From: a virus | Virus record (IMG/VR): IMGVR_UViG_3300003890_000025 | Span: 1-64,000 of that record | DNA length: 64,000 nucleotides | Reading direction: 5' to 3' (one strand) | In this document: positions 1-64,000 of the stretch, piece after piece | How the letters are laid out: every line of letters begins with the position of its first letter | Position numbering within the stretch: position 1 is the first letter of the stretch | The notes under the pieces: model-generated | What the model was told of the DNA's origin: nothing | What the model saw: the letters and a program-made list of their open reading frames with translations, nothing else | Database searches by the model: none | Translations under genes and position numbers: made by a program

Positions 1-624
1 TTAGATCCAGAAGCACTTATATTAAGAAAAGACTCCATATCTCGTAGAGAACGAGAGGTATTAAACTTTATACAAATTAAGAAAATTACTAAAGGAGAAA
101 CTACCATATCTCAAGACATGGTATATGACCTTTATTGTCAATGGACTAGTAAACCATTGACTTTACGTAAATTTACAACAGAGTTTAAAAAGTATTTTAA
201 GGCGAGACGTAGAAGTGGTTTTTTATTCTACAGATTAGAGCCCTGGCCATTTGGAGTAGATCAATCATTTTCTATATTTACTGATCCTTGGGCAGATAGA
301 AGAAGGACTATAAAACAAAGAGATAATCAATATATAGGAGTTTATTTTAGATCTGATAATAAAATAGTAGCTAGAATAAAAACTAAGTACGGGTATAAAA
401 TGTTAGGAGTATACCCTACTCTTAGATCAGCAGCACTAGCATACGATAACGCAGCAATACAAGAGTATGGCAGAGAGGCTATACTTAATTTTCCGAAGAG
501 ATTCGGATTGGAGAATTATTATGACAAGGAAGAAGATCAAGAATCCCAAACTACCATATCAAAAGGAGAAATATCCGGCTCTGAACTTCAAAAGACAGGT
601 AAAGAATCGACAGGAGTATCTTGA
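1..624 (+). CDS. DNA-binding protein, 5'-truncated: winged-helix-like segment plus AP2 domain
   Basis: Frame is open from base 1. YIGVY...ARI...LGVY..L..AALAYDNAA...YG..A.LNFP is the AP2 signature. Confidence 0.75.
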   Translation, partial: LDPEALILRKDSISRREREVLNFIQIKKITKGETTISQDMVYDLYCQWTSKPLTLRKFTTEFKKYFKARRRSGFLFYRLEPWPFGVDQSFSIFTDPWADRRRTIKQRDNQYIGVYFRSDNKIVARIKTKYGYKMLGVYPTLRSAALAYDNAAIQEYGREAILNFPKRFGLENYYDKEEDQESQTTISKGEISGSELQKTGKESTGVS

Positions 625-952
625 TATAGACTATTTGGATAAGTTAGGTCCTAAAGAAAAAGAGTTCTTAAATAGTTTTTTATCAGAAACTGTTATAACT
701 AACTTTGAGCATAAAGGTAAGAAGCTTTATAAATCCAAGAAAAAGAAGAGAGAAATGTACTCAGAAAATAATGCTAGAAATAGGTGTATGCTGTCTAAGG
801 CTAAAGCTACTGGACTATTATTAAAAACTACGGACGCTTCTGCTTTAGCCGCAGCTATAGATGAACAGGTAAATACCTCTATTAACCATACAGAAGAAGC
901 TATGATTGATATCCTAGATTACGTTCGTAATAACGATGATTTAGAGGATTAG
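521..952 (+). CDS. hypothetical phage protein
   Basis: ORF track gives 467..952; the ATG at 521 has a GGAG RBS. Confidence 0.65.
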   Translation: MTRKKIKNPKLPYQKEKYPALNFKRQVKNRQEYLDIDYLDKLGPKEKEFLNSFLSETVITNFEHKGKKLYKSKKKKREMYSENNARNRCMLSKAKATGLLLKTTDASALAAAIDEQVNTSINHTEEAMIDILDYVRNNDDLED

Positions 953-1260
953 TTCAAAGCTTGTATTATCTTTATAGCCGTTAGTACAAAAGCAGCTATG
1001 CCACCTAAACTTATAGCTATTTTTAATATAATATTAACGAATAATACATGTCTTTCTAAAGGAGTAATTCTTTCTAAAATAGATAGTGTTATTTTTTCTA
1101 ATTCTAATCTAAAGTATTCCTGTCTTTTTTCTAATAATATACTACGTTTGTGATGAAGGTCTAATATCAGATTATTCTTTTCCATATTCTTGTCTAAGGA
1201 ATGAATAGCCGTTACTAGCTCATCTATTTTTTTAGATAATTCTATATAATCTTCTGACAT
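949..1260 (-). CDS. coiled-coil protein with C-terminal TM helix (XhlA/holin-like)
   Basis: Heptad pattern then IILKIAISLGGIAAFVLTAI; last gene of the late block. Confidence 0.5.
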   Translation of the reverse strand: MSEDYIELSKKIDELVTAIHSLDKNMEKNNLILDLHHKRSILLEKRQEYFRLELEKITLSILERITPLERHVLFVNIILKIAISLGGIAAFVLTAIKIIQALN

Positions 1261-1263
1261 GTA

Positions 1264-3681
1264 TTATTCCTCAGACACTTCATTCCCCAAATCTCCAGAT
1301 AACTCATCAATAGTATCTTGTGCTTGTTTACGTAAAATTGGGTCTTGAGTTATTAGGAATAAGGCAGCGTTTCGTCCTATTCTGTCTTTACCTAAAGATT
1401 GCGTTAATAAATTACTTAGACCCTTTCTACCTTTAGCCAGAGCAAAATTAGCCATATCTTCAATTACTACTGGGTCAGCTACGCCTATTTTTCCTATTAC
1501 TTGAGCCGTATTCTTAACTACGTCTTTTGATTGCTCTGCTAAAGACTTAACAAACTTACCTGCTAATCCACCTGACTGAATAGCTGCTCTTTTAATGAGA
1601 GAAGGAGTTACACCGTACCTAGATAGAGCCACATCTTCAGTAGCTTGTCCTGTTAGTTCTGCGGCCTCAGCCGCCTCTCTAATTTTTGGTAAAAGTTTTC
1701 TAGTTTTTTCTGGACTAGCCCTAGACATTGCTCCTAATAATTCCGGAAATTTTCTACGAGTAGGGTCAACAATTCTAGCCTCAGCTGATATTATTCCTTC
1801 TTCTATTTCAGGAAATCTCCTAGCTCCCATTCCTGGTCCTGGAGCTGGAGTAGCACTTTCTAAATATTTACTAATTAACTTTTTAGTTTCTGCTAAATCC
1901 TTAGACCCAGATATTACTTCTTCTTGTAAGGACTTGGCAGCCGTCGGGTCTATATCAGATAATGTTTTAAATAAGCTATCTAGCTCAGCTTTTTCAGCTA
2001 CAGACAATTGACCAGACGATTTTTCTAGCTGTCTTAATAGTTTAGAAGTAGGCTCTAATCCTCTTCTACCTTCTTCCAAAGCCAATCCCTCTGCTTCTAT
2101 AGCCTTAGAATACTTATCCTTAGCCTGTTTAAATAATTTAAGCTCTTCACTACCTTCTGGTAATTGTTCTTCTATTCTATCTACTATTTGCCTATAGGCT
2201 TTTCTAGTTATACCAGTTAGTTCTTTTTCTGGTTGTGTTCTACCGTATGCCTCTCTAGCTAGGTACCTTTTTGCTTCTATGGCCTCTTCTGGAGATATAG
2301 CCTCCTTAATAGTAGGAGTAAATTTTATTTGTCCTTTTTCTGTAATCTCTCTACCTAACTCTAATCCTTCGTCAGAGTATTTACGAACTATATCAACTCC
2401 TGCTGGCTTTTTTTCTCCTACACGTAATAATCGTTCTAGCTCTTCTTTAGTACCCTCTTTTCTACCTATTTTTACTTTAAATCCAGCTGGTAGTAATTCT
2501 GTAGCTTCTTCCCCAGAGTCTGCTAATCTTTTAAGTTTTTCAGTAGTAGCTATGTTAATAGGCTTTTGTGCTGGAATTTCTTTAAGTTTTGTTAGTTCCT
2601 CTATAATATCCTCAGCCTTACGCTTAGCGTCACCGCCAAACCTAGCTTTTTTAATTTGATCTATTGTATCATCTATAATATCTTTAACTACTATAGGATT
2701 ACCTTCATTAACTAGTTTTTCTACAGTAGACCCTATCTGCTGCCCGTACTTACTTTTAGTAGATTTAATAAGATCTGTTATATCTTCTCCTACCTTTAGG
2801 ACTCTCTCTTGTTGCTGAGGTAGTAGTTTTTTAGATAAACCTTCTTCTAATAAGTCAGCTATTTCCTTTTCTGTTGATTTAATTTGAGATAAAGTTTCTG
2901 TTAAGTCTTCTACTCCAGGTATTAATCCAGTTTTACGTGCTCTTTTAAAAGCTTTAGTAGGTAGTTCTCCGATTACTGGTATTTTAGTTGCTAATGGTAA
3001 AGCATGGGCTAAGGTAGTTAGACCACCTCCAACTAAAGCACCCATTTCGGCTCCACTCTCTGCACCCTCTAACTTATCTCCTTCAGCCATACCAGCCCCA
3101 GCTACTCCTCCTATTAAGGCTGATTCAGACGTAGCAGCGCCTATTCTAGCTAATTTACCAGCGCCAGGGGCTACTCTAGATAATATAGAAGTAATAGGAG
3201 ATACAGCTACTCTACCAGGACCTGTTAATAATGGCGCAACAGTACCTATTCCAGTTCCTACTCCGTATGCAAGAGGGTGTTCTTCTTGTGCTCTGGCATA
3301 CGCCTCACGGACTTCTTGTAGTGCCTGTTCATAGGGAACTCCACCCTCAACTAAAGCCGCTATTTCATCAGCAAATCCTAAAGTAGAAGCCTGTAGGGCT
3401 CCTCTACTTACAGCCTCTAATGATCCAGAAATTTGTTTTGACATCTCTTTCCCTGGGTCAAATGTCGGTCGAAGATCTAATTCTATATCTCTTTTGATTG
3501 GTACAGTTCCAACTCCTTGTACCTCTATTGGTTCAGAGGGTAGTTCGGTTAAATTCTCTGGTACAAATTCAAGATCAGAATCTGCTTCTACTTTAGAAGG
3601 TAATTGGCCGCCTTCTATACTTAGATCTCCTTTTATAGGAGTAAAGCCTAGATCTTCTATTTGATTATCTAGTTTTGACAT
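1264..3681 (-). CDS. internal virion/ejection protein
   Basis: 805 aa helical protein; RGALQASTLGFADEI and Gly/Ala hydrophobic segments; position after the tail genes as in podoviruses. Confidence 0.6.
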   Translation of the reverse strand: MSKLDNQIEDLGFTPIKGDLSIEGGQLPSKVEADSDLEFVPENLTELPSEPIEVQGVGTVPIKRDIELDLRPTFDPGKEMSKQISGSLEAVSRGALQASTLGFADEIAALVEGGVPYEQALQEVREAYARAQEEHPLAYGVGTGIGTVAPLLTGPGRVAVSPITSILSRVAPGAGKLARIGAATSESALIGGVAGAGMAEGDKLEGAESGAEMGALVGGGLTTLAHALPLATKIPVIGELPTKAFKRARKTGLIPGVEDLTETLSQIKSTEKEIADLLEEGLSKKLLPQQQERVLKVGEDITDLIKSTKSKYGQQIGSTVEKLVNEGNPIVVKDIIDDTIDQIKKARFGGDAKRKAEDIIEELTKLKEIPAQKPINIATTEKLKRLADSGEEATELLPAGFKVKIGRKEGTKEELERLLRVGEKKPAGVDIVRKYSDEGLELGREITEKGQIKFTPTIKEAISPEEAIEAKRYLAREAYGRTQPEKELTGITRKAYRQIVDRIEEQLPEGSEELKLFKQAKDKYSKAIEAEGLALEEGRRGLEPTSKLLRQLEKSSGQLSVAEKAELDSLFKTLSDIDPTAAKSLQEEVISGSKDLAETKKLISKYLESATPAPGPGMGARRFPEIEEGIISAEARIVDPTRRKFPELLGAMSRASPEKTRKLLPKIREAAEAAELTGQATEDVALSRYGVTPSLIKRAAIQSGGLAGKFVKSLAEQSKDVVKNTAQVIGKIGVADPVVIEDMANFALAKGRKGLSNLLTQSLGKDRIGRNAALFLITQDPILRKQAQDTIDELSGDLGNEVSEE

Positions 3682-3682
3682 A

Positions 3683-5215
3683 TTATCTTACTAATTTATA
3701 TCCTTTTTCTAAAGCTTTTTCCAAATTGGCTTTAGGTATAGTGCCTCTTACTCCATCCTTCTCAACTAATACTCTATCTTCTTTAGCTAAAGTAGACGCT
3801 GTTTTATCTTTTATTTTATTACTAGTAGGTAATACTTTACCTAAAATAAATTGTTTAATAGCTGTTTCATTAGCTTGTGGTAGTTTTTGTCTTAGTGGTG
3901 CATAATACCTTTCTTCTATAGTCCTACGCTTATCTGCTATATTCTTATTAGCTACTTTAATAATTTTTGAGAAATTATCTCGTATGGTATCTGTCATACC
4001 GCCTTTAACTTTTGCGTGGGCATACTGAGCAATAGCAGATACAATCTTATCTGTACCACCGAACGCAGCTACGTCTTTATCAGTCATAACACCTTTTTCT
4101 TGACCTACGGTTCTAGCTAATTGTCTCTTAATAGACCCGACTGTACCGTCTATGTTTTCCTTTACAAACCTATCTAATCCCTTAATAGTCGATTCAAAAT
4201 CAATTATATCTTGAGATTCTTTTCTATATTCCTTACTAAGCTCATCTACAGACTTTCTTTGTTCTTTATTAAGATTTTCCCAAGTCATATTAGGTTGTTC
4301 TGGTTCTACTGGTTTATCAGTCATCTTCTTAGGAGACCCTACTGTTTCTGTAGTATCTCCTGTTCTCCTATTCTTTAAGTAAGTCTCTCCAGTTAAAGGG
4401 TCTCTAACTTGGAATAAATCTTTAGCGGCTTTAATTCCAGTGTCTATATATCTTCCCTTAGAAGGATCAAATACTGATAAATTACCATTCTCTAAAATCT
4501 TTCCTTGTTGGAACTTTTGAAGCGTCATTGCCACTATTGACTTAAGCATAGGTAGAACTTTTTCTAAGGACTTAGCTGTAGCTGTTTTTGGTATATCTAA
4601 ACCTAATTTAGAAGCAGTGTCTCTATATACTTGAGATACTACAGAGTCTTTATCCATCATGGCAGACTCGTCTTCTAATAGACCAGTTAAACCTATTTGT
4701 TCTTTAGTAGTATGTATCTCTGCTTCTTTAGCCTTACGTACTTTCTCAATATCTTCTACAGGAGCCATTGCCCTTTTTCGTAATTTATCGAAAACTCCTG
4801 AGCTAGATTTTGGTATAACCGTATCTCCAGCCATCCCTGCTATGCCAGATCCAACGTTTATCAATCCTTCCATCATATTATAACGATCTTCTTTTTCTCT
4901 AGCTTCTTTTAAGGCTTGTAGCATGTCTTCACTAGACAATCCTTTACCGTAGGCCTCAGAAAAATCTCTTAGTATTGGTATTCTACTAGGTTCTGAGGAT
5001 ATTACTGGAATTTTTTGTTCTAATGAATCTGATATTATTTCTTTTTCTTTAATCTTATCTAAATCGCTTTCAACTTTATTTTTTATATTATTAGGATCAT
5101 CTAAAGTCATTTCTTTTGGGGTAGGACTAGAAATAGTAGGGTTAGTATTAGCTGCTATAAATCGTGATAATGCATCAACTAACTCTTTATCTTTATTTTT
5201 ACTTATATTCGACAT
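3683..5215 (-). CDS. internal virion/ejection protein
   Basis: 510 aa helical protein; C-terminal GV.TDKD..AF motif; synteny. Confidence 0.5.
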   Translation of the reverse strand: MSNISKNKDKELVDALSRFIAANTNPTISSPTPKEMTLDDPNNIKNKVESDLDKIKEKEIISDSLEQKIPVISSEPSRIPILRDFSEAYGKGLSSEDMLQALKEAREKEDRYNMMEGLINVGSGIAGMAGDTVIPKSSSGVFDKLRKRAMAPVEDIEKVRKAKEAEIHTTKEQIGLTGLLEDESAMMDKDSVVSQVYRDTASKLGLDIPKTATAKSLEKVLPMLKSIVAMTLQKFQQGKILENGNLSVFDPSKGRYIDTGIKAAKDLFQVRDPLTGETYLKNRRTGDTTETVGSPKKMTDKPVEPEQPNMTWENLNKEQRKSVDELSKEYRKESQDIIDFESTIKGLDRFVKENIDGTVGSIKRQLARTVGQEKGVMTDKDVAAFGGTDKIVSAIAQYAHAKVKGGMTDTIRDNFSKIIKVANKNIADKRRTIEERYYAPLRQKLPQANETAIKQFILGKVLPTSNKIKDKTASTLAKEDRVLVEKDGVRGTIPKANLEKALEKGYKLVR

Positions 5216-5225
5216 CTTAGTCCTC

Positions 5226-6293
5226 TTAAACTATATACTTTATGCCTTTTATTTCTGGTATAGCTCCTTCGACACCTTGATCCTTTTTAAATAGTTTCTT
5301 TATACCTTCTATTGCTGGTATAGCTCCTTCGGCTATAGTACGTATATTCTCTCCATATCGGCGTTGAGCAGCACTAGCAGCGTCAGCCCTACCTAATTTA
5401 GCACCTGGTATAGCCTCTCTTTTCATATTAGTTTCCGTAGTATAATCTATTAAGTCCTGTCTGTCTAACATCTTTTGTAAGTTTCTAGCTTCTGCTTGCT
5501 TCTCAGCTAAATCTCTTTTATACTGTAGATTTTTTAACTGGGCTAGGTTCTTAGAAAATATATTTCTTTGTTGTACACCTTGTTGAGATTCTATATTAAA
5601 TCTCCTTATAGCATCTAAGGCTCTTGCAGCTTCGGCCTTGCGTCCATGTTCTTTTTCCTCCATACCACCAGCTAACTGACCTGACGATAAAGCAGCATCT
5701 AAAGCTCTTCTATGTATTTGAGCAGCTAAGTTAGAACCTTCAGCAGCAGCTTGTTCTGCAGCAGCTTGTTCAGCTTGTAATTCTGCTGATAACTGAGCCC
5801 CAGAACCTAACATACCACGCTCTGCTGCTCTTGACAATACAGCCTCCCTACGTCCCTTAGCCTCAGTAGCAGCTCTGCGTTGTATTTCCCTTTGTACAGC
5901 TAAATCCTCTGGGGTAAGACCTTCTATTGAGGCTCTTTCTAATCTAGACAAAGCCTCTAATTGAGCTTGTCTTAATCTAGGATCAGTTGATATTTTAGCT
6001 AGCTCTGTCTGCTCTTGTAGCTCTAAAGCTTGTTCCAGTTCTGGAGTATACGCACCTATTTCTTTAATTATTTCTAATTGTATACGTCTTTCTTCTGGAG
6101 TTAAAACTTTTCTTTGTTCTATAGCCTGGACTAGTTCTTCCATGGCCTTTTCTTGACCAGACTTTCTACGAAATCCAAACAACGCTCCAAGGCCAGCACC
6201 TATAGCAGTCCCTAGTCCTGGAAGTATAGCTGAGCCTATAGCGGCCCCGCTAGATGCTCCACTTAAGCCTGAACCCCATTCATATTTTGCCAT
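5226..6293 (-). CDS. ejection/DNA-transfer protein
   Basis: N-terminal glycine zipper (GASSGAAIGSAILPGLGTAIGAGLG) then A/Q/E/R coiled coil with RGMLGSG. Confidence 0.6.
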   Translation of the reverse strand: MAKYEWGSGLSGASSGAAIGSAILPGLGTAIGAGLGALFGFRRKSGQEKAMEELVQAIEQRKVLTPEERRIQLEIIKEIGAYTPELEQALELQEQTELAKISTDPRLRQAQLEALSRLERASIEGLTPEDLAVQREIQRRAATEAKGRREAVLSRAAERGMLGSGAQLSAELQAEQAAAEQAAAEGSNLAAQIHRRALDAALSSGQLAGGMEEKEHGRKAEAARALDAIRRFNIESQQGVQQRNIFSKNLAQLKNLQYKRDLAEKQAEARNLQKMLDRQDLIDYTTETNMKREAIPGAKLGRADAASAAQRRYGENIRTIAEGAIPAIEGIKKLFKKDQGVEGAIPEIKGIKYIV

Positions 6294-6295
6294 TT

Positions 6296-7867
6296 TTATT
6301 TTGCTCCATACCTAGCTCTAACTTGAGATAGAGCTGTCTTTTTACGATCCGAGAATTCCTTAAATCCTTTTTCCATATCTGCTATTTTTTGATTAAGATG
6401 CTCAAGTTGTCCTACTCGCATATGGTCTTTCATTGAGCCATCAACTTTGCTATATTCTCTAGTAATTAAATCTCTTAAACGACCTCGTTCCCTTTCATCT
6501 TTAGTTTTTACTAATTTATCTCTATATTCCTTAATTTTATCATAATCTGGCATTTGTTCTTTAAGTATCTTAGCTTGTTTTCTGTATTTCTCTAATTCAG
6601 CCGATCGTGCCTGTTCCTCTGGACTATATTCTTCTACCACTCTCCTCATGTCTGATTCATATCGACCTCTATAGTCCTTCAATGCAGCAGTTGCTCCTTC
6701 GTCGAATCCACCACCCTTAACTCCTCCTTCAATAGGCTGAATTGTATCAGCTTTACCTAGTAATTTATTTAATTGATTAAATAAAGCAGCTTTTTTAGGA
6801 TCAAAAGCACCTAGTTCAGCTGTACCCGTTTTAAAACCCAATCCTAATCTATCTAATTCTTGCAGCGCTTTGCTAAAATCAAGTGTCCTAGGATCTCTGA
6901 AAGCTAAATTCTTATTGTCATCTAAAGCAATCATTCTAGGAGCAGCCATACCTCCAACAGGAGTTAATCCTAATGCTTGTAATGCTTCATTACTCAATAA
7001 TCCTCTTATTGTATCTATATCTTCAGAAGAACCTGTTCCACTTAAGACTCTTTTATATGCCTCTTCTTTAGCTTTTTCTTTATCTAAGAAGTCTTTTTGA
7101 GCCTTCTCTAATGTACTCTTAGCAATACCTACTTGTTCTTCGCCGGTCTTAAAAGCTTGTTCTCTGATACCCTTAGCCACGTCTGACTGTATTTGAGCTT
7201 CTATAGCAGCTCCCAAGCCTGCTTCCTGAGCCTCTCTTCCTACAGCCCTAGCCCTAGCTCTAACGTCGGCTAATTGCTTACCTCCAGTACCTAATAATAA
7301 TGAGTCCAAAGCAGCTTGTCCTGCGGTATAAGTAGGCCTACCGAATAGCTGCCTTAATAATTGTTCTCTACCTCCAGCAGTTTGACTCATGCCAGCTAAT
7401 CCACTTACTGCTTGAGATTGAGCTGCTAATTCTTGCTCTCCAGCTAACTGGCTAGGACCTCTATATTCAGTTTCTAGTCCACTTCTAACACTACTAATTA
7501 TATCCTCATCAGCCTTATCTGCTAAGTTTTGTAGAGCTTGTCTATTGGCTTCCATAGCTTGAGTAGCTGCTCCTACTTGTTGTCTAAAACCTGCTTTAGC
7601 TCCTTCTAATTTCTGTTGAGTTTCCTCTACTTGTGATCCTACTTGACCTGCTACTTTACCAGCTACGTTCTGTGCTCTATTAGCAGCCATATATTGTTGT
7701 ATATTAGTAAATCTACCAGATCTGGACTGAGTTCTTTGTGACGGACTAACTCCGCCTCCAATTAAACCAGGAGAAGGAGCAGAAGCTGGAATAGGTTGTT
7801 GTTGTCCAACTGCTTGATTTTTATTAGCTTCTCCCTCATCTTTATCGCGGTTTAAAAAAATTGACAT
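6296..7867 (-). CDS. internal virion protein
   Basis: Q/A/G-rich 523 aa ORF with GAGGTG RBS; synteny. Confidence 0.5.
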   Translation of the reverse strand: MSIFLNRDKDEGEANKNQAVGQQQPIPASAPSPGLIGGGVSPSQRTQSRSGRFTNIQQYMAANRAQNVAGKVAGQVGSQVEETQQKLEGAKAGFRQQVGAATQAMEANRQALQNLADKADEDIISSVRSGLETEYRGPSQLAGEQELAAQSQAVSGLAGMSQTAGGREQLLRQLFGRPTYTAGQAALDSLLLGTGGKQLADVRARARAVGREAQEAGLGAAIEAQIQSDVAKGIREQAFKTGEEQVGIAKSTLEKAQKDFLDKEKAKEEAYKRVLSGTGSSEDIDTIRGLLSNEALQALGLTPVGGMAAPRMIALDDNKNLAFRDPRTLDFSKALQELDRLGLGFKTGTAELGAFDPKKAALFNQLNKLLGKADTIQPIEGGVKGGGFDEGATAALKDYRGRYESDMRRVVEEYSPEEQARSAELEKYRKQAKILKEQMPDYDKIKEYRDKLVKTKDERERGRLRDLITREYSKVDGSMKDHMRVGQLEHLNQKIADMEKGFKEFSDRKKTALSQVRARYGAK

Positions 7868-7898
7868 GTCCTATACACCTCTATATAAAGTTGTTTAT

Positions 7899-8300
7899 CT
7901 AACTAAAGCAATATAAAGTTAATAAATAACGCTTTCCATTAGTTAATCCAGTTATATTGGTTATACGTACTTGTGATCCTGAGTTCTCAAAAGTTAAAAA
8001 AGGAGCACCAGATAAAACAGTATTATCTGTCTGATTATCTACATTTATACATATAATACCCCTACAAGGTCCATTTAATGTACTTTTAAATGATATGGGG
8101 TCAGATACTGTTGGTAATGATGAAACTTCTATAGTAATCTCTTGAGCAGCCATATTATCCCTAATTGTTAGGTTATTAGATAAAGCCAGGCCTACTGACT
8201 CCATAAATTGATTAAGGGGATATAATAACTTATCCATCAACCCTTGATATTCTCTAGGAAAATCTTCCCGTATAATACGTTTTATGGCTGCTATTTTCAT
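7899..8300 (-). CDS. virion tail-associated protein
   Basis: Coupled (TAATG) to the nozzle gene. Confidence 0.5.
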   Translation of the reverse strand: MKIAAIKRIIREDFPREYQGLMDKLLYPLNQFMESVGLALSNNLTIRDNMAAQEITIEVSSLPTVSDPISFKSTLNGPCRGIICINVDNQTDNTVLSGAPFLTFENSGSQVRITNITGLTNGKRYLLTLYCFS

Positions 8301-11300
8301 TATCTATTAATCCTATGGGATAAAGACTCTAATATTAAACTTAAAGCCTCTAGTTTCCAGTTTTCTCTAGCTACTTTATGTCTAAACTCACAATTTAATA
8401 AGCTGCACCGTTGTTTACCAGTAGGTATGTAGGTTCTTATGCCTCTCTGTGTTTGTTCTCCGCCCCAAGGTAAACTACCCCAAGGAAAAGAACCCCATAA
8501 ACCTAAACCAGGGCCAATTAAAGGTATCTCTTCTACTCCTGGCTGTAAATCTGAACTAAATGCTAATTTAGGAGTGGTAATCCTAGAGTCATTAAACCTA
8601 AGTATAGCTTCCCTAAAATGCTTTAATACTCCAGGACTACCTGCTGTCTCTGGTAGCCATTTTACTTGAATATCTATAGCTTTATATAACTTAATACTAC
8701 CTAACTCAAAATCATATATAGTCTCCACTGTCACTTCAGAAGCTAATAAATTTATAGCTGTTATTTTAGCTTCTACTGTAATAGTATAACTACCGTAATT
8801 ATTAGTATGTGTCTGATTCTGGACTAGTACGTCTCCTATACTAGCATTTGATATTGAATTTAACCTTACTGTCTTTTCTGAGGATAAGTATTGAATAACA
8901 GTTAAGTCGAATTCTCTGTCAGAGAAATCTGAACGCTTAAAGTCTTTACGCTCTATTTCAATATTATTAATATCTGCGGCTCCTAAATATAGCCTATCAT
9001 TACCTGTAGATACCACTCCAGCAGTTTTTGATATATTCCAATTAGTCCAACTGTTAGTTGTGGTATTATAACAATAAGCCTTTGGAGCCGATATATCATT
9101 TGGACTTTCTGGTAACCATAATAAATATTTTCTATCAGTGTCATAAAACACAGCAAAAGAAGTACTTTGAATATTGGGAAACTTAGTTATATTTAATATA
9201 TCGTCCTTTAATGGTTCTGATATAACACTTACTCCAGTATCTGATATAGTAGTCACTCCTTGATTGGTAAAACAAAATACTTGATTATTACCTACTACAG
9301 CCGTATCTGGAGCAACAATAGCTGTTGAATTATCAAAAGGTACGAGAGATAATGATTGAGGCGATTCTCCTGATATCCTAAACACTCCATCTGTCTTTAA
9401 TACAAATAAACTATCTCTAAGAGGTACTATTCTTTGTATCTCTTTCTCTCCGCTCCCTACATTAAAAAAGTTAATTTCTGGTACTGCTTCATGTAAGCCT
9501 AGTTTTGAGTAATAAACTCTATTTTTAACTGATTCATTATCTGACGTTTCTACTTCAGATTCCTTTTTCCAAGCTCCTTCAGTACCAGCTACTGTGACGC
9601 TAACTGGTACTGTAAAAGTGTTAGTACCAGTTACTGTTACTACTCTAGTACCATCTATTGTAGGAGTACTATTAGATCCTACTATAAATATCTTATCTCC
9701 AGTAACTAGTCCATGTGGATTAGTAGTTGTAACAGTAGTAGTTCCGCTTACGGATATGCTAGTTATTGGATTATTTTGTGGAGCTATATTAGGGTTAAAA
9801 TTAGTAGACCCCACTGTAAAGTCATTACACAGCACCTTAAAGGCTGGGTCATTAAGATCCCTAGACTCTAACACTATTTTACCAGGAGCATCTGTCGTCC
9901 CAGATATATATCTAGCATAAATATTAGTATTGTTAGCGTGTCTATTTATAACTCTAACCATGCTCCTAGCTGTATCATCTACGTTTTGTGATGGTAATCC
10001 TGTAGTAAATACTTGTATTTGTGCTAGAGATATATTCTCAGTACTAGAGAATGTGTAAGTAATATTACCTATTCTAATCTTCTTACCCGTTAAGTTATCA
10101 ATACCTACGATAGTTAAAAATAACCTTTGAACGGTTTTGGTATTAGCATAAAAAGCCATATTCTTAAATACAGCTATATCCTTTGCAAAAGGTGGAGGGT
10201 CGTTAGACTGAGCTATACCCTCCTGTCTTGGACTAGTATATAAGTCTTCTCCTTTAAAAGAATCAGGAGTACTATCTACTACTGTTATAAGCCCTGCCTT
10301 AAGTTCAGCAGTCGTAGGGTTCTTCTCAATAACTAGTTTCATATCATCACCAGGATCTACGTCAACATTGACTGATGCATTAGTTCTATATACTTGATAA
10401 AAATAGTTAGTAGTAATGCCTTGAGGTACGGTAAACGTTAATTCTACGTCTTTACCCTTTTCAGATTCTTCAAAATCCCCTGCTGTTAATGCAGATGCTG
10501 ATATCTTACCAACAGGCTCACTTATTAAGGTACTTATAATATCATCAAAAAAGTTCTGTTGATTTAAATAATCGCTAGGATTATTATTAATTGGATTAGG
10601 ATACTTTCTAGCTAAACCACTAGTCCAAGTACCAGTAGATCCAGCACTAGTAACTGCTACTGGTATTGTAAACGTATCTACTCCAGTCCTAGTTACTACA
10701 TATTCGCCATTAATACTAGGAGTACTGTTGGATCCAGTTATAACCACTATATCTCCAGTTGTAAGGCTATGACCTACGGAAGTTATAACCGTAGGACTTG
10801 CAACTGTATTATTGGTTATATTACCACTACGACCGTATCTAGCTGAACCTTCACTTACCCAAGACCCCGCAGTACCCGCGGTCGTAACTGCTACTGGTAC
10901 GCTAAAAGTATTCGCAGTTAGTCTGGTTATTACGTGCTTACCATTTATAGGAGGAGTACTATTAGATCCAGTTATACGTATAGTGTCACCTGTAGTTAAT
11001 CCGTGACCAGTAGACGTTACTACAGTAGGATTAGCAGCAGTATTAGCTGTTATAGTGCCACTGCCTCCGTTAGCAGTAAAAGTGTAATCTAAGTCTAACT
11101 CTATCTTGGAAGCTATTTCTTTTAGTTTAGAATTAATCTGTAATGCTGTAGCTGATAGAGGTAGTGCTGATATACTAGATACATAGTTAGTATCACTTAG
11201 ATCGTCTGTTGAGTCTGCTCCTGCTGCAGTATCTAGTTTAGATCTTAGACTATTAATTTGAGGTATTAAAAGTTCTTGAATTGATAGTGATATAACAGCC

Positions 11301-12100
11301 CTTTGACTAGGGGAGCCTTTGATTATATTTTTATTAGCATCAGTGTATCCCCACAATACCCTATAAGCTACTTGACTATTTTGAGGCATCATAGGAGCAG
11401 TCTGAGATACTGGCACTGTTTCTAAATCTAAATCCAATGCCTTTATACCGCCAGCAGGCACCACAAAGCCATCGACTGAATCTAGTTTTTTAACGCCTTT
11501 TGATCCAGTAAAATAAAAATTACTATTAAATGACTCTAAACCTCTTATTTTATTATTAGCATCTATTTGATTAACATGAATAGTTGAACATTCTAAAACT
11601 GCATCTCCTGTATCTGGAGTTATAGGAGTACCTGTCACAGTATATGTAAAGGTGTTAATACCAGTAACTACTACTTGGAAAGCTCCGTTGTATTCACTAC
11701 CGTTAGCTCCTGATATAATTACTATATCACCACTAACTAGTCCGTGAGGTCTTTGTGAGGTAAAAGTAGCGGTGCTACCAGATCTAGTTAAGCTAGAAGC
11801 GTATATCCATTTCTGCTCTTTATATTGTATAAAGTTACCTGGATTAGAATTATTATCTCTTTGTAAAACGTCGCTATAATGAACTAATATAGTGTCTCTA
11901 TAAACCATTAATTGTTTAGTTCTATCAGAAGAGGTTCCTAAATCGTCTCCGTATACTTTAAAACCTCTTCGAGAAGATATTACATCGTTACTATCTATTA
12001 CTATATTTTTAGCAATAGACATAGAGCCTGCTGGAGCAGAAGCCAGAGAGTTTACACTAGTATAAAGCCCTGCGGCTTTTAGAAATATAGTTTCAGCCAC
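8300..12100 (-). CDS. tail nozzle/tubular protein B-like, with inserted FCCH-like beta domains
   Basis: GTG start with GGAG RBS; beta-propeller-like segments (SLFVLKTDGVFRISG); four HGL..GD.I.I.G repeats; C-terminal WG..PWG..PWGG. Confidence 0.7.
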   Translation of the reverse strand: MAETIFLKAAGLYTSVNSLASAPAGSMSIAKNIVIDSNDVISSRRGFKVYGDDLGTSSDRTKQLMVYRDTILVHYSDVLQRDNNSNPGNFIQYKEQKWIYASSLTRSGSTATFTSQRPHGLVSGDIVIISGANGSEYNGAFQVVVTGINTFTYTVTGTPITPDTGDAVLECSTIHVNQIDANNKIRGLESFNSNFYFTGSKGVKKLDSVDGFVVPAGGIKALDLDLETVPVSQTAPMMPQNSQVAYRVLWGYTDANKNIIKGSPSQRAVISLSIQELLIPQINSLRSKLDTAAGADSTDDLSDTNYVSSISALPLSATALQINSKLKEIASKIELDLDYTFTANGGSGTITANTAANPTVVTSTGHGLTTGDTIRITGSNSTPPINGKHVITRLTANTFSVPVAVTTAGTAGSWVSEGSARYGRSGNITNNTVASPTVITSVGHSLTTGDIVVITGSNSTPSINGEYVVTRTGVDTFTIPVAVTSAGSTGTWTSGLARKYPNPINNNPSDYLNQQNFFDDIISTLISEPVGKISASALTAGDFEESEKGKDVELTFTVPQGITTNYFYQVYRTNASVNVDVDPGDDMKLVIEKNPTTAELKAGLITVVDSTPDSFKGEDLYTSPRQEGIAQSNDPPPFAKDIAVFKNMAFYANTKTVQRLFLTIVGIDNLTGKKIRIGNITYTFSSTENISLAQIQVFTTGLPSQNVDDTARSMVRVINRHANNTNIYARYISGTTDAPGKIVLESRDLNDPAFKVLCNDFTVGSTNFNPNIAPQNNPITSISVSGTTTVTTTNPHGLVTGDKIFIVGSNSTPTIDGTRVVTVTGTNTFTVPVSVTVAGTEGAWKKESEVETSDNESVKNRVYYSKLGLHEAVPEINFFNVGSGEKEIQRIVPLRDSLFVLKTDGVFRISGESPQSLSLVPFDNSTAIVAPDTAVVGNNQVFCFTNQGVTTISDTGVSVISEPLKDDILNITKFPNIQSTSFAVFYDTDRKYLLWLPESPNDISAPKAYCYNTTTNSWTNWNISKTAGVVSTGNDRLYLGAADINNIEIERKDFKRSDFSDREFDLTVIQYLSSEKTVRLNSISNASIGDVLVQNQTHTNNYGSYTITVEAKITAINLLASEVTVETIYDFELGSIKLYKAIDIQVKWLPETAGSPGVLKHFREAILRFNDSRITTPKLAFSSDLQPGVEEIPLIGPGLGLWGSFPWGSLPWGGEQTQRGIRTYIPTGKQRCSLLNCEFRHKVARENWKLEALSLILESLSHRINR

Positions 12101-12112
12101 TTAGACTCCTTA

Positions 12113-13045
12113 TTATCTGTACCAGCGCCTCCTTAAGAAGCTGTTAACGTTTACTACTTTTCTGGACGGGGATTCTACTCTACTATCTATAACAGTTAAT
12201 AAATTCCTTTCCATTTCATTCAATTTAGCTGTAGCATTAGCTAATCCTTGAGTATCTCCTAAAGCTTCTAAGACTCTAGTGGCTACAGCTTGAGCTAACA
12301 TAACGTGTAAATCAGATGGTATTTGTGGTATAACTGTCTCTCCAGAAGTACATACATAATCTCCTGGTACTAAATCACTAGGTAGTTCAGAAGCAGCCAC
12401 AGTTATAGTATTTGAGGTTACACTTTGAACAGTTATATCGAAGTTATAAGTCTTATGATTAGGATTGGCTTGGATTAAATCTACTTGTGATCCAGCGGTA
12501 ATATTCGATGGTACTGTACCATTAATCGTTATTACTCCAGTAGTAAAGTTTATAGATTGTATTTTAGCGCCCCTATTCAATTTAACTAACTTATTAGGTC
12601 TAAAGTAGTACCTAACTTCTAAGCTAGATGAGGTATCTAATGTAGTTCCAGTAGGGAACATAATATCGCCATTTTGTATATAAAAACCTGGGTAATTTGA
12701 AGATAAATTTGTCTTACTGCTATCTGACAAATGATCCATCTGTATTTGGGCTAGAGGAGATAAGTTATCACCAGATTTTAAATACAATTGTCTAACTTTA
12801 GATCCTATAGCTCTATAAGGTATAGGATAATTTAGTTTATTAGCTTGTAATGGTATTTCTTCTGTTACTACGTAAAACTCTTCTTTAACAGACAAAATAG
12901 CTGGTACTATTTTTAGAGATATCTCTTCATCAGCAAACATTAAAAGATCTTCATCTAAAAAGGTCTGCTGAGAAACGGGTATAGAAGCTCGTTTCTTAAT
13001 ACTAGCTAATAGTTCTGTACTATCGTAGTAGCCTTTATTCGCCAC
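12113..13045 (-). CDS. tail adaptor / tubular protein A-like
   Basis: Helical N- and C-termini (LLASIKKRA; PQIPSDLH.MLAQ) around a beta insert; directly upstream of the nozzle. Confidence 0.6.
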   Translation of the reverse strand: MANKGYYDSTELLASIKKRASIPVSQQTFLDEDLLMFADEEISLKIVPAILSVKEEFYVVTEEIPLQANKLNYPIPYRAIGSKVRQLYLKSGDNLSPLAQIQMDHLSDSSKTNLSSNYPGFYIQNGDIMFPTGTTLDTSSSLEVRYYFRPNKLVKLNRGAKIQSINFTTGVITINGTVPSNITAGSQVDLIQANPNHKTYNFDITVQSVTSNTITVAASELPSDLVPGDYVCTSGETVIPQIPSDLHVMLAQAVATRVLEALGDTQGLANATAKLNEMERNLLTVIDSRVESPSRKVVNVNSFLRRRWYR

Positions 13046-13076
13046 GTTACCTCCAATTAACTAAGAGAGGCTTACG

Positions 13077-13457
13077 TTAGTACCTATTCTTCTTAGCTTC
13101 TAATTTCTTTTTTAGCTCAGCTATTTTAGCTTCTATCTCTTCAGGAGACTCATCATCTTCTTCAGCCTCATTTTTATTTAATTTATCTTCACTATCTAAT
13201 TCTTTATTATATAACTCTTCATCTAAGCACTCTTCTTCACTGTATTCCTTTTTCATAGCTGGCATAGAATCTAAAATCTCTTCGGCCTTATCGAGACCCT
13301 TTTTAAGCCCTTCTTTATCTTTAGCAGCCACTACTATTTTTTGCATTTTTTGTGGCTCGTCTGACCGTTCTGATTCTTGTTGAATCATGTCCATAGCCAG
13401 AGACTTTAAGGCTTCCAAAACGTCTAATTTAGCCTTTTTTGCTGGTTTCATATCCAT
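13077..13457 (-). CDS. acidic/charged hypothetical late protein
   Basis: GAGGAG RBS; late-promoter motif upstream. Confidence 0.55.
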   Translation of the reverse strand: MDMKPAKKAKLDVLEALKSLAMDMIQQESERSDEPQKMQKIVVAAKDKEGLKKGLDKAEEILDSMPAMKKEYSEEECLDEELYNKELDSEDKLNKNEAEEDDESPEEIEAKIAELKKKLEAKKNRY

Positions 13458-13487
13458 ATATTATTATCTCCTCGTAATTAGTTGTTT

Positions 13488-13859
13488 TTATTTAACCGCC
13501 ATTAATACCAATATGGCGATAGTTTCTAATGCTATTAAAACCTTAATGTATACAGGTATATAAGACTCCCTAACAATTTTTACTATATCTGCTCCTTCTT
13601 TATATACCACTTTTTCTACTTCTACAGGTATTTCTTTTATAACTTCCACAGGTACCTCTTTAATAACTTCTACAGGGATTTCCTTAATAACCTCTTTTAT
13701 AACCTCTATAGGACGATCTACGTAAACTAGTTTCTCAACCTCTTTTATAACCTCTACAGGTACCTCTTTAATGACCTCTCTGACCTCTATATTGCCCTCA
13801 GGTTTAGCGTTTAGGTCTTCTGGGGACTTAGGTACTATATGAAATGTTAATCGTGCCAT
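13488..13859 (-). CDS. membrane-anchored protein with VEVIKE(V/I)P repeats
   Basis: Tandem 8-aa repeats and a C-terminal TM helix. Confidence 0.65.
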   Translation of the reverse strand: MARLTFHIVPKSPEDLNAKPEGNIEVREVIKEVPVEVIKEVEKLVYVDRPIEVIKEVIKEIPVEVIKEVPVEVIKEIPVEVEKVVYKEGADIVKIVRESYIPVYIKVLIALETIAILVLMAVK

Positions 13860-13886
13860 AAAGCCTTTATATCCTTCTATAACGTA

Positions 13887-14144
13887 TTACTTACTATTTA
13901 TGTCCTTTCTAGGACTAATCTTTCTACCAAAATATAAGCAAGCGGTACTATAAAATAACTCCATAATAATGCTAGGGGCTTCAATCTTCTTAGCTAGTAT
14001 TAAAGCCCAGGCTGCTAACGCTAATACAAAACTAACTATCATTAAAGTTAAACTAACCGAGGGTTCTTTAGTTTTAGGATCTACTACCCAAGGTAAATTT
14101 AATAACCTAACTTTATTATAAAACTCAGATACCTTATCTATCAT
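13887..14144 (-). CDS. putative holin (2 TM)
   Basis: 85 aa, two hydrophobic helices, basic tail after YFGRK. Confidence 0.5.
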   Translation of the reverse strand: MIDKVSEFYNKVRLLNLPWVVDPKTKEPSVSLTLMIVSFVLALAAWALILAKKIEAPSIIMELFYSTACLYFGRKISPRKDINSK

Positions 14145-14146
14145 AT

Positions 14147-16648
14147 TTATACTCCAGTTACCTGAGCCCTAAACTTTATAGTACTACTAACGTGGCCTGA
14201 TAAGTTACTACTGGTATATTGTATTTGACCAGCAGTAGTTATACTAAACGTAATACCACTAGAATCTCCTCCGCCAGTTACTATTATAATCCAATCAGAG
14301 TCTCTTTGAATACCTAATATATTAAATACTTCATATAGATTAGTAGAAGCTATCCTAGTTACGCTTACTAAGGCCTTAAAAGACCTAACACTACTAGCAA
14401 AACTAAACCCAGTCACATCGGCTGGAGATGTTTGGTTATTAGCTGCTGAAAAGCTAGTTTCAGCTATATCACCACTACTAGGAGCCACTACATTACTTAT
14501 ATTTATATTACCTGAAGTATGTACTACTGATATACCACTAGACCCAGTAACTGTCACATTACTAAGATTACCTGATCCATCGTTACGTTGTAGAGTATTG
14601 GCAGCTCCTTGGGTACTAGGTAATGTTAAGGTATAGTCAGTAGTAGTTGCAGCGGCTCTTAATGAAGCCTTACCAGAAGTAGAGCCGTGTAAATTAAATA
14701 ATCTATCCTGTGAAATAGAAGCTACAGTAACTAGAGTATTTAGACTAGAGCCAGGAGAACCTGCAGGAGCTACTCTTAGATTTATAGCTCCCCCTGTTCC
14801 AGAACCTGTACCTCTGCCTCCTGCTAGGTCTAAATTAGCTCCATTTACATCTGGTCCGAATCCTCCAGTAGAGTTTATTTGAACTGCGACAGGACTTGGG
14901 TCTGCCACCCCAGTTCCAAAATAAGCGTTATATATAGGAGCGTCTTGAGATCCTAGTATTAATTGATTATTAGCGGTAGCAGTAGCGCCTCTTCCTATTA
15001 CTATAACTTTATCAAAGTTACCACTATTTGCTCCTCTGCCTATAAGTACAGATTCACTAGTTGTTGTAGTAGAACCAGTACCTGCTGTGGAGCCTATAAT
15101 TACGTTACTATGACCAGTATTTATAGTTAACCCTGCTTGTAAGCCTATAATAGTGTTATGACCTGCTGTTAAATCTGTACCTGCGTCTTTACCTATTAAA
15201 GTGTTACCATTTGCAGTGGTGGCTGATTTACCTGCTCTATAACCTATTATAGTATTATTAACTCCGGAACTAATTAATTCTCCTGCTTCATGGCCTATTA
15301 CTATATTAGAGTTAGATACGTTGGTAGTATTGTTTGTATTTCCTAAAAATATACCATTACCTATGTTACTTAGCATAGGCGAGCCATCGAAGAAAATAGA
15401 ACCGCTAAGGTATAAGTCCTTCCACTGTTTAGGAGTACCTCCAGCTATACCTAAATCTATTGAGTTATCAGTACCTGGTAATAAACTAGTGTTTATAGCT
15501 ACACTGGCTAAATTTGATAAAGCTAAGTTAGCTTTACCGTTTAATTGTGTTTGAATAGCACTAGTTACACCGCTTAAATGACCTAATTCAGTACTAGTTA
15601 CTGAACTAGGTTCTATTACTCCACTAGTACTAGATTGTAAGGCTCTAGAGGCTGTTAAAGCCGCTAGTTTAGCTACTGCTATAGCTGCTCCAGTAGATAC
15701 GTCAGCGTCTACTATAAGAGAACTAGATAGGTTACCAGATCCATTATTATGTATAACTCCTGGTACAGTAAATACTGATATTGTAGGGGCTACATTAAAG
15801 GTTTTAGCTCCACCTATAGTTTGAGCGCCTGAGGTTAATACCCCAGGATTAGAACCGTCTGCTGGCTGTAGAGTTAATACTTGAGTGCTTAAACTAGCTC
15901 CGCTAGAATTCGGAGAAGAGCCTACTGCAGCTAGGGTTAAAGGGTCATGAGATGATTGATCTAGTGTTATACCACTAGCACCTGGTACTATAGTAGCCTC
16001 TCCTGCTGTATTAGGTGCTTTTAGCTTCCACGAGTTTCTATCACTTGATACTTTAACGTGTCCTGTAGGAGTAGAAGCCTCTTCAACCTCAATACCAGAA
16101 CCAGCACCACTACCTGCTCCTCCACCATCATTTAAAGTTATTAATGAATCAGTTACGTTTAAATTAGTTACGTTCTGATTATTAACACTACCTATTATAT
16201 TTACTGTAGCTGTTGGGTGACCTATATTAATAATAGCAGCATTATTAACCCCTAGAGATAAAGTAGCAGATGGACTTACGTCTATACCACCTTCTGCTAA
16301 TATTTCACCCTGAGCTGTTATGTTCTCTACCTCTAAAGTATTAGTAGTATCATTAAAGGCTAAGTTTAATACATCCTCAGTTAAGTTACCATTAGAATCA
16401 GCAAAAGGTATAGCTTTATGTGTTAGTCCTACTAATCTACCAGCTAATACCCAATTAGTATTAGTGCCACTGTCTTGTTTTATATAAATCTTACCAGTAG
16501 TAGTGCTAATGTAAACGTCACCCTTATCTCCAGCTACGCTGGTTACGCTAGGGTCTAAATTGCCAGCCTGTATAGAAGCACTTTCTAAAAGCTTTAATTT
16601 AGCTTTTAGTGACTTTACTATCGCACCCTGAAAAATAACTGCTGGCAT
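14147..16648 (-). CDS. tail/head fibre protein
   Basis: G/S/T-rich; YadA-head-like N..IG..AG repeats; C-terminal beta domain. Confidence 0.7.
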   Translation of the reverse strand: MPAVIFQGAIVKSLKAKLKLLESASIQAGNLDPSVTSVAGDKGDVYISTTTGKIYIKQDSGTNTNWVLAGRLVGLTHKAIPFADSNGNLTEDVLNLAFNDTTNTLEVENITAQGEILAEGGIDVSPSATLSLGVNNAAIINIGHPTATVNIIGSVNNQNVTNLNVTDSLITLNDGGGAGSGAGSGIEVEEASTPTGHVKVSSDRNSWKLKAPNTAGEATIVPGASGITLDQSSHDPLTLAAVGSSPNSSGASLSTQVLTLQPADGSNPGVLTSGAQTIGGAKTFNVAPTISVFTVPGVIHNNGSGNLSSSLIVDADVSTGAAIAVAKLAALTASRALQSSTSGVIEPSSVTSTELGHLSGVTSAIQTQLNGKANLALSNLASVAINTSLLPGTDNSIDLGIAGGTPKQWKDLYLSGSIFFDGSPMLSNIGNGIFLGNTNNTTNVSNSNIVIGHEAGELISSGVNNTIIGYRAGKSATTANGNTLIGKDAGTDLTAGHNTIIGLQAGLTINTGHSNVIIGSTAGTGSTTTTSESVLIGRGANSGNFDKVIVIGRGATATANNQLILGSQDAPIYNAYFGTGVADPSPVAVQINSTGGFGPDVNGANLDLAGGRGTGSGTGGAINLRVAPAGSPGSSLNTLVTVASISQDRLFNLHGSTSGKASLRAAATTTDYTLTLPSTQGAANTLQRNDGSGNLSNVTVTGSSGISVVHTSGNINISNVVAPSSGDIAETSFSAANNQTSPADVTGFSFASSVRSFKALVSVTRIASTNLYEVFNILGIQRDSDWIIIVTGGGDSSGITFSITTAGQIQYTSSNLSGHVSSTIKFRAQVTGV

Positions 16649-16660
16649 CTAATACTCCTA

Positions 16661-17074
16661 TTAGCCTAAGAAGTTTAGTACTAAGCTACCTGAGGTAGGC
16701 ACTACGTTTTCCATATTTCTAACACTTATTCTAGTACCTTGTGGTATATTAACTTCTATAATTTGATCACTACCAGGACCTATAATAAACTTTAATACCT
16801 CTAATGCTGGAGGACCTTCATATACTCCTATAAAATACCCAGTAGTATCTAAGCACTGTATCTTACGTACTTGTTCTGCTAAACTAGCTACTACTTGTAG
16901 AGGTGAAGATGAGCTAGCTGGTACTAAAGTGCCATCTAGTACAGGAGTGTCCATAAGATCTACAGTGTCTAAGGCTGCTCCTGCACCTGCTACTACGTTT
17001 ACTTTTAGAGAATCACTAATTCCGTCATAAACTGTTTTAATGACCTGTTGATGGTCTAAGTCTGTCCAGCTCAT
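16661..17074 (-). CDS. virion protein (LD..QV....YD family, paralog 3)
   Basis: N-terminus shared with 27771..28301 and 31001..31393. Confidence 0.55.
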   Translation of the reverse strand: MSWTDLDHQQVIKTVYDGISDSLKVNVVAGAGAALDTVDLMDTPVLDGTLVPASSSSPLQVVASLAEQVRKIQCLDTTGYFIGVYEGPPALEVLKFIIGPGSDQIIEVNIPQGTRISVRNMENVVPTSGSLVLNFLG

Positions 17075-17083
17075 TTATACTCC

Positions 17084-17266
17084 TTACTTATTTATAAGTA
17101 ATTTTTTAAGTTTTTTAAATCTATCTTTTTTAGATGGAATGTCATACCCCTCGTCCCTAGCTTCTGATAAAGCTATAGCTATTTTCTGGACATGACTTCT
17201 ATTCTCACCTTTCATTTTTCTCATCTTTTTCTCTATAAACTCTCTAGCTTCTTTACTATATTTCAT
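17084..17266 (-). CDS. small basic protein, DUF6496-like
   Basis: KIAIALSEAR..G motif. Confidence 0.5.
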   Translation of the reverse strand: MKYSKEAREFIEKKMRKMKGENRSHVQKIAIALSEARDEGYDIPSKKDRFKKLKKLLINK

Positions 17267-17287
17267 TATACAAACTACCTATAAACC

Positions 17288-18025
17288 TTAATAACAAAAA
17301 GGCTCTTTACTGTACGCAGCCATATTTATATACGGATTATTCGGGTGTTGAAAATAATCCATTATCATCTCTTTTATCTTCCTACCGGCCATTTGCTTCT
17401 TAAGAAATCTTTTACCAGCCCATAGGACTAATCTACGTTTCCACCCTTTTAAATTCTTGCTTTGTTTTAAAGCATATATCTGAGACCAAGTCATAAAATG
17501 CCAACCATTCACTAGTAAAGACGCTGTGTAGTAAAGGGTAGTAAACCATCCTACTTGTCCAGCAGCTACTTGCATTAAAAATACTGTTGAAGGCTGTTGT
17601 AATGGCTCAAAGTCTCGTTTCTTCCAAAACCTAATTATTGACTCTATAAAACTAGAGTCAGGATTATGGTCATCAAATATATAACATTTCCGTTTCCCGT
17701 ATTCTAACCACTCTCTAGGTAAATCTTCTATTCCCAGTAAAATATAACCAACTGCAGTACCATTATGATTATCGTGGCTATTAATTAAATGAGAATTTGG
17801 GTACCTCTCTTGTAGGCCTCTGCGTAAAGTAACAGCCTCTACTGCCAGCCTAAAGTGTTCTTTATCTTTATCTAATTCCACTAAACCTGCGGAGTATTTT
17901 AAGGCATAAAAAAAGCTTAAAAATAATAAGGCATTATCATTATTCTCATTAGGAGATAAACAAGCCCCTCCCCAAGGCATGAGGTAATTATTCTCAAAAT
18001 CTTTTAAAGCCTCTAATGCAGTCAT
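17288..18025 (-). CDS. hypothetical protein
   Basis: 245 aa ORF downstream of the fibre chaperone; SHDN motif. Confidence 0.6.
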   Translation of the reverse strand: MTALEALKDFENNYLMPWGGACLSPNENNDNALLFLSFFYALKYSAGLVELDKDKEHFRLAVEAVTLRRGLQERYPNSHLINSHDNHNGTAVGYILLGIEDLPREWLEYGKRKCYIFDDHNPDSSFIESIIRFWKKRDFEPLQQPSTVFLMQVAAGQVGWFTTLYYTASLLVNGWHFMTWSQIYALKQSKNLKGWKRRLVLWAGKRFLKKQMAGRKIKEMIMDYFQHPNNPYINMAAYSKEPFCY

Positions 18026-18029
18026 CTAA

Positions 18030-18497
18030 TTAAGGCTCCTCTGGCCATACAACTTCACTTATATCATTTATATTTTGAAACTGTGCAGGTAAATCTCGTA
18101 ACGCCTGCCTATAAACAACATAAGCCTGTTTTTGCTCTTGAGAGAGTGGTGAGTCTGGTAACTGTGTCCAGTCGCATTTAGCCAAAAGATCATTTCTCTT
18201 TTCTCGTAATTGCCCCATCACCAATTGATTGCCAAGGTCTTCAATTTCTATAGTGTATTGAGCGCGCAGCCTCACCCTAGGCGGCTCTATTTGCTCGTCA
18301 CCATTCATCACTGCGGGAATTTCTTCTAATACATCTTCTGGGGTATACGGCTCAGAACCCACCACAACTATACGCTCTGGTAAGCCCCACCAATTGTTTG
18401 ACGTGCCTTGCATAATCCATTGACCCGCAACTTCTTCGTTTGTAAAAGTACCACCAGATTCAGCTCCGTTTGTTCTATATATTATTACTCTTTTCAT
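18030..18497 (-). CDS. tail fibre assembly chaperone
   Basis: R.KRN.LL...DWTQLPDSPL...YRQALRDLP...WP signature. Confidence 0.85.
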   Translation of the reverse strand: MKRVIIYRTNGAESGGTFTNEEVAGQWIMQGTSNNWWGLPERIVVVGSEPYTPEDVLEEIPAVMNGDEQIEPPRVRLRAQYTIEIEDLGNQLVMGQLREKRNDLLAKCDWTQLPDSPLSQEQKQAYVVYRQALRDLPAQFQNINDISEVVWPEEP

Positions 18498-18498
18498 A

Positions 18499-21408
18499 TT
18501 AATTTACCTTCATAATAGAAACATAATTTGAGGCCTCAAGAGGTTCCATATTTTTAGAAGCCCCACTGGCCTGGTATCCTAAAACGCTAATTACATCACC
18601 AACATTTGCATAAAGACCGGAACTTACAAGCACCCCAATAGTTTCTTGCCCCGCAGCAGTTGTGGCGCACGCCCTAACCCCCCTAGCAAACTCGATTCCA
18701 TTTACATATATTACTGGAAACACAGAATAAGCAGTTGAAAATCCAACACCAACGGTTAATAAAGCTTCTACGCGATAATATCCAGAAACAGGAACAATAT
18801 ATCTCCACGTATTCGTATATATAGCCTGATTTCCACCTCCAGCCCCAACTACAGCATTATGTGTGTCATATTGTTTAGTTGGAAAATCTAAAAATCTACC
18901 GGAGGCGTTAGGCAAACTATTTCCTGCCGCCGAAGTATACCTAGCCGCCACCAACTCCCCGCCCATTAACGTCTGAGGGGATTGGATTTTGTGAATAACA
19001 ATTTGATAATCAGACGAGCTGCCAGACCCAAACGTCCACGTTCCAACAGACGCAGAGACGGCATCAATATAATCACCTGCATTTAAATAAATTTCACTGT
19101 CAACTGAAACTACCACGTTTGACGTCGCCGCCGAAACTGGATACGTTCCTGTAGAAAACACAGTTCCATTTTTTCGCAAGCGAATAATTAAAGTACCACT
19201 ACCAGAGCTTGAAGCTGGATAGCGAGCTGAAATTTTATAATAACCAGATTCGCGAGCCGTGTATTTCCAGGAGGCTCCAGTCGTAACGGCAGCAACAGTA
19301 TCATAATCACTTAAATTAAAATCAAGAACCGTGTCGCCAGATGGAACACTACCGCTTCCTGATGTTTTATAATACCTAGCCGCAATCACCCGCCCACCAA
19401 AATCACTGCTTATTACTGAGTTAGATGACCAACCTTGGATGGGGACAGCAAACTCGGCTTTAACAAACAAATTGGTATCGGCAAAGTTTATGCCAGACCC
19501 ACTATTCCACACAGTTCCTGGAGTTTCCATCATTAGTTTTACAGTAGTAGAGCTTACGGGTGCAATCACAACAACAACTTCGTCAGAAAGTAAGTCACCA
19601 ATAAAACCAGTACCTAGCTGTGATCCGAAAAAATCTGTGGTTCCGCCCAATTGCACTTTATCCGTGTTGATTGTATATCCAGATGGCAAATTTATTAAAT
19701 AACTTCCACTTCCAGCAGTGCCTGCCGTAGTATGTCTATAATTAACTCGAAAATAAGCATACTCACCTACTTTTCTAACAGAAATTGTATCTACAGACGT
19801 TGTACCCTTAGTTGGATTGGTGCCTGTTCCTGTAAAGGTAATTGTTCCTAAAAATTTTTCATCCTCAACAACACTTCCCCTTGCAATCTCTCTTGGCCCC
19901 ACTATTACGTTGTCATAATTAATTGTCCAGCTTGTCGTTGTGTTTGTGGCCACATGGAATATTAGTCGGTACGAAGACGAGTTGGAATTAGATTGAAACT
20001 CTCCAATATACGTTCCAAAATCAGACGCCATCAAGTCTCTTTGCGATAGCTCAATTACTGAAGCATTGGTTACATCGTAAACATAAACCCTGACAAATCC
20101 ATCTTGATAATTTGTGCTTGTCTTATAATCAAACGATACCCTTATCACCTTAGCTCTATCGGCTAAGTCAATAGTGAAATCTGTACTAACACCCTCTCCT
20201 CGTAAGTTACTAGTTCCTTTTGAAAATAAAAAGTCAGCAGTTTTACGAAGCGGAGTAGTTGTGTTACGAGTTAATGTAATGGCCGCAGTTCCGCCTGTTC
20301 CGTCTACAGGTACCTCGCTTGCAGCATCTTTATAAGTATTCCAACCAGTTAAATTGCTGTCAGCGTCGGGATTGCTAATATAATTAATACCACCACTACC
20401 AGCCCCCACTTTACTTTCAGAGCCGTCATCATTTAACTGATAAAGGAATCCGTCTGATTTAAAATATATTCGACCAAACCCAGAAGAAGGAGTCGTAGGA
20501 GTAGATATTTCAGCTAAAGTAACAGCATCAGAAAAGGTTTTATTAGACATGGACTGAGTAGCTGAGCTAGTTATAACTTGAGACTCACTACCATTAGGAC
20601 CTAATTTAAACCTACTAGCTAGAGCAGAGTCATATAATACTCTAGCTAGAGTAGATCCTCCAGTACCTTCTACTGATAACCCAGCGTCTGCTGCAGTAGC
20701 ATTTGTACCACCTTTATTTAAGGTTATATTATTATCTTCTACATCTAGCGTAGCTACGTTTAAAGTAGTAGTATCTCCTTGGACTGTTAAATTACCAGGT
20801 ATTACTACAGTAGAGTTAGAAGCTCCTAAAGTTATATTATTAGCTCCTACAGTAGCTCCTATAGATAAACTACCAGCTGCTGGTACGTCTATACCACCAC
20901 TAGAACCAGTAGGTACTACTATCCTAGCGTCTGACACTACTAAACCAGTACCATTGGGGTCTAAATTTATATTACCGTTAGTATTAGTACTAGCTATAGT
21001 ATTACCGTCTAATTCTAAGTTATCTACTTGTAATAAAGTCTTATTGGTTATATTTTGAGCTGTATCAGTACCTACTATAGTAGTATTAGCATTAGGTACT
21101 GTTAAAGTCCTAGTAGTACCAGTACTTATTGCAGATGCTTCAAATCTTAATTGTTTAGTATTATCAGAATTATCTTGTATCGTAAAATTATTATCTAATA
21201 CGGTTATAGTATTAGTATTATCAAGAGACTTATTAGATACTGCTTGGGCTTTAGCTACCTGTAATACTATATCAGTTACAGCTGAGTTTCTTATATTTAA
21301 TACATCGGCTGTACTATTATAGGCTAATTCCCCTTGGTTAGTTAAGGTAGGACTAGCTTCTGGTAGTATTACCGCTGATTTTTTTATTATAAATGGTTTT
21401 ATAGTCAC
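18499..21408 (-). CDS. tail fibre / receptor-binding protein with two C-terminal C1q-like domains
   Basis: Fibre repeats (QNITNKTL); two AARY...F....YDT..A....Y....SGYY domains; chaperone gene downstream. Confidence 0.75.
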   Translation of the reverse strand: MTIKPFIIKKSAVILPEASPTLTNQGELAYNSTADVLNIRNSAVTDIVLQVAKAQAVSNKSLDNTNTITVLDNNFTIQDNSDNTKQLRFEASAISTGTTRTLTVPNANTTIVGTDTAQNITNKTLLQVDNLELDGNTIASTNTNGNINLDPNGTGLVVSDARIVVPTGSSGGIDVPAAGSLSIGATVGANNITLGASNSTVVIPGNLTVQGDTTTLNVATLDVEDNNITLNKGGTNATAADAGLSVEGTGGSTLARVLYDSALASRFKLGPNGSESQVITSSATQSMSNKTFSDAVTLAEISTPTTPSSGFGRIYFKSDGFLYQLNDDGSESKVGAGSGGINYISNPDADSNLTGWNTYKDAASEVPVDGTGGTAAITLTRNTTTPLRKTADFLFSKGTSNLRGEGVSTDFTIDLADRAKVIRVSFDYKTSTNYQDGFVRVYVYDVTNASVIELSQRDLMASDFGTYIGEFQSNSNSSSYRLIFHVATNTTTSWTINYDNVIVGPREIARGSVVEDEKFLGTITFTGTGTNPTKGTTSVDTISVRKVGEYAYFRVNYRHTTAGTAGSGSYLINLPSGYTINTDKVQLGGTTDFFGSQLGTGFIGDLLSDEVVVVIAPVSSTTVKLMMETPGTVWNSGSGINFADTNLFVKAEFAVPIQGWSSNSVISSDFGGRVIAARYYKTSGSGSVPSGDTVLDFNLSDYDTVAAVTTGASWKYTARESGYYKISARYPASSSGSGTLIIRLRKNGTVFSTGTYPVSAATSNVVVSVDSEIYLNAGDYIDAVSASVGTWTFGSGSSSDYQIVIHKIQSPQTLMGGELVAARYTSAAGNSLPNASGRFLDFPTKQYDTHNAVVGAGGGNQAIYTNTWRYIVPVSGYYRVEALLTVGVGFSTAYSVFPVIYVNGIEFARGVRACATTAAGQETIGVLVSSGLYANVGDVISVLGYQASGASKNMEPLEASNYVSIMKVN

Positions 21409-21435
21409 TTTATATCTCCTTCATTGTCCAGAGAG

Positions 21436-21915
21436 TTATGTTTTTTGTAAAACCCTAGCTCTATACTTTATACGACCTACGTGAGTAGCTGCTAAAGGTG
21501 TGGCCGTATACCTCACCTGACCTCCAGCAGTAATGGAAAAGTTTACCTGAGCCTCTCCTATTGAGTTACCTATTTGAGTAATAGTCCACGAATTAGCTAT
21601 ATCTCTATATAGTAAATATAAATGTCCAGCCTCTGCGACCTCTGAAGCACCAGAGTTATAAGACCTATAAACGTAATACTCTACTACCGCAGACCTAATA
21701 TTAGCCGTACTAAAAGCTAATCCATCTACATCGTGAGTTAATCCGTCATTATTAACTATTACTAAAGTATTAGGACCTATATCACCGTCTACTATTAACT
21801 CATTTAATTCATTAGTAACTGCTACTGCCCAGTCTGTTGCATCAGTGGCCCAAAGCTCGTCTGTTTGTACGGGGTAGTTATAAGTAACCCCAGCTATAGT
21901 CAATGCTACAGTCAT
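21436..21915 (-). CDS. virion protein (domain paralogous to C-terminus of 14147..16648)
   Basis: ATG at 21915 with GGGAGA RBS; FSIT..GQ..YT....I.YRA motif. Confidence 0.6.
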   Translation of the reverse strand: MTVALTIAGVTYNYPVQTDELWATDATDWAVAVTNELNELIVDGDIGPNTLVIVNNDGLTHDVDGLAFSTANIRSAVVEYYVYRSYNSGASEVAEAGHLYLLYRDIANSWTITQIGNSIGEAQVNFSITAGGQVRYTATPLAATHVGRIKYRARVLQKT

Positions 21916-21982
21916 CAAAAATCTCCCATAAAGGGTCAAAACGAGGGATTCATTACCCTCTATTAAGAGTTGTTATCAATTA

Positions 21983-22123
21983 TTAATCCCATTCCTGCTC
22001 TTTTATAAGCTTTATATAATCTTTCATAGAGTAAATGTTCCCAAGCATAATAACACACCAATTACCATTAAACATTATAGCATAACCTATAGGATATAGG
22101 CCAATACCATCAGTATATTCCAT
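21983..22123 (-). CDS. 46-aa hypothetical protein (not in ORF track)
   Basis: TAATG coupling to the endolysin stop; MEYTDGIGLYPIG...EQEWD. Confidence 0.45.
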   Translation of the reverse strand: MEYTDGIGLYPIGYAIMFNGNWCVIMLGNIYSMKDYIKLIKEQEWD

Positions 22124-22506
22124 TAAGGCATGAACCAACGTTTACCTGATTTTGGTGGTATAGCTTGAAAATGAACCCAAGTCTCAGTAGCCTTAAAATC
22201 TTCCATCCACAAACCTATTTCTTCTAAAAGCTTCTCATTAGCTAAGCACCACTTCTGTAGCTCTTTTTTAGGGTCTGATATATCTGCAGCTAATCCCAAT
22301 AAATGATTAGACTTTATCGCATTAGATCTGCCAGAAGCTATTAATTTCTGTTGATCTTCATTAGACCTTAATCCAGAAGTTATTATCATAGGCTTACCCC
22401 AAGCCTTTCTAACCTTATTTAGCTTATCTAATAGAATCTTTAGGTTTTTTTCTTGTTCTATAGTTAATTTATAACCTTTTGGATTTAGTTCTTTTATCAC
22501 TATCAT
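22123..22506 (-). CDS. endolysin, peptidase M15A family
   Basis: ITSGLRS, SNH..GLAADI and WVH zinc-binding motifs. Confidence 0.85.
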   Translation of the reverse strand: MIVIKELNPKGYKLTIEQEKNLKILLDKLNKVRKAWGKPMIITSGLRSNEDQQKLIASGRSNAIKSNHLLGLAADISDPKKELQKWCLANEKLLEEIGLWMEDFKATETWVHFQAIPPKSGKRWFMP

Positions 22507-22526
22507 ACTAATATTTGTTTTATAAT

Positions 22527-22559
22527 AAAAACCCCCGCTACTTTTCAGTAGCGAGGGTT
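22527..22559 (-). terminator. Rho-independent terminator after the major capsid gene
   Basis: AACCCTCGCTAC-TGAAAA-GTAGCGGGGGTT then a T run (minus strand). Confidence 0.85.
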
Positions 22560-22591
22560 AGGTTGATTACTAATATATAGTTAACTAGTTA

Positions 22592-23845
22592 TTATGAGTT
22601 AACGATATTATAGATAAGAACAAGCTTAGAAGGAGCGTTTGTAAACAATGCTTGGTCTGTGTAAAGACGTAGCTCAAATCCAGCATTGCTTTCAAGCTCT
22701 CTAAAGAACCTGTCATTACCTTCTCCACCAGGAAGATTAAAGGTAAGATCTGTTGATCCTACTCTTGAAAGTTCCTTTGGAGGAATGATAAAGGCATGGC
22801 TTTCTTTAACCATGTTGCAAGGACGAATCTCAACTACTCCGTTCTGTGAATAGAACTTAATAGCTTGAGCACCGTTTTTAGCTTCAGCTAATTGATAAGA
22901 GCTGTCATACATGCGTAGAGCAGCTTGATCAGTCATGAGTTTAGACCATGCTCTTGGGTTAACAAGACACATTACGTCTTCGTCAAGACCTCTTTCAACA
23001 GCCCTAGCAATAGCAGCCTGAATCTTTCCAAAGCTAAGATCGGATCCGCCTGCATCATAGAGATTACCTTTCCACAAGCTATAAGCAGTAACAGAGATAC
23101 CGAAAAGGTTACCAGAAGCTTGAGAAATAATCTGATGTAGACCAGGATGTTCATTGTATGAAGAAGCACCTGTCCTAGCACCTTTGAAGTGAACTTCGTC
23201 TGTAGCGACCAATCCAGTAATAGCTGGAGAGATTGTAAGAGTTCTGGTTTCCATGTTCACGAATGTGATCTTAGAAGAACCTCTGAGAGTACCGCCGCTA
23301 TCGAATACTTCAATAGAAGCGTTTTCTGCTCCAGCCCAAATTCCAGGAGCCCAGTTCGCAGCAGAAACTACAATACTGGTGGTTGTAGAACCAGCAGCAG
23401 CTACAGCAAGGGGTTTCTGACCATAAAAGTGAATGATCTCAAGACGTTTTGCAAGAGACCTCATCATGTTAGCTACAACGTGCTTAACCGTACGGTCAAA
23501 AGCAGCTCCTGAGCTAGCAGCTCTTGAGGCTACTGCGTAGCTGATTTGTGAACGTAAAAGATATTCATAACCTTGAATGGTTGCATCTTTTACTTGTGAT
23601 GGTTGGCTATCTTCTAAAGCAAAAGCTGATCCATCAGAACCACCGTAGCTTATTCCCTGCTCTTGAGAAAGAACTACTGGGGCGTGAAAGAGATTACCTA
23701 AAAGCTTATCTTGACCGATAAAGTCAATCTCTTTCATCAAAATTACATTATCTGGAACTAAATCTTTGACAGCGTCACTATACTTTTCTTTAAAAAAGCC
23801 ATTTAGACTTCCTGCGACGCCACCACTGTGTGCATTAACTGGCAT
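22592..23845 (-). CDS. major capsid protein (HK97 fold, with insertion domain)
   Basis: 417 aa; AGGAGG RBS; biased codon use; between scaffold and terminator. Confidence 0.8.
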   Translation of the reverse strand: MPVNAHSGGVAGSLNGFFKEKYSDAVKDLVPDNVILMKEIDFIGQDKLLGNLFHAPVVLSQEQGISYGGSDGSAFALEDSQPSQVKDATIQGYEYLLRSQISYAVASRAASSGAAFDRTVKHVVANMMRSLAKRLEIIHFYGQKPLAVAAAGSTTTSIVVSAANWAPGIWAGAENASIEVFDSGGTLRGSSKITFVNMETRTLTISPAITGLVATDEVHFKGARTGASSYNEHPGLHQIISQASGNLFGISVTAYSLWKGNLYDAGGSDLSFGKIQAAIARAVERGLDEDVMCLVNPRAWSKLMTDQAALRMYDSSYQLAEAKNGAQAIKFYSQNGVVEIRPCNMVKESHAFIIPPKELSRVGSTDLTFNLPGGEGNDRFFRELESNAGFELRLYTDQALFTNAPSKLVLIYNIVNS

Positions 23846-24011
23846 ATTTTATTACCTCCTAAAGTAATATTTAATTGTTATTTTTATTAAAACAGTATAC
23901 CGAAGATTCTATTATTTTACATTTGGTATCCAGAGTTCCTGATTTTGGAGTATCTGGAGCCATTTAGTAAACTCAAAAACCTCAAGTTTACAGCTTTCTA
24001 TAAATTATTTG

Positions 24012-25001
24012 TTAGGACTTTCGTAACCAATCCTTAATACTCATCTTTTCCTTACCATTCTGTTTCTGTTTATCTACAGAAGATGAGGACTGTACTGGTA
24101 GGGATGGCTTAGACGTTTCGCTTTTAATTTTAGCTACTTGTCTCTTTCTAACCCTCTTTAAATTCTCTTGTCCTATTAGATTTTCTAATATATCCTCTGG
24201 ACTCACGCTTAATAGGTTTTGAATGTCTTTATGCATCTCTTTCTTAACTATGTTCATAGCTTGTTTAGGAGTAATATCCTTATCAGACTTGGCAAAAGAC
24301 AGCATAACATCAGTAAACCTTTTAAGAACGTATGGAGATCTCGGTAGTCCAGTAACCTCGAAAGCCTCTTGAATCTCTTCTTCTAGCTTCATTTCTTGCT
24401 CTTGAACTAGTCTTTCATACTCAGCCCTATCTCTCTCCTCCTTTTCTCTTCTACGCTCCTCCCTTTCCCTTTCTAGCTCTCTCTGAAGTCTTTCTTTTTC
24501 TCTTACTTCTGGAGATTTTTGCTCTTCTTCTAATTCCCTAGATAATATCTTTTTAGCAAACTCTACCACCGCTTTCTCGCTACCTAAAATGTCAGGATCT
24601 GCTAATACTCTCTCTGGATCTGTTCTAAGTAATTCAATAAGTTGAAAAGCTTCTTGTTTAATTCTAGCAGCTTCAGCCATTCTTTTTTGACCAGCTTTAC
24701 CTAATTGAGCGTACTTTATCATCTCTTCTTGAGATAATTCTAGCTCTTCTCCGTCTACTTTAATCTTATAGTAACCTGGATTTTCTGTTGAGGCTTTAGC
24801 TTGAACTGACTTAGCAGCCTTATCGGCCTTAGCTATTTGATTAGGGTCTGATGAAACCTCTTTTGACTCATCTATAGAAGTATCTTCAGACTCAACATTA
24901 CTGTCTGTACTTTCTGACAATTCTTGACTTGATTCTATATTAGCTGATTCTACAATGTTTTCAGCAGCTTCTGGAGCTGATGCTCCTATATTCTCTGACA
25001 T
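24012..25001 (-). CDS. capsid scaffolding protein
   Basis: Acidic N-terminus; YKIKVDGEE.E.S.EE..K.AQ motif; coiled coil; upstream of the capsid gene. Confidence 0.8.
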   Translation of the reverse strand: MSENIGASAPEAAENIVESANIESSQELSESTDSNVESEDTSIDESKEVSSDPNQIAKADKAAKSVQAKASTENPGYYKIKVDGEELELSQEEMIKYAQLGKAGQKRMAEAARIKQEAFQLIELLRTDPERVLADPDILGSEKAVVEFAKKILSRELEEEQKSPEVREKERLQRELEREREERRREKEERDRAEYERLVQEQEMKLEEEIQEAFEVTGLPRSPYVLKRFTDVMLSFAKSDKDITPKQAMNIVKKEMHKDIQNLLSVSPEDILENLIGQENLKRVRKRQVAKIKSETSKPSLPVQSSSSVDKQKQNGKEKMSIKDWLRKS

Positions 25002-25090
25002 AAATTATCTCCTTTGTACCATCTTATTTAGGTAGGTACTTAGTTAACCGCCACTTAATTGTGGTGGGTCTATAACTAGTTGTTTTTTTA

Positions 25091-27328
25091 TTACTTAGTT
25101 AGTAGTATTTTTATAAAAGTTAAAATCTTAAATACTAGCTTTCCAAACGATCCTGAGGTCTGATGGGACGCTACAGGCTCGTCCCATACTGCTCCAGCTA
25201 TCTGAGCCGCTGTAGGAAAGTCTAGTGTACCAGTTACGGAGTCATTAGCGTCGTACTCCACTCCTAGTAATACGTCACTAGGATCTGGCAGCCTTACAGT
25301 GCCAGTTAAATAGTCGTTACTATCAAAGTCTATCCCAAGCCTAACATCATCTACACTAGGAACTCTTAAATTACCTGTTTTATTTGGAACAGCAGAATCG
25401 AATTGATAAGAAATCCCTAGTCTAACATTGTCCTCTCCTGGATCAGTAAAGTTAGTACTAGAGGTGGTAGTAAACGTACCTTCTGAGACAGCCTCTAATA
25501 AGTCAGATATAGGACTATACGCGTAGCACTTAAAGTAGTAGGTAGTGCTGGGTTTTAGGTTTGATAAGGTAACAGAATGTCCATAATGCTTCCAAGCGTA
25601 TTGTATTCCATTAAAAGTGTCTTTTATTTCTGTCCAAATAAGTCCCCAATCCTTCTTGTCTGGTAATGTAGACTGATGATCGTATACTCCACTAACTGTC
25701 CCGAACCGTATAAATGGTAAGGCTTTTATACGAAGCTGTTTTTTAACTGTATCCGATTGAGCGGCTGTATGGGTATAGACGAGATTTGTTTCTAAGGTTA
25801 AACTTGATCCCCCAATAAATGCTACTCGTGCTTCTTCAAACCTTGCTGTACCAAAACCAATTTCAATGATCTCCCCCACTTCAAAACCATTTGTGTCTGC
25901 TACATCTAAAATTGAAGTGCCAGCCCCAGAATCGGCATTAACAGTTGTAGAACCATGACCGACTACAGCCCCATTTTTACAATCAAATGTTATAGTGGCG
26001 GATGATGAGGTAATGGTTCCAATAACAACATTGTCTATCTCAAGTGGTCGGTTCCTCACGTTTTTAGGGTTTGTTCTTGCGCTTGTAAGATTACGATATT
26101 GAGGCGGTGTCGCCGTTGAGGTGGTGTTTGCTGTAGTATCAACATTTGATGGAGTGGCGTTGTTAGTTCCAGAAATATAATCATTGTCACTTTTTGCCGA
26201 AGAAAAAGTAGTTGCTGATTCATAATCAATAGCTCGAAACGCAGTATACATTTTGGGCACAAAATCATTAAATCTAGTTTCTATTGTAGAAGTTCCAGTT
26301 CCAGACGGACCATAGGCAAAGCGTCCCATTGTTATAATATTTCTACTTGCAATAAATGAACCAGAAGAACCAGAGGCCGTTGCTGGACCTAAAACAATAC
26401 TATCACCACCAACGGTAGAAATATAACAATCTTGAATTCTTCTAGTAAAACCAGACGCTAAATTTATTTGCATATTTGACGTGCCGTTAAAAACACAATC
26501 TCTAACAATTATGTTAGAGTTTGTACCGAAAGTCACGCCACCATTTAACGTATCCTCAGACCAAATTTTTTCGGCAGTTGCAATAAAAGTTGATGTATTT
26601 CCACTTAATGTTACACGAGACCCGCGTGACGCTGTAAAAAGCAAATTTGAATAAGTGGCATTTTTATCAAGAGTAAGCCCCAAATTATAATAACAGCTCG
26701 TAGAAGTAAAATTAGCCCAAATATATCTGATATTCGATCCGTCAGACTGCGGCGATCCCGATCTGGTTAATATACCGTTGACCGAGTGGCTAATTTTCCA
26801 AAATTGTATGTTAATGTTATTTGAGTTTGCAGCGGCGCTTAGGTCTATATACGACCAAGCCCCATAGGTTCCCTGCGTTGACGGGTTATTAAAAGTAAAT
26901 TCTATCATAGTATTAATTGTCTTTATTCCGCGAACTACGGAGGTTGCTGTACTAGCTAGATTTATTACGTATAGTCCGTCTACGTAGAAAGTTCCGTTAT
27001 CTTCGTACTCAGATATTATATTAGTACCTAGAGTAGTATTTGCTACAAAGTGATCTCCATCTTTAAATAAGAGTACAATTTCATAAGTATCTCCAGCAAT
27101 AATAGAGTTTGGAAATGCATAGGATACTGTGATCTGTGTAGACGTATTACTTGAAATTACTCTTTCGAGTCCAGCATTAGATCCAGTTAACATTCTTAGA
27201 GTAAAATTAGATAAATTATTACCTACAGTAGGCCAAGAAGCTCCTGTATTAGTTAGGGTAGTAGTAGATCCTGCGGTAGCAGTTGTACCAGGAGTGGTTA
27301 TACTATAGGTTCCTGACCAGTTAGCAAT
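25091..27328 (-). CDS. fibre/spike-like protein with beta-helix and Fn3-like domain; probable AUU start
   Basis: Frame is open 45 codons upstream of ATG 27193 with protein-like sequence; AAAGGAGGG lies 7 nt before ATT at 27328; LSNLKPSTTYYF is Fn3-like. Confidence 0.7.
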   Translation of the reverse strand: MANWSGTYSITTPGTTATAGSTTTLTNTGASWPTVGNNLSNFTLRMLTGSNAGLERVISSNTSTQITVSYAFPNSIIAGDTYEIVLLFKDGDHFVANTTLGTNIISEYEDNGTFYVDGLYVINLASTATSVVRGIKTINTMIEFTFNNPSTQGTYGAWSYIDLSAAANSNNINIQFWKISHSVNGILTRSGSPQSDGSNIRYIWANFTSTSCYYNLGLTLDKNATYSNLLFTASRGSRVTLSGNTSTFIATAEKIWSEDTLNGGVTFGTNSNIIVRDCVFNGTSNMQINLASGFTRRIQDCYISTVGGDSIVLGPATASGSSGSFIASRNIITMGRFAYGPSGTGTSTIETRFNDFVPKMYTAFRAIDYESATTFSSAKSDNDYISGTNNATPSNVDTTANTTSTATPPQYRNLTSARTNPKNVRNRPLEIDNVVIGTITSSSATITFDCKNGAVVGHGSTTVNADSGAGTSILDVADTNGFEVGEIIEIGFGTARFEEARVAFIGGSSLTLETNLVYTHTAAQSDTVKKQLRIKALPFIRFGTVSGVYDHQSTLPDKKDWGLIWTEIKDTFNGIQYAWKHYGHSVTLSNLKPSTTYYFKCYAYSPISDLLEAVSEGTFTTTSSTNFTDPGEDNVRLGISYQFDSAVPNKTGNLRVPSVDDVRLGIDFDSNDYLTGTVRLPDPSDVLLGVEYDANDSVTGTLDFPTAAQIAGAVWDEPVASHQTSGSFGKLVFKILTFIKILLTK

Positions 27329-27507
27329 ATAGCTACCCTCCTTTCCTCTAACCTAATTCTTATTTTATTAAAGAACATCTCACGCTCTGCCTGAGACATT
27401 TTCTCCGTAAGTAGATTAAAATCACACATAAAGTCGGAATCCTTCCCCTCACCTCGAAGGATTCTTTGATATATGGCTTCTTCTAGAACTATTGGCTTAA
27501 GAAACAT
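27298..27507 (-). CDS. hypothetical protein
   Basis: ORF overlaps both neighbours in the operon. Confidence 0.5.
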   Translation of the reverse strand: MFLKPIVLEEAIYQRILRGEGKDSDFMCDFNLLTEKMSQAEREMFFNKIRIRLEERRVAILLTGQEPIV

Positions 27508-27778
27508 AACGATCCAGATTTATTTTCAATTGGTATATCTGTTGTTGGCTTACTTCGTCGAAATATGGATCAAGGTTTTCCTCATCAATCCACTGATCTA
27601 ATATTTGCTGTAATTCCTCTTTTGTCTTTTCTATTACGTTTTCATCATCAATAGACTCATATGCAATAATCGCTGTCTGACTTCCGTCTGATTTAGCTTT
27701 TACGTGAGTAAATAGACTAGATTTCACTGCTGCTGGCTCGTTTTTATTTATATTATTTACTAAATAAAATTTAACCAT
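27497..27778 (-). CDS. hypothetical protein
   Basis: ORF overlaps both neighbours in the operon. Confidence 0.5.
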   Translation of the reverse strand: MVKFYLVNNINKNEPAAVKSSLFTHVKAKSDGSQTAIIAYESIDDENVIEKTKEELQQILDQWIDEENLDPYFDEVSQQQIYQLKINLDRYVS

Positions 27779-28301
27779 AAGTTAGACTAGTCCTATCGTC
27801 CCATATATTATCAAAATCGGAATCTCCATCAGCAAAAGTTATTGCTAGATTAGAAGACTCGTCTATCTTGCTAACTTGCCATACGGCTGCTGAAGTTAGG
27901 CTACCTGGTATAGCCTTTCCTATGTAAGTTACATTAGGAGTAGAGGTATCATCTAATTGTATAGCAAAAGCTTTATTTACCACGTTATCTGTATCAGCTT
28001 TTATAGTTTTAGAATCTATAGACGTTATGGTGGCCTCTGTCGCCGCTCCAGTAGGTAGACTTATGGTTCCAATTATATTATTAATATCCCAAGTACCAGA
28101 CTGTTTTACTGATATAGTTCCATCAGAGTTTATCTGTAAAAAATCTACTCCATCTCCTACCTTTATACTGTCATCACTGTGATCGAGGTCTACTGATATC
28201 TCAGCCGAATCTAAGCTGAGAGAGGCGTCCGTCCTAATCCTATTATTTACTTCATCGTAGGCTAATCTTAGTACTTGAAAGGCGTCTAGGTTTGTTGACA
28301 T
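27771..28301 (-). CDS. virion protein (LD..QV....YD family, paralog 2)
   Basis: MSTNLD N-terminus; C-terminal TYIGKA.PG..TS.AVW....I...FADG...F..IWDDR..L.Y domain typical of phage structural proteins. Confidence 0.6.
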   Translation of the reverse strand: MSTNLDAFQVLRLAYDEVNNRIRTDASLSLDSAEISVDLDHSDDSIKVGDGVDFLQINSDGTISVKQSGTWDINNIIGTISLPTGAATEATITSIDSKTIKADTDNVVNKAFAIQLDDTSTPNVTYIGKAIPGSLTSAAVWQVSKIDESSNLAITFADGDSDFDNIWDDRTSLTYG

Positions 28302-28304
28302 TTT

Positions 28305-28451
28305 CTAACGTAAAAGCCAAATTAATAAGGCTATTAGTCCTCCGTTAATAAGTAAACTAAGTCGTAGTATTATATTATTTTTTTTGTAGTGCCTATACTT
28401 AGTGCTTCTCTGCATGCCTCTAGTAATGGGCGTAATTTTTATAGTTCCCAC
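28305..28451 (-). CDS. 48-aa basic protein with C-terminal TM (not in ORF track)
   Basis: GTG start with AGGGGAG RBS; fills the intergenic gap. Confidence 0.5.
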   Translation of the reverse strand: MGTIKITPITRGMQRSTKYRHYKKNNIILRLSLLINGGLIALLIWLLR

Positions 28452-28475
28452 TAATATACTCCCCTATCACGCAGA

Positions 28476-31001
28476 TTATTGTGCTATATCTTCAATTATC
28501 GCGTGAGTACAAGTAATTGTATTATTAGCATTAGCCACACTCCATTGTGCGGTAATATCAAGAGTTTGTGCTGCTGTTGTGTCAAGGGTCTGGTTTGCCG
28601 TGTTAAATAACTCCATCTCAAATGGAGCCGAGAACGAACTCTGATGCATCTTAACTGCTCCGCTACATATAACCTTACCAGAAGATCCTGCCTCAAAAAC
28701 TTGTAATAGAAGCTCCATACTCCACATTCTATTAGTTAGTGCTGCCGTTTGAGTTATAGCTCCTGTAGAGGCTAGAACAGTAGAACCAGCTTTAAATTTG
28801 ATAGTAAGGTCTGGAGGTGCTGCATCAGTAGAGTAGAAACCACTCATTTTGACTCTGAGTATTCGACCTTTACTTAAAGAGTCTGCTGGGATTTGTGCTG
28901 CAGTGGTGTTGTTGTTTATATATCCAATACCAAAAGTGTAAGAGGAAGTACCGCTAGATGTTGCGTTCTGAGACATCGTGATTTGAGTAGCACTATCTAT
29001 TGACAATATGACAGTTCCAGATGGTATTCCTGTACCTGATATTGATCTTCCTTCTGACAGTAGGGCTGTGGACGATAACCCAGTTATGATTGGAGATCCG
29101 CTGGTTCGAGTACCTGAAATAGATAATTGACCAGGAAGTAATGAAGTCTCTGCGTTTGTATTACCAACAGCTCTGTAAGTAAACGAGCTAAGCATAGCAG
29201 AGCCCATTCTTTCTGTTAGTAGCTTAGTAGTAGTAGGAGCCATCTTACAGCCATTGACTAAGAAGTAATAATTACTCGTACTGTCAATTTTCATTCTTGA
29301 GTCTGCTGGGCCTTCAAATAAAGCACCAGACCCAGTAATCTCACAGTCGTAAATTCCGTCGTTCTCTCCGTTTTGGGTAGCGTTTTGCCACAACAATCCA
29401 TTAGAGATTAAAGAATCGCTGATATGCGACCACCTATTGATGGCGATAGCTCTTTCAAAACGACATCCTTTAGCATACACTAGTTCTACTGTATTAAATA
29501 TCGCAAAGCTTGATCTATCAAGAGCTTGTCCGCAAAGGCTTCTTATACGGGTATTGTATAATGACAGGTATAGATTCCCAGCACTAATACTGTCAGCCTC
29601 TATTCCTTTAGAACTAGCAGTAATAGCAACAGTTCCAGAAGCAGTCGCGTTTCTGGTCATAGTTATAGATGTTGCCGACACTATTGATCTAATATAAGTA
29701 TTAGAGGGTATTCCTGTCCCCGTAATATTTTGTCCTACAGACAGCCTGGCTGTTGATGTAAGTCCAGTTATAACGTTTGATCCGCTAGTAGTGGTTCCAT
29801 CCTGTCTACTTTTTCCGTTGTCATTACCCCAGACCATTACGTTACATATTGAGCTATGTGTCGAGGATGACCCGTTCGTGGCTCCGTTGTCTAAGTACTT
29901 TAAAGAGCCGCTTAACATTATATTACGGTATATATCATGAGTATCTTTGCCCACGATGCTTGAGTTGACAGATACGATATGAAACGCTGATCGTATACCA
30001 GCTATGTTAGGCATTACAGGAAGTTGTACTTCAAAATCATGGTAAGGGTCTATTCCTGCATTAGGTGCCCAACTTGATCCTCCTGGAAAAGTTCCTAAGG
30101 ACGCTGGGCCCATAAAAATTGTAGTAACGCCTTTACGGGTCAGATCACAATAGAACTTATCTGCTATTGTAGGGAACGTAAGTGTTACCGTACCAGATGC
30201 TGTAGCGGCTTGGCTTAATACTAAAGACGAGTTTGCACTAGAGTAGGTCACGCTAACGACAGTAGTACCGTCTGGAATACCTGTACCTTTAACTGCGGCC
30301 CCAACCATTCCAGTATAGACATAATTAAGTCCAGTAACTGAAGTAGATGTGTTAGTAGTAGTCCCTATTAACTGCATAGGGACTTCTACATTGAGCAGCT
30401 CGTTAGTTATAGATTGAGTTAAGCTCGCAGAAAGCGTGGCTCTCATCTTAGACGACACTACAGCTATAGCAGTAATAGTAGTTCCTTCAGGTATTCCTGC
30501 TCCAGATATCGAAGCCCCTACCGCGTTTTGTCCACTATATCCAAAATCTTCTACGTAATTATTCCCACTAGTACCAGTAGCCCTAACTTTAATTGCAGTA
30601 GATGCTGGAACGTATGTCTTACCAGGAGCCAAAACTACCCAGTTATTTGCGGCTTGTTCTGCTGTACCAGTGGCTCGTGGAATAGATGCGTAGGCGTCAT
30701 TAAGATCGTTGAACTGCTGAACTCCATAGGAAAATACGTCATTAGTAGGAAATACTGTGATTTTATCAGCCCTAAGAGATCTGATGGAATTACCAGCTAA
30801 TTTATTAAATGCTTGAATTACTGAGTCAGCGTCAGTAACTGTACCTGCTGACTGTGAGAATCCTTGTAGGATGGCATCCCTGACTCTAGCTTCAGTTAAA
30901 TATAAATTACTAGAACCTTCCACTATGTCATCAGTACTTTGGATATCATCAGCATAATCCAAATTACCTACTACTTGATTAAATGTAAACTTCTTAGCCA
31001 T
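28476..31001 (-). CDS. fibre/decoration protein with four G.GIP..T beta-barrel repeats
   Basis: Start MAKK at 31001 (TAATG coupling); repeats of G..ISGTGIP.GT....I......T.S..ATASG. Confidence 0.7.
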   Translation of the reverse strand: MAKKFTFNQVVGNLDYADDIQSTDDIVEGSSNLYLTEARVRDAILQGFSQSAGTVTDADSVIQAFNKLAGNSIRSLRADKITVFPTNDVFSYGVQQFNDLNDAYASIPRATGTAEQAANNWVVLAPGKTYVPASTAIKVRATGTSGNNYVEDFGYSGQNAVGASISGAGIPEGTTITAIAVVSSKMRATLSASLTQSITNELLNVEVPMQLIGTTTNTSTSVTGLNYVYTGMVGAAVKGTGIPDGTTVVSVTYSSANSSLVLSQAATASGTVTLTFPTIADKFYCDLTRKGVTTIFMGPASLGTFPGGSSWAPNAGIDPYHDFEVQLPVMPNIAGIRSAFHIVSVNSSIVGKDTHDIYRNIMLSGSLKYLDNGATNGSSSTHSSICNVMVWGNDNGKSRQDGTTTSGSNVITGLTSTARLSVGQNITGTGIPSNTYIRSIVSATSITMTRNATASGTVAITASSKGIEADSISAGNLYLSLYNTRIRSLCGQALDRSSFAIFNTVELVYAKGCRFERAIAINRWSHISDSLISNGLLWQNATQNGENDGIYDCEITGSGALFEGPADSRMKIDSTSNYYFLVNGCKMAPTTTKLLTERMGSAMLSSFTYRAVGNTNAETSLLPGQLSISGTRTSGSPIITGLSSTALLSEGRSISGTGIPSGTVILSIDSATQITMSQNATSSGTSSYTFGIGYINNNTTAAQIPADSLSKGRILRVKMSGFYSTDAAPPDLTIKFKAGSTVLASTGAITQTAALTNRMWSMELLLQVFEAGSSGKVICSGAVKMHQSSFSAPFEMELFNTANQTLDTTAAQTLDITAQWSVANANNTITCTHAIIEDIAQ

Positions 31002-31393
31002 TAGACTACACTCCAAGTAATACTATCTAATCTATATTTACCGCTAACTAAAGTATAAGAGAATTGCTGTACTACCGTAGATGTGGTTATGGAGGCACTA
31101 GTAAATTCAATCTTGTCTACTCTCTCATCTGCCGTACCAAAGTCTAACCAAGTAAAGGATTGTATTAGGTCGTGAGCAGCTAGTACCTGCTGCCTAAGGT
31201 TATTGACAAATACTCTTTGAGTACCAGTAGTTGTGCCGTCCTCAGATCCTACAGTAAATATGTTATCTGGAGCTGCTATTTCTACTTCGGCAGATCCAGC
31301 AGATACTGTCAACTCCGTATCTACTCTGAGGCGGTTCTCTATTTCGTCGTATACGTTCTTTATTACCTGTTGATAGTCTAAATTAGTACTCAT
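31001..31393 (-). CDS. virion protein (LD..QV....YD family, paralog 1)
   Basis: Follows the portal gene; shared N-terminus. Confidence 0.55.
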   Translation of the reverse strand: MSTNLDYQQVIKNVYDEIENRLRVDTELTVSAGSAEVEIAAPDNIFTVGSEDGTTTGTQRVFVNNLRQQVLAAHDLIQSFTWLDFGTADERVDKIEFTSASITTSTVVQQFSYTLVSGKYRLDSITWSVV

Positions 31394-31404
31394 TTCGTCT
31401 CACC

Positions 31405-33447
31405 TTATCCTATATTTTTATTTAAACCCTCTTCAGCCGTTACTGGTAGGTCTTGAAAAGGTTCTGGGGGGGATGGCATACGTGGGGAAGCTATATTCTG
31501 CGCAGCCTCAGTTCCTACTGGTACTTGGTCCATCAGTTCTGGTGGGATAGTCTCATCTTCTTGTATATTAGCGCCCTCAGGACCTATGGGCTGCTCTGCT
31601 GGATTAGGCGGTAACGGTTGCTGATTAGTTAAGGCTAGCTCTCCAGGATCAGTGACCCTTAATAAATTGACATGTTCTCTAATATGATCTAATACTATTT
31701 GCACTAAATTAGGATCAGCCCTTAAGTCTGGATCATTTAATAGAGCCTTATGTTCCATAACATGTAACTGATGTTTGTCTAAAGATAAAGCTGGTACTGT
31801 TTCGCCAGACATCATTTTCTCATTTTCTTTTCTAATTAATAATAACTCGGACTGCTGACCTTCTACAAGAGTTTCTAATTTACCTGTATTTAAAACAGTA
31901 AAATACTCTTCCACGTTATTAATAAGCCCCATTTGTATAAGTTGATTAGCTATTTCTAATCTACCAGCCGTGGTCCTAGATAAAGGGTTCGCAACTTCTA
32001 CTGCTACTCGATTAATAGATGCTAAATCATCCCCACTAAACTCTTCTAAATTAGCTTTCTGTGACTTACCTACTATAGCAGCTACTCTAGGTACTTTAGC
32101 GAATAATTGTAATAATCTAATAGTACCAGTTCCTACATTTTCTACTAATCTAATATAGGATTGTTGTAGTCCGTTAGCAAACTGTATAGCCTGCGCTTGT
32201 ACCATAGCCAAAGATGAGGCCGATCTTAAACTAGCTTCTGGCTGACCTCTAGTAACACTATTGATACCAGAAATTGTCTCCATCGCCTGTTCTAATCTAT
32301 CTATCATATTAAATATCTCGGCAGGAGTCTGTACTAAATTTAATGGCTCTGGCTTTGCTCCAGCTTGATTGTACTCTATTATGTTTAAGCCACCAGATAA
32401 ACTAGCTAAATTTATATCTGAACCCTTTGGTATTAGTATATTCTGCACCCCGAAAGCATTTTGATTAGTAAGAATTACACTATATAATGAGTTTAAAGAC
32501 TCTTGTAATGGCATTAACTCGAACATTATGGTAGAACCAAAAGGAGTGCCTAAAATGTCTGATGCTGCTATTCTATAAAGAGGTATTTCTGGGTAAGGTA
32601 GAGGACCATCATATAAAATAGCTTCTGGACTAACGAATACACAATATCTACCATCTGGTAAGGAGTCTGATTTTTTATGATAAAACTCCCAAACTTCAAT
32701 GTCATCCGTTTCAAACTCTTTTAAAGATGACACTTTAAATTTAATTAAATCTGATTTAGTAGGTGCTTCTAAAATTTTATCACTTATTTCTGGGTACTTA
32801 GCGGCTAGATCAAATCTATTTTTGTAGCTTCTACACATAATCCAATTATGTTGAGAGCTATCTTCTTTAGAACTATCCCTAATAACATCTAATGGAGATA
32901 AGTTTGTATATTTTATATCCCCTTCGTATATAGGTATCTGAGTTCCTGTCTCTTCATTTATCTCATAATCATAAATCTCACCGCTAGTAGAATCCCACTC
33001 CATTTTTATATAACCCTCAGTTAGTACCACAGCGTAGGTTACAGCTCTTTTTAGATGATCTTCTAAATTCTTCTCTTTTAAATAATACTCTAACAAGCCA
33101 TTAGCTAAATATGTTTGAGTTAGTGATTTATAGTCAGTGTTTACAGACCTAGCCTGAAAAGACGGCCTACTAGCCATTATCATATTTATTATATGATCTG
33201 CTATGTTGCGATAATGATTAACAGGCAGTTGTACCAACTCTCCCTGCTCTCCTGTGTAAGTTACTGAGTGACTTTCATCATCTTTAAAGAAATAACCATG
33301 ATAATATTGCCAAGATTTATAGATTTTATCTAAATATTGACTACTTATAGCCGATTTTTTAATAGCATCAGCCTTGTCTAGTAATTTCCTTGCTAAGGTA
33401 TTAGAGTCTTCAGTAGCAAAGTATTTGGTTTTATTATTATTACTCAT
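31405..33447 (-). CDS. portal protein (P22/T7-like)
   Basis: 680 aa directly after TerL; ISGIN...RG, GYIKMEWD; Pro-rich tail. Confidence 0.85.
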   Translation of the reverse strand: MSNNNKTKYFATEDSNTLARKLLDKADAIKKSAISSQYLDKIYKSWQYYHGYFFKDDESHSVTYTGEQGELVQLPVNHYRNIADHIINMIMASRPSFQARSVNTDYKSLTQTYLANGLLEYYLKEKNLEDHLKRAVTYAVVLTEGYIKMEWDSTSGEIYDYEINEETGTQIPIYEGDIKYTNLSPLDVIRDSSKEDSSQHNWIMCRSYKNRFDLAAKYPEISDKILEAPTKSDLIKFKVSSLKEFETDDIEVWEFYHKKSDSLPDGRYCVFVSPEAILYDGPLPYPEIPLYRIAASDILGTPFGSTIMFELMPLQESLNSLYSVILTNQNAFGVQNILIPKGSDINLASLSGGLNIIEYNQAGAKPEPLNLVQTPAEIFNMIDRLEQAMETISGINSVTRGQPEASLRSASSLAMVQAQAIQFANGLQQSYIRLVENVGTGTIRLLQLFAKVPRVAAIVGKSQKANLEEFSGDDLASINRVAVEVANPLSRTTAGRLEIANQLIQMGLINNVEEYFTVLNTGKLETLVEGQQSELLLIRKENEKMMSGETVPALSLDKHQLHVMEHKALLNDPDLRADPNLVQIVLDHIREHVNLLRVTDPGELALTNQQPLPPNPAEQPIGPEGANIQEDETIPPELMDQVPVGTEAAQNIASPRMPSPPEPFQDLPVTAEEGLNKNIG

Positions 33448-33466
33448 ACCTACTTCTATTTGTTTA

Positions 33467-34933
33467 TTACTTATTATTCTTTATAAATAAGCTCTTTATT
33501 GCATCAGCCGTTGAATTTATAACATCGGCACCCTTGTATAAAACAGACCCTGGTATTCTTCCCCAATCGTGTGGATAAGGATTTCTATGATACTGTATGT
33601 TTCTAATTAAATATACTAAACAATCTACTAAATCAAAGTGAGACCCCCTCTCTGTTCTTTCAAAAGTTTTTCTATTTTTAGTCCAAGTAGCCGTATGTAG
33701 CTGATATATAAGCTCTTTACATCTAGGATTAATTATTAATTGCTCAGAGTGTACTTTTAATCTTAACTCATTTATAGCAGTTGCTTTTTCGTCTTTCTTA
33801 GTAGGTATAAATAAAACTCCATGTAACCTATTTAAATCATTAAGAGTAATTAAATCATCATCTGATATTCTAATATAAACAGGCTGAACCTCTAGTGTTT
33901 TTGGATTCACCCACAATTGACTCTCTTTATCTTTTATTTTATTAGCTAATATCTCAGTTGTCATTTCAGTACCATTCAATAATAACTCATCCTCAACTAC
34001 TACTTTATTATTTTTAAAATCGTAGTAAGCGAATAACACACCAGTTTTATCTACAAACCCAAGATCCATTGACGTATAAGCGTCGTAACGCGGAGGTCGA
34101 GGCCACTCTTTAACAATTACAGACTCTTTTTCTTGTGTAAATTCTGGTACAACTGCCCTCTCTTGATTTACAATAAATTTACACATAAACTCACGCTGCC
34201 AAGTATCTGATAACTCTCCTCCAACCTCAGCCTTTAATTCTTCTACGGCCTCTAGTGTTAACCTATTACACATTGGAGGAGGATCGTTTTTTATACTATT
34301 TAAAACGTCGTATATATTCTTAAATAAGTATGAATTATTAGACTTAGCCTCAGCTACTAGGGTAGTATAATAATGCTCTGGTTCAACTGGAGGGGTAGAT
34401 GATATTATTATCTTACCACGAGTAGTTAATGTTTGTGGTAATAGTATATTTTTAATAAGATTTTCTAAATCATCCATAAAACCAGCCTCATCTACTATAC
34501 ATAAATGACTGGTTTGTCCCCTAAGTCTTTCTGCATTACCTTCATCAGTTCCTTCTATTTGAATAGACGATCCATTCTTAAAGGTATAAGATCTATCATG
34601 CCTAATATAACTAGGCCTTAAGTCTGAAGGACAGTCCTTTAATATATCAAACATGGTAGGTATTATAAACCTCTGCGCCATGAACGCTGTAGGACAGGCG
34701 TATCTTACTATAGTACCTGGATCTGATAAGGCTGCTTCTATAGCTATTATTAATAAAGAATATGATTTACCCATTCTTCTTGGGGCAGTTATAACTAGTT
34801 TACGTTGTTTTGATTTCTTATATAGATTATATACGTCTTTTTGAGCAGAGTCTAATTTCCAATGTAATACTCCTCGTCTCCAGAGCTTTTCTATTGCTAA
34901 ATCTTTAGTAGTAACTGCTGTTTTCTTTGTCAT
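33467..34933 (-). CDS. terL: terminase large subunit
   Basis: Walker A APRRMGKS, Walker B CIVDEAG, motif III SSTP, nuclease MDLGFVD and HFDLVD. Confidence 0.93.
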   Translation of the reverse strand: MTKKTAVTTKDLAIEKLWRRGVLHWKLDSAQKDVYNLYKKSKQRKLVITAPRRMGKSYSLLIIAIEAALSDPGTIVRYACPTAFMAQRFIIPTMFDILKDCPSDLRPSYIRHDRSYTFKNGSSIQIEGTDEGNAERLRGQTSHLCIVDEAGFMDDLENLIKNILLPQTLTTRGKIIISSTPPVEPEHYYTTLVAEAKSNNSYLFKNIYDVLNSIKNDPPPMCNRLTLEAVEELKAEVGGELSDTWQREFMCKFIVNQERAVVPEFTQEKESVIVKEWPRPPRYDAYTSMDLGFVDKTGVLFAYYDFKNNKVVVEDELLLNGTEMTTEILANKIKDKESQLWVNPKTLEVQPVYIRISDDDLITLNDLNRLHGVLFIPTKKDEKATAINELRLKVHSEQLIINPRCKELIYQLHTATWTKNRKTFERTERGSHFDLVDCLVYLIRNIQYHRNPYPHDWGRIPGSVLYKGADVINSTADAIKSLFIKNNK

Positions 34934-34941
34934 AATAACAG

Positions 34942-35250
34942 CTAATTATTACCTTCATCTTCATCTACTACGTTTATTAGGTTATTAGTATCTACAGTCT
35001 GAGCTATTTTTAATAAATCTTCTGTTTCTATAGATTCTTCTTCTTTAGAAACTACTGTAGCCGATATAGTAGTAGGGTCTCCTTTAGCTAACATTAGATT
35101 TTTTGTTAGTATATCGTATATTCTTACTTCCTCGAAAGTTAAAGTACGCTCTCTAGCAGCTTGTTTAAGTCTTTCTAGTTGCAACTCTGCTATTTCTTGA
35201 GAAGTACTAACTACCTGTACTATCGAGTCTATTTTTTTCTTTCTTGGCAT
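34942..35250 (-). CDS. possible terminase small subunit
   Basis: Position directly upstream of terL; helical; GGAGG RBS. Confidence 0.35.
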   Translation of the reverse strand: MPRKKKIDSIVQVVSTSQEIAELQLERLKQAARERTLTFEEVRIYDILTKNLMLAKGDPTTISATVVSKEEESIETEDLLKIAQTVDTNNLINVVDEDEGNN

Positions 35251-35295
35251 AAAAAAGTAGACCCTCCCTGGTCAAACAAGCTCTTCCTAAGAATA

Positions 35296-35547
35296 TTATT
35301 TTCTATATAGGCTCATAGTAGCTAACTTAGCTTCCATATTAGATATTCTAGTTTCGAGCTCTTCGGAAATACTCTTAGCTTTCCTGTGGTTTAAAAACTT
35401 TAATAGACCTTCTAGTACTATTATGGAGATACAGAGTAAAACTCCTCCAATAGGAAAATCTCCTCTAATAATAAAACTAGATACCATTGATACAAATGAA
35501 ATTAGAAACCAAGGCAATAAACCTAATTTATTAAACAAGTTATGCAT
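35296..35547 (-). CDS. 2-TM membrane protein
   Basis: Two hydrophobic helices and a coiled-coil tail. Confidence 0.55.
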   Translation of the reverse strand: MHNLFNKLGLLPWFLISFVSMVSSFIIRGDFPIGGVLLCISIIVLEGLLKFLNHRKAKSISEELETRISNMEAKLATMSLYRK

Positions 35548-35893
35548 TTACTTGACCTGATCCTTCTAAGTCTTTTTGTTCTTGTGCTTTAGCTTCTTCT
35601 TGCTTTTTGATTTCTTCATAAGCAGCTCTAGCAGCTTTAACCCACTCATGATTCTCATATTGAGATAGTAATTGCTTGTAGGTGGCTGTTAAAAATTCTA
35701 CTAGTTGTACAACTACTTTGGCGTGAGTCCCAGAAAAATTACCACTAATAACAGTACTTCTATAAGCAGTAAAATCTCCTAAAGCTTTTTCTAATTCTTT
35801 TACATCTTCTGGTCTTTGATTAAAATCAAACTTATTATATGATGAATTATCTTGGCTGTTATTGTTATTTAAATCTTGTGAGTTATCTGACAT
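35540..35893 (-). CDS. hypothetical protein
   Basis: AAGGAG RBS. Confidence 0.6.
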   Translation of the reverse strand: MSDNSQDLNNNNSQDNSSYNKFDFNQRPEDVKELEKALGDFTAYRSTVISGNFSGTHAKVVVQLVEFLTATYKQLLSQYENHEWVKAARAAYEEIKKQEEAKAQEQKDLEGSGQVNA

Positions 35894-36066
35894 ATTAAAT
35901 CTCCTTTTATACTGCCCTAAAAGGGTAAGTTATTGGTGAATCGTCCTATTTAAGGGTAGATTCTATTTATAGAGTTATTAACTGTCTTACAGCATTTTTT
36001 TCTAATATTTTCCCAAACATGGGATTATCTGCGTTAGTCATCAACTCTAACTATATTTGTTTACCT

Positions 36067-36231
36067 CTATTCCTGATTATTACTCTCTAAGAATAATATA
36101 ACCTTTTTAGAGATATCCAACTCTTCTTTTAATGCTCTAATTTTATCTTGAGCATCCCTTAAATCAGTCATTAGAGACTTCACCCTTTCCTCTAAGACTT
36201 TAATCCTATCTAAATATTCTGATTCAATCAT
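36067..36231 (-). CDS. 54-aa coiled-coil protein (not in ORF track)
   Basis: MIESEYLDRIKVLEERVK...; starts right after the upstream stop. Confidence 0.5.
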   Translation of the reverse strand: MIESEYLDRIKVLEERVKSLMTDLRDAQDKIRALKEELDISKKVILFLESNNQE

Positions 36232-36600
36232 TTACGCCTCTGGTATATCCTCATCTTTATTAAGTAAAGATTTAACCTCCTCTGAAAAAGTTTTGAAAAA
36301 CTCTTCTTCTTTTTCAGATATATTCTCAGTTTTTTCGGTATTATATTCATCGTCTTTGTTAAGAGAGGTTAAGAATTTATCCAACTCTGCTATAACTAAA
36401 TCCTTAGTTTTTTTATTTTTAGATTTATATGCTACAAATAACATTCCCTCTAATCCCTGAATAAGATATGTCCACTGTATTAGTAATAATTTTTTACTAG
36501 TCTCTGATTTCAAGTCTCTAATAGAGTTACATAAATCTTTTACAACTTCAACTATACTTCGTACTTGATCTACTGAAAGAGCTTTAATTTCTTGTTTCAT
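36232..36600 (-). CDS. hypothetical protein
   Basis: GAGGA RBS. Confidence 0.55.
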   Translation of the reverse strand: MKQEIKALSVDQVRSIVEVVKDLCNSIRDLKSETSKKLLLIQWTYLIQGLEGMLFVAYKSKNKKTKDLVIAELDKFLTSLNKDDEYNTEKTENISEKEEEFFKTFSEEVKSLLNKDEDIPEA

Positions 36601-36601
36601 A

Positions 36602-37354
36602 TTAATATATCCTCAAAAATTCTTTAATATCTTCTAGTGGAACCATATAACCATTTCTCATATCATTTGATGCAAACATAATACCCACTAAATTACCCCA
36701 GAAATTTACAGTAGCACTACCTGAATTCCCTGGGTATATTAATACATCTGTTTCATTAGCTTTTAATTTTCTAACACATAAATCAATATCAAAAAATTTA
36801 TATATAATTCCACTTCTATTAGAACACATCTCTTCAGTCAGTCCTATACCAACTAGTAAATTTACTTCTGTTTTTTCTAAAAAAGTACCTAAAGACTCTC
36901 TTAAAGGCCTAAGTCTAGGATGACCTATAACTCGAATTTTATCACCAATGTTTAAAGAACTAGCTACAGATATACCTTTTTTACCAGCCAGTGGCTCAAT
37001 TATACATAAATCATGATTTTTATAAATCTCTATAACTTTTCTTTTTATAACTCTATTAGAGTTAGGTACTGTTACTAGCACCTCTCTTTCACTAGAACTT
37101 AAAGCAGCCTGACATACATGAGCATTTGTAACTATATAAGAATTGCCACTATTAGCTTTAACATGAAATCCAGTTCCACCTGCTTGTTCTATTTCTGAAT
37201 GTAATACCTTTACAGTCACTAAACCAATTTTATTAAATAAATATTTGCCATGCCAAGTAGACGCATTTAATGCTATAAATACTATGACAGCTAATAAACT
37301 AGCTAAGCCTAGTATTTTTTTACTTTTTTTAAAAATAGTTTTAATATATCTCAT
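36602..37354 (-). CDS. trypsin-like (S1) serine protease, N-terminal membrane anchor
   Basis: Catalytic triad TNAHVC / HDLC / PGNSGS. Confidence 0.9.
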   Translation of the reverse strand: MRYIKTIFKKSKKILGLASLLAVIVFIALNASTWHGKYLFNKIGLVTVKVLHSEIEQAGGTGFHVKANSGNSYIVTNAHVCQAALSSSEREVLVTVPNSNRVIKRKVIEIYKNHDLCIIEPLAGKKGISVASSLNIGDKIRVIGHPRLRPLRESLGTFLEKTEVNLLVGIGLTEEMCSNRSGIIYKFFDIDLCVRKLKANETDVLIYPGNSGSATVNFWGNLVGIMFASNDMRNGYMVPLEDIKEFLRIY

Positions 37355-37393
37355 TTATTACCTTCCTATGTTATTGGTTTTAGTCATATATTT

Positions 37394-37446
37394 ATATTAC
37401 TACGTTAATATAATACTTGTCAATAGGTTTATTAACGTGCTATAAT
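37394..37446. promoter_or_regulatory. divergent sigma70 promoters
   Basis: Plus strand TTGTCA-18-TATAAT (37417-37446); minus strand TTGACA-18-TAATAT from 37423. Confidence 0.6.
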
Positions 37447-37452
37447 AAAAAT

Positions 37453-37602
37453 ATGATCAGATTACTAGTACCATACTTATTCCTAACACTAGGGTGGGCT
37501 AGTTATTTTAACTCAAAATCTAAATTAGATTATATAGTTACAATGATTATATTTATAATCGCATTTATACTATTTCTAATCGTATTGTTTAGGAGAAAAT
37601 AA
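37453..37602 (+). CDS. small 2-TM protein
   Basis: ATG 6 nt after TATAAT (leaderless); hydrophobic. Confidence 0.5.
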   Translation: MIRLLVPYLFLTLGWASYFNSKSKLDYIVTMIIFIIAFILFLIVLFRRK

Positions 37603-37856
37603 TGAAAAAAAGATATAAAAACAGAAAAAGAATAGAAAAAATGGCAGATAGGCTAGAAATGGCTGATATAACCAATAATGTATTAGTCCCAAACCCCATA
37701 ACTGGAGAAAAGGTTTATAAACTAGTCAATAATAGACGTAGACTAGTAAAAGGTATTCTAGCCTTACCTTTAGAAGAACAAGAGCGTAGACTAAATGAAA
37801 TGGAGCTAAGACTTAATAACTTGGAGAATAATAAAAATGATCCTAACAGCATCTGA
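37602..37856 (+). CDS. hypothetical protein
   Basis: AGGAG RBS; coupled to the upstream gene. Confidence 0.55.
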   Translation: MKKRYKNRKRIEKMADRLEMADITNNVLVPNPITGEKVYKLVNNRRRLVKGILALPLEEQERRLNEMELRLNNLENNKNDPNSI

Positions 37857-38373
37857 AATACTAAAGCGTCTTGATAAGGATATAATTATAACTCCGTTTA
37901 ACGTAAAACACTTAGCAGTAAATTCAGTAGACCTAACCTTAGATAAGACTTTAAAGGTCTATACAACGCCTGTATTAGACTTTAAGAAGGCTAATACTAC
38001 CATGGATATGGTTATACCAGAAGACGGTCTAGTTTTACAACCTGGTAGGGTTTATTTAGGTCAGACCGTTGAATATACAGAAACCAATAATCTAGTACCT
38101 GTGCTATATGGTAAATCTAGTACGGGTAGGCTAGGTTTATTCGTTCACGTAACAGCGGGTTTTGGTGATATAGGCTATAAAGGTACTTGGACTCTGGAAT
38201 TAGTAGCTACACAGCCAGTTAAAGTATACCCTAATATGAAAGTATGTCAAATTATCTACCACACTATTGAAGGTTCATCACTTAAGAAATATAAAGGTAA
38301 ATATCAAGGAGCTAGAGAAGTTATAGCTAGTAAGTCATTTGAAGATTTTAATTCTGATACTGATAAAAAGTGA
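37837..38373 (+). CDS. dcd: dCTP deaminase
   Basis: SVDLTL, GKSSTGRLG, AGFGD.GYKG.WTLE, GKYQG. Confidence 0.9.
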   Translation: MILTASEILKRLDKDIIITPFNVKHLAVNSVDLTLDKTLKVYTTPVLDFKKANTTMDMVIPEDGLVLQPGRVYLGQTVEYTETNNLVPVLYGKSSTGRLGLFVHVTAGFGDIGYKGTWTLELVATQPVKVYPNMKVCQIIYHTIEGSSLKKYKGKYQGAREVIASKSFEDFNSDTDKK

Positions 38374-38412
38374 ATAAGTAAAAAGGTATATAATTTATAT
38401 ATTACTATTACT

Positions 38413-39372
38413 CTACTCTGGGAGAGTACCTTCTCCTTTGAGTCTACCCTTGAGTCTTTCTAATAGTAAACGTCTCCTATTTCTAGCAGATTCTTCTTCC
38501 ATCTCTTTAATAGTTTTAGCTATATTTTCTTGTTCTCTCCTAAACTTATCACCTACTATAAATCCTTCATCACCGTGTTCTCTTAGGATCCTATTAGCCT
38601 CTTCTAGGTTACCTTCTTTTAGACTATCCTTATACCTCTGCAATAAGTCTTTTCTAGCCTCTTTAGCGTCTAGTATATCCACTGCCCTAGCTGCTTCTGG
38701 TTCTTTTACAGCTAATTCCATAGCCTTATGTCTAAGTCCAGTATCATCGCTAGTCATTAACCTATTTATCTCATTATCCTCTAGCTCATTTAATAAATCG
38801 TCAGTCCTACGATCCCTTAGTCTAGCACTAGCTAATCTTCTCCTAAACTCTTCAGGACTCTTAGAAGCTAGTCTTATAGTCTCTTCTTCAGCTAGCGGTA
38901 ATTCTCCACCTAACCAATCGTATTCAGGCAAATCAGACTCTGCCTTGCTAAGTTTAGTAGTCTTAGGTTTACTAGTAGATACTTCTTTAGCTAAGTCTCT
39001 CTCTACTTCTGATTTTAAAGCCTTTAACTCTCTGCCAGCGTATTTTGGTGCTATAGCTCCCTGTTCTGCTACTTCACCGAAACCACCTTTAGGTAAAGGT
39101 CTAGCTCTCCTCATAGACCTTAAAACTTCTGCTAGCTTACCACCCTTTTCTAATATTTTACTAGTTATAACTGGAGCAGCTCCTAAACTAGCTCCACCTA
39201 CTAATAAGCCACTTAAGTCATCAGGAGATGCGCCTATTACCTCACCTTCTTTATAAGGACTATAGCTTAGTAAGTTTACTAAGCCTTTTAGTATACCTGC
39301 TTCACTAGGTTCTATAGCTTGTTCTTTAGCTAGACGTTTATGTAATTCTTGTATACTTTCTTTGCGTGACAT
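38413..39372 (-). CDS. charged helical late protein (possible virion cargo)
   Basis: 319 aa with composition like the ejection proteins. Confidence 0.6.
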   Translation of the reverse strand: MSRKESIQELHKRLAKEQAIEPSEAGILKGLVNLLSYSPYKEGEVIGASPDDLSGLLVGGASLGAAPVITSKILEKGGKLAEVLRSMRRARPLPKGGFGEVAEQGAIAPKYAGRELKALKSEVERDLAKEVSTSKPKTTKLSKAESDLPEYDWLGGELPLAEEETIRLASKSPEEFRRRLASARLRDRRTDDLLNELEDNEINRLMTSDDTGLRHKAMELAVKEPEAARAVDILDAKEARKDLLQRYKDSLKEGNLEEANRILREHGDEGFIVGDKFRREQENIAKTIKEMEEESARNRRRLLLERLKGRLKGEGTLPE

Positions 39373-39375
39373 TTA

Positions 39376-39576
39376 TTAGTTCTTCTTGAAGAAGTCTCTT
39401 AGCTTTTTAAAAGCTGGTTCATTAAAAGGCTTAGACATTTCTTCTAGTGTCTGTCTACCTCTACCCCAACCAGCTTTAGCTAACTTTTCTCTATATTCTC
39501 TCTTACGTCTTTCTTTTTCTTCTTCGTCCAACTCTAAGTCTTTATCTTCTAAGTCTTTGTAATCACCTCTTGGCAT
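39376..39576 (-). CDS. small charged protein
   Basis: Start MPRG at 39576 with AGAGGG RBS. Confidence 0.55.
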   Translation of the reverse strand: MPRGDYKDLEDKDLELDEEEKERRKREYREKLAKAGWGRGRQTLEEMSKPFNEPAFKKLRDFFKKN

Positions 39577-39580
39577 ATTA

Positions 39581-39811
39581 TTAACCCTCTGTGTTAACGG
39601 ACAGCCCGTTAGAGGCTGTCCGATCTTCACTATATTTACCTTGTTTTATATCTTCTAAAGCTTTAAGGTAAGTTTCATTAGCTTCTTCTTCAGTTCTATG
39701 GTAACCGAAATGTTTAGGCTTACCATTAACTTTAATAACTACTTTCCATTTCTTAATTCTACGAGTTTTATCGTACGATACGCCTTTGTATTTAGATGAT
39801 TTAGGTAACAT
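39581..39811 (-). CDS. stand-alone AP2-domain protein
   Basis: SKYKGVSY.....KW.V.I..NGK.KHFGY..TEEEA...Y. Confidence 0.75.
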   Translation of the reverse strand: MLPKSSKYKGVSYDKTRRIKKWKVVIKVNGKPKHFGYHRTEEEANETYLKALEDIKQGKYSEDRTASNGLSVNTEG

Positions 39812-39824
39812 TATTAACCCTCTA

Positions 39825-40316
39825 TTGAGTATTTGTTTAACGTACTCAACCCAAACTAAGGAAGTCTATATAGGCTCATTCTATATAGTGTTGATACTGA
39901 CTATGTGGTAAATTTTGGGTAGGCTTCGCCTATATAGACCTATTATGTTTATAATAGAAAGGCCTTGTTAGGTTGACCGCCTAGTAACATTCTGCACCGT
40001 ACTCGGTTACCCCCTGACACTGACGCTAGTGGGTTAGGCTATGTCAGTAGAGAGGTGCTTTCGGGGCTAGGCTGTTACTGCCCATAGAAAGCCTCTTTCT
40101 CGCAGAGCTGTATGTTGTCTTTAGCTGGGTTATAAGGGTCTTAGCCTCTTTAGTCCAGCTCCATTTCAGCTTATTAAGCATCCCTGTAGACCTCACTCCG
40201 CTTGTCTCAGACTATACCCCCAGAGTCATACCTTATTTCAGGTGTTCCACTACCATAATTAGTAGTGTTCTGGGTTAAGACACGTTTTGTACTCTATACG
40301 TCACCGTATAGGTCGC
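39825..40316 (-). ncRNA. large structured ncRNA candidate (~490 nt), family unknown
   Basis: No ORF, GC-rich, many nested stems; extended -10 TGCTATAAT immediately upstream on the minus strand. Confidence 0.6.
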
Positions 40317-40322
40317 ATATTT

Positions 40323-40355
40323 ATTATAGCATATTAAATCCAAATATGCTATAAT
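40323..40355. promoter_or_regulatory. 13-bp perfect inverted repeat forming back-to-back extended -10 (TGnTATAAT) promoters
   Basis: ATTATAGCATATT-7 nt-AATATGCTATAAT. Confidence 0.7.
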
Positions 40356-40364
40356 TATTTTATT

Positions 40365-40643
40365 ATGTCTAAAGGTATGAAAACATTATTCTTTTTAAAC
40401 ATTTTCTATGAATTTATAAATAAATATGATTCTAAATTACCTTTATACGCCACTTATACAGAACTTGAATGTTTAAGTAATTCAGAAGAACTTAAGTGGG
40501 ATAACGGTAAGCCTGCAATAAAATTTCTAAGTAAATATAAACCAATTGATCGTAGAGCAGTTATAATAGCAGGACACTATTTCAAAAGTAATGAAAAATT
40601 ACAAACAATTAAAAACAGACTAGCAAGAAAGTCAATTATATGA
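40365..40643 (+). CDS. hypothetical protein
   Basis: Follows the promoter; ATGA-coupled to the exonuclease. Confidence 0.55.
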   Translation: MSKGMKTLFFLNIFYEFINKYDSKLPLYATYTELECLSNSEELKWDNGKPAIKFLSKYKPIDRRAVIIAGHYFKSNEKLQTIKNRLARKSII

Positions 40644-41212
40644 AACTCATAGCTATAGACCTAGAGCTTAATAACCCTAAAACTAATCAATCTATAATCC
40701 AAATAGGTGCAGTGGTAGGAGATTTAAATTTAAAAACTATTATTGAGGAATATAAAGCCAATATTCGACTACCTGAAGGTGAACTACTACAGGACTATAT
40801 TAGTAATTTAACTAATATCAAGCCCCAAGAAGTAGAAGGTAACGGATTAAGTCTAAAAGAGGCTGTAAAAGACCTCCATAACCTAGTCACTAAATACGAC
40901 TGTTTAAAATCGCCTATAACGTGGGGTGGAGGTGACTTGCCACTCTTACGTCAAAAGTACCTAGAATCTCTCAATGGTGAGCCTTTAAACACGTTTAATT
41001 GGCCTTTTGGTTGGAGGGAGCTGGACGTAAAAACAGTCTACCAGACTAGGTGTTTAGCTTTAGGCCTAAAACCACAGGGGTCTTTAGCTAAAAGTATGAC
41101 TAAACTAGGCCTGAGGTTTCAGGGGACTAAGCATAACGCATTAGATGACGCTAAGAATACTTTATTATTATATTATAAGTTATTGGAGGATTATAAAATT
41201 AGATTATGTTAA
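40640..41212 (+). CDS. DEDDh 3'-5' exonuclease (ERI-1/KapD-like)
   Basis: IDLE, WG..D, HNALDDA. Confidence 0.88.
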   Translation: MKLIAIDLELNNPKTNQSIIQIGAVVGDLNLKTIIEEYKANIRLPEGELLQDYISNLTNIKPQEVEGNGLSLKEAVKDLHNLVTKYDCLKSPITWGGGDLPLLRQKYLESLNGEPLNTFNWPFGWRELDVKTVYQTRCLALGLKPQGSLAKSMTKLGLRFQGTKHNALDDAKNTLLLYYKLLEDYKIRLC

Positions 41213-41607
41213 ACTTTAAAATTCAATCTTTTATAAATATAGTTTTAATTTTTATTCTTATTAATCTTAATCAACACTGTAATAACACTGATAAAACACC
41301 GATAAAGCCACCAACGACAGAACCCAGTCCTACTCCAGAGCCTAAGCCTGAAGAAAATTTAGTAGCTAAAGGTAAAGCTATTTACCGTAGAAACTGTATT
41401 AGTTGTCATAATATTAACCCTAAGTTAGTTGGTTCTGTAGGGCCTGATTTATACGGGTCTAGCTTAGATTTATTAAGGTCTAAAGTTATATATGGAACTT
41501 ACCCAAAAGGCTATAAACCTAAACGTAATACTAAAATAATGCCTAAGTTCCCTAGTCTTGAACCTAATATAGAGGCTATAAAAGAGTTTCTAAATTCTGA
41601 TTTATAG
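41206..41607 (+). CDS. membrane-anchored class I c-type cytochrome
   Basis: GKAIY...CISCH haem motif, GPDL, distal Met in IMPKF; N-terminal anchor and Pro linker. Confidence 0.85.
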   Translation: MLNFKIQSFINIVLIFILINLNQHCNNTDKTPIKPPTTEPSPTPEPKPEENLVAKGKAIYRRNCISCHNINPKLVGSVGPDLYGSSLDLLRSKVIYGTYPKGYKPKRNTKIMPKFPSLEPNIEAIKEFLNSDL

Positions 41608-41639
41608 AAACAAATATTTTTTAGAGGTATAAAAATAAT

Positions 41640-42167
41640 ATGGCAGGCGAATTAGCAAAACTATTAAAAAATTTAATTAAAGTCGATGAGCAGGGTAGGT
41701 TAATGCATGATGCTAGAAAAGATTTACCTGAAGGTATCCCTGCTGATAAGCTGAGGCATATTTTACCTAGAGGAGTAGATTCTGGTGGTGCAGTAAATGA
41801 GTCTGAGAAGACTATGGCTCCTTTAGTAGAGTCCAATAAAATCGATGAAGAGTCTGTTCTTAGAGATATGAAAGAAAGAGGTGTTATATCAGAACAAGAC
41901 TTTGAAAGAATTAAATCTGCTTTAGGTAAAGATAATCAAGAGCTAGAAGCTATTAAATCAAAACCTACAGAAAATGTAGAATTAGCTCAAGAATCAGCTT
42001 TAACTGAAGAAGAAAACTTAGACGCTAGAGATAGTATTATAAATAACTTACGTAATATAGAGATAGATGATGAGTTATTAGAAGAAGACCCAGTAGCTAA
42101 AAGAAGGAGGCTATTGCGAGATAGGTTACTCAATAATACCTTTAAACCACCTATAGGTGAAGAGTAA
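41640..42167 (+). CDS. acidic late protein
   Basis: GAGGT RBS; late-promoter motif at 41608. Confidence 0.6.
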   Translation: MAGELAKLLKNLIKVDEQGRLMHDARKDLPEGIPADKLRHILPRGVDSGGAVNESEKTMAPLVESNKIDEESVLRDMKERGVISEQDFERIKSALGKDNQELEAIKSKPTENVELAQESALTEEENLDARDSIINNLRNIEIDDELLEEDPVAKRRRLLRDRLLNNTFKPPIGEE

Positions 42168-42258
42168 TGAGTCTTTTACTAATTCAATTATATAATATAA
42201 ACTAAAGACTATAGTAGTTAAGGTTAATATAATCAATAATAACGCTAATAAAGGCGCT

Positions 42259-43158
42259 CTAATCATCATTAGTACTATCAAATGTTGAGTAATAGTCTTC
42301 ATTTTCTTCTTCATCTTCCTTTGTATAATTTTTTAATCTTTCTATAGCTTCTTCTAACACTAAATCAAAACATTTAACACTTATAATTAAATCCTTTATT
42401 TTATCTATAGTAAAATTATGTGTCTTAGTTACCCATTTGCTTAACTCTGTTTCGCTAATATCAGGCATTTTATGCTTTAAATAAGCTTCTCTAGCTTTTT
42501 CTGTTAAAGGACCTATTTCTATAACAGTAGCGAACCTACTAGGTCTACTAACTAAATTCTTAGGTATACGGTCTATATAGTTAGTAGTAGCTATATATAC
42601 TACGTTATCTAGTTGTAATTCACCGTCTAATAGAGCTAAAAACCTACTATTATTAACGTAATAATGGAAATCCTCCCAAATAACTACTATAGTTAGACTA
42701 GGTTGAACTATTCTGAGTTTAGTTATTAAGTTATAAAAATTATCAGGGTCAGGACTTAAAATACAAATACCTCCATTGTCAATAACAGTATTAGCTACTT
42801 TTAGTAGACATGAAGTCTTACCAGACCCCGCTGGGCCGTACATTAATATACCCCTTTTATATAGCATGCCGTATTGTTTATACTTTTCTTTTGTTTCAGG
42901 TCTAAAAAATTTATTTATCTCATTTATAACTTTATGAGATTGTGAATCAGGTAAGTCTAATAATTCTTCAGTCTGTATAGTTTTAGGACCCAAATGTAAC
43001 CCTATATGAGGTTTCTCCAATACCTCGTATACCCCTGGAGGTATTACCTCAGTAAATAAAGGCTTATTAGTAGGTGTTATATTACCACTAGGACTAATTG
43101 AAAACTCTGTATAAGTCTCTTTAATTAGTTTTACTTTATTTTTATTAAAAATACTCAT
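42259..43158 (-). CDS. AAA+ ATPase (BCS1/FtsH-like AAA module)
   Basis: RGILMYGPAGSGKT, Walker B VVIWED, ATTNY, SRPSRF arginine finger. Confidence 0.88.
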   Translation of the reverse strand: MSIFNKNKVKLIKETYTEFSISPSGNITPTNKPLFTEVIPPGVYEVLEKPHIGLHLGPKTIQTEELLDLPDSQSHKVINEINKFFRPETKEKYKQYGMLYKRGILMYGPAGSGKTSCLLKVANTVIDNGGICILSPDPDNFYNLITKLRIVQPSLTIVVIWEDFHYYVNNSRFLALLDGELQLDNVVYIATTNYIDRIPKNLVSRPSRFATVIEIGPLTEKAREAYLKHKMPDISETELSKWVTKTHNFTIDKIKDLIISVKCFDLVLEEAIERLKNYTKEDEEENEDYYSTFDSTNDD

Positions 43159-43211
43159 AGACTATATAATACCCCTATAATAGGAATTATAACTCTTTTA
43201 GTTTATCTAGT

Positions 43212-43490
43212 CTACTGTATTTTAATATATTTAGGACACCACTCACTGTGGTAGTTACTCCGTATACTAGCAGCACCACATTCACATTTTACTTCACCCT
43301 TATTAAAATATAAACTGTAATTAGCTTTAAGGTCACTAAAACTAACTAATTTAGTACTTTTAAAGTAAGTCCTATTACCAGTTATAGTAACGTAATCAGT
43401 AGAGTAGTCTATTTTATCAACTACCCAAGCATCACCTACTGAGTCATATATAATACTACCTACTCTAATTTCATAAAGGTTAATTGCCAT
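43212..43490 (-). CDS. hypothetical protein with C-terminal CECG...H...C zinc motif
   Basis: Motif visible; late-promoter motif upstream. Confidence 0.55.
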   Translation of the reverse strand: MAINLYEIRVGSIIYDSVGDAWVVDKIDYSTDYVTITGNRTYFKSTKLVSFSDLKANYSLYFNKGEVKCECGAASIRSNYHSEWCPKYIKIQ

Positions 43491-43934
43491 TACGTAAATA
43501 TTTGTTTTACGTTTACTAGCACTTTAAACCTAGTTACTCAATTATAAACTAACCTACTCTACTTACTTATATAACTTACAAAATAACCTAATCCATAACT
43601 AGTTATTTATTAGCTAGTACTAAGTCTATTAGTTACTCAATATAATTTAAAACCTTACCACCTAGTACTAGTCTTAGACCTAATACTAAACTTAGCTTTA
43701 AACGCTTTTAAAAGCTCTATAAGCTTTTTAAATAGGTGTACGTGTAGGGTAGTAGCCTAACACTAGTCTAAACTCTTATAAAGGCTTTAAAACAGTTATA
43801 GCTAGTATAGTCTATTTATAGTTACTCGTTGGTTAGGTTAGCTGCTGGGAGGTTACTCGGGTGGAGGAGGGGAGAGTGAGTGTGTGGGAAGCCCCCGACC
43901 GAGCCCCCTCGACGTCCCCTGGGGGGAGGGGGGT
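43491..43934. other. non-coding strand-switch region: putative genome terminus/pac or origin
   Basis: No ORFs; GTTACTC repeats; G-run island at 43845-43933; genes diverge on either side. Confidence 0.45.
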
Positions 43935-44067
43935 TGCAATAATCATGCCAAAATGTTAGGCATGACTTTTGCTACTGCAATAATCGTGCCAGTTAATTGG
44001 CATAGTTCTTGCTATAGCAATTATAATGCCTAAGAATAGCTGTTGGTCCATTGGCCCATTTCTTGCT
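43935..44067. promoter_or_regulatory. array of six sigma54 -24/-12 boxes in alternating orientation
   Basis: Each matches WGGC-N7-TTGCW with exact GG-N10-GC spacing. Confidence 0.8.
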
Positions 44068-44120
44068 AATGACCCATATATATATTTATATAAGTTTAAA
44101 TTATTAATTTATTTATAAAG

Positions 44121-44263
44121 TGTTTAAACTTTAGACAGAGTGTCTAAAAGTTAATAGCTTAATAATAATCCATAGTTAGCTTAAACTGTCTAAAAGTTAG
44201 TCTAGTTTTTAAAATAGCTAGGTCTGTTTTATCAAGGACTTAGCTAGTGGCACAGGCTATGCA
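44121..44263 (+). promoter_or_regulatory. sigma54 promoter with IHF site and enhancer-like repeats
   Basis: TGGCACAGGCTATGCA 44248-44263; TATCAAGGACTTA 44230-44242 matches WATCAANNNNTTR; TGTCTAAAAGTTA repeats upstream. Confidence 0.7.
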
Positions 44264-44308
44264 TTAGTTAAAGTGTAGACTGAACGGTTACTAAAGAGAG
44301 GTGTTAAT

Positions 44309-44530
44309 ATGCTTTCTATGTTTATTGAAGAATATCAAGACCTATCGACAGGGGATTGGTATAGAGCTTACGTAGACGTATGGTCTAATAGACTAGGCTA
44401 TAAAGAGCTAGACGTTAGTAGCGTGGAGAAGTATATACACGGTATGTGGGTTAGGGTGTTAGAAGTACCTGACCACGTTAAAGACGGGCTCTTAGAGACT
44501 GCCGTATTTAAATATGAAAATAGAGTTTAG
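44309..44530 (+). CDS. early hypothetical protein
   Basis: GAGGTG RBS. Confidence 0.6.
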   Translation: MLSMFIEEYQDLSTGDWYRAYVDVWSNRLGYKELDVSSVEKYIHGMWVRVLEVPDHVKDGLLETAVFKYENRV

Positions 44531-44573
44531 TCATTAAAGGTTTTATTTTGGTCATTTAAAAGGAGGTATATAT

Positions 44574-44705
44574 ATGGATAGAGTTTTAAACGTAATCTTA
44601 ATAATAGCAGCCACTGTGGCTATATATAGCACTGTAATGGCTTTTAAAGAGTTTGACCCTCATCAAGTAGCACTAGATTTATTAAGTATACGAGAGGGGA
44701 GGTAA
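44574..44705 (+). CDS. 43-aa single-TM protein (not in ORF track)
   Basis: AAGGAGGT RBS; MDRVLNVILIIAATVAIYSTVMAF... Confidence 0.6.
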   Translation: MDRVLNVILIIAATVAIYSTVMAFKEFDPHQVALDLLSIREGR

Positions 44706-44712
44706 TATATAT

Positions 44713-44916
44713 ATGAATAAATTAGAGGATATTAGTTCTAGGTCTACTAAAGAACTAAGTTTAATAGTGTTTAATACGGAAGAGCTGTATAAAAATAGGT
44801 TTAACTTGCCCGTTCTGTTTAAACTACTAGACAGTAGGTATATATATACCACTAGTCAATTAAGTATACTACTAAAAGACTTGTATATAGATTTCTTTGA
44901 AATAGACCCTAAGTAG
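44713..44916 (+). CDS. early hypothetical protein
   Basis: GGAGGT RBS. Confidence 0.6.
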   Translation: MNKLEDISSRSTKELSLIVFNTEELYKNRFNLPVLFKLLDSRYIYTTSQLSILLKDLYIDFFEIDPK

Positions 44917-45010
44917 AGTAACTCCTAAAAAAGGGGTATAATGAGCTAAAAAGAGCTAAAAATAGGAGAATACTATATAGCTCTCTAACATGTATAGAAA
45001 GGGGTGTTTT

Positions 45011-45100
45011 ATGAGACTGGCTTTGATAGTGGCGGCTTGGTGGTGGATGCCTTGGTTTCTAGCCCTCCCCATCACCTTCTTCCTACTTTCCGAAGAATGA
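45011..45100 (+). CDS. 29-aa hydrophobic peptide (not in ORF track)
   Basis: AAGGGGTG RBS; MRLALIVAAWWWMPWFLALPITFFLLSEE. Confidence 0.55.
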   Translation: MRLALIVAAWWWMPWFLALPITFFLLSEE

Positions 45101-45309
45101 TCAATTATATTAAATACTTAACACTAAGTAAGACTTTTTACAGCACCTTAACTTAGTGACATAACACTAAAGCGGTACGTATAATAAATTACACTATAAT
45201 GTACCATATATGTTAATATATATTAACCTATATTACTATATATATTAATAATATATTTATATTATAAAGACTTATAGACTTATTATAATAAATTTAATAT
45301 AAATATGTA

Positions 45310-45338
45310 TTGACTATACTTAAATATATAGGTATAAT
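45310..45338 (+). promoter_or_regulatory. strong sigma70 early promoter
   Basis: TTGACT-17-TATAAT with an AT-rich UP region. Confidence 0.8.
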
Positions 45339-45382
45339 CAATTTTTAAATGTAGTCGCTTTTTAAGAAAGGAGCTTAAGAAA

Positions 45383-45724
45383 ATGTTAACCTACTCTAAA
45401 TGTAAGGATTTATTAGGCGTTAAAGATAAAATAAAATTAGAACGTAATACTTACCTCATTAAAAACTTAGAAGGAAATACTATAGTTTTTAAAGTGAAGT
45501 TTTATAGTACAAATATTTTAACCATTTATGATAACGGTTTTTTTAAATATAACACAAACAGGTGGTTTACTGTTTCGACTAAGGCCAGATTGAATAGGTA
45601 CGGTCCGGTTAAGGTTTACCAAAAAAATAAAATATGGTACATAAACGGAATACCGTTTAAAGATAATTTGATATATGATTCTATAAATAATAATTTAGAA
45701 TTAACTAACTATAAGGGAGTTTAA
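45383..45724 (+). CDS. early hypothetical protein
   Basis: AAGGAG RBS; W.T..TK.RLN motif. Confidence 0.65.
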   Translation: MLTYSKCKDLLGVKDKIKLERNTYLIKNLEGNTIVFKVKFYSTNILTIYDNGFFKYNTNRWFTVSTKARLNRYGPVKVYQKNKIWYINGIPFKDNLIYDSINNNLELTNYKGV

Positions 45725-45727
45725 ATT

Positions 45728-45880
45728 ATGAGAATTTTTCATATATTTTCAAAAACAAGGCATAGACATTTGAGGGTTTACTTAGGTGAAATCCGAGCAG
45801 ATACTCTATTTGAAGCAATGAAAAAAGCTCAATTAGTATTTCAAAAGTCTATACACGACCTAGATTTAATAGAGCTTTAA
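45728..45880 (+). CDS. 50-aa hypothetical protein (not in ORF track)
   Basis: GGGAG RBS; open frame. Confidence 0.45.
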   Translation: MRIFHIFSKTRHRHLRVYLGEIRADTLFEAMKKAQLVFQKSIHDLDLIEL

Positions 45881-46079
45881 TAATTATGGAACTTTTAGAA
45901 AAATTATTATTAATAGGGTTTAATATAATATTAATATTAGGAGGGATTTTATGTCGGATTGGTCAATGAGGTTACTTTTAAATAAAATAGACTTAGATAA
46001 TACTATAGCTATAATTATACCTAACTTTTGTTGTGTTTTTATAAACAAAAACAGTAACTTAGAAGTATAGAGGTGTTTT

Positions 46080-47372
46080 ATGAATAATAATAATAATAAT
46101 GATTTAGATAGAATAGTGGTTGGTGATCGAGTATATTTAGAAAACAAAATCGGTCTAGAAGAACGACTCATAGAACATTTAACGCGAAGTGATTATTTAA
46201 TTGTAACTGATATCAGAAATAACCTTTGCGATATAGTTACCCCGAACGGGACAAAAATAAACATTTTATTTTTACACAGATTTAAAAAAATACCTTCACT
46301 TAAAATTAATGAAGATACAAAAATTGTGTTAGAAAACAATAGGTTAAAATTAATTACTAATAAAGAACACCTTTCAAGAAAAATTAACAAAAAACAGCAA
46401 CTATTAATTAATGATTCGTTAAAGTATGGAAATAATTATGCTTTATCATTTTTTGGTCATAAATTAATAAATCAAACATGGAAGATACTTATAGATAAAT
46501 ACAAAGATAAATCCGTTCTAAATAATATACCTCTAGCTACAGATGTAGAGGTACCTCCTATCTGCTACAGACCAACTAACGTCTTTTTATCTTTACAAAA
46601 GACGCTATACAATCCGCTCAGTGAAAAAAGACCGATTGGAAAGGATTTTGGACGTTACTTTGGAGTAGAAATCGAATGTTTCATACCTAATAAAAACTTC
46701 GACCAAATAGCTGAATTGTTAAGATCAAATAAAATAAAGAACGTCTCTCTTGCCAGAGATGGTTCTTTAAGCATTGACAAAGATTATTGGACTCCTGTCG
46801 AATTCAGAGTTTTAACAAAAATAAATGATTTTAATAATTTAGAAAAGTTATTGGATTTATTAAACTCTTGGGGTGCAGAGGTCAATAGTACTTGCGGGCT
46901 ACACGTGCACCTAGATATGAGGCACCTAAAAAGTAAAGTCTCGGTTAAGAAGAGAGCTGAAAAATTGTTAAAATTTTTACCAATGCTCAAGGCGATGGTA
47001 CCTAAAAGTCGTATTGAAAACGAATTCTGTAAACTTGATATAAGCAGTTTTGGAAATAGGTACGCAGCTATAAACCTGGAATCTTTTAAAAAACATAAAA
47101 CCATTGAAGTACGACTTCACAGTGGGACTATTGATAAAACCAAAATCATTAACTGGTGCAAGTTATTGTATATTATAATTAATTCAAAAATTGATAAATT
47201 TTATGATTTTGATTATAACATCACGAAAGCTTGTAAAATGTTAAAATTAAGTCAAGAATTGGAATTTTATGTTCGTTCTAGAATCCGAAAATTCAAGCCA
47301 ATTCTTTTAGAAGTAGACCAGTTAAAAAATCAACCAAATCAGCCAATAGTACAACCTCACAATTCATTATAA
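46080..47372 (+). CDS. putative amidoligase (COOH-NH2 ligase family)
   Basis: FGVEIE, DGSL, CGLHVH, RY.AIN, TIEVRLHSGT. Confidence 0.85.
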   Translation: MNNNNNNDLDRIVVGDRVYLENKIGLEERLIEHLTRSDYLIVTDIRNNLCDIVTPNGTKINILFLHRFKKIPSLKINEDTKIVLENNRLKLITNKEHLSRKINKKQQLLINDSLKYGNNYALSFFGHKLINQTWKILIDKYKDKSVLNNIPLATDVEVPPICYRPTNVFLSLQKTLYNPLSEKRPIGKDFGRYFGVEIECFIPNKNFDQIAELLRSNKIKNVSLARDGSLSIDKDYWTPVEFRVLTKINDFNNLEKLLDLLNSWGAEVNSTCGLHVHLDMRHLKSKVSVKKRAEKLLKFLPMLKAMVPKSRIENEFCKLDISSFGNRYAAINLESFKKHKTIEVRLHSGTIDKTKIINWCKLLYIIINSKIDKFYDFDYNITKACKMLKLSQELEFYVRSRIRKFKPILLEVDQLKNQPNQPIVQPHNSL

Positions 47373-47399
47373 GCCGTTAGAAAGAAAGGACATAAAAAC

Positions 47400-48305
47400 A
47401 TGTGTAAAATTTTTGCAATGTCAAATACTAGTAAGTTAACCAGAAAAAATTTCATAAATTTACTAAGAATAGTTCATCCAATTATAACACATTCTGAAGT
47501 AGATGGTTTTGGGTGGGCAGTTCTAGGTGAATCAGGTATTTACGGAGAAAAATATATCAATCCGACGGAATTTGACTTCAGAATTTTTAATAATGTTAAG
47601 GAAAATAAAATACTAAAAGAATTAATAAAAGAAGAGGCATCTTCATTTGGCCAGGCATCTAAACCGATAGGGCCGCTTTTAATCCACGGCAGAACTAGTA
47701 CAAATGACAAAACATTAACAAACACGCATCCATTTATTAAAAATAATTGGACATTGATTCACAATGGAGTAGTAGATAATCTTGGAGAAACGTATATTAT
47801 GGATTCTACTTGCGATTCGGAGCACCTTATACATTATCTTTCGTCAGGTGGAATAGAATCTATTGAAAAATACGTCAGTGGTTATTACGCCGTGGCAGCT
47901 ATTGACCCTAACGGAAACTTGCATGTATTTAAAGACGACATAGCATCACTCTATGTAGCTTATATAAAAACTATTGATAGCTTTATTTTCTCTACCACAA
48001 AGGACATGATTTCAATAACTTGTAAGAAAATGAAATGGGAATACACAGAAATAAATCCCATGAAAGGTAATTTTTATATGGTTATAAATAAAGAAAATGA
48101 ATTATTATATAGTAGGAAAATAAAACCTTTGAAAGTTTATTACGACTCTACTAGACAAAAAGCGTCAATAGCCTTTAAGGGCAGTGTAGACACAATACTA
48201 TCAGAGTCTATAAATGAAACTCATCACTTAAGTAGATTGTCTTTAAGAGATTTTGAAGACACAGCCTACTACACAACAGACAACTTTAATAAAAATAAAA
48301 CATAG
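47400..48305 (+). CDS. class II (Ntn) glutamine amidotransferase
   Basis: Cys2 (MCKI), DGFG, HGRTST, NTHPF, HNG, DSE. Confidence 0.88.
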   Translation: MCKIFAMSNTSKLTRKNFINLLRIVHPIITHSEVDGFGWAVLGESGIYGEKYINPTEFDFRIFNNVKENKILKELIKEEASSFGQASKPIGPLLIHGRTSTNDKTLTNTHPFIKNNWTLIHNGVVDNLGETYIMDSTCDSEHLIHYLSSGGIESIEKYVSGYYAVAAIDPNGNLHVFKDDIASLYVAYIKTIDSFIFSTTKDMISITCKKMKWEYTEINPMKGNFYMVINKENELLYSRKIKPLKVYYDSTRQKASIAFKGSVDTILSESINETHHLSRLSLRDFEDTAYYTTDNFNKNKT

Positions 48306-48313
48306 GTTAAATT

Positions 48314-49396
48314 ATGTTCAAAAGAATTAAAACTAATATAGATAATAACTTATTAAAAACACTGGCTGCGAAGTTAAATAGGTGTTTAAATAATTTAAAT
48401 AAAAACCAAGTTGATCATAATAAAGATTTAATAGAAATAGCTGACTTAGTACAAAAAGTTATCTATGAATTTGAAAAAATAGAGAAGGAGTTAGACAATG
48501 TATATTATAAGCACAAAATCAAAGAATAAACTACTAAAAGAATTCATATCATATTTTAATAGAAAATTCATGAGGGATTCAGAAGAAGAAGATAAGAATT
48601 GGGTAGAATATTATTATTTGACCAAACTTATTGAATATATAGAAACTTTAGAAGAAAATGGAGGTAAAACTAATGAAAATTTTAAGTAGATTTGTAGCTT
48701 ATTTATATTTTATCATGGTTATAATCGTGATTATATTAAGCATGCCTGTAATACTATTTAAAAGTCATAACAAGAGAAAAGGTAAGGTATGACACAAAAA
48801 GAAATAAAGTCTTGTATAGTCGATGATAAATATCTTGTAAAAAAGATTAAAAATGGCTCTTATAGAGTATTTAATATCGACCGTGGGGATATAGTAGCTG
48901 ATTTCCCTGTCTTCCCTATACTAGACCCATCTTCTAAAATTGAAGTCATAGAATTTGAAGATTATGAAGAAGTCAATAAAATTAAGTGTTTGTGTGATAT
49001 TATCGTTTTACTAAACAATGGCTGTAAATGTGGAGCCATAGAAAAAGAAAGGACATTTAAATGAATTATAATTTTCCAAATAACATTGATTTAAAAAAGA
49101 AATTAGGTAAAATACAGCCTGAAGTATGGAATAAATACGTATTTAAATTTAAAGGAAATTTTCTTATACACGATGAGGTTATAACGGAGGACGCAGTTAT
49201 AGCAAAAACACAAGAAGCGGCTGAACGTATTTTATTTAAGAGCCACGTAAACCTAACTAAAAAGTGCTTCTATTTGGACAGAGTAGAAGAGATAACATTA
49301 TTCGAGACACATAAGAGTACTGTTACTCCTAAAGAAGATATACTACTACATAATTTAGAAGATCAGTACAGTTCTAATGATGATGAGAATTATTAG
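48314..49396 (+). CDS. cluster of small hypothetical ORFs (48314-48529, 48498-48689, 48789-49064, 49061-49396)
   Basis: ORF track; closely packed with overlaps. Confidence 0.5.
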
Positions 49397-49640
49397 TAAA
49401 GTATATAGTTATATTAGTTTTTTTACAATAGGCTATAGAATAATTGATAGGAGTTTTAGTTATGTATAACAAAGGAATTCTACCAACACTTTCTGACAAC
49501 GAGCAAAGCCATTCTAACCGTTTTAGGGGGATGGGTTCACCAGATTCACTTAGAACATCAATTAACTCAAAGGAATCCGAATCAGTACCAATACTAAATA
49601 ATTCCTTTATAAAATCTGATTCTAAATCATCGTTTACCAT
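49374..49640 (-). CDS. hypothetical protein
   Basis: Late-promoter motif AAACAACT (49651-49658) just upstream favours the minus-strand ORF. Confidence 0.4.
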   Translation of the reverse strand: MVNDDLESDFIKELFSIGTDSDSFELIDVLSESGEPIPLKRLEWLCSLSESVGRIPLLYITKTPINYSIAYCKKTNITIYFTNNSHHH

Positions 49641-49686
49641 TTATAAATATAGTTGTTTTGTGTATGGAAAGGAAAGGAGTTAAGTT

Positions 49687-50190
49687 ATGACAAAATATAA
49701 TACCAGACACATTTCAAAAGTTTTAGTCACTATAATAGCAGTATTAATACATTTATTTTGGTACGTCAGTTTTAGTAAAGCAGCCAATGAAGTAAAACTA
49801 GATGAGTGTGCTCGTAAATTAGGCTTTAAACGCTCTATAAGCCTCTATAAGACGTTAATAGAGGTAGCTAATACCACTGACCTAGACCCTATTGATCTGT
49901 TAACTATAGCGATTTTAGAAAGTTCTATAAACCCTGAGGTCATAAGCTTTAACAAAAACCGTACCTATGACATAGGTTTACTAGGAGTCAATAGTAAATC
50001 TGCTGAACACTATTGCAAAGATTTAAATGTTTTCAATGAATACGACTCAATACTATGTGGAGCTAAAATATTGAAACGTAGACAAAAGACACAAGGTTTC
50101 ATGTGGCAAGGCTCTTACCACAGCTTTACTATGTCTAATAAAATAAATTATTATAATAAATTCATGAGGTTAAGAAATGCGTGTAGGTAA
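49687..50190 (+). CDS. lytic transglycosylase (SLT), N-terminal TM
   Basis: IAILESS catalytic Glu, DIGLLGVN, GSYHS. Confidence 0.8.
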   Translation: MTKYNTRHISKVLVTIIAVLIHLFWYVSFSKAANEVKLDECARKLGFKRSISLYKTLIEVANTTDLDPIDLLTIAILESSINPEVISFNKNRTYDIGLLGVNSKSAEHYCKDLNVFNEYDSILCGAKILKRRQKTQGFMWQGSYHSFTMSNKINYYNKFMRLRNACR

Positions 50191-50607
50191 ACTGAATGTA
50201 TCACTATCAAAATCTGGTAACAATGAGCCAGTAATACATTTAAAACTTAAAAACGAGGTTATAGATGGTATTACGCACAGATACTATACCATAACAGACG
50301 ACGGATTAGAATTAAGATTAAGACTGTCCACATTAAAGGGTATAGTAAAGTACGTTAAAGGTATCCTCACAAAGATGGGCAAGAACGAATGAAAGAGTTT
50401 CAGAATAGACAAATAGTCATCGTATTAGACGTACCTACAGGGAGCGGTAAGGTGGACATGTGGGCAGTCTATATAGGCCCTGCCTCAGGCACTAATAAAG
50501 GTAAGTTAAAAGTATGGTTATTAGGAGAAACAGAGTTCTACGCAGAACCCGATAAGGTACTAAGTAAAGAAGAACATAGGAAACTAGGAGGTAGGAGTGT
50601 TAAATAA
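50177..50607 (+). CDS. two small hypothetical ORFs (50177-50392, 50389-50607)
   Basis: ATGA coupling. Confidence 0.5.
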
Positions 50608-50657
50608 AATGTAAATACCTGTAAAAATTAAAATAACTAAACAGTAAGACGATACGA

Positions 50658-50686
50658 TTGTAAAGGAGTTATAAGTGTGTTATAAT
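50658..50686 (+). promoter_or_regulatory. sigma70 promoter
   Basis: TTGTAA-17-TATAAT with TG extension. Confidence 0.7.
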
Positions 50687-50692
50687 AAAAAC

Positions 50693-51005
50693 GTAGGTTT
50701 AATAGCCAAACTGTTAGCCTTAAAAACAGTGGCGCAGAACGAAACACTGCACGATGCGGCTAGGCTTAGTAAAAAGCGTAACGTGAAGGAGCCTCGTACC
50801 CCACCACGTAGGGATATGAACAGCCAATTAGACGCTCGTAAACATAGAGATGACGTTCTAGTCTGTGGTCGAATAGAGTTGCTTAGCTCCTTGCTTGGCT
50901 CAAAGCGCGTATTCGAATTTAAGGTAGGTCACTTGTTAGAATTAGTCTCGCTTAATAAGTCCAAGGTTCAATATGGTGCTAGTACGCGCCAAGGGTGGGG
51001 TGTAT
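50693..51005 (+). ncRNA. structured ncRNA or leader RNA candidate (~310 nt)
   Basis: GC-rich, own promoter, several hairpins and long-range pairings. Confidence 0.55.
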
Positions 51006-51006
51006 C

Positions 51007-51438
51007 ATGAGTTTTGATAAATGTGGTAAATCAATGTATAGGGTTAAGCTACGATCTGGTGAAGTATATTTAGTCGGTAGAGTTAAGGGTAGTAAAACGG
51101 TTGATGTCAGGGGGTTAGATCACATGTATTATGACTGGGATCTATATGATATAAAGACAAGTTTAGGTATTGATGAGCATAGTGATTTTAAGAAACCTAA
51201 TCCACCTTTAGCTAACAGTAATAGTGAACTTAATAAAGAAGACAACATAGAGAATAGGTTAAGTGAGATAAAGTCAAGTATTGAGAGATTTGAGAGGTGG
51301 CAGAAAAACCCTGAACTAGATATAAGAAGTGAAAAAGAATTATCAAGTTTTAATGAAGATAAAACCTACATTGTACTTTTTATATTTTTTGTATTATTAT
51401 TTATTGCTTGGCTTAGTTTAGTCATGTTATACTTATAA
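51007..51438 (+). CDS. hypothetical protein with C-terminal TM
   Basis: ATG at 51007. Confidence 0.55.
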   Translation: MSFDKCGKSMYRVKLRSGEVYLVGRVKGSKTVDVRGLDHMYYDWDLYDIKTSLGIDEHSDFKKPNPPLANSNSELNKEDNIENRLSEIKSSIERFERWQKNPELDIRSEKELSSFNEDKTYIVLFIFFVLLFIAWLSLVMLYL

Positions 51439-51449
51439 TAAGAGGAATT

Positions 51450-51650
51450 ATGAAACATAGGAAAGTAATAAAAAGGTATAGTGATAAGTGGTTAGACCAT
51501 AAGTCGTTTGTTGAAGAAGATGGTAAGTACGTATTACGTAGTGCTAGACAATTAATGACTAAGATCAGTAATGACAAAGAGAAAAATAATAAAACCTTAA
51601 CTATTGAAGAAAGGGAGAATTTAGAAAATGAAAACATCAGAAAAGATTGA
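51450..51650 (+). CDS. hypothetical protein
   Basis: GAGGA RBS. Confidence 0.5.
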   Translation: MKHRKVIKRYSDKWLDHKSFVEEDGKYVLRSARQLMTKISNDKEKNNKTLTIEERENLENENIRKD

Positions 51651-52227
51651 TATTTTACTTCCAGCTCTATTTAAAGCCAAAGGAGAATTAAGGGATTTGG
51701 TTAAGAGTTCTGATAATCCTTATTTCTCTAGTACCTATGCTGATCTAAACACTCATTTAGAAGGTACAGAACCTATTCTAAGGAATAATGGCTTTATAAT
51801 CCTACAACCAGTGGTTAGGGATGAAAGAGGCAGTTTTGTAGAGACTATACTTATGCACGCTAGTGGACAATATATATCCTCTCAAATGGATTTAGTATCC
51901 GCTAAAGGTAGCATGCAAGATTTAGGTAGTGCTGTTACATACGCTAGAAGGTATACTTTAGGCTCTATTCTAGCTCTAAGGGCAGTAGACGACGACGGTA
52001 ACGCAGCTACTGGACTAGACTTAAATAAAAAAGCAGTAAACAAAGATTTTAAAAAAGAAGTAAAAGAGACTAAGTCTAGTGAGCCCGTAAAAACACAAAC
52101 AGTTGTAACTAACGAAACAGCTACAAGCTCGACCAACACAATAAAAAGTAAACCGACTCCTTTTAGGAGACCTAACAGTAAGGCAGTACCTACTACTACT
52201 ACAAACGGTAGTGGGTGGGGATCTTAG
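51628..52227 (+). CDS. erf: ERF family ssDNA-annealing protein
   Basis: NPYF.S.YA.L, H.SG..I, QDLGSAVTYARRY.L....DDDGN. Confidence 0.9.
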   Translation: MKTSEKIDILLPALFKAKGELRDLVKSSDNPYFSSTYADLNTHLEGTEPILRNNGFIILQPVVRDERGSFVETILMHASGQYISSQMDLVSAKGSMQDLGSAVTYARRYTLGSILALRAVDDDGNAATGLDLNKKAVNKDFKKEVKETKSSEPVKTQTVVTNETATSSTNTIKSKPTPFRRPNSKAVPTTTTNGSGWGS

Positions 52228-52279
52228 TATTATAAACATTTAATAAAACTATAATCTAAATAATAGGAAGGTATTACAT

Positions 52280-52522
52280 ATGGCATATAAAAAAATTGGA
52301 TCAGTATTAAAAGGTAAAGAAGGTGGTTCTTATATTAAGATTGATGAGGATGTTAATCTTAAGAAGGGTACATTTATAAATGTATCAGACCCTAGAACAA
52401 AACCTGATACTCTACTAGAACTAGGTAAAATTTCAGAAGAAGTCTATCATAAAATGAAAGAAAAGGCAGATAAAATTCCAGAGTTTGTTTTATTTGAACT
52501 TTCTATAAAATCTGACGAATAG
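52280..52522 (+). CDS. hypothetical protein (possible small SSB)
   Basis: Follows erf; GGAAGGT RBS. Confidence 0.5.
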   Translation: MAYKKIGSVLKGKEGGSYIKIDEDVNLKKGTFINVSDPRTKPDTLLELGKISEEVYHKMKEKADKIPEFVLFELSIKSDE

Positions 52523-52553
52523 TATTGTAAGGCATTAATTATATTTAATATAT

Positions 52554-53561
52554 ATGCTTATACAGTCTATTTTCCTAGACACTTTAACTAGAGAAAGTAA
52601 AGAAGGTTATTTAGATTTAAGGTTTGGTAATCCTGGGTTCTTATTTAAATTTTGGGATATTTACAACGAATCTGTTAACCTTGTATCTAAGGGTAGTAAT
52701 ATGTCATATTTACCTACTCATTTAGAAGCAGAGTTAGAATCTAAAATACTAGAATTGCATAAAAAAACAGGTAATCTACCCACCCATAAGCCGTATGTAG
52801 TATTTGGTAACGGAGCTACACAGCTTATTCATGCTATATTCCTAGTAATGAGAGAATTAGGTATAACTAGAGTTAACTTCGAGCCGCCATACTATCCAAG
52901 ATTTATGTCATTAGCGGAACTTAGTGATCTCAAATACTCTAAAACAGCAACAAAGAATACCTGTGAACTAATTACTAGTCCTAATAACCCTGATTGTCAT
53001 TTAAGCTTACCCAAAGAAAATAAGCCTGATCATCATGTTATATATGACCTAACTTATAATTGGCCACATTATACTGAAACAGTACATAACTATGATAACT
53101 ATATATCAATATACTCATTAGGTAAGTTATCAGGGCACGCTAGTACTAGGATAGGGTGGGCACTGGTACCAGACCCTAAAATAGCTAGTAGAATAGCTTA
53201 TTACGTTGAAATACTGACTAATGGTACTAGTGCAGATGCTATAAAACATGCTATTAGTATAATAGATCATATAAACATTCATCATTCAGAATTTTTCCAA
53301 TTAGGTAAGTCTGAGCTGAATAAAAGATGGATAATAATTAATCAATTACTTAGTAAAAACAATTCTATTAAAATAGAATCCAATTCTGGTATGTTTTTAT
53401 ATGGTAAGTATTTAAATAGTCGTGATTATTGGGATGATAATAAGATACAGGTAGTTAATGGTGACATGCTTGGAGTGTCAAAAGATTACTTTAGAGTAAA
53501 TATAGGTGGTACTATAGAACAGTTTAATGAATTTATAAAAAGAGTGAAAGGATCTTTTTAG
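52554..53561 (+). CDS. PLP-dependent fold-type I aminotransferase, alliinase/TAA1-like
   Basis: GNGATQL, ELITSPNNPD, IYDLTYNWPHYT, SLGKLSGHASTRIGWALV (PLP lysine). Confidence 0.85.
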   Translation: MLIQSIFLDTLTRESKEGYLDLRFGNPGFLFKFWDIYNESVNLVSKGSNMSYLPTHLEAELESKILELHKKTGNLPTHKPYVVFGNGATQLIHAIFLVMRELGITRVNFEPPYYPRFMSLAELSDLKYSKTATKNTCELITSPNNPDCHLSLPKENKPDHHVIYDLTYNWPHYTETVHNYDNYISIYSLGKLSGHASTRIGWALVPDPKIASRIAYYVEILTNGTSADAIKHAISIIDHINIHHSEFFQLGKSELNKRWIIINQLLSKNNSIKIESNSGMFLYGKYLNSRDYWDDNKIQVVNGDMLGVSKDYFRVNIGGTIEQFNEFIKRVKGSF

Positions 53562-53668
53562 TATTTACAACTATAATTCAATAAGGTAGTATATTATTAG
53601 TTTAGTGATTTAAATTAATTATAAGTAAAATATAATAGTTTTAGATAAATAAAAATAAAAGAAAGGAA

Positions 53669-53989
53669 ATGAATATGGAAAAAACAAATAGTTTAATAGG
53701 AAAACCAGTAATAGTAAGAGCAAATGTGGCGGGGGTGCACGCAGGAATTTTAGATTCCCTAGATGGAACTGCTGCCACCTTAAAAAACGCATACCGTCTT
53801 TGGAGAGTATATACTCGCGACAAGTCTGGCTCTATTTCGGACGTAGCTGCTAACGGATTAAGGCCAGATGCACAACACTCTGTTGGTACCATGCTCGAAA
53901 CTGTAGTGATTGTTAATCCACCAGGATTAGAAATTGCACAAATGACACAAGATGCGTATGACGGTCTTAAGGATTGGGCTGGAAAATGA
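53669..53989 (+). CDS. DUF6948-like protein
   Basis: VIVRA..AGVHAG.L.......L.NA.RLW motif. Confidence 0.65.
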   Translation: MNMEKTNSLIGKPVIVRANVAGVHAGILDSLDGTAATLKNAYRLWRVYTRDKSGSISDVAANGLRPDAQHSVGTMLETVVIVNPPGLEIAQMTQDAYDGLKDWAGK

Positions 53990-54633
53990 CAATAATTGAC
54001 GGCTACGGCTCTGGCGATGGCTCTGGTTCTGGCTCTGGTTCTGGGTATGGTTATGGCTATGGCTCTGGCGATGGCGATGGCTCTGGTTCTGGCTCTGGTT
54101 CTGGCCACGGATCTGGCTATGGCGATGGCAATGGCAATGGCTTTGGCTATGGCTATGGATCTGGCGATGACTATGGCGATGGCTTCGGAAAAAAGAAAGA
54201 TTCGGTTGTAATCTATTTTAGGGACGGCTTAGAGTTAAAAATAGATGCCTTACCTCAAATATCAAAAACTAGAGACGGGCATATCGTAGAGCGATACACC
54301 ATTAACGGTATAGAGGGGTTTTTCGTAACAATTGCAGGAACACCATATTGCGCTCATGGCTCTACATTATCGCAAGCAATATCAGACGCTATCTGGAAAG
54401 ATGAGTCAAAAAGGCCGTCACTTGAATCGTTAAAACAAGAAATAATTTCATCTGGTAAAGATAGACTTATAACGCTAAAAGAGTTTCAATTATTAACTGG
54501 AGCGTGTACTGAAGGTTGTCGAATCGCCTTGAATAAAAAGGGTCTCAGTGGAAATCCGATGACAGCCAATGATATATATAAACACTTCCCCGAATGGGGG
54601 GAAAAACTTTTAAATATTCTTGGATGGAGATAA
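53986..54633 (+). CDS. protein with N-terminal (G-X)n glycine repeat
   Basis: ATGA coupling at 53986; AHG.TL..AI.D and LTGAC..G in the C-terminal domain. Confidence 0.7.
   Translation: MTIIDGYGSGDGSGSGSGSGYGYGYGSGDGDGSGSGSGSGHGSGYGDGNGNGFGYGYGSGDDYGDGFGKKKDSVVIYFRDGLELKIDALPQISKTRDGHIVERYTINGIEGFFVTIAGTPYCAHGSTLSQAISDAIWKDESKRPSLESLKQEIISSGKDRLITLKEFQLLTGACTEGCRIALNKKGLSGNPMTANDIYKHFPEWGEKLLNILGWR
53998..54189 (+). repeat. degenerate hexamer tandem repeat GGY-(TCT/TAT/GAT/AAT)
   Basis: Visible directly. Confidence 0.9.
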
Positions 54634-54829
54634 TAAAAATGGCTTGTAATGAACACTCTTGCGATGACTGTGGTTTCCGTGATTGGGATAATTTGATCTG
54701 GAAAGAATGTCCACAATGTGGAAGTAAAAATGTCGGTAACTTTTTTGACGAAGATGGATGGTGGCACCCATACGACGACGATGATGATGACGACGATGGT
54801 TGGAGGCGTGTTTGTTGATTAAGGAGAGG

Positions 54830-55558
54830 ATGAATGGCCTGGATTTATTTAGCGGAATCGGCGGACTTTCAATTGCCTTGTCTAAATGGGTTAAAACAGT
54901 TGCTTATTGTGAGCGAGACCGATATGCACAAGCGGTTCTTTTGTCCCGTATGCAAGACGGAGCACTTGATAGAGCGCCGATTTGGGATGACGTTCGAGCC
55001 TTGCGAGGCGAAACTTTGCCCACAATCGACATTATCTTCGGAGGGTTCCCATGCCAAGACATCAGCACTGCTGGTCGCGGAGCTGGCTTGGCAGGAGAGC
55101 AGAGCGGTCTTTTCTTTGAGCTGCTTCGTTTGGTCAAAGAGGTCAAGCCCAGTTTCGTCTTCTTGGAAAACGTCCCAGCCATTAGAACTAGAGGTCTTCT
55201 TACGATCGTCGATGAATTTACAAAAGTGGGGTATGACTGCCGGTGGACGTGTCTCACTGCCAAGAGCGTTGGAGCCCCCCACAGGAGAGAGAGGTGGTTC
55301 TTGTTGGCCTACTCCGTGTGCAAGGGATTGGAAGGATTCAGGGAGTTACGAGAAGTTATTGAAACGGAAGGAGAGGCACAGCGACTCACTACCGATGGCA
55401 GTAAGCAGAGCCGAAAAACGTGGTGGGAGAGTGAACCCAGTGTTTGTCGAGTGGTTAATGGGGTTCCTAACTGGGTGGACAGAATTAAATGCCTTGGTAA
55501 CGCAGTGGTACCACAGCAAGCAGAAGAAGCGTTTATAAAATTACTTAAATTACAATAA
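54830..55558 (+). CDS. C5 cytosine DNA methyltransferase, alpha chain
   Basis: LFSGIGG, GFPCQ, ENV, RERWF, GNAV; motif IX missing; AAGGAG RBS before ATG 54830. Confidence 0.9.
   Translation: MNGLDLFSGIGGLSIALSKWVKTVAYCERDRYAQAVLLSRMQDGALDRAPIWDDVRALRGETLPTIDIIFGGFPCQDISTAGRGAGLAGEQSGLFFELLRLVKEVKPSFVFLENVPAIRTRGLLTIVDEFTKVGYDCRWTCLTAKSVGAPHRRERWFLLAYSVCKGLEGFRELREVIETEGEAQRLTTDGSKQSRKTWWESEPSVCRVVNGVPNWVDRIKCLGNAVVPQQAEEAFIKLLKLQ
54834..55538 (+). CDS. +1-frame overlapping beta chain of the C5 methyltransferase
   Basis: Ends in motif-IX-like RVNPVFVEWLMGF..GWT; true start may be internal. Confidence 0.65.
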   Translation: MAWIYLAESADFQLPCLNGLKQLLIVSETDMHKRFFCPVCKTEHLIERRFGMTFEPCEAKLCPQSTLSSEGSHAKTSALLVAELAWQESRAVFSLSCFVWSKRSSPVSSSWKTSQPLELEVFLRSSMNLQKWGMTAGGRVSLPRALEPPTGERGGSCWPTPCARDWKDSGSYEKLLKRKERHSDSLPMAVSRAEKRGGRVNPVFVEWLMGFLTGWTELNALVTQWYHSKQKKRL

Positions 55559-55637
55559 TTATATTTATATAAATAATTAGGCATGGTATTATATAAATAT
55601 AACCGTTCAACTACAGCTATAAAAGAAAGGCTTCTAA

Positions 55638-56957
55638 ATGTCTTATAAAAGTAAGAAGATTATATTAGCGTTTATATTTATTATTGTTCTAGTTCTTTCT
55701 GTAGTAGTAGGCAGCCTTCCAACTAATCAATATGTATCAATAGCTTTACCTATACTTTTAGCATATCTTACGGTTTTTGCTATAAGACGTATGTTTTTTA
55801 TGATTGAGGCTTATGTAAATAAGAAAAAAGATAATAACATAATACCAGTTAAAGAAAGACCTAAAGTAGAAATAATAGTCCCATGCTATAACGAATCTAA
55901 AGTTATCATATCTACCTTAGAAAATCTATCTAACCTAAATTATAATAACTATTCCATTACCGTTGTAGATGATGGTAGTTCAGATGATACAGTTAATGTA
56001 GTAATTAGATTCTTAGAGCATTACAACAAACAACATTCTAAGTTGCCTAATATAACATTATTGACCAAGGAAAATGGTGGTAAAGCATCAGCCCTTAATT
56101 ATGGTATCGAAAACTCTAATAGTGAGTATGTATTGTGTGTTGATGCTGATTCTTGTTTACATAAGAATAGTATACAAGAGGGTTTAAAATACTTCAAATA
56201 CTCTAAGGTAGGAGCAGTGGCTGGCTTTGTGACAGTAGCTAATCAGAATAACCTATTAACCAAGTTACAAGAATATGAATACTTAGTAGGTCTAAACCTA
56301 GTCCGTAGAGCTATGTCTAATTACGGTATAGTGTCAGTCATACCTGGCCCAGTAGGACTGTTTAGAAGAGAAGTATTAAACTCTGTAGGTGGATTTAGGG
56401 CAGATAAGAATCTAATGGCAGAAGACGCTGAGTTATCCGTTCGTATTGTTGCCGCTGGTTGGAAAATAGCCAGTAGTGAGGGTATGATTTCTTATACTGA
56501 AGCCCCGTCAGACCCTAAATCCTTGATTAGACAAAGGTATAGGTGGAATAGAGGTATGATACAATCTGTTAACCTAAACTTAACAGACTCTCTAAAGAGT
56601 AAGTACCTTAGGTCTAAAATATTAATGTTAAACTTAGTATTCGAGGTATATATTGTATTACTAGTCAATATAGCTATGGTTTTAATGTTTATTACTCATT
56701 TTATTTTTCACAAGAATATACAATTTATAGACCTTTGGGTATTAGGTATATTGACTTCTGAGGCAATTACTGCTATATTTGTCTCAGTACAGTATAAACA
56801 ACCTCTTAAATGGATATCCCTTGCAATGTTTAGCCAATTCATTTATAATGGTATTATGATGTTCTGGCGCATGTTTAGTACAGCTGATGAGATCAGAAGC
56901 ACTAATGTATCTTGGGATAAACTAGAAAGGAAGGGTATTGTTAGTGGAAAAATTTAG
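55638..56957 (+). CDS. processive GT2 glycosyltransferase (PgaC/IcaA/cellulose synthase-like)
   Basis: DDGS, GGKA, DAD, AED, QRYRW; TM helices at both ends. Confidence 0.9.
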   Translation: MSYKSKKIILAFIFIIVLVLSVVVGSLPTNQYVSIALPILLAYLTVFAIRRMFFMIEAYVNKKKDNNIIPVKERPKVEIIVPCYNESKVIISTLENLSNLNYNNYSITVVDDGSSDDTVNVVIRFLEHYNKQHSKLPNITLLTKENGGKASALNYGIENSNSEYVLCVDADSCLHKNSIQEGLKYFKYSKVGAVAGFVTVANQNNLLTKLQEYEYLVGLNLVRRAMSNYGIVSVIPGPVGLFRREVLNSVGGFRADKNLMAEDAELSVRIVAAGWKIASSEGMISYTEAPSDPKSLIRQRYRWNRGMIQSVNLNLTDSLKSKYLRSKILMLNLVFEVYIVLLVNIAMVLMFITHFIFHKNIQFIDLWVLGILTSEAITAIFVSVQYKQPLKWISLAMFSQFIYNGIMMFWRMFSTADEIRSTNVSWDKLERKGIVSGKI

Positions 56958-57054
56958 TCAGGTCGTGTCGGTACTGTTTTTATTAACTATAGTGATTAAT
57001 TTTGGAGTAACAGTTGGTTTCTATATGATACATAAATCTAAGGGTAAAAAATGA
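56944..57054 (+). CDS. 36-aa single-TM protein (not in ORF track)
   Basis: GTG start, MEKFSQVVSVLFLLTIVINFGVTVGFYMIHKSKGKK; ATGA-coupled to the next gene. Confidence 0.55.
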   Translation: MEKFSQVVSVLFLLTIVINFGVTVGFYMIHKSKGKK

Positions 57055-57443
57055 ATAACTTTAATATTAAAAATATACTATTTAATACAGTTTTATGTAG
57101 TTTTAGTAGTAAAAACATAATACTTATACTAATAACCTTTTTATTCTGGACACATAAGTCTAACGCTACTGCTAATCTGTCCCTTAATTATAAATTAATA
57201 AATAGTAATCTAAATATACCCAATAGACCTGTATTAGGGCTTTATGTGTTTGAGCCTATTAAAGATAAGTTATACTATCAATCCTGGTCTGGATATAATT
57301 TTTATAATTGGGGTGGTAGTGATCATAGCGTAATGTATTCTATAAATAAAAGACTAAGACTTGGTACTGGCCCGTCCTATGAGTATAATAACTCTAATCA
57401 TAATATATCTTTAAAGGTATATGGTGAGTTCACTTTATGGTAA
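57051..57443 (+). CDS. exported beta-strand protein, possible small outer-membrane beta-barrel
   Basis: Signal-like segment, alternating aromatic strands, C-terminal Trp. Confidence 0.5.
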   Translation: MNNFNIKNILFNTVLCSFSSKNIILILITFLFWTHKSNATANLSLNYKLINSNLNIPNRPVLGLYVFEPIKDKLYYQSWSGYNFYNWGGSDHSVMYSINKRLRLGTGPSYEYNNSNHNISLKVYGEFTLW

Positions 57444-57466
57444 ATATGAAACTGTAGTAGGTATGT

Positions 57467-57691
57467 ATGAAGTTGGAAGATATCAAAGAACAAGTTAAAG
57501 ACAATAGACAGGCTACGTTTGAATATTACTCTGATGGAGCTTTGTGGTATAAGTTAGAGAATGGGTTTGTATTCCCAGTACCTATATCTGATACTGGGAC
57601 TGGAATGTTTCTAAACAAAGACAAGGCTATATTATTTATGAGGTGGATTAGAAAGCATATACTAGCACTAGAGCATGGAAGAAAATCGTGA
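57467..57691 (+). CDS. hypothetical protein
   Basis: GTGA-coupled to the sigma gene. Confidence 0.6.
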   Translation: MKLEDIKEQVKDNRQATFEYYSDGALWYKLENGFVFPVPISDTGTGMFLNKDKAILFMRWIRKHILALEHGRKS

Positions 57692-58164
57692 AATACCAAG
57701 ACTATAAAACTATAGCCCTGACAGTTATTAAAAGAAATGGGTTATATAACTTTACAGATACCGATATACATGATATGGCTACTTGTATGTGGGAATCCCA
57801 CGAAAGATACCTAGATAGTATTAATGGGCATGATAGAGAGCTTTCTGACGAAGAGTCTTTGAAACTAAAAAGAATTCTATATATAAGGGCTAAAGGTGCT
57901 GCTATTGATATACTTAGATTTAAAACCTTTAGAACTAAAAATAATAATTTAGGTATAAGGATAAACGATGAGATTTTAGGTAATGAGGAATATGTTAGCT
58001 ATAACCCAGCTAATATAATTCATAATTACATCGATCTGAAATATCATCCTAAATTCTATTTAGTCAATAAGTATATTCAAGGTAGAAATTACCGCGAGCT
58101 AGGCGAAGAATTAAATATTACAGAGTCTGGTATATCTAGGGCTTTCGATAGGATTAAAGTATGA
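57688..58164 (+). CDS. sigma70-family (FliA/ECF-like) sigma factor
   Basis: Region 2 IRAKGAAIDILR; region 4 HTH YRELGEELNITESGISR. Confidence 0.7.
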   Translation: MKYQDYKTIALTVIKRNGLYNFTDTDIHDMATCMWESHERYLDSINGHDRELSDEESLKLKRILYIRAKGAAIDILRFKTFRTKNNNLGIRINDEILGNEEYVSYNPANIIHNYIDLKYHPKFYLVNKYIQGRNYRELGEELNITESGISRAFDRIKV

Positions 58165-58266
58165 ACCATAAGATAGATACATAACCACTAGGAAGCCTAA
58201 TGAGTATCAACTATAACTATCATAGCGTTAGTTTATATTTTAATAAAGGAGCTTTAAAGTAAGCTT

Positions 58267-59841
58267 ATGTCATTAGTAACAATAAAGGAAGCATCAAAAT
58301 GGGCTTCGGCTTTTCTTAAAAGAGAGGTGTCTCCAGCAAATATTTCTTATCTTATTCAATATGGTAAGATTAAAAAACTTGGAGAAAATGGATCAACTCT
58401 TGTTGATTTGAATGATTTGAAAAAGTATTACGAATCATGGAAAGGTAAAAGAGAGATTGATTGGAAGCAGCAACTTGGTGATGATTTAAACTGGGCATTG
58501 TCTTTTGATAATCTTAGAGAAAAAGATACAACAAAGCATGTTCATCGATTACATCCATATAAAGGGAAATATATTCCACAGCTTGTTGAATATTTTATTG
58601 ATTCTCATACGGATGATTTTAAAAAAGAAGTTTATTTTAAAAATGGTGATATAGTTCTCGACCCCTTTCTTGGTTCTGGGACAACAATTATCCAATCATT
58701 GGAAATGGGTATTCATTCCGTTGGTATTGATGTGTCCGAATTTAATTGCATGATTGCAAGTTGTAAAGCAGCAAATTACGATCACGAATATTTACAGAAG
58801 GCGATAAAGAAAATGCTTTCGGCCATTGATACTTTTGAACATGATAATAAAATCCAGGAGTTTGAAATTGAATTGTCGGCAGAATTGGCAAAGTTTAATA
58901 ACAAGCATTTTCCTGGTTCAGATTTTAAATACAAAATAAACCAAGGAAATTTTGATGAAAAAAAGTTTTCATTAGAGAAAGAAAAAGAGTTTTTGCCTAC
59001 CTATCAAAAATTACTTAAAAAATATTCAATAAAATTGAAACAGGATAAAGCAGAGTCATTTTTGGATACTTGGTTTATGGATAATGTGAGAAAAGAAATT
59101 GATCATGTTTTCAATACCGTAAAACAAGAGAAAGACTTAAAAACAAAAAATATTCTGGCTTTAATTTTAAGTCGAACAATTAGATCATGCAGAGCTACAA
59201 CACATAGTGATCTTGCTACCCTAAAAGAACCACAACTAACTACGTATTATTGTTACAAACATAAAAAGATTTGCAAGCCGTTGTTTTCGATCAAAACAAT
59301 GCTTAATCGCTATGCCTGTGACACTGTTTCAAGAATAAAAGAATTTGAAAGATTGCGAAAACCAGTTCATTACTTAGTTATTGCTGGTGATTCAAGAACT
59401 GTGGATATTTTTGAAAAAGCTGAAAAACAGAATTCGGAATTTGCAAAGATTCTTAAAAAACAAAAAATCTCAGGTATATTTTGCTCACCTCCTTATGTTG
59501 GACAAATAGATTATCACGAGCAACACGCTTATGCTTACGATTTGCTCGGATTTAAACGAAAGGACGATCTCGAAATTGGTCCGCTTTTTAAAGGGCAAGG
59601 GCAGGAGGCTCGCAAAGCATATGTTCAGGGAATAGCTGATGTTCTAAATAATTGCAAGAAATATTTAAAGGAAAATTATGATATTTTCCTTGTTGCAAAC
59701 GATAAATATAATCTTTATCCAGAAATTGCTGAAAAATCTGGAATGAAGATCGTAAATCAATTTAAAAGACCTGTTTTAAATAGAACAGAACGGGATAGGA
59801 ATCCATATTCTGAAATAATTTTTCATTTTAAATCAAAATAA
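58267..59841 (+). CDS. amino-methyltransferase, probably m4C, alpha order, with N-terminal HTH
   Basis: Motif I VLDPFLGSGTT precedes motif IV SPPY. Confidence 0.85.
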   Translation: MSLVTIKEASKWASAFLKREVSPANISYLIQYGKIKKLGENGSTLVDLNDLKKYYESWKGKREIDWKQQLGDDLNWALSFDNLREKDTTKHVHRLHPYKGKYIPQLVEYFIDSHTDDFKKEVYFKNGDIVLDPFLGSGTTIIQSLEMGIHSVGIDVSEFNCMIASCKAANYDHEYLQKAIKKMLSAIDTFEHDNKIQEFEIELSAELAKFNNKHFPGSDFKYKINQGNFDEKKFSLEKEKEFLPTYQKLLKKYSIKLKQDKAESFLDTWFMDNVRKEIDHVFNTVKQEKDLKTKNILALILSRTIRSCRATTHSDLATLKEPQLTTYYCYKHKKICKPLFSIKTMLNRYACDTVSRIKEFERLRKPVHYLVIAGDSRTVDIFEKAEKQNSEFAKILKKQKISGIFCSPPYVGQIDYHEQHAYAYDLLGFKRKDDLEIGPLFKGQGQEARKAYVQGIADVLNNCKKYLKENYDIFLVANDKYNLYPEIAEKSGMKIVNQFKRPVLNRTERDRNPYSEIIFHFKSK

Positions 59842-59845
59842 TTTT

Positions 59846-60775
59846 ATGGCACCATCAGAAGAACAAATTAAATCTACCAAAAATAAAGCTATATATGGTA
59901 AAATAGATAAAGTATTTGATATATTTTTTCTGTTTTTTATAATCTATATTTTGTATGGGTTATTTTTTAGGAAACCTGAAGATATTTTGAAAATACATAT
60001 AGAGCAAGAAAAGAAAAAAAGGAAGCTAATACATGATACACCTAAATAACTATGCGTATACATTTAATGACGATATAGACACATTAGAACATAGAATAGA
60101 AAAAATAAATATAATAATTGATAGACTAAAGCATCAAATAGAAACATATAAAACTCAAATAGAGTATTTAGATCAAACTCTATTAGACGTAATCTTGATC
60201 AAGGATGAATTAGTTAGAAAGTTAAATAAAGTAAAAGAAGATAACCCATTATGAATTTAATATTTCGTATATTATTTATATACTTACCTCTTAATATAAG
60301 TGTCTCTCTTTTTACAGTAGCTTATATAGGTAATAAACAATTAGATATTATATATTCATCTATAACTAGAGCTTATGAATTAGGTTGTTATTTAGGCGTA
60401 GCTCTATCAAATAATCACGATCTAAACTTATCACATCAATATAATATAAAATGCTATCTTTACACACAAGAATTCGATAAAATGATAAATTCAGAAAAAT
60501 AATACTTTAAATAGCCACTTTCTTATGGTAATATAATTTTAGGAAGTCAAATGAAGGCTTATAAAATTAAGGTTACAGTAGAAGAATTAATTGAGACCAG
60601 AAGATTGGTACACGAGAAGGCTTACAATATTATAAGCTTTGATAATGAAGAAGCGTCTGTATTAGCTATTAATGAATTCTTTGAAGATGAAGACTTTTGT
60701 TTAGTATGCCACGATCATATTATTGATATTAAAACTACTATTTTAAATATAACTAATATAAGCGGTGCTATATAA
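59846..60775 (+). CDS. four small hypothetical ORFs (59846-60049, 60033-60254, 60251-60502, 60551-60775)
   Basis: ORF track; closely packed. Confidence 0.5.
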
Positions 60776-60780
60776 ATCCT

Positions 60781-61275
60781 ATGAGTAAAGTTTATACTAA
60801 AACTGGAGATGACGGTCAAAGTAGTATAAAAGGCTGTAGATTAAATAAAAAATCTCCTGTATTTGACGCTATTGGTGATATTGATGAATTAGCTGGATGG
60901 ATAGGGTTATTAAATACGGATAACTATTTAACAGACATACAAGAGGCTCTATTTGAAATAGGAGCCTTTTTAGCTGGTTACGGAGAATTCTCAAGGGACT
61001 CTAATCAGCTAGAATATCTAATAGATGAGGCTTATAATAAACTACCTACTTTGAGAGCATTTATAATACCCACTGGACAATTACAGTCACAGTGGTTTAT
61101 AGCTAGAGCTGTTTGCAGAAGAGCTGAACGTAGCGTAGAGGGACTAGAGTCTTGTAAGGGAGTAAAAGGTTATTCAAAAGTACTATCATATTTAAATAGG
61201 TTATCAGATCTACTTTTTATAAAAGGGTATGAGTCTAATCCAAACGCTAAGTTATGGATTTCTAATAAAGATTAA
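60781..61275 (+). CDS. pduO: ATP:cob(I)alamin adenosyltransferase, PduO type
   Basis: KVYTKTGDDG, GDIDEL, ARAVCRRAER, YLNRLSDLLF. Confidence 0.9.
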   Translation: MSKVYTKTGDDGQSSIKGCRLNKKSPVFDAIGDIDELAGWIGLLNTDNYLTDIQEALFEIGAFLAGYGEFSRDSNQLEYLIDEAYNKLPTLRAFIIPTGQLQSQWFIARAVCRRAERSVEGLESCKGVKGYSKVLSYLNRLSDLLFIKGYESNPNAKLWISNKD

Positions 61276-61280
61276 AAAGG

Positions 61281-61309
61281 TTTACTTTAAATCCCCAAAA
61301 CGCTATAAT
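61281..61309 (+). promoter_or_regulatory. sigma70 promoter giving a probable leaderless mRNA
   Basis: TTTACT-17-TATAAT; ATG 6 nt later. Confidence 0.65.
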
Positions 61310-61315
61310 TTATGT

Positions 61316-62455
61316 ATGACTAAATTACGTTTAAGCCATAGCTCAGTATCTTCTTACCAACTTTGTGGTAAAAAATACTATTACCATTATATTGAGAAAT
61401 GGAGAGATAAAGAGACTAGCGCAGCTTTATTGTTTGGTACTGCTTTAGATAAAACAATAGAATCAATACTAAAGGATATAAAACAAAAATCATACGACGA
61501 TACTTTACAGACATACTTCAATATCTTTACTAACCAATGGCGTAATGGTTATATTAATAAATCATATGAGTCTTTATGGGAGAATGAAAGGCTAGTATAC
61601 GCTGCTTCTGATTTTGATTCAGATCTTTTACAGTCCAAGGATCTATTATTTCTATTCAGTAGACTTGATTCAGAGTATAAAGAATTAGGAATTTATACTG
61701 ATCCTAATCAAGTTTTAGATATTTTCTATTCACTTAGAAAGAAGAAAGAAACTAGTGGTTGGGATAATATGACTATACCTGAGAAGAGGTTTTATAACCT
61801 AGTCAACTGGTCTTGTTTATATAAAAAAGGTTTATTAATGATTGAAGCCTTCCGTAGAGATATAAAACCAAAAATCAAAGAAGTAATTGACATTCAAAGG
61901 GAGATATCACTAGAAAACGAAGAAGGGGATTCGGTTATAGGATTTATAGATGCTATATTAAAATTAGACGATGATTCGATAGTCATTATTGATTTTAAGA
62001 CCTCTGCTAGAGATTATGCCTATGACTCGGTTATAAAAAGTCCTCAACTATCATTATATTTACACGCTGTGGAAAATGAATATAATACCAGAAAGGCTGG
62101 TTTTATAGTATTTAAAAAAGGTATAAATAAGCAAAGAAGTAAAATATGCTCTAAGTGTTCTTTTAACGGCACTGGAAGCAAGGCTAAGACTTGTACTAAT
62201 GAGATAGGCGGGAAAAGGTGCGGAGGTGAGTGGGATGAGAAAATAAATCCTATAGCAGAAACACAAGTTATAGTTAGCGATATACCTAAATATTTTGAAA
62301 ATATAGTTATAGAAAATTTTATGGAAGTAAATGCGGCAATAAAGGCAGAAGTCTTTCCAAGAAATTTCTCAGCCTGTGAAAGTCCATTTCCGTGTCCATA
62401 TATAAAACTATGTCATAAAGGTATAGTTGATGGTTTAGAAAAGGAGGAAAAATGA
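61316..62455 (+). CDS. PD-(D/E)XK exonuclease (Cas4/AddB-like, Fe-S cysteines) with zinc-ribbon insert
   Basis: LSHSS...Y..C, GFID, IIDFKT, QL.LY, C....CPY...C. Confidence 0.85.
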   Translation: MTKLRLSHSSVSSYQLCGKKYYYHYIEKWRDKETSAALLFGTALDKTIESILKDIKQKSYDDTLQTYFNIFTNQWRNGYINKSYESLWENERLVYAASDFDSDLLQSKDLLFLFSRLDSEYKELGIYTDPNQVLDIFYSLRKKKETSGWDNMTIPEKRFYNLVNWSCLYKKGLLMIEAFRRDIKPKIKEVIDIQREISLENEEGDSVIGFIDAILKLDDDSIVIIDFKTSARDYAYDSVIKSPQLSLYLHAVENEYNTRKAGFIVFKKGINKQRSKICSKCSFNGTGSKAKTCTNEIGGKRCGGEWDEKINPIAETQVIVSDIPKYFENIVIENFMEVNAAIKAEVFPRNFSACESPFPCPYIKLCHKGIVDGLEKEEK

Positions 62456-62670
62456 AAGAAGTTAAAGAGGTAAAGGTAAACGAAACATTTAGTGGGTTGG
62501 GTATGAAGAAATTAGGGAAAGATGAATATATAGTATATAGAATTAATGTAGACTCAGAAGGAAGTGGTGACATAGAAGTTATCAAAAAACTAGACTCCAA
62601 AGCTGAGTGTATTGCTCTATATCAACTTGAAAATGTAAAATCTGTATTAGAGTTTAATGACTTAAAATAA
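62452..62670 (+). CDS. hypothetical protein
   Basis: AAGGAGG RBS. Confidence 0.55.
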   Translation: MKEVKEVKVNETFSGLGMKKLGKDEYIVYRINVDSEGSGDIEVIKKLDSKAECIALYQLENVKSVLEFNDLK

Positions 62671-62673
62671 AAC

Positions 62674-63117
62674 ATGATTAGACACTTACTATTATACTTA
62701 ATAGTAATAGTTACTATATCATCATGTGCTTCTAGGTACTCTCATCTTAATGAGTTAAGAGGTTATTTTAATAGATTCGAGAAAGAAAGTCATGAGCACG
62801 GATGCTTTATAGATACTTCTAAAGTTATTTTAGCTTTTTATAAATTAAAACAGGGCACAGTAGCCTTTGTTTTGATGGTAAGTAAATACCCACTAATAAT
62901 CATAGTTGATCATGAATGGTGGTCTAATGCAAGCGAGTTTGATAGGTTTAATGTAGTGAGACACGAAGGAGGTCATGCTTTCCTATTGCTAGATCATGAT
63001 GACTCTAAACCTGATATTATGAATACATTTTTAATAGAAAAAGAATACTTCTATAGAGGTATTATAAAGGACTTTTATGATAAATGTCCGCCTTACCTTA
63101 AAAATAAACGAAAATAA
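62674..63117 (+). CDS. lipoprotein zinc metallopeptidase (matrixin-like)
   Basis: Lipobox ISSC; HEGGH.....H and IMN Met-turn. Confidence 0.7.
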   Translation: MIRHLLLYLIVIVTISSCASRYSHLNELRGYFNRFEKESHEHGCFIDTSKVILAFYKLKQGTVAFVLMVSKYPLIIIVDHEWWSNASEFDRFNVVRHEGGHAFLLLDHDDSKPDIMNTFLIEKEYFYRGIIKDFYDKCPPYLKNKRK

Positions 63118-63125
63118 TATAATAC

Positions 63126-64000
63126 CTATTTAGCGTCACTCCACCTATTAACTATAACTGGAATAGCTTTCATAGGTACACTAACCTCTTTAGTAACAGA
63201 GTTATTTTCCATACACTTCTGTAGTATTTTAGATACTTCTTCAGATTGCTCTGTTTTACATAAAACTGTTATTTGATCGTGTACTTGACAACATATATAA
63301 GCATCTAATCCTCTATTTTTAATTTCATTATAAAAGTCTATACATGCTTTATTCATTATCGAAGCAGCTAAGGACTGAATAGGGAAGTTATATCCATTTC
63401 TCTGTTCATTATTAATTATAGCTTTAGCTTCTTTAATTGAATGTATATTAAACTCAGCTTCTAATAACCTTAAACTCTTAATCAAATCTTTATGATTAAA
63501 TGGATTAAATCCTTTTTTATACAAGAAAGGTATTACTGCTGCTCTTCTTCTTCTGCCTAATAAATTATTAACAAATCCATATTTTTTTAATTGAAAGGTA
63601 CAGGAACTATGGTATTTTAATAGATTAGGATAAGCCTTAAAATACCTATTTTTTAGAATAACAGCCTCTTCTAAAGGTATTTTTAGTTCTTCTGATAGTT
63701 TATATTCTGTCATACCATAAGCTAACCCCAAAGCCCAAGTCTTTACTTTATCTCTAAGCTTAGGAGCAACTAGCTTTAAAAAATTAGGATCTTTTGGATT
63801 AGATGAATATTTATTATCTTTCATAACAGTTAGATAAACTTGTGAGTAAAAATCCAATCCTTCTGTATATACTTTTTTAATAGAGTCTTCAGAGCTAATG
63901 TGACTAAAACACTTTGGTTCTAGTGATTCTTGATCACTATCTATTAATACGTATCCCTCATCAGGTATAATACCTTTTTTAATACGATTATCTCTTGATG
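63126..64000 (-). CDS. polA: DNA polymerase family A, C-terminal part (5'-truncated)
   Basis: Frame is open to the window end; motif A DSDQESLE, motif B R..VK....GLAYG, NFPIQS, motif C QVHD. Confidence 0.9.
   Translation of the reverse strand, partial: SRDNRIKKGIIPDEGYVLIDSDQESLEPKCFSHISSEDSIKKVYTEGLDFYSQVYLTVMKDNKYSSNPKDPNFLKLVAPKLRDKVKTWALGLAYGMTEYKLSEELKIPLEEAVILKNRYFKAYPNLLKYHSSCTFQLKKYGFVNNLLGRRRRAAVIPFLYKKGFNPFNHKDLIKSLRLLEAEFNIHSIKEAKAIINNEQRNGYNFPIQSLAASIMNKACIDFYNEIKNRGLDAYICCQVHDQITVLCKTEQSEEVSKILQKCMENNSVTKEVSVPMKAIPVIVNRWSDAK

Follow-up and report, generated by a model that had tools for sequence, protein, structure and literature searches.

Long structured 5' leaders precede several phage operons, including the 6S leader of the lambda pR'-tR' region, the HK022 put RNA and the leader-derived RNAs P4 CI and P1 c4. 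In these systems a strong constitutive-type promoter is followed by a folded, untranslated RNA ahead of a late or regulatory operon, and an upstream segment of the RNA is complementary to a site just before the first ribosome-binding site. Both features are also predicted for the ORF-free gap described here. The known leaders are 70–200 nt long and carry defined terminators or antiterminator sites, whereas the leader predicted here measures about 500 nt and lacks a predicted terminator. The gap differs further in having no sequence or Rfam similarity to them, and an antiterminator gene was not identified.

Other large RNAs provide a second comparison. ROOL (RF03087), GOLLD (RF01998) and HEARO/omega RNA are found in phages, span several hundred nucleotides, lack ORFs and exceed their surroundings in GC content; the gap shares these properties. 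Unlike them, it matches none of the 4227 Rfam models, has no adjoining tRNAs and has no IscB/TnpB-type gene nearby. These classes are defined by wide conservation and covariation, whereas our searches found no homologues of the gap. If the gap is instead regarded as a replication origin, the systems to compare are ColE1 RNA II-type primer transcripts and T4 oriF-type R-loop origins. They share with it a promoter-driven, folded non-coding transcript of ~500 nt with G runs (predicted in our case) and a strand-switch point beside an AT-rich segment and replication genes, a likeness that is purely positional. Structured RNAs are overrepresented in long intergenic regions of high GC content, and a GC-IGR/DIMPL candidate becomes a motif only once homologues show covariation (PMC6429828, PMC8723152). 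The gap is a GC-outlier intergenic region like these candidates, but it has no such homologues.

The window that we analyzed covers positions 1 to 64,000 of an IMG/VR virus record that is 79,148 bp long; the genome has a GC content of 34%. The phage has no close cultured relative: the best match of its TerL among GenBank phages is 27% identical. The gap (39812-40364, 553 nt) separates two diverging gene blocks. On the minus strand, leftward and in order, lie a 76-aa AP2-like protein, an 84-aa ORF, a 319-aa protein, a protease, TerL (33467-34933) and the portal. On the plus strand, rightward, lie a 92-aa ORF (starting at 40365), a DEDDh exonuclease and a cytochrome-c-like protein. The locus coincides with a switch in transcription direction and with the cumulative GC skew minimum, and replication-type genes (the exonuclease and an AAA ATPase) adjoin it. 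Our preferred reading, to which we assign a probability of roughly 0.4, is that the gap encodes a minus-strand leader or non-coding RNA of ~460-505 nt ahead of the AP2-like and structural genes, closed by a 17-bp helix between its 5' and 3' regions.

The first gene downstream of the putative leader encodes the AP2-like DNA-binding protein (39581-39811, minus strand; phrog_99, E 2.6e-13; Pfam AP2, E 0.002, below the cut-off). AP2 is a domain that accompanies HNH endonucleases. A decayed HNH-AP2 homing endonuclease was considered as the source of the gap and rejected: the phrog_99 match covers only profile positions 211-293 at 39527-39802 and stops short of the gap, and the HNH_3 profile has no match anywhere in the genome even at E<=10. 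The record contains another AP2-type domain close to its beginning, within an ORF of 207 aa (G000:C1:301-540, plus strand; phrog_99, E 6e-10). The 319-aa protein (38413-39372, minus strand) is highly charged and coiled-coil-like; it has no Pfam or PHROG match, and among 5.8 billion proteins it matches only itself. The cytochrome-c domain lies in a phage-encoded protein of 133 aa (41206-41607, plus strand; Pfam Cytochrom_C, 32 bits, above the cut-off).

The gap is non-coding and compositionally atypical. The first-pass annotation had described it as ORF-free, and each of the six frames indeed contains 8-18 stops and lacks the native codon-usage signal. With log-odds trained on 49 long ORFs of the genome, sliding-window codon scores in the gap range from -0.12 to -1.89 over all frames, while genes score 0.43 ± 0.19. 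The longest open stretch is 75 codons, within a stop-rich frame. The sole ORF preceded by a Shine-Dalgarno-like sequence (GGAGTGAGG-N9-ATG) is a basic 45-aa frame on the minus strand (40044-40181, ATG at 40181). Its codon log-odds of -0.15, against 0.43 ± 0.19 for genes, and its GC3 of 0.56, against 0.24, indicate that it is probably not a gene. An unannotated protein-coding gene is thus ruled out by the stops, the codon scores and the poor quality of this ORF. The GC richness also noted earlier holds relative to non-coding DNA. The 366-nt core (39955-40320; plus strand A78 C91 G81 T116) has a GC content of 47% and the gap in full 41%. Among the ten gaps of at least 150 nt it ranks first in GC content and second in length; the other nine range from 25 to 35% GC. 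Elsewhere in the genome, 17 stretches, mostly coding, have a GC content of at least 45%.

A minus-strand promoter had been proposed just upstream of the structured stretch, and TGCTATAAT matches exactly at 40331..40323. This extended -10 promoter points leftward into the gap, with a predicted start at ~40317-40318. A mirror-image extended -10 promoter (40347-40355, plus strand) serves the rightward operon of the 92-aa ORF, the exonuclease and the cytochrome-c-like protein, and the pair makes up a perfect inverted repeat of 13 nt. The 64 kb contain four copies of TGCTATAAT, each a perfect extended -10, at 22074-22082 (minus), 37438-37446 (plus), 40323-40331 (minus) and 40347-40355 (plus). All four copies are intergenic and each is directed at the next gene; they are likely the phage's host-type promoters. 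Because of this consistent placement, we infer with good reason a leftward transcript from ~40317, which would run for about 505 nt before the first minus-strand start codon. The rightward mRNA would be nearly leaderless, since its ATG lies just 10 nt past the plus-strand -10. A scan of 39300-40800 predicts no intrinsic terminator for either strand, and an sRNA ending at a Rho-independent terminator was rejected on the same grounds.

Every one of the stems and repeats that the first-pass annotation listed is present at the coordinates given there. Nearest to the predicted start lies the hairpin 40294-40311, which on the minus strand is predicted as a 5'-proximal element (40291-40313) of 9 bp with one bulge and a pair probability of 0.93. 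Read on the minus strand, the loop is GUGA, a GNRA-type sequence; on the plus strand it is UCAC. The hairpin is followed by a three-way junction (40219-40274, minus strand), in which the P1 stem CCCAGA/UCUGGG (in the DNA, CCCAGA at 40219 and TCTGGG at 40269) surrounds the hairpins 40248-40267 and 40230-40243. The same fold of this junction is predicted on both strands. Further along, AGCTG at 40106 can pair with CAGCT at 40167, and AGCTGG at 40123 with CCAGCT at 40155; the latter is predicted to form a hairpin with an inner stem (40123-40160) at pair probabilities of 0.94-0.99. A separate hairpin domain (40049-40100) is built from GCTTTC at 40057 and GAAAGC at 40087 with an inner GGGC/GCCC stem, and reaches 13 pairs on the plus strand via two G-U pairs. 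At the left end are the 12-bp inverted repeat 39864-39875/39928-39939, the hairpin TAGGC-TTC-GCCTA at 39920-39932 and the stem 39825-39849.

The element that would tie these domains together is a long-range helix on the minus strand. Its 5' strand (40269-40286) is predicted to pair with 39839-39855, closing ~430 nt, and the 3' strand ends 28 nt before the start codon of the AP2-like gene. Hand alignment gives 17 pairs, including 3-4 G-U pairs, and one bulged C, and the helix has a probability of 0.96 in the minus-strand ensemble. The duplex energy of -30.8 kcal/mol is matched by 0.6% of shuffles and by 1.9% of genome pairs of the same geometry, with p values that are post hoc. The helix is specific to the minus strand, as the non-Watson-Crick positions are all G-U-compatible there and not on the plus strand. 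The local stem 39825-39849 competes with its 3' strand.

Several features point to the minus strand as the transcribed one. In addition to the GUGA loop and the long-range helix, the bases predicted to be unpaired are 47-49% A if the minus strand is folded, compared with 39-41% U for the plus strand, and in AT skew the gap agrees with minus-strand genes and runs counter to plus-strand ones. The assignment is not secure, because several helices lengthen on the plus strand through G-U pairs.

The thermodynamic signal is modest. The annotation had held that folding should exceed that of dinucleotide shuffles; this is marginally so for the whole stretch and more so for 40020-40319, while most of the length is ordinary for this genome. 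As a background, 300-nt windows from all parts of the genome, 62 in number, were folded on both strands, giving a mean z of -0.27 (sd 1.30, 5th percentile -2.29, minimum -3.31). The whole stretch (39812-40320) scores -2.56 on the minus strand and -2.46 on the plus strand, and the 366-nt core -1.40 and -2.03. For the promoter-proximal 300 nt (40020-40319) the values are -2.9 and -3.1, and this is the only segment that is an outlier against the genome background without the aid of the promoter palindrome, whose inclusion (40100-40399) yields -3.7 and -3.6. Smaller segments localize the signal to the 116 nt containing the 5' hairpin and the three-way junction (40205-40320; -2.45 minus, -2.93 plus) and to 40015-40105 (-2.10 minus, -2.17 plus). 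In the domain 40205-40320 the ensemble is well defined, and the centroid retains both main elements of the MFE structure (on the plus strand the two are identical). The interval 40100-40215 folds no better than shuffles (-0.43/-0.64), two windows within 39900-40259 give -0.33 and +0.65 on the minus strand and -1.08 and -0.75 on the plus strand, and 39955-40020 is not significant on either strand. The data describe some well-formed hairpin domains rather than an ornate fold of 490 nt, for which the case is weak.

The left end of the gap has a different character. The 'perfect 12-bp inverted repeat' of the first-pass annotation exists, but it is less likely to be an RNA stem than a set of protein-binding sites, as its arms are two inverted copies of the dispersed 12-mer GTCTATATAGGC. 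This 12-mer, which has a CTATATAG core, occurs exactly at 39864-39875 (plus), 39928-39939 (minus) and 50467-50478 (plus), and with one mismatch at 35301-35312 (plus). With three exact copies against an estimated chance expectation of ~0.01 per 64 kb, GTCTATATAGGC appears to be a recognition sequence. Three CTATATAG palindromes are found within 39864-39939, at 39866, 39881 and 39930, the outer two inside the inverted GTCTATATAGGC copies. These boxes and the left 140 nt as a whole are probably DNA-level protein-binding sites rather than an RNA helix, and the adjacent AP2-like protein is the obvious candidate for binding them.

The stem 39825-39849 overlaps a AAACAAAT-N6-TA motif. The more general form AAACAAMT-N5/6-TA occurs 12 times in the genome (for example at 39838, 33465, 22520 and 41608), where 7.2 ± 2.6 occurrences are expected. 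Most copies lie 14-36 nt ahead of a start codon on the same strand and overlap ribosome-binding regions, so a promoter role is doubtful and a signal for translation initiation or processing is the better fit.

No known RNA family accounts for the gap. A comparison with Rfam had been proposed as a check on novelty, and none of the 4227 models of Rfam 15 matches the 64-kb window at the gathering threshold. These models cover group I and II introns, RNase P, tmRNA, 6S, GOLLD, ROOL, HEARO, OLE, raiA, hammerhead, twister and riboswitches. When 39600-40500 is searched at E<=10, a 26-position plant-virus pseudoknot model matches 39840-39876 (15.6 bits, E 8.9), on the local stem and the first box at the left edge of the gap, and weak matches fall on the AT-rich promoter palindrome (rli60, 23.6 bits compared with 60). 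The GC-rich core has no match even at this level. The annotation's view that tmRNA, RNase P and intron hallmarks are absent agrees with the empty results of ARAGORN, which detects no tRNA or tmRNA in the window, and of Rfam. Other candidates were rejected individually: a hammerhead or other small ribozyme (no Rfam match at the locus), a group I or II intron (no exons, no Rfam signal), a CsrB/RsmZ-type sponge (GGA occurs 5 times on the minus strand, where 7.0 are expected, and not at all on the plus strand) and a MITE (the ends match at 13/18 positions as DNA, there is no clean duplication, and the element is single-copy in the genome, with none in plasmids, phages or GTDB).

Homologues were sought at several levels, among records that are not near-identical to the window. 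By blastn, no DNA homologue is found in INPHARED phages or PLSDB plasmids, and the phage's own genome holds no paralogue of the stretch, the best internal complementarity being a 15-mer (E 0.03). Neighboring genes did not lead to related loci either: a search of IMG/VR with the 319-aa protein returns no relative, the exonuclease yields only matches of 28% identity in IMG/VR and none in JGI metagenomes, and TerL finds none in GTDB. Across 30 TerL/portal-related loci nhmmer reports nothing significant (best E 6.5), a DNA search of whole related viral contigs gives just a 17-nt chance match (E 0.14), and a covariance model of the 5' domain has no match in related contigs. Pattern scans of IMG/VR return 8 matches to the paired TACCCCCWGA, all attributable to chance, none to the paired 12-mer and one to the loop/junction descriptor of the three-way junction, a chance match in coding sequence. 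A 20-mer scan of GTDB is empty.

Related phages (TerL 34-47%, portal 39-57% identity) thus lack both the sequence and its 5' domain. The nearest of them (L004, L005, L006 and L030; portal 49-57%, TerL 39-47%) carry another gene set at the locus. In L030, a 663-nt ORF-free gap (8480-9142) heads the terminase operon; it has no sequence similarity to ours and no significant folding. The 45.7-kb contig G003 has an equivalent gap without ORFs in front of its terminase operon and ends inside it (L010:5398-5731). These two cases hint that long ORF-free DNA at this position marks a genome end or a repeat in the lineage.

Some further observations come from the same comparisons. L020, from a freshwater metagenome (TerL 42%), contains a type II hammerhead at 2196-2262 (minus strand, 40.6 bits, above the gathering threshold) between two small ORFs, and a second hammerhead-like sequence at ~2560-2635 (minus strand) upstream of the first small ORF. 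Ahead of both lies a GC-rich leader of 350 nt that contains no ORF (2640-3000). This leader was considered as a counterpart of the gap and rejected, as its operon ends in an amidoligase homologous to 46080-47372 of the window and hence belongs to a different arm. Another relative (L032:113-4406, TerL 41%) has six tRNA genes upstream of the terminase, where the present window has none. Within the window, the region 50693-51005 folds no better than shuffles (z +1.25 plus, -0.67 minus) and lies within a GTG-initiated ORF of 111 aa (50675-51010), whose codon score of 0.085 is ambiguous and whose GC3 is 0.42; the region is not similar to the gap at 39812-40364.

The ordinary folding over most of the length could also mean that the gap has no function at the RNA level, being either a control or replication region that acts as DNA or a decayed foreign insert. 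We regard this as somewhat unlikely but as the leading alternative. In its DNA-level form the gap would bring together promoters in divergent orientation and operator boxes, and possibly an origin primed by transcription. At such an origin the RNA from the promoter, with G runs in two UCWGGGGGUA repeats on the minus strand, would form an R-loop beside the 20%-GC segment 40325-40474. In favor of this view, the locus sits at the strand switch and GC skew minimum next to replication-type genes. The dispersed 12-mer, the three palindromic boxes and the 13-nt two-promoter palindrome are features of a DNA type, the repeat TACCCCCWGA is present at 40008 and 40215, and relatives (L030 and G003) likewise have long ORF-free gaps heading the terminase operon. 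On the other hand, a GC content of 47% is atypical of origins and promoter regions in AT-rich genomes, which are normally rich in AT themselves, iterons and tandem repeats were not found, and short direct repeats stay within the estimated chance level. As for the decayed insert, a pseudogene of the neighboring endonuclease type is excluded, and no donor-like DNA was found in phages, plasmids or GTDB.

Two alternatives keep an RNA function and change the molecule. One is a free-standing, trans-acting structured RNA of a new class, ~430-460 nt long and on the minus strand, freed from the leftward transcript made early, perhaps through a cut within the 17-bp helix, and acting on a host or phage target. 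It draws on the same GC content, helix, promoter and A-rich unpaired bases as the leader and on the lack of an Rfam match. Double-strand-specific RNases cut flanking helices and thereby release stable RNAs, and the closing helix resembles such substrates. We consider this RNA improbable, given the lack of conservation, the weak overall folding and the missing terminator; CsrA-type GGA enrichment is not seen, and complementarity to other phage regions does not go beyond the 15-mer. The other is a plus-strand RNA of ~360 nt, running from TATAAT at 39950-39955 to the hairpin 40288-40317 followed by UAUUUAUUAU. Its helices are longer through G-U pairs (20, 13 and 10 pairs), the z of the core is slightly better than on the minus strand (-2.03 vs -1.40), and a terminal hairpin with a U-rich tail has the layout of a terminator. 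However, the U-rich run is displaced and the hairpin does not qualify as a terminator, the putative promoter lacks a -35 and has its TG off by one base, and the promoter scan is empty on the plus strand. Its unpaired positions would be U-rich and G-poor, its loop UCAC rather than GNRA, and its AT skew opposite to that of plus-strand genes. This plus-strand RNA is slightly less probable again.

Returning to the minus-strand leader, we propose the following model. Transcription would start at ~40317 from the extended -10 promoter and produce an untranslated RNA of ~460-505 nt toward the AP2-like gene. The promoter-proximal ~300 nt would fold into the 5' GNRA-capped hairpin, the three-way junction and two further hairpins. 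The 17-bp helix (40286-40269/39855-39839), placed just upstream of the AP2 ribosome-binding site, would close the leader as a single domain and compete with the local hairpin 39849-39825 beside the Shine-Dalgarno sequence. It may therefore govern processing, stability or translation and so determine if early read-through yields an AP2/late mRNA that can be translated, and an excised or terminated piece of ~450 nt may persist as RNA. The distal 140 nt with the three CTATATAG boxes would act as binding sites at the DNA level, possibly for the adjacent AP2-like protein. Counting against this model are the z of the core, which is not clearly below shuffles, the ordinary middle and left parts, the lack of a predicted terminator and of a homologue, and the 17 other places that reach the same GC level.

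A new class of large structured RNA like ROOL or GOLLD, as the first-pass annotation suggested, is not supported by positive evidence. In its strongest form, the locus would encode a lineage-specific minus-strand RNA of ~450 nt, transcribed early from a host-type promoter and released by cleavage in the 17-bp helix, with a function of its own; we think this quite improbable. Such a function might be to hijack a host factor or to gate late expression, and the RNA would then constitute a new class of large phage non-coding RNA. With no conservation, modest folding and part of the apparent structure explained by a DNA-level repeat, the locus is a reasonable candidate and not a discovery. If the RNA is real, it would add an orphan to the few large non-coding RNAs of phages, of use mainly to those mapping phage regulatory RNA, and it would place a long early leader before the structural genes in a phage lineage without cultured relatives.

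Follow-up and report, generated by a model that had tools for sequence, protein, structure and literature searches.

Among bacterial σ factors, σ54 is the only one whose RNA polymerase binds stably and then remains silent until an ATPase fires it. Its consensus is TGGCACG-N4-TTGCW, also written TGGCAC-N5-TTGCW. ChIP mapping in E. coli and Salmonella has located σ54 sites that include transcriptionally inactive and intragenic ones (PMC4591121, PMC3844500), and holoenzyme bound in an inactive state has been documented in E. coli (PMC4591121). Single σ54 sites, silent ones included, are already well known in bacteria. To our knowledge, the use of σ54 by phages is almost unstudied, and a literature search found no paper on arrays of σ54 sites in phages.

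Here, we analyze such an array in an uncultured phage, represented by an IMG/VR virus contig of 79,148 bp that is classed as linear and 95% complete; the first 64,000 nucleotides of this record are referred to as the window. Like the bacterial sites, the boxes of this array follow the same bipartite motif with rigid spacing, and bacterial holoenzyme can sit on such sites without transcribing. Unlike the bacterial sites, which are single and dispersed, the phage boxes number six to seven, up to 11 in relatives, and are close-packed and bidirectional in a gene-free gap.

Several other described elements invite comparison. The T7 promoters phi1.1A/B with their AT-rich region and T4 oriF/oriG are origins that combine a promoter with an unwinding element, and R-loop priming at G-runs is known from ColE1 and mitochondrial CSB II. 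The array resembles the T7 and T4 origins in lying between divergent gene arms and in aiming the predicted start of box 6 at a very AT-rich tract, and it resembles the R-loop systems in that the predicted RNA of box 1 carries G-runs. In contrast to the T7 and T4 origins, where a phage polymerase or σ70-type promoters fire freely, the array sites would need an ATP-driven activator.

Iterons or DnaA boxes mark the origins of plasmids, phage P1 (oriR) and RK2 (oriV), and the E. coli datA locus titrates DnaA. As in iteron origins, sites of ~16 bp are spaced by about two helical turns, with a GC-rich block on one side and an AT-rich one on the other, and as in DnaA-box loci, tandem perfect DnaA boxes occur inside related modules. 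Unlike iteron origins, the array consists of a host σ factor motif, has no adjacent Rep gene, and in the source phage no DnaA box is found near it. The alternating short sites and the GC-rich element are also reminiscent of lambda cos (cosN with the R sites of cosB) and of the pac sites of SPP1 and SF6, as is the location of the module upstream of the terminase genes in a podovirus clade. Unlike in cos or pac, the motif is common to unrelated terminase systems, the tract rather than the boxes lies nearest the terminase genes, and the array of the source phage is 9 kb away from TerL. For a role in DNA entry or at a terminus, we take the injection-stop region of T5 and the left-end promoter cluster of T7 to be the comparators.

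The gap between two divergent gene arms

According to the ORF list, the gap at 43491-44308 divides a leftward from a rightward gene arm, and the six-box array within it, at 43.9 kb of the 79-kb record, lies mid-record. The leftward arm starts with a 92-aa ORF and an AAA ATPase, followed by structural and packaging genes including TerL at 33467-34933; the rightward arm contains small ORFs, an amidoligase, an amidotransferase and others. The 92-aa product has no family match in Pfam or PHROG, and no family match was obtained for the 73-aa product that opens the rightward arm. From left to right, the gap contains an AT-rich stretch, a G/C tract, the six boxes and a tract of 92% AT, and further right, in this order, three copies of a 12-13-mer, an IHF-like site and a seventh box (Table 1). 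Its left part (43500-43830) is dense in short direct and inverted repeats containing CTAG, and similar CTAG-rich words occur in the relative G001.

Table 1. Features of the gap and of the genes that border it (positions in the window).
Feature	Position	Strand	Description
AAA ATPase, next after the 92-aa gene	42259-43158	leftward arm	PF00004; resembles Cdc48/YjoB-like chains, not PF00158
Leftward arm, gene 1	43212-43490	-	92 aa; from the ORF list
G/C-rich tract	43840-43934		G-runs at 43846-43890; C-runs at 43892-43919 (C5, C5TC, C4)
Mirror repeat G6AG6	43921-43933		abuts box 1
Box 1	43935-43950	-	near-perfect -24/-12, 24.3 bits; faces left
Box 2	43958-43973	+	weak, 14.5 bits; faces right; predicted start in box 3
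Box 3	43976-43991	-	near-perfect, 24.7 bits; predicted start in box 2
Box 4	43998-44013	+	near-perfect, 22.9 bits; faces right; predicted start in box 5
Box 5	44016-44031	-	weak, 9.2 bits
Box 6	44052-44067	+	weak, 15.2 bits; faces right
AT-rich tract, candidate DNA-unwinding element	44068-44135		92% AT over 60 bp
12-13-bp word of TGTCTAAAAGTT type, three copies	44125-44199	one inverted, two direct	found by repeat search
Presumed IHF consensus	44230-44242	+	exact match to WATCAA-N4-TTR; directly upstream of box 7
Box 7	44248-44263	+	15.0 bits; -12 element ATGCA, not TTGCA; found by weight-matrix scan
Rightward arm, gene 1	44309-44530	+	73 aa; ATG at 44309, GAGG ribosome-binding site

The composition on both sides of the boxes is extreme. 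No 60-mer of the genome is richer in GC than the one (75% GC) that starts at 43878 in the G/C tract, and the 92% AT 60-mer at 44076, directly after box 6, ranks among the top five of the genome for AT. The outermost boxes face outward, into the GC-richest stretch and one of the AT-richest. In layout, an AT-rich candidate unwinding element lies beside repeated sites of a protein-binding type, as in an origin. The cumulative GC skew has its minimum at 43-44 kb, which proves nothing alone, because the coding strand switches at the same place.

We considered and rejected other readings of the stretch itself. Protein-coding use of the tract and array is contradicted by the ORFs inside them, which are of only 20-49 aa and mutually overlapping. 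A structured RNA or DNA was discarded as well, since Rfam gave no credible family in the array (one miRNA match, E = 0.38) and the fold is not better than that of shuffled sequences (z = -1.5); its potential to form hairpins follows from the boxes facing each other. No σ70-type promoter for either arm was detected within the gap. The facing pairs contain σ70-like combinations in the window (TTGGCA-16-AATTAT type), but their middle bases are not conserved in other arrays, and these matches are local coincidence at best.

Geometry and scores of the boxes

Re-reading of the sequence and a pattern scan placed all six 16-mers of the initial annotation at the positions and on the strands it had given. 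It had also ascribed exact -24/-12 geometry to all six. With respect to spacing this holds, as GG at -24 and GC at -12 are separated by 10 bp in the six boxes and in box 7; with respect to the extended consensus, boxes 1, 3 and 4 are near-perfect and boxes 2, 5 and 6 are weak, deviating at one or two positions. Neighboring boxes are offset by 23, 18, 22, 18 and 36 bp. Measured along one strand, the minus-strand boxes are 41 and then 40 bp apart and the plus-strand boxes 40 and then 54 bp. Pairs 2/3 and 4/5 stand head-to-head with an offset of 18 bp each. This head-to-head offset of 18-19 bp was found again in other phages, and no head-to-head pair (18-21 bp) turned up in 401 bacterial genomes, all from one phylum.

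The array lies far above chance expectation. The pattern GGC-N7-TTGC occurs eight times in the window compared to 2.56 ± 1.47 times in 100 dinucleotide shuffles of it, none of which reached eight. The complete 79,148-bp genome contains 10 occurrences, six of them within 133 bp. In a genome-wide scan with a weight matrix, all sites of at least 14 bits were confined to 43935-44263.

σ54-dependent transcription starts 19 bp from the center of the motif (PMC4591121), and we applied this rule to predict start positions for all boxes. For box 1, the predicted start is near 43924, within the G6AG6 tract, so that an RNA fired from it into the G/C tract would carry G4-G5 runs; for box 6 it is near 44078, in the first bases of the AT-rich tract. 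Boxes 2-5 have no gene downstream in the same direction, and their predicted starts fall in the facing boxes. Neighboring sites had been judged too close for all to fire, and the predicted starts bear this out: those of the inner pairs lie within each other, and therefore not all boxes can be productive promoters.

Box 7 ends 46 nt before the ATG at 44309 and has its predicted start near 44274, which leaves a leader of 35 nt as compared to ~430 nt for box 1 and ~230 nt for box 6. By these predictions, it is the sole box positioned like a normal promoter. The earlier statement that no ORF follows any box accordingly applies to the six boxes and does not extend to the region as a whole. The IHF-like site, whose pattern we take to be the IHF consensus, lies unusually near the -24 element of box 7. 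Upstream of both, the TGTCTAAAAGTT-type words (an inverted copy at 44125-44137 and direct copies at 44141-44153 and 44187-44199) are candidate activator-binding sites, ~60-120 bp upstream of box 7. Such candidate sites are evident only beside box 7 and not within the array.

Motif identity and conservation in related phages

We examined the motif in related arrays only at positions that the searches had left free, the arrays having been collected with a 16-mer seed and with a tract-plus-box pattern. In the resulting sets of 85 and 207 distinct boxes, GG is preceded by T in 91-96%; GGC is followed by A (96%), Y (97%) and R (96-97%), and TTGC by W (A or T) in 94%. The spacer in these arrays is N5 in 317 cases, with one N4 and one N6, and 91% of the TGGCAY half-sites are paired with TTGC at the N5 spacing. 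Across 13 aligned related arrays, the box cores are invariant, whereas middle bases and spacers vary and whole boxes are gained or lost. The initial annotation had conceded that palindromes conserved without the GG-N10-GC spacing would speak against its reading; it is the spacing that is strictly kept. A dimeric repressor site is unlikely because the motif is asymmetric. At the level of sequence, the fit of the free positions to the RpoN consensus and the retention of boxes in distant relatives support the original designation of these elements as σ54 boxes, and likewise the view that they are σ54-type sites under selection. The comparisons thus establish, as far as sequence can, the identity of the motif, the selection acting on it and the architecture of the array, with no reader or activator found to be encoded by the phage.

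A search with TerL identified 22 viral loci with 35-58% identity, from a family whose GC content ranges from 31 to 44%. Distant relatives (TerL identity 40-55%) keep two to five boxes in alternating directions, beside runs of G or C and 4-7 kb upstream of TerL; the initial annotation had proposed such a look at related genomes. Six box-bearing relatives were scanned over the whole record (G003, G004, G005 and three shorter contigs); they have 31-40% GC, and their flanks do not align. The closest relatives, G001 and G002 (56% TerL identity), have no array and instead carry, at the corresponding position, just one box together with long C-runs, so the array is dispensable in that lineage. In G001, runs of C9 and C11 lie at 560-720 and 1440-1530 of locus L119 along with repeats of TAGGCATAGC words and a single good box, and this region may be a decayed module or an alternative form of it.

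Neither the activator domain PF00158 nor the σ54 DNA-binding domain PF04552 matched in the phage and four of its relatives; the controls did match. The neighboring AAA ATPase was considered as the activator and rejected, being a classic AAA protein rather than a PF00158 protein and present in the array-less relative as well. Nor is there a phage gene that is common to the array-bearing relatives and missing from the array-less one. Without a phage reader or co-varying gene, a conserved host factor is the simplest reader of the boxes.

Boxes of this type also occur in other arrangements. In addition to a cluster of three boxes, relative G005 contains another seven TGGCA-N6-TTGCA boxes (14-26 bits) at 16.3-28.2 kb (L172, L190); all but one of the seven are on the sense strand and most are inside ORFs, with none in the backwards control, and they are possible intragenic σ54 sites. 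In a 223-kb viral contig, three to four triplets or pairs of boxes at L023 7040-8960 have the minus/plus/minus geometry of the window with offsets of 22 and 18 bp, each group being bracketed by copies of the GTTTTGCCC and GGGCAAAAC words. This looks like a different cassette made from the same boxes in a jumbo phage.

A composite module of mirror tract and boxes

In the relatives and in many unrelated contigs, a C5TC5 (or G5AG5) mirror tract lies beside the boxes. We therefore searched IMG/VR viral contigs for a composite of C4TC4, 5-35 nt and a box on the same strand, and found it in at least 120 contigs, compared to 21 with the tract flipped (about chance level) and 55 with the box flipped. 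The module is ~150-400 bp long. Among the 119 loci of the matches listed, 92 have at least two boxes and 70 at least three, the range being 1 to 11, and in all loci except one the boxes are confined to a single side of the tract. Among the matches listed, 82 loci, all of podovirus type, bear TerL; in each of the 82, this gene is on the tract side, reads away from the module and starts 0.7-2.4 kb from it. The source phage has the same order and polarity relative to TerL at a larger distance (9 kb).

Module-bearing contigs have genes for a T7-type primase-helicase, a family-A polymerase and an exonuclease, and no phage RNA polymerase was seen in the contig pieces examined. By eye, consensus σ70-type promoters for both arms are found outside the module in four loci of the podovirus clade (L007, L067, L061, L099), and this clade may express its genes without need of the boxes.

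Inside the module, exact DnaA boxes show a 76-fold enrichment (42 in 64 kb vs. 7 in 807 kb). They are present in 24 of the 105 distinct modules among the matches listed, usually as a tandem pair 11 bp apart. In the source phage, there is no DnaA box within one mismatch near the array. Strain variants of a podovirus module (L283, L293, L300 and the left end of G014) differ by one insertion that carries two extra boxes together with two tandem perfect DnaA boxes, which shows that host-factor sites have been gained or lost very recently.

Host indications and gene content

The phage genome carries no tRNAs. Its cytochrome c and lytic transglycosylase are weak hints at a Gram-negative host. Of the ORFs, 59% are preceded by a Shine-Dalgarno motif, as compared to 19% in a control window; this hints, in spite of two MAG bins, that the host is not one of the Bacteroidota, and the MAG bins are mixed. 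The best match of TerL in a cultured phage is that of a Silvanigrella phage (27%), and together with the look-alikes of the cytochrome this gives a weak hint that the host possibly belongs to the Bdellovibrionota. The 133-aa cytochrome c (41206-41607; PF00034/PF13442) has its look-alikes most commonly in Bdellovibrionota, and only two homologues (47-48% identity) were found among 5.8 billion proteins. In a Bacteroidales MAG of 4.7 Mb (G006), GGCAY-N6-TTGC, a pattern with a 6-nt spacer on which no conclusion here rests, occurs 112 times compared to 22 in the backwards control, an excess that may be compositional.

Near-identical relatives were found neither in the cultured phage collection nor, with the AAA ATPase, among viral contigs, and no DNA match to a related array was obtained among cultured phages. 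Among cultured phages, those of Pelagibacter, Roseobacter and Silvanigrella are nearest to the module-bearing clades; they have no arrays, and this absence is uninformative about the host.

An amidoligase (PF12224) followed by a glutamine amidotransferase (GATase_6/7) occupies 46080-48305, and elsewhere in the genome there are a dCTP-deaminase-like gene (37837-38373), ThyX, a dNMP kinase and two DNA methylases; together, all these genes look like a set for DNA base hypermodification. The product of 52554-53561 strongly matches the alliinase C-terminal / class I-II aminotransferase fold (E = 7.5e-52), an unusual finding for a phage. A 935-aa class II ribonucleotide reductase-like protein with an inserted LAGLIDADG-domain intein (L175 4745-7552, minus strand; genome 68745-71552) is shared only with relative G005, at 51% identity.

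Possible roles of the array

Because the motif is of RpoN type and under selection and no phage reader was found, it is probable that σ54 holoenzyme binds the array sites. That at least the outer boxes also start RNA is close to an even question, leaning slightly towards no, and a service of this RNA in replication appears doubtful. Our leading hypothesis, which we propose tentatively and with less than even confidence, combines these elements: the array would be a docking hub for host σ54 polymerase, with outer sites that fire outward to drive expression and possibly to prime replication. The holoenzyme would dock as a silent closed complex, for which no activator is required, and the outward sites (box 1 to the left, boxes 6 and 7 to the right) would become productive once a host enhancer-binding protein acts. 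The inner pairs 2/3 and 4/5 would never be both occupied or read through and would instead provide extra landing sites that hold or limit polymerase. With box 1 directed into the GC-richest tract and box 6 into the AT tract, the transcripts might open or prime a bidirectional replication start. The boxes are the core of a conserved non-coding module, variable among strains, that comprises a G/C mirror tract, the boxes and, in some relatives, DnaA boxes and lies between the packaging and structural arm and the other arm. We propose the replication role because of the succession of GC tract, array and AT tract, the DnaA boxes of the relatives, the G-rich RNA, which in every member of the family is predicted to run toward the terminase side, and the skew minimum. 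Since closed complexes do not melt DNA, any origin role requires an activator.

A second possibility, which we regard as rather unlikely, is that the modules only park host σ54 polymerase, and sometimes DnaA, without any activator and serve as an architectural or titrating device. In this reading, the parked enzyme would not serve to transcribe genes but would make up a DNA-encoded σ factor trap, a complex that marks an origin or landmark, or a switch from one genome arm to the other, with C5TC5 as an obligatory partner.

The boxes could also be read by a phage protein, either a small terminase subunit at a pac- or cosB-like site or an initiator binding iterons, so that the likeness to RpoN sites would be coincidence or mimicry. 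Several observations favor this idea: in the podovirus clade, the module is found next to a putative small-subunit gene upstream of TerL throughout the 82 loci listed, an AT-hook is present in one clade's putative small subunit, each genome has only one cluster, and the ~20-bp spacing within a succession of GC tract, repeats and AT tract is shared with iteron origins and lambda cosB. In the source phage, this adjacency is not seen: the packaging operon begins ~6.5 kb away from the array, with TerL more distant still, and no initiator family was found in the genes next to it. The same asymmetric 16-bp motif, with its rigid N5 spacing and flanks of RpoN type, recurs in groups whose TerL proteins are only ~22-27% identical and in a 223-kb phage, whereas small terminase subunits and initiators are not common to these groups, and no gene co-varies with the presence of the array. 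We therefore consider a phage-encoded reader improbable.

The initial annotation had offered a decoy as a candidate. In the pure form of this idea, the boxes would never fire and the replicating genome would soak up scarce σ54, and DnaA in some relatives, thereby silencing the host σ54 regulons for psp, rtc, flagella and nitrogen control. Holoenzyme that stays stably bound without an activator (PMC4591121) is what such a mechanism would use. Close-packed sites in both directions without genes to serve, the lack of an activator gene in the phage and the DnaA boxes embedded in some of the modules listed would all be expected of a decoy, and a box number that ranges from 1 to 11 as entire boxes come and go, each of them consensus, fits a function in dosage or avidity. 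But a mere sponge would have no need of a fixed place, of a polarity relative to the terminase arm or of an attached C5TC5 tract, all of which are conserved; relatives manage with two or three sites and the closest with none, titration would become effective only late, at high copy number, the outer boxes aim at tracts of special composition, and box 7 resembles a working promoter. As the sole purpose of the array, a decoy that would silence these regulons thus appears to have little probability.

Finally, it is very unlikely that the module marks the DNA end that enters first, with bound σ54 polymerase or DnaA to anchor, pause or protect the DNA: on a circular map the module does lie where the ends of two inward-reading arms would join, and arrays contain more ends of whole contigs than expected (10 vs. 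~3, with none on the other side of the tract), but this excess arises because assembly breaks at a strain-variable repeat, and the array is mid-contig in the source phage as well as in G003, a linear and complete relative. Two complete linear contigs do end within 350 bp of a module. One of them carries two diverged copies of the stretch from module to terminase at its ends, one copy lacking DnaA boxes, and in the other the array runs on from the right end into the left end. With strain variation and repeats explaining the excess of contig ends, we reject these ends as evidence of physical termini, and the placement of the array at the phage genome end is not supported.

Implications

New in this work are the oriented composite of mirror tract and boxes, its fixed relation to the terminase arm and the enrichment of DnaA boxes within it, together with the strict spacer statistics, the variability at the strain level and the rejection of the argument from contig ends. 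A short module with an exact motif in at least 120 IMG/VR viral contigs poses a question that becomes directly testable with a carrier phage in culture or the fragment in a model host, and the attached C5TC5 tract and the DnaA boxes provide further handles for mutagenesis. If true, a conserved, oriented and phage-specific module of σ54 sites, whether it acts as a set of regulated start points, an origin or a trap, would represent a new viral route to the host transcription machinery.
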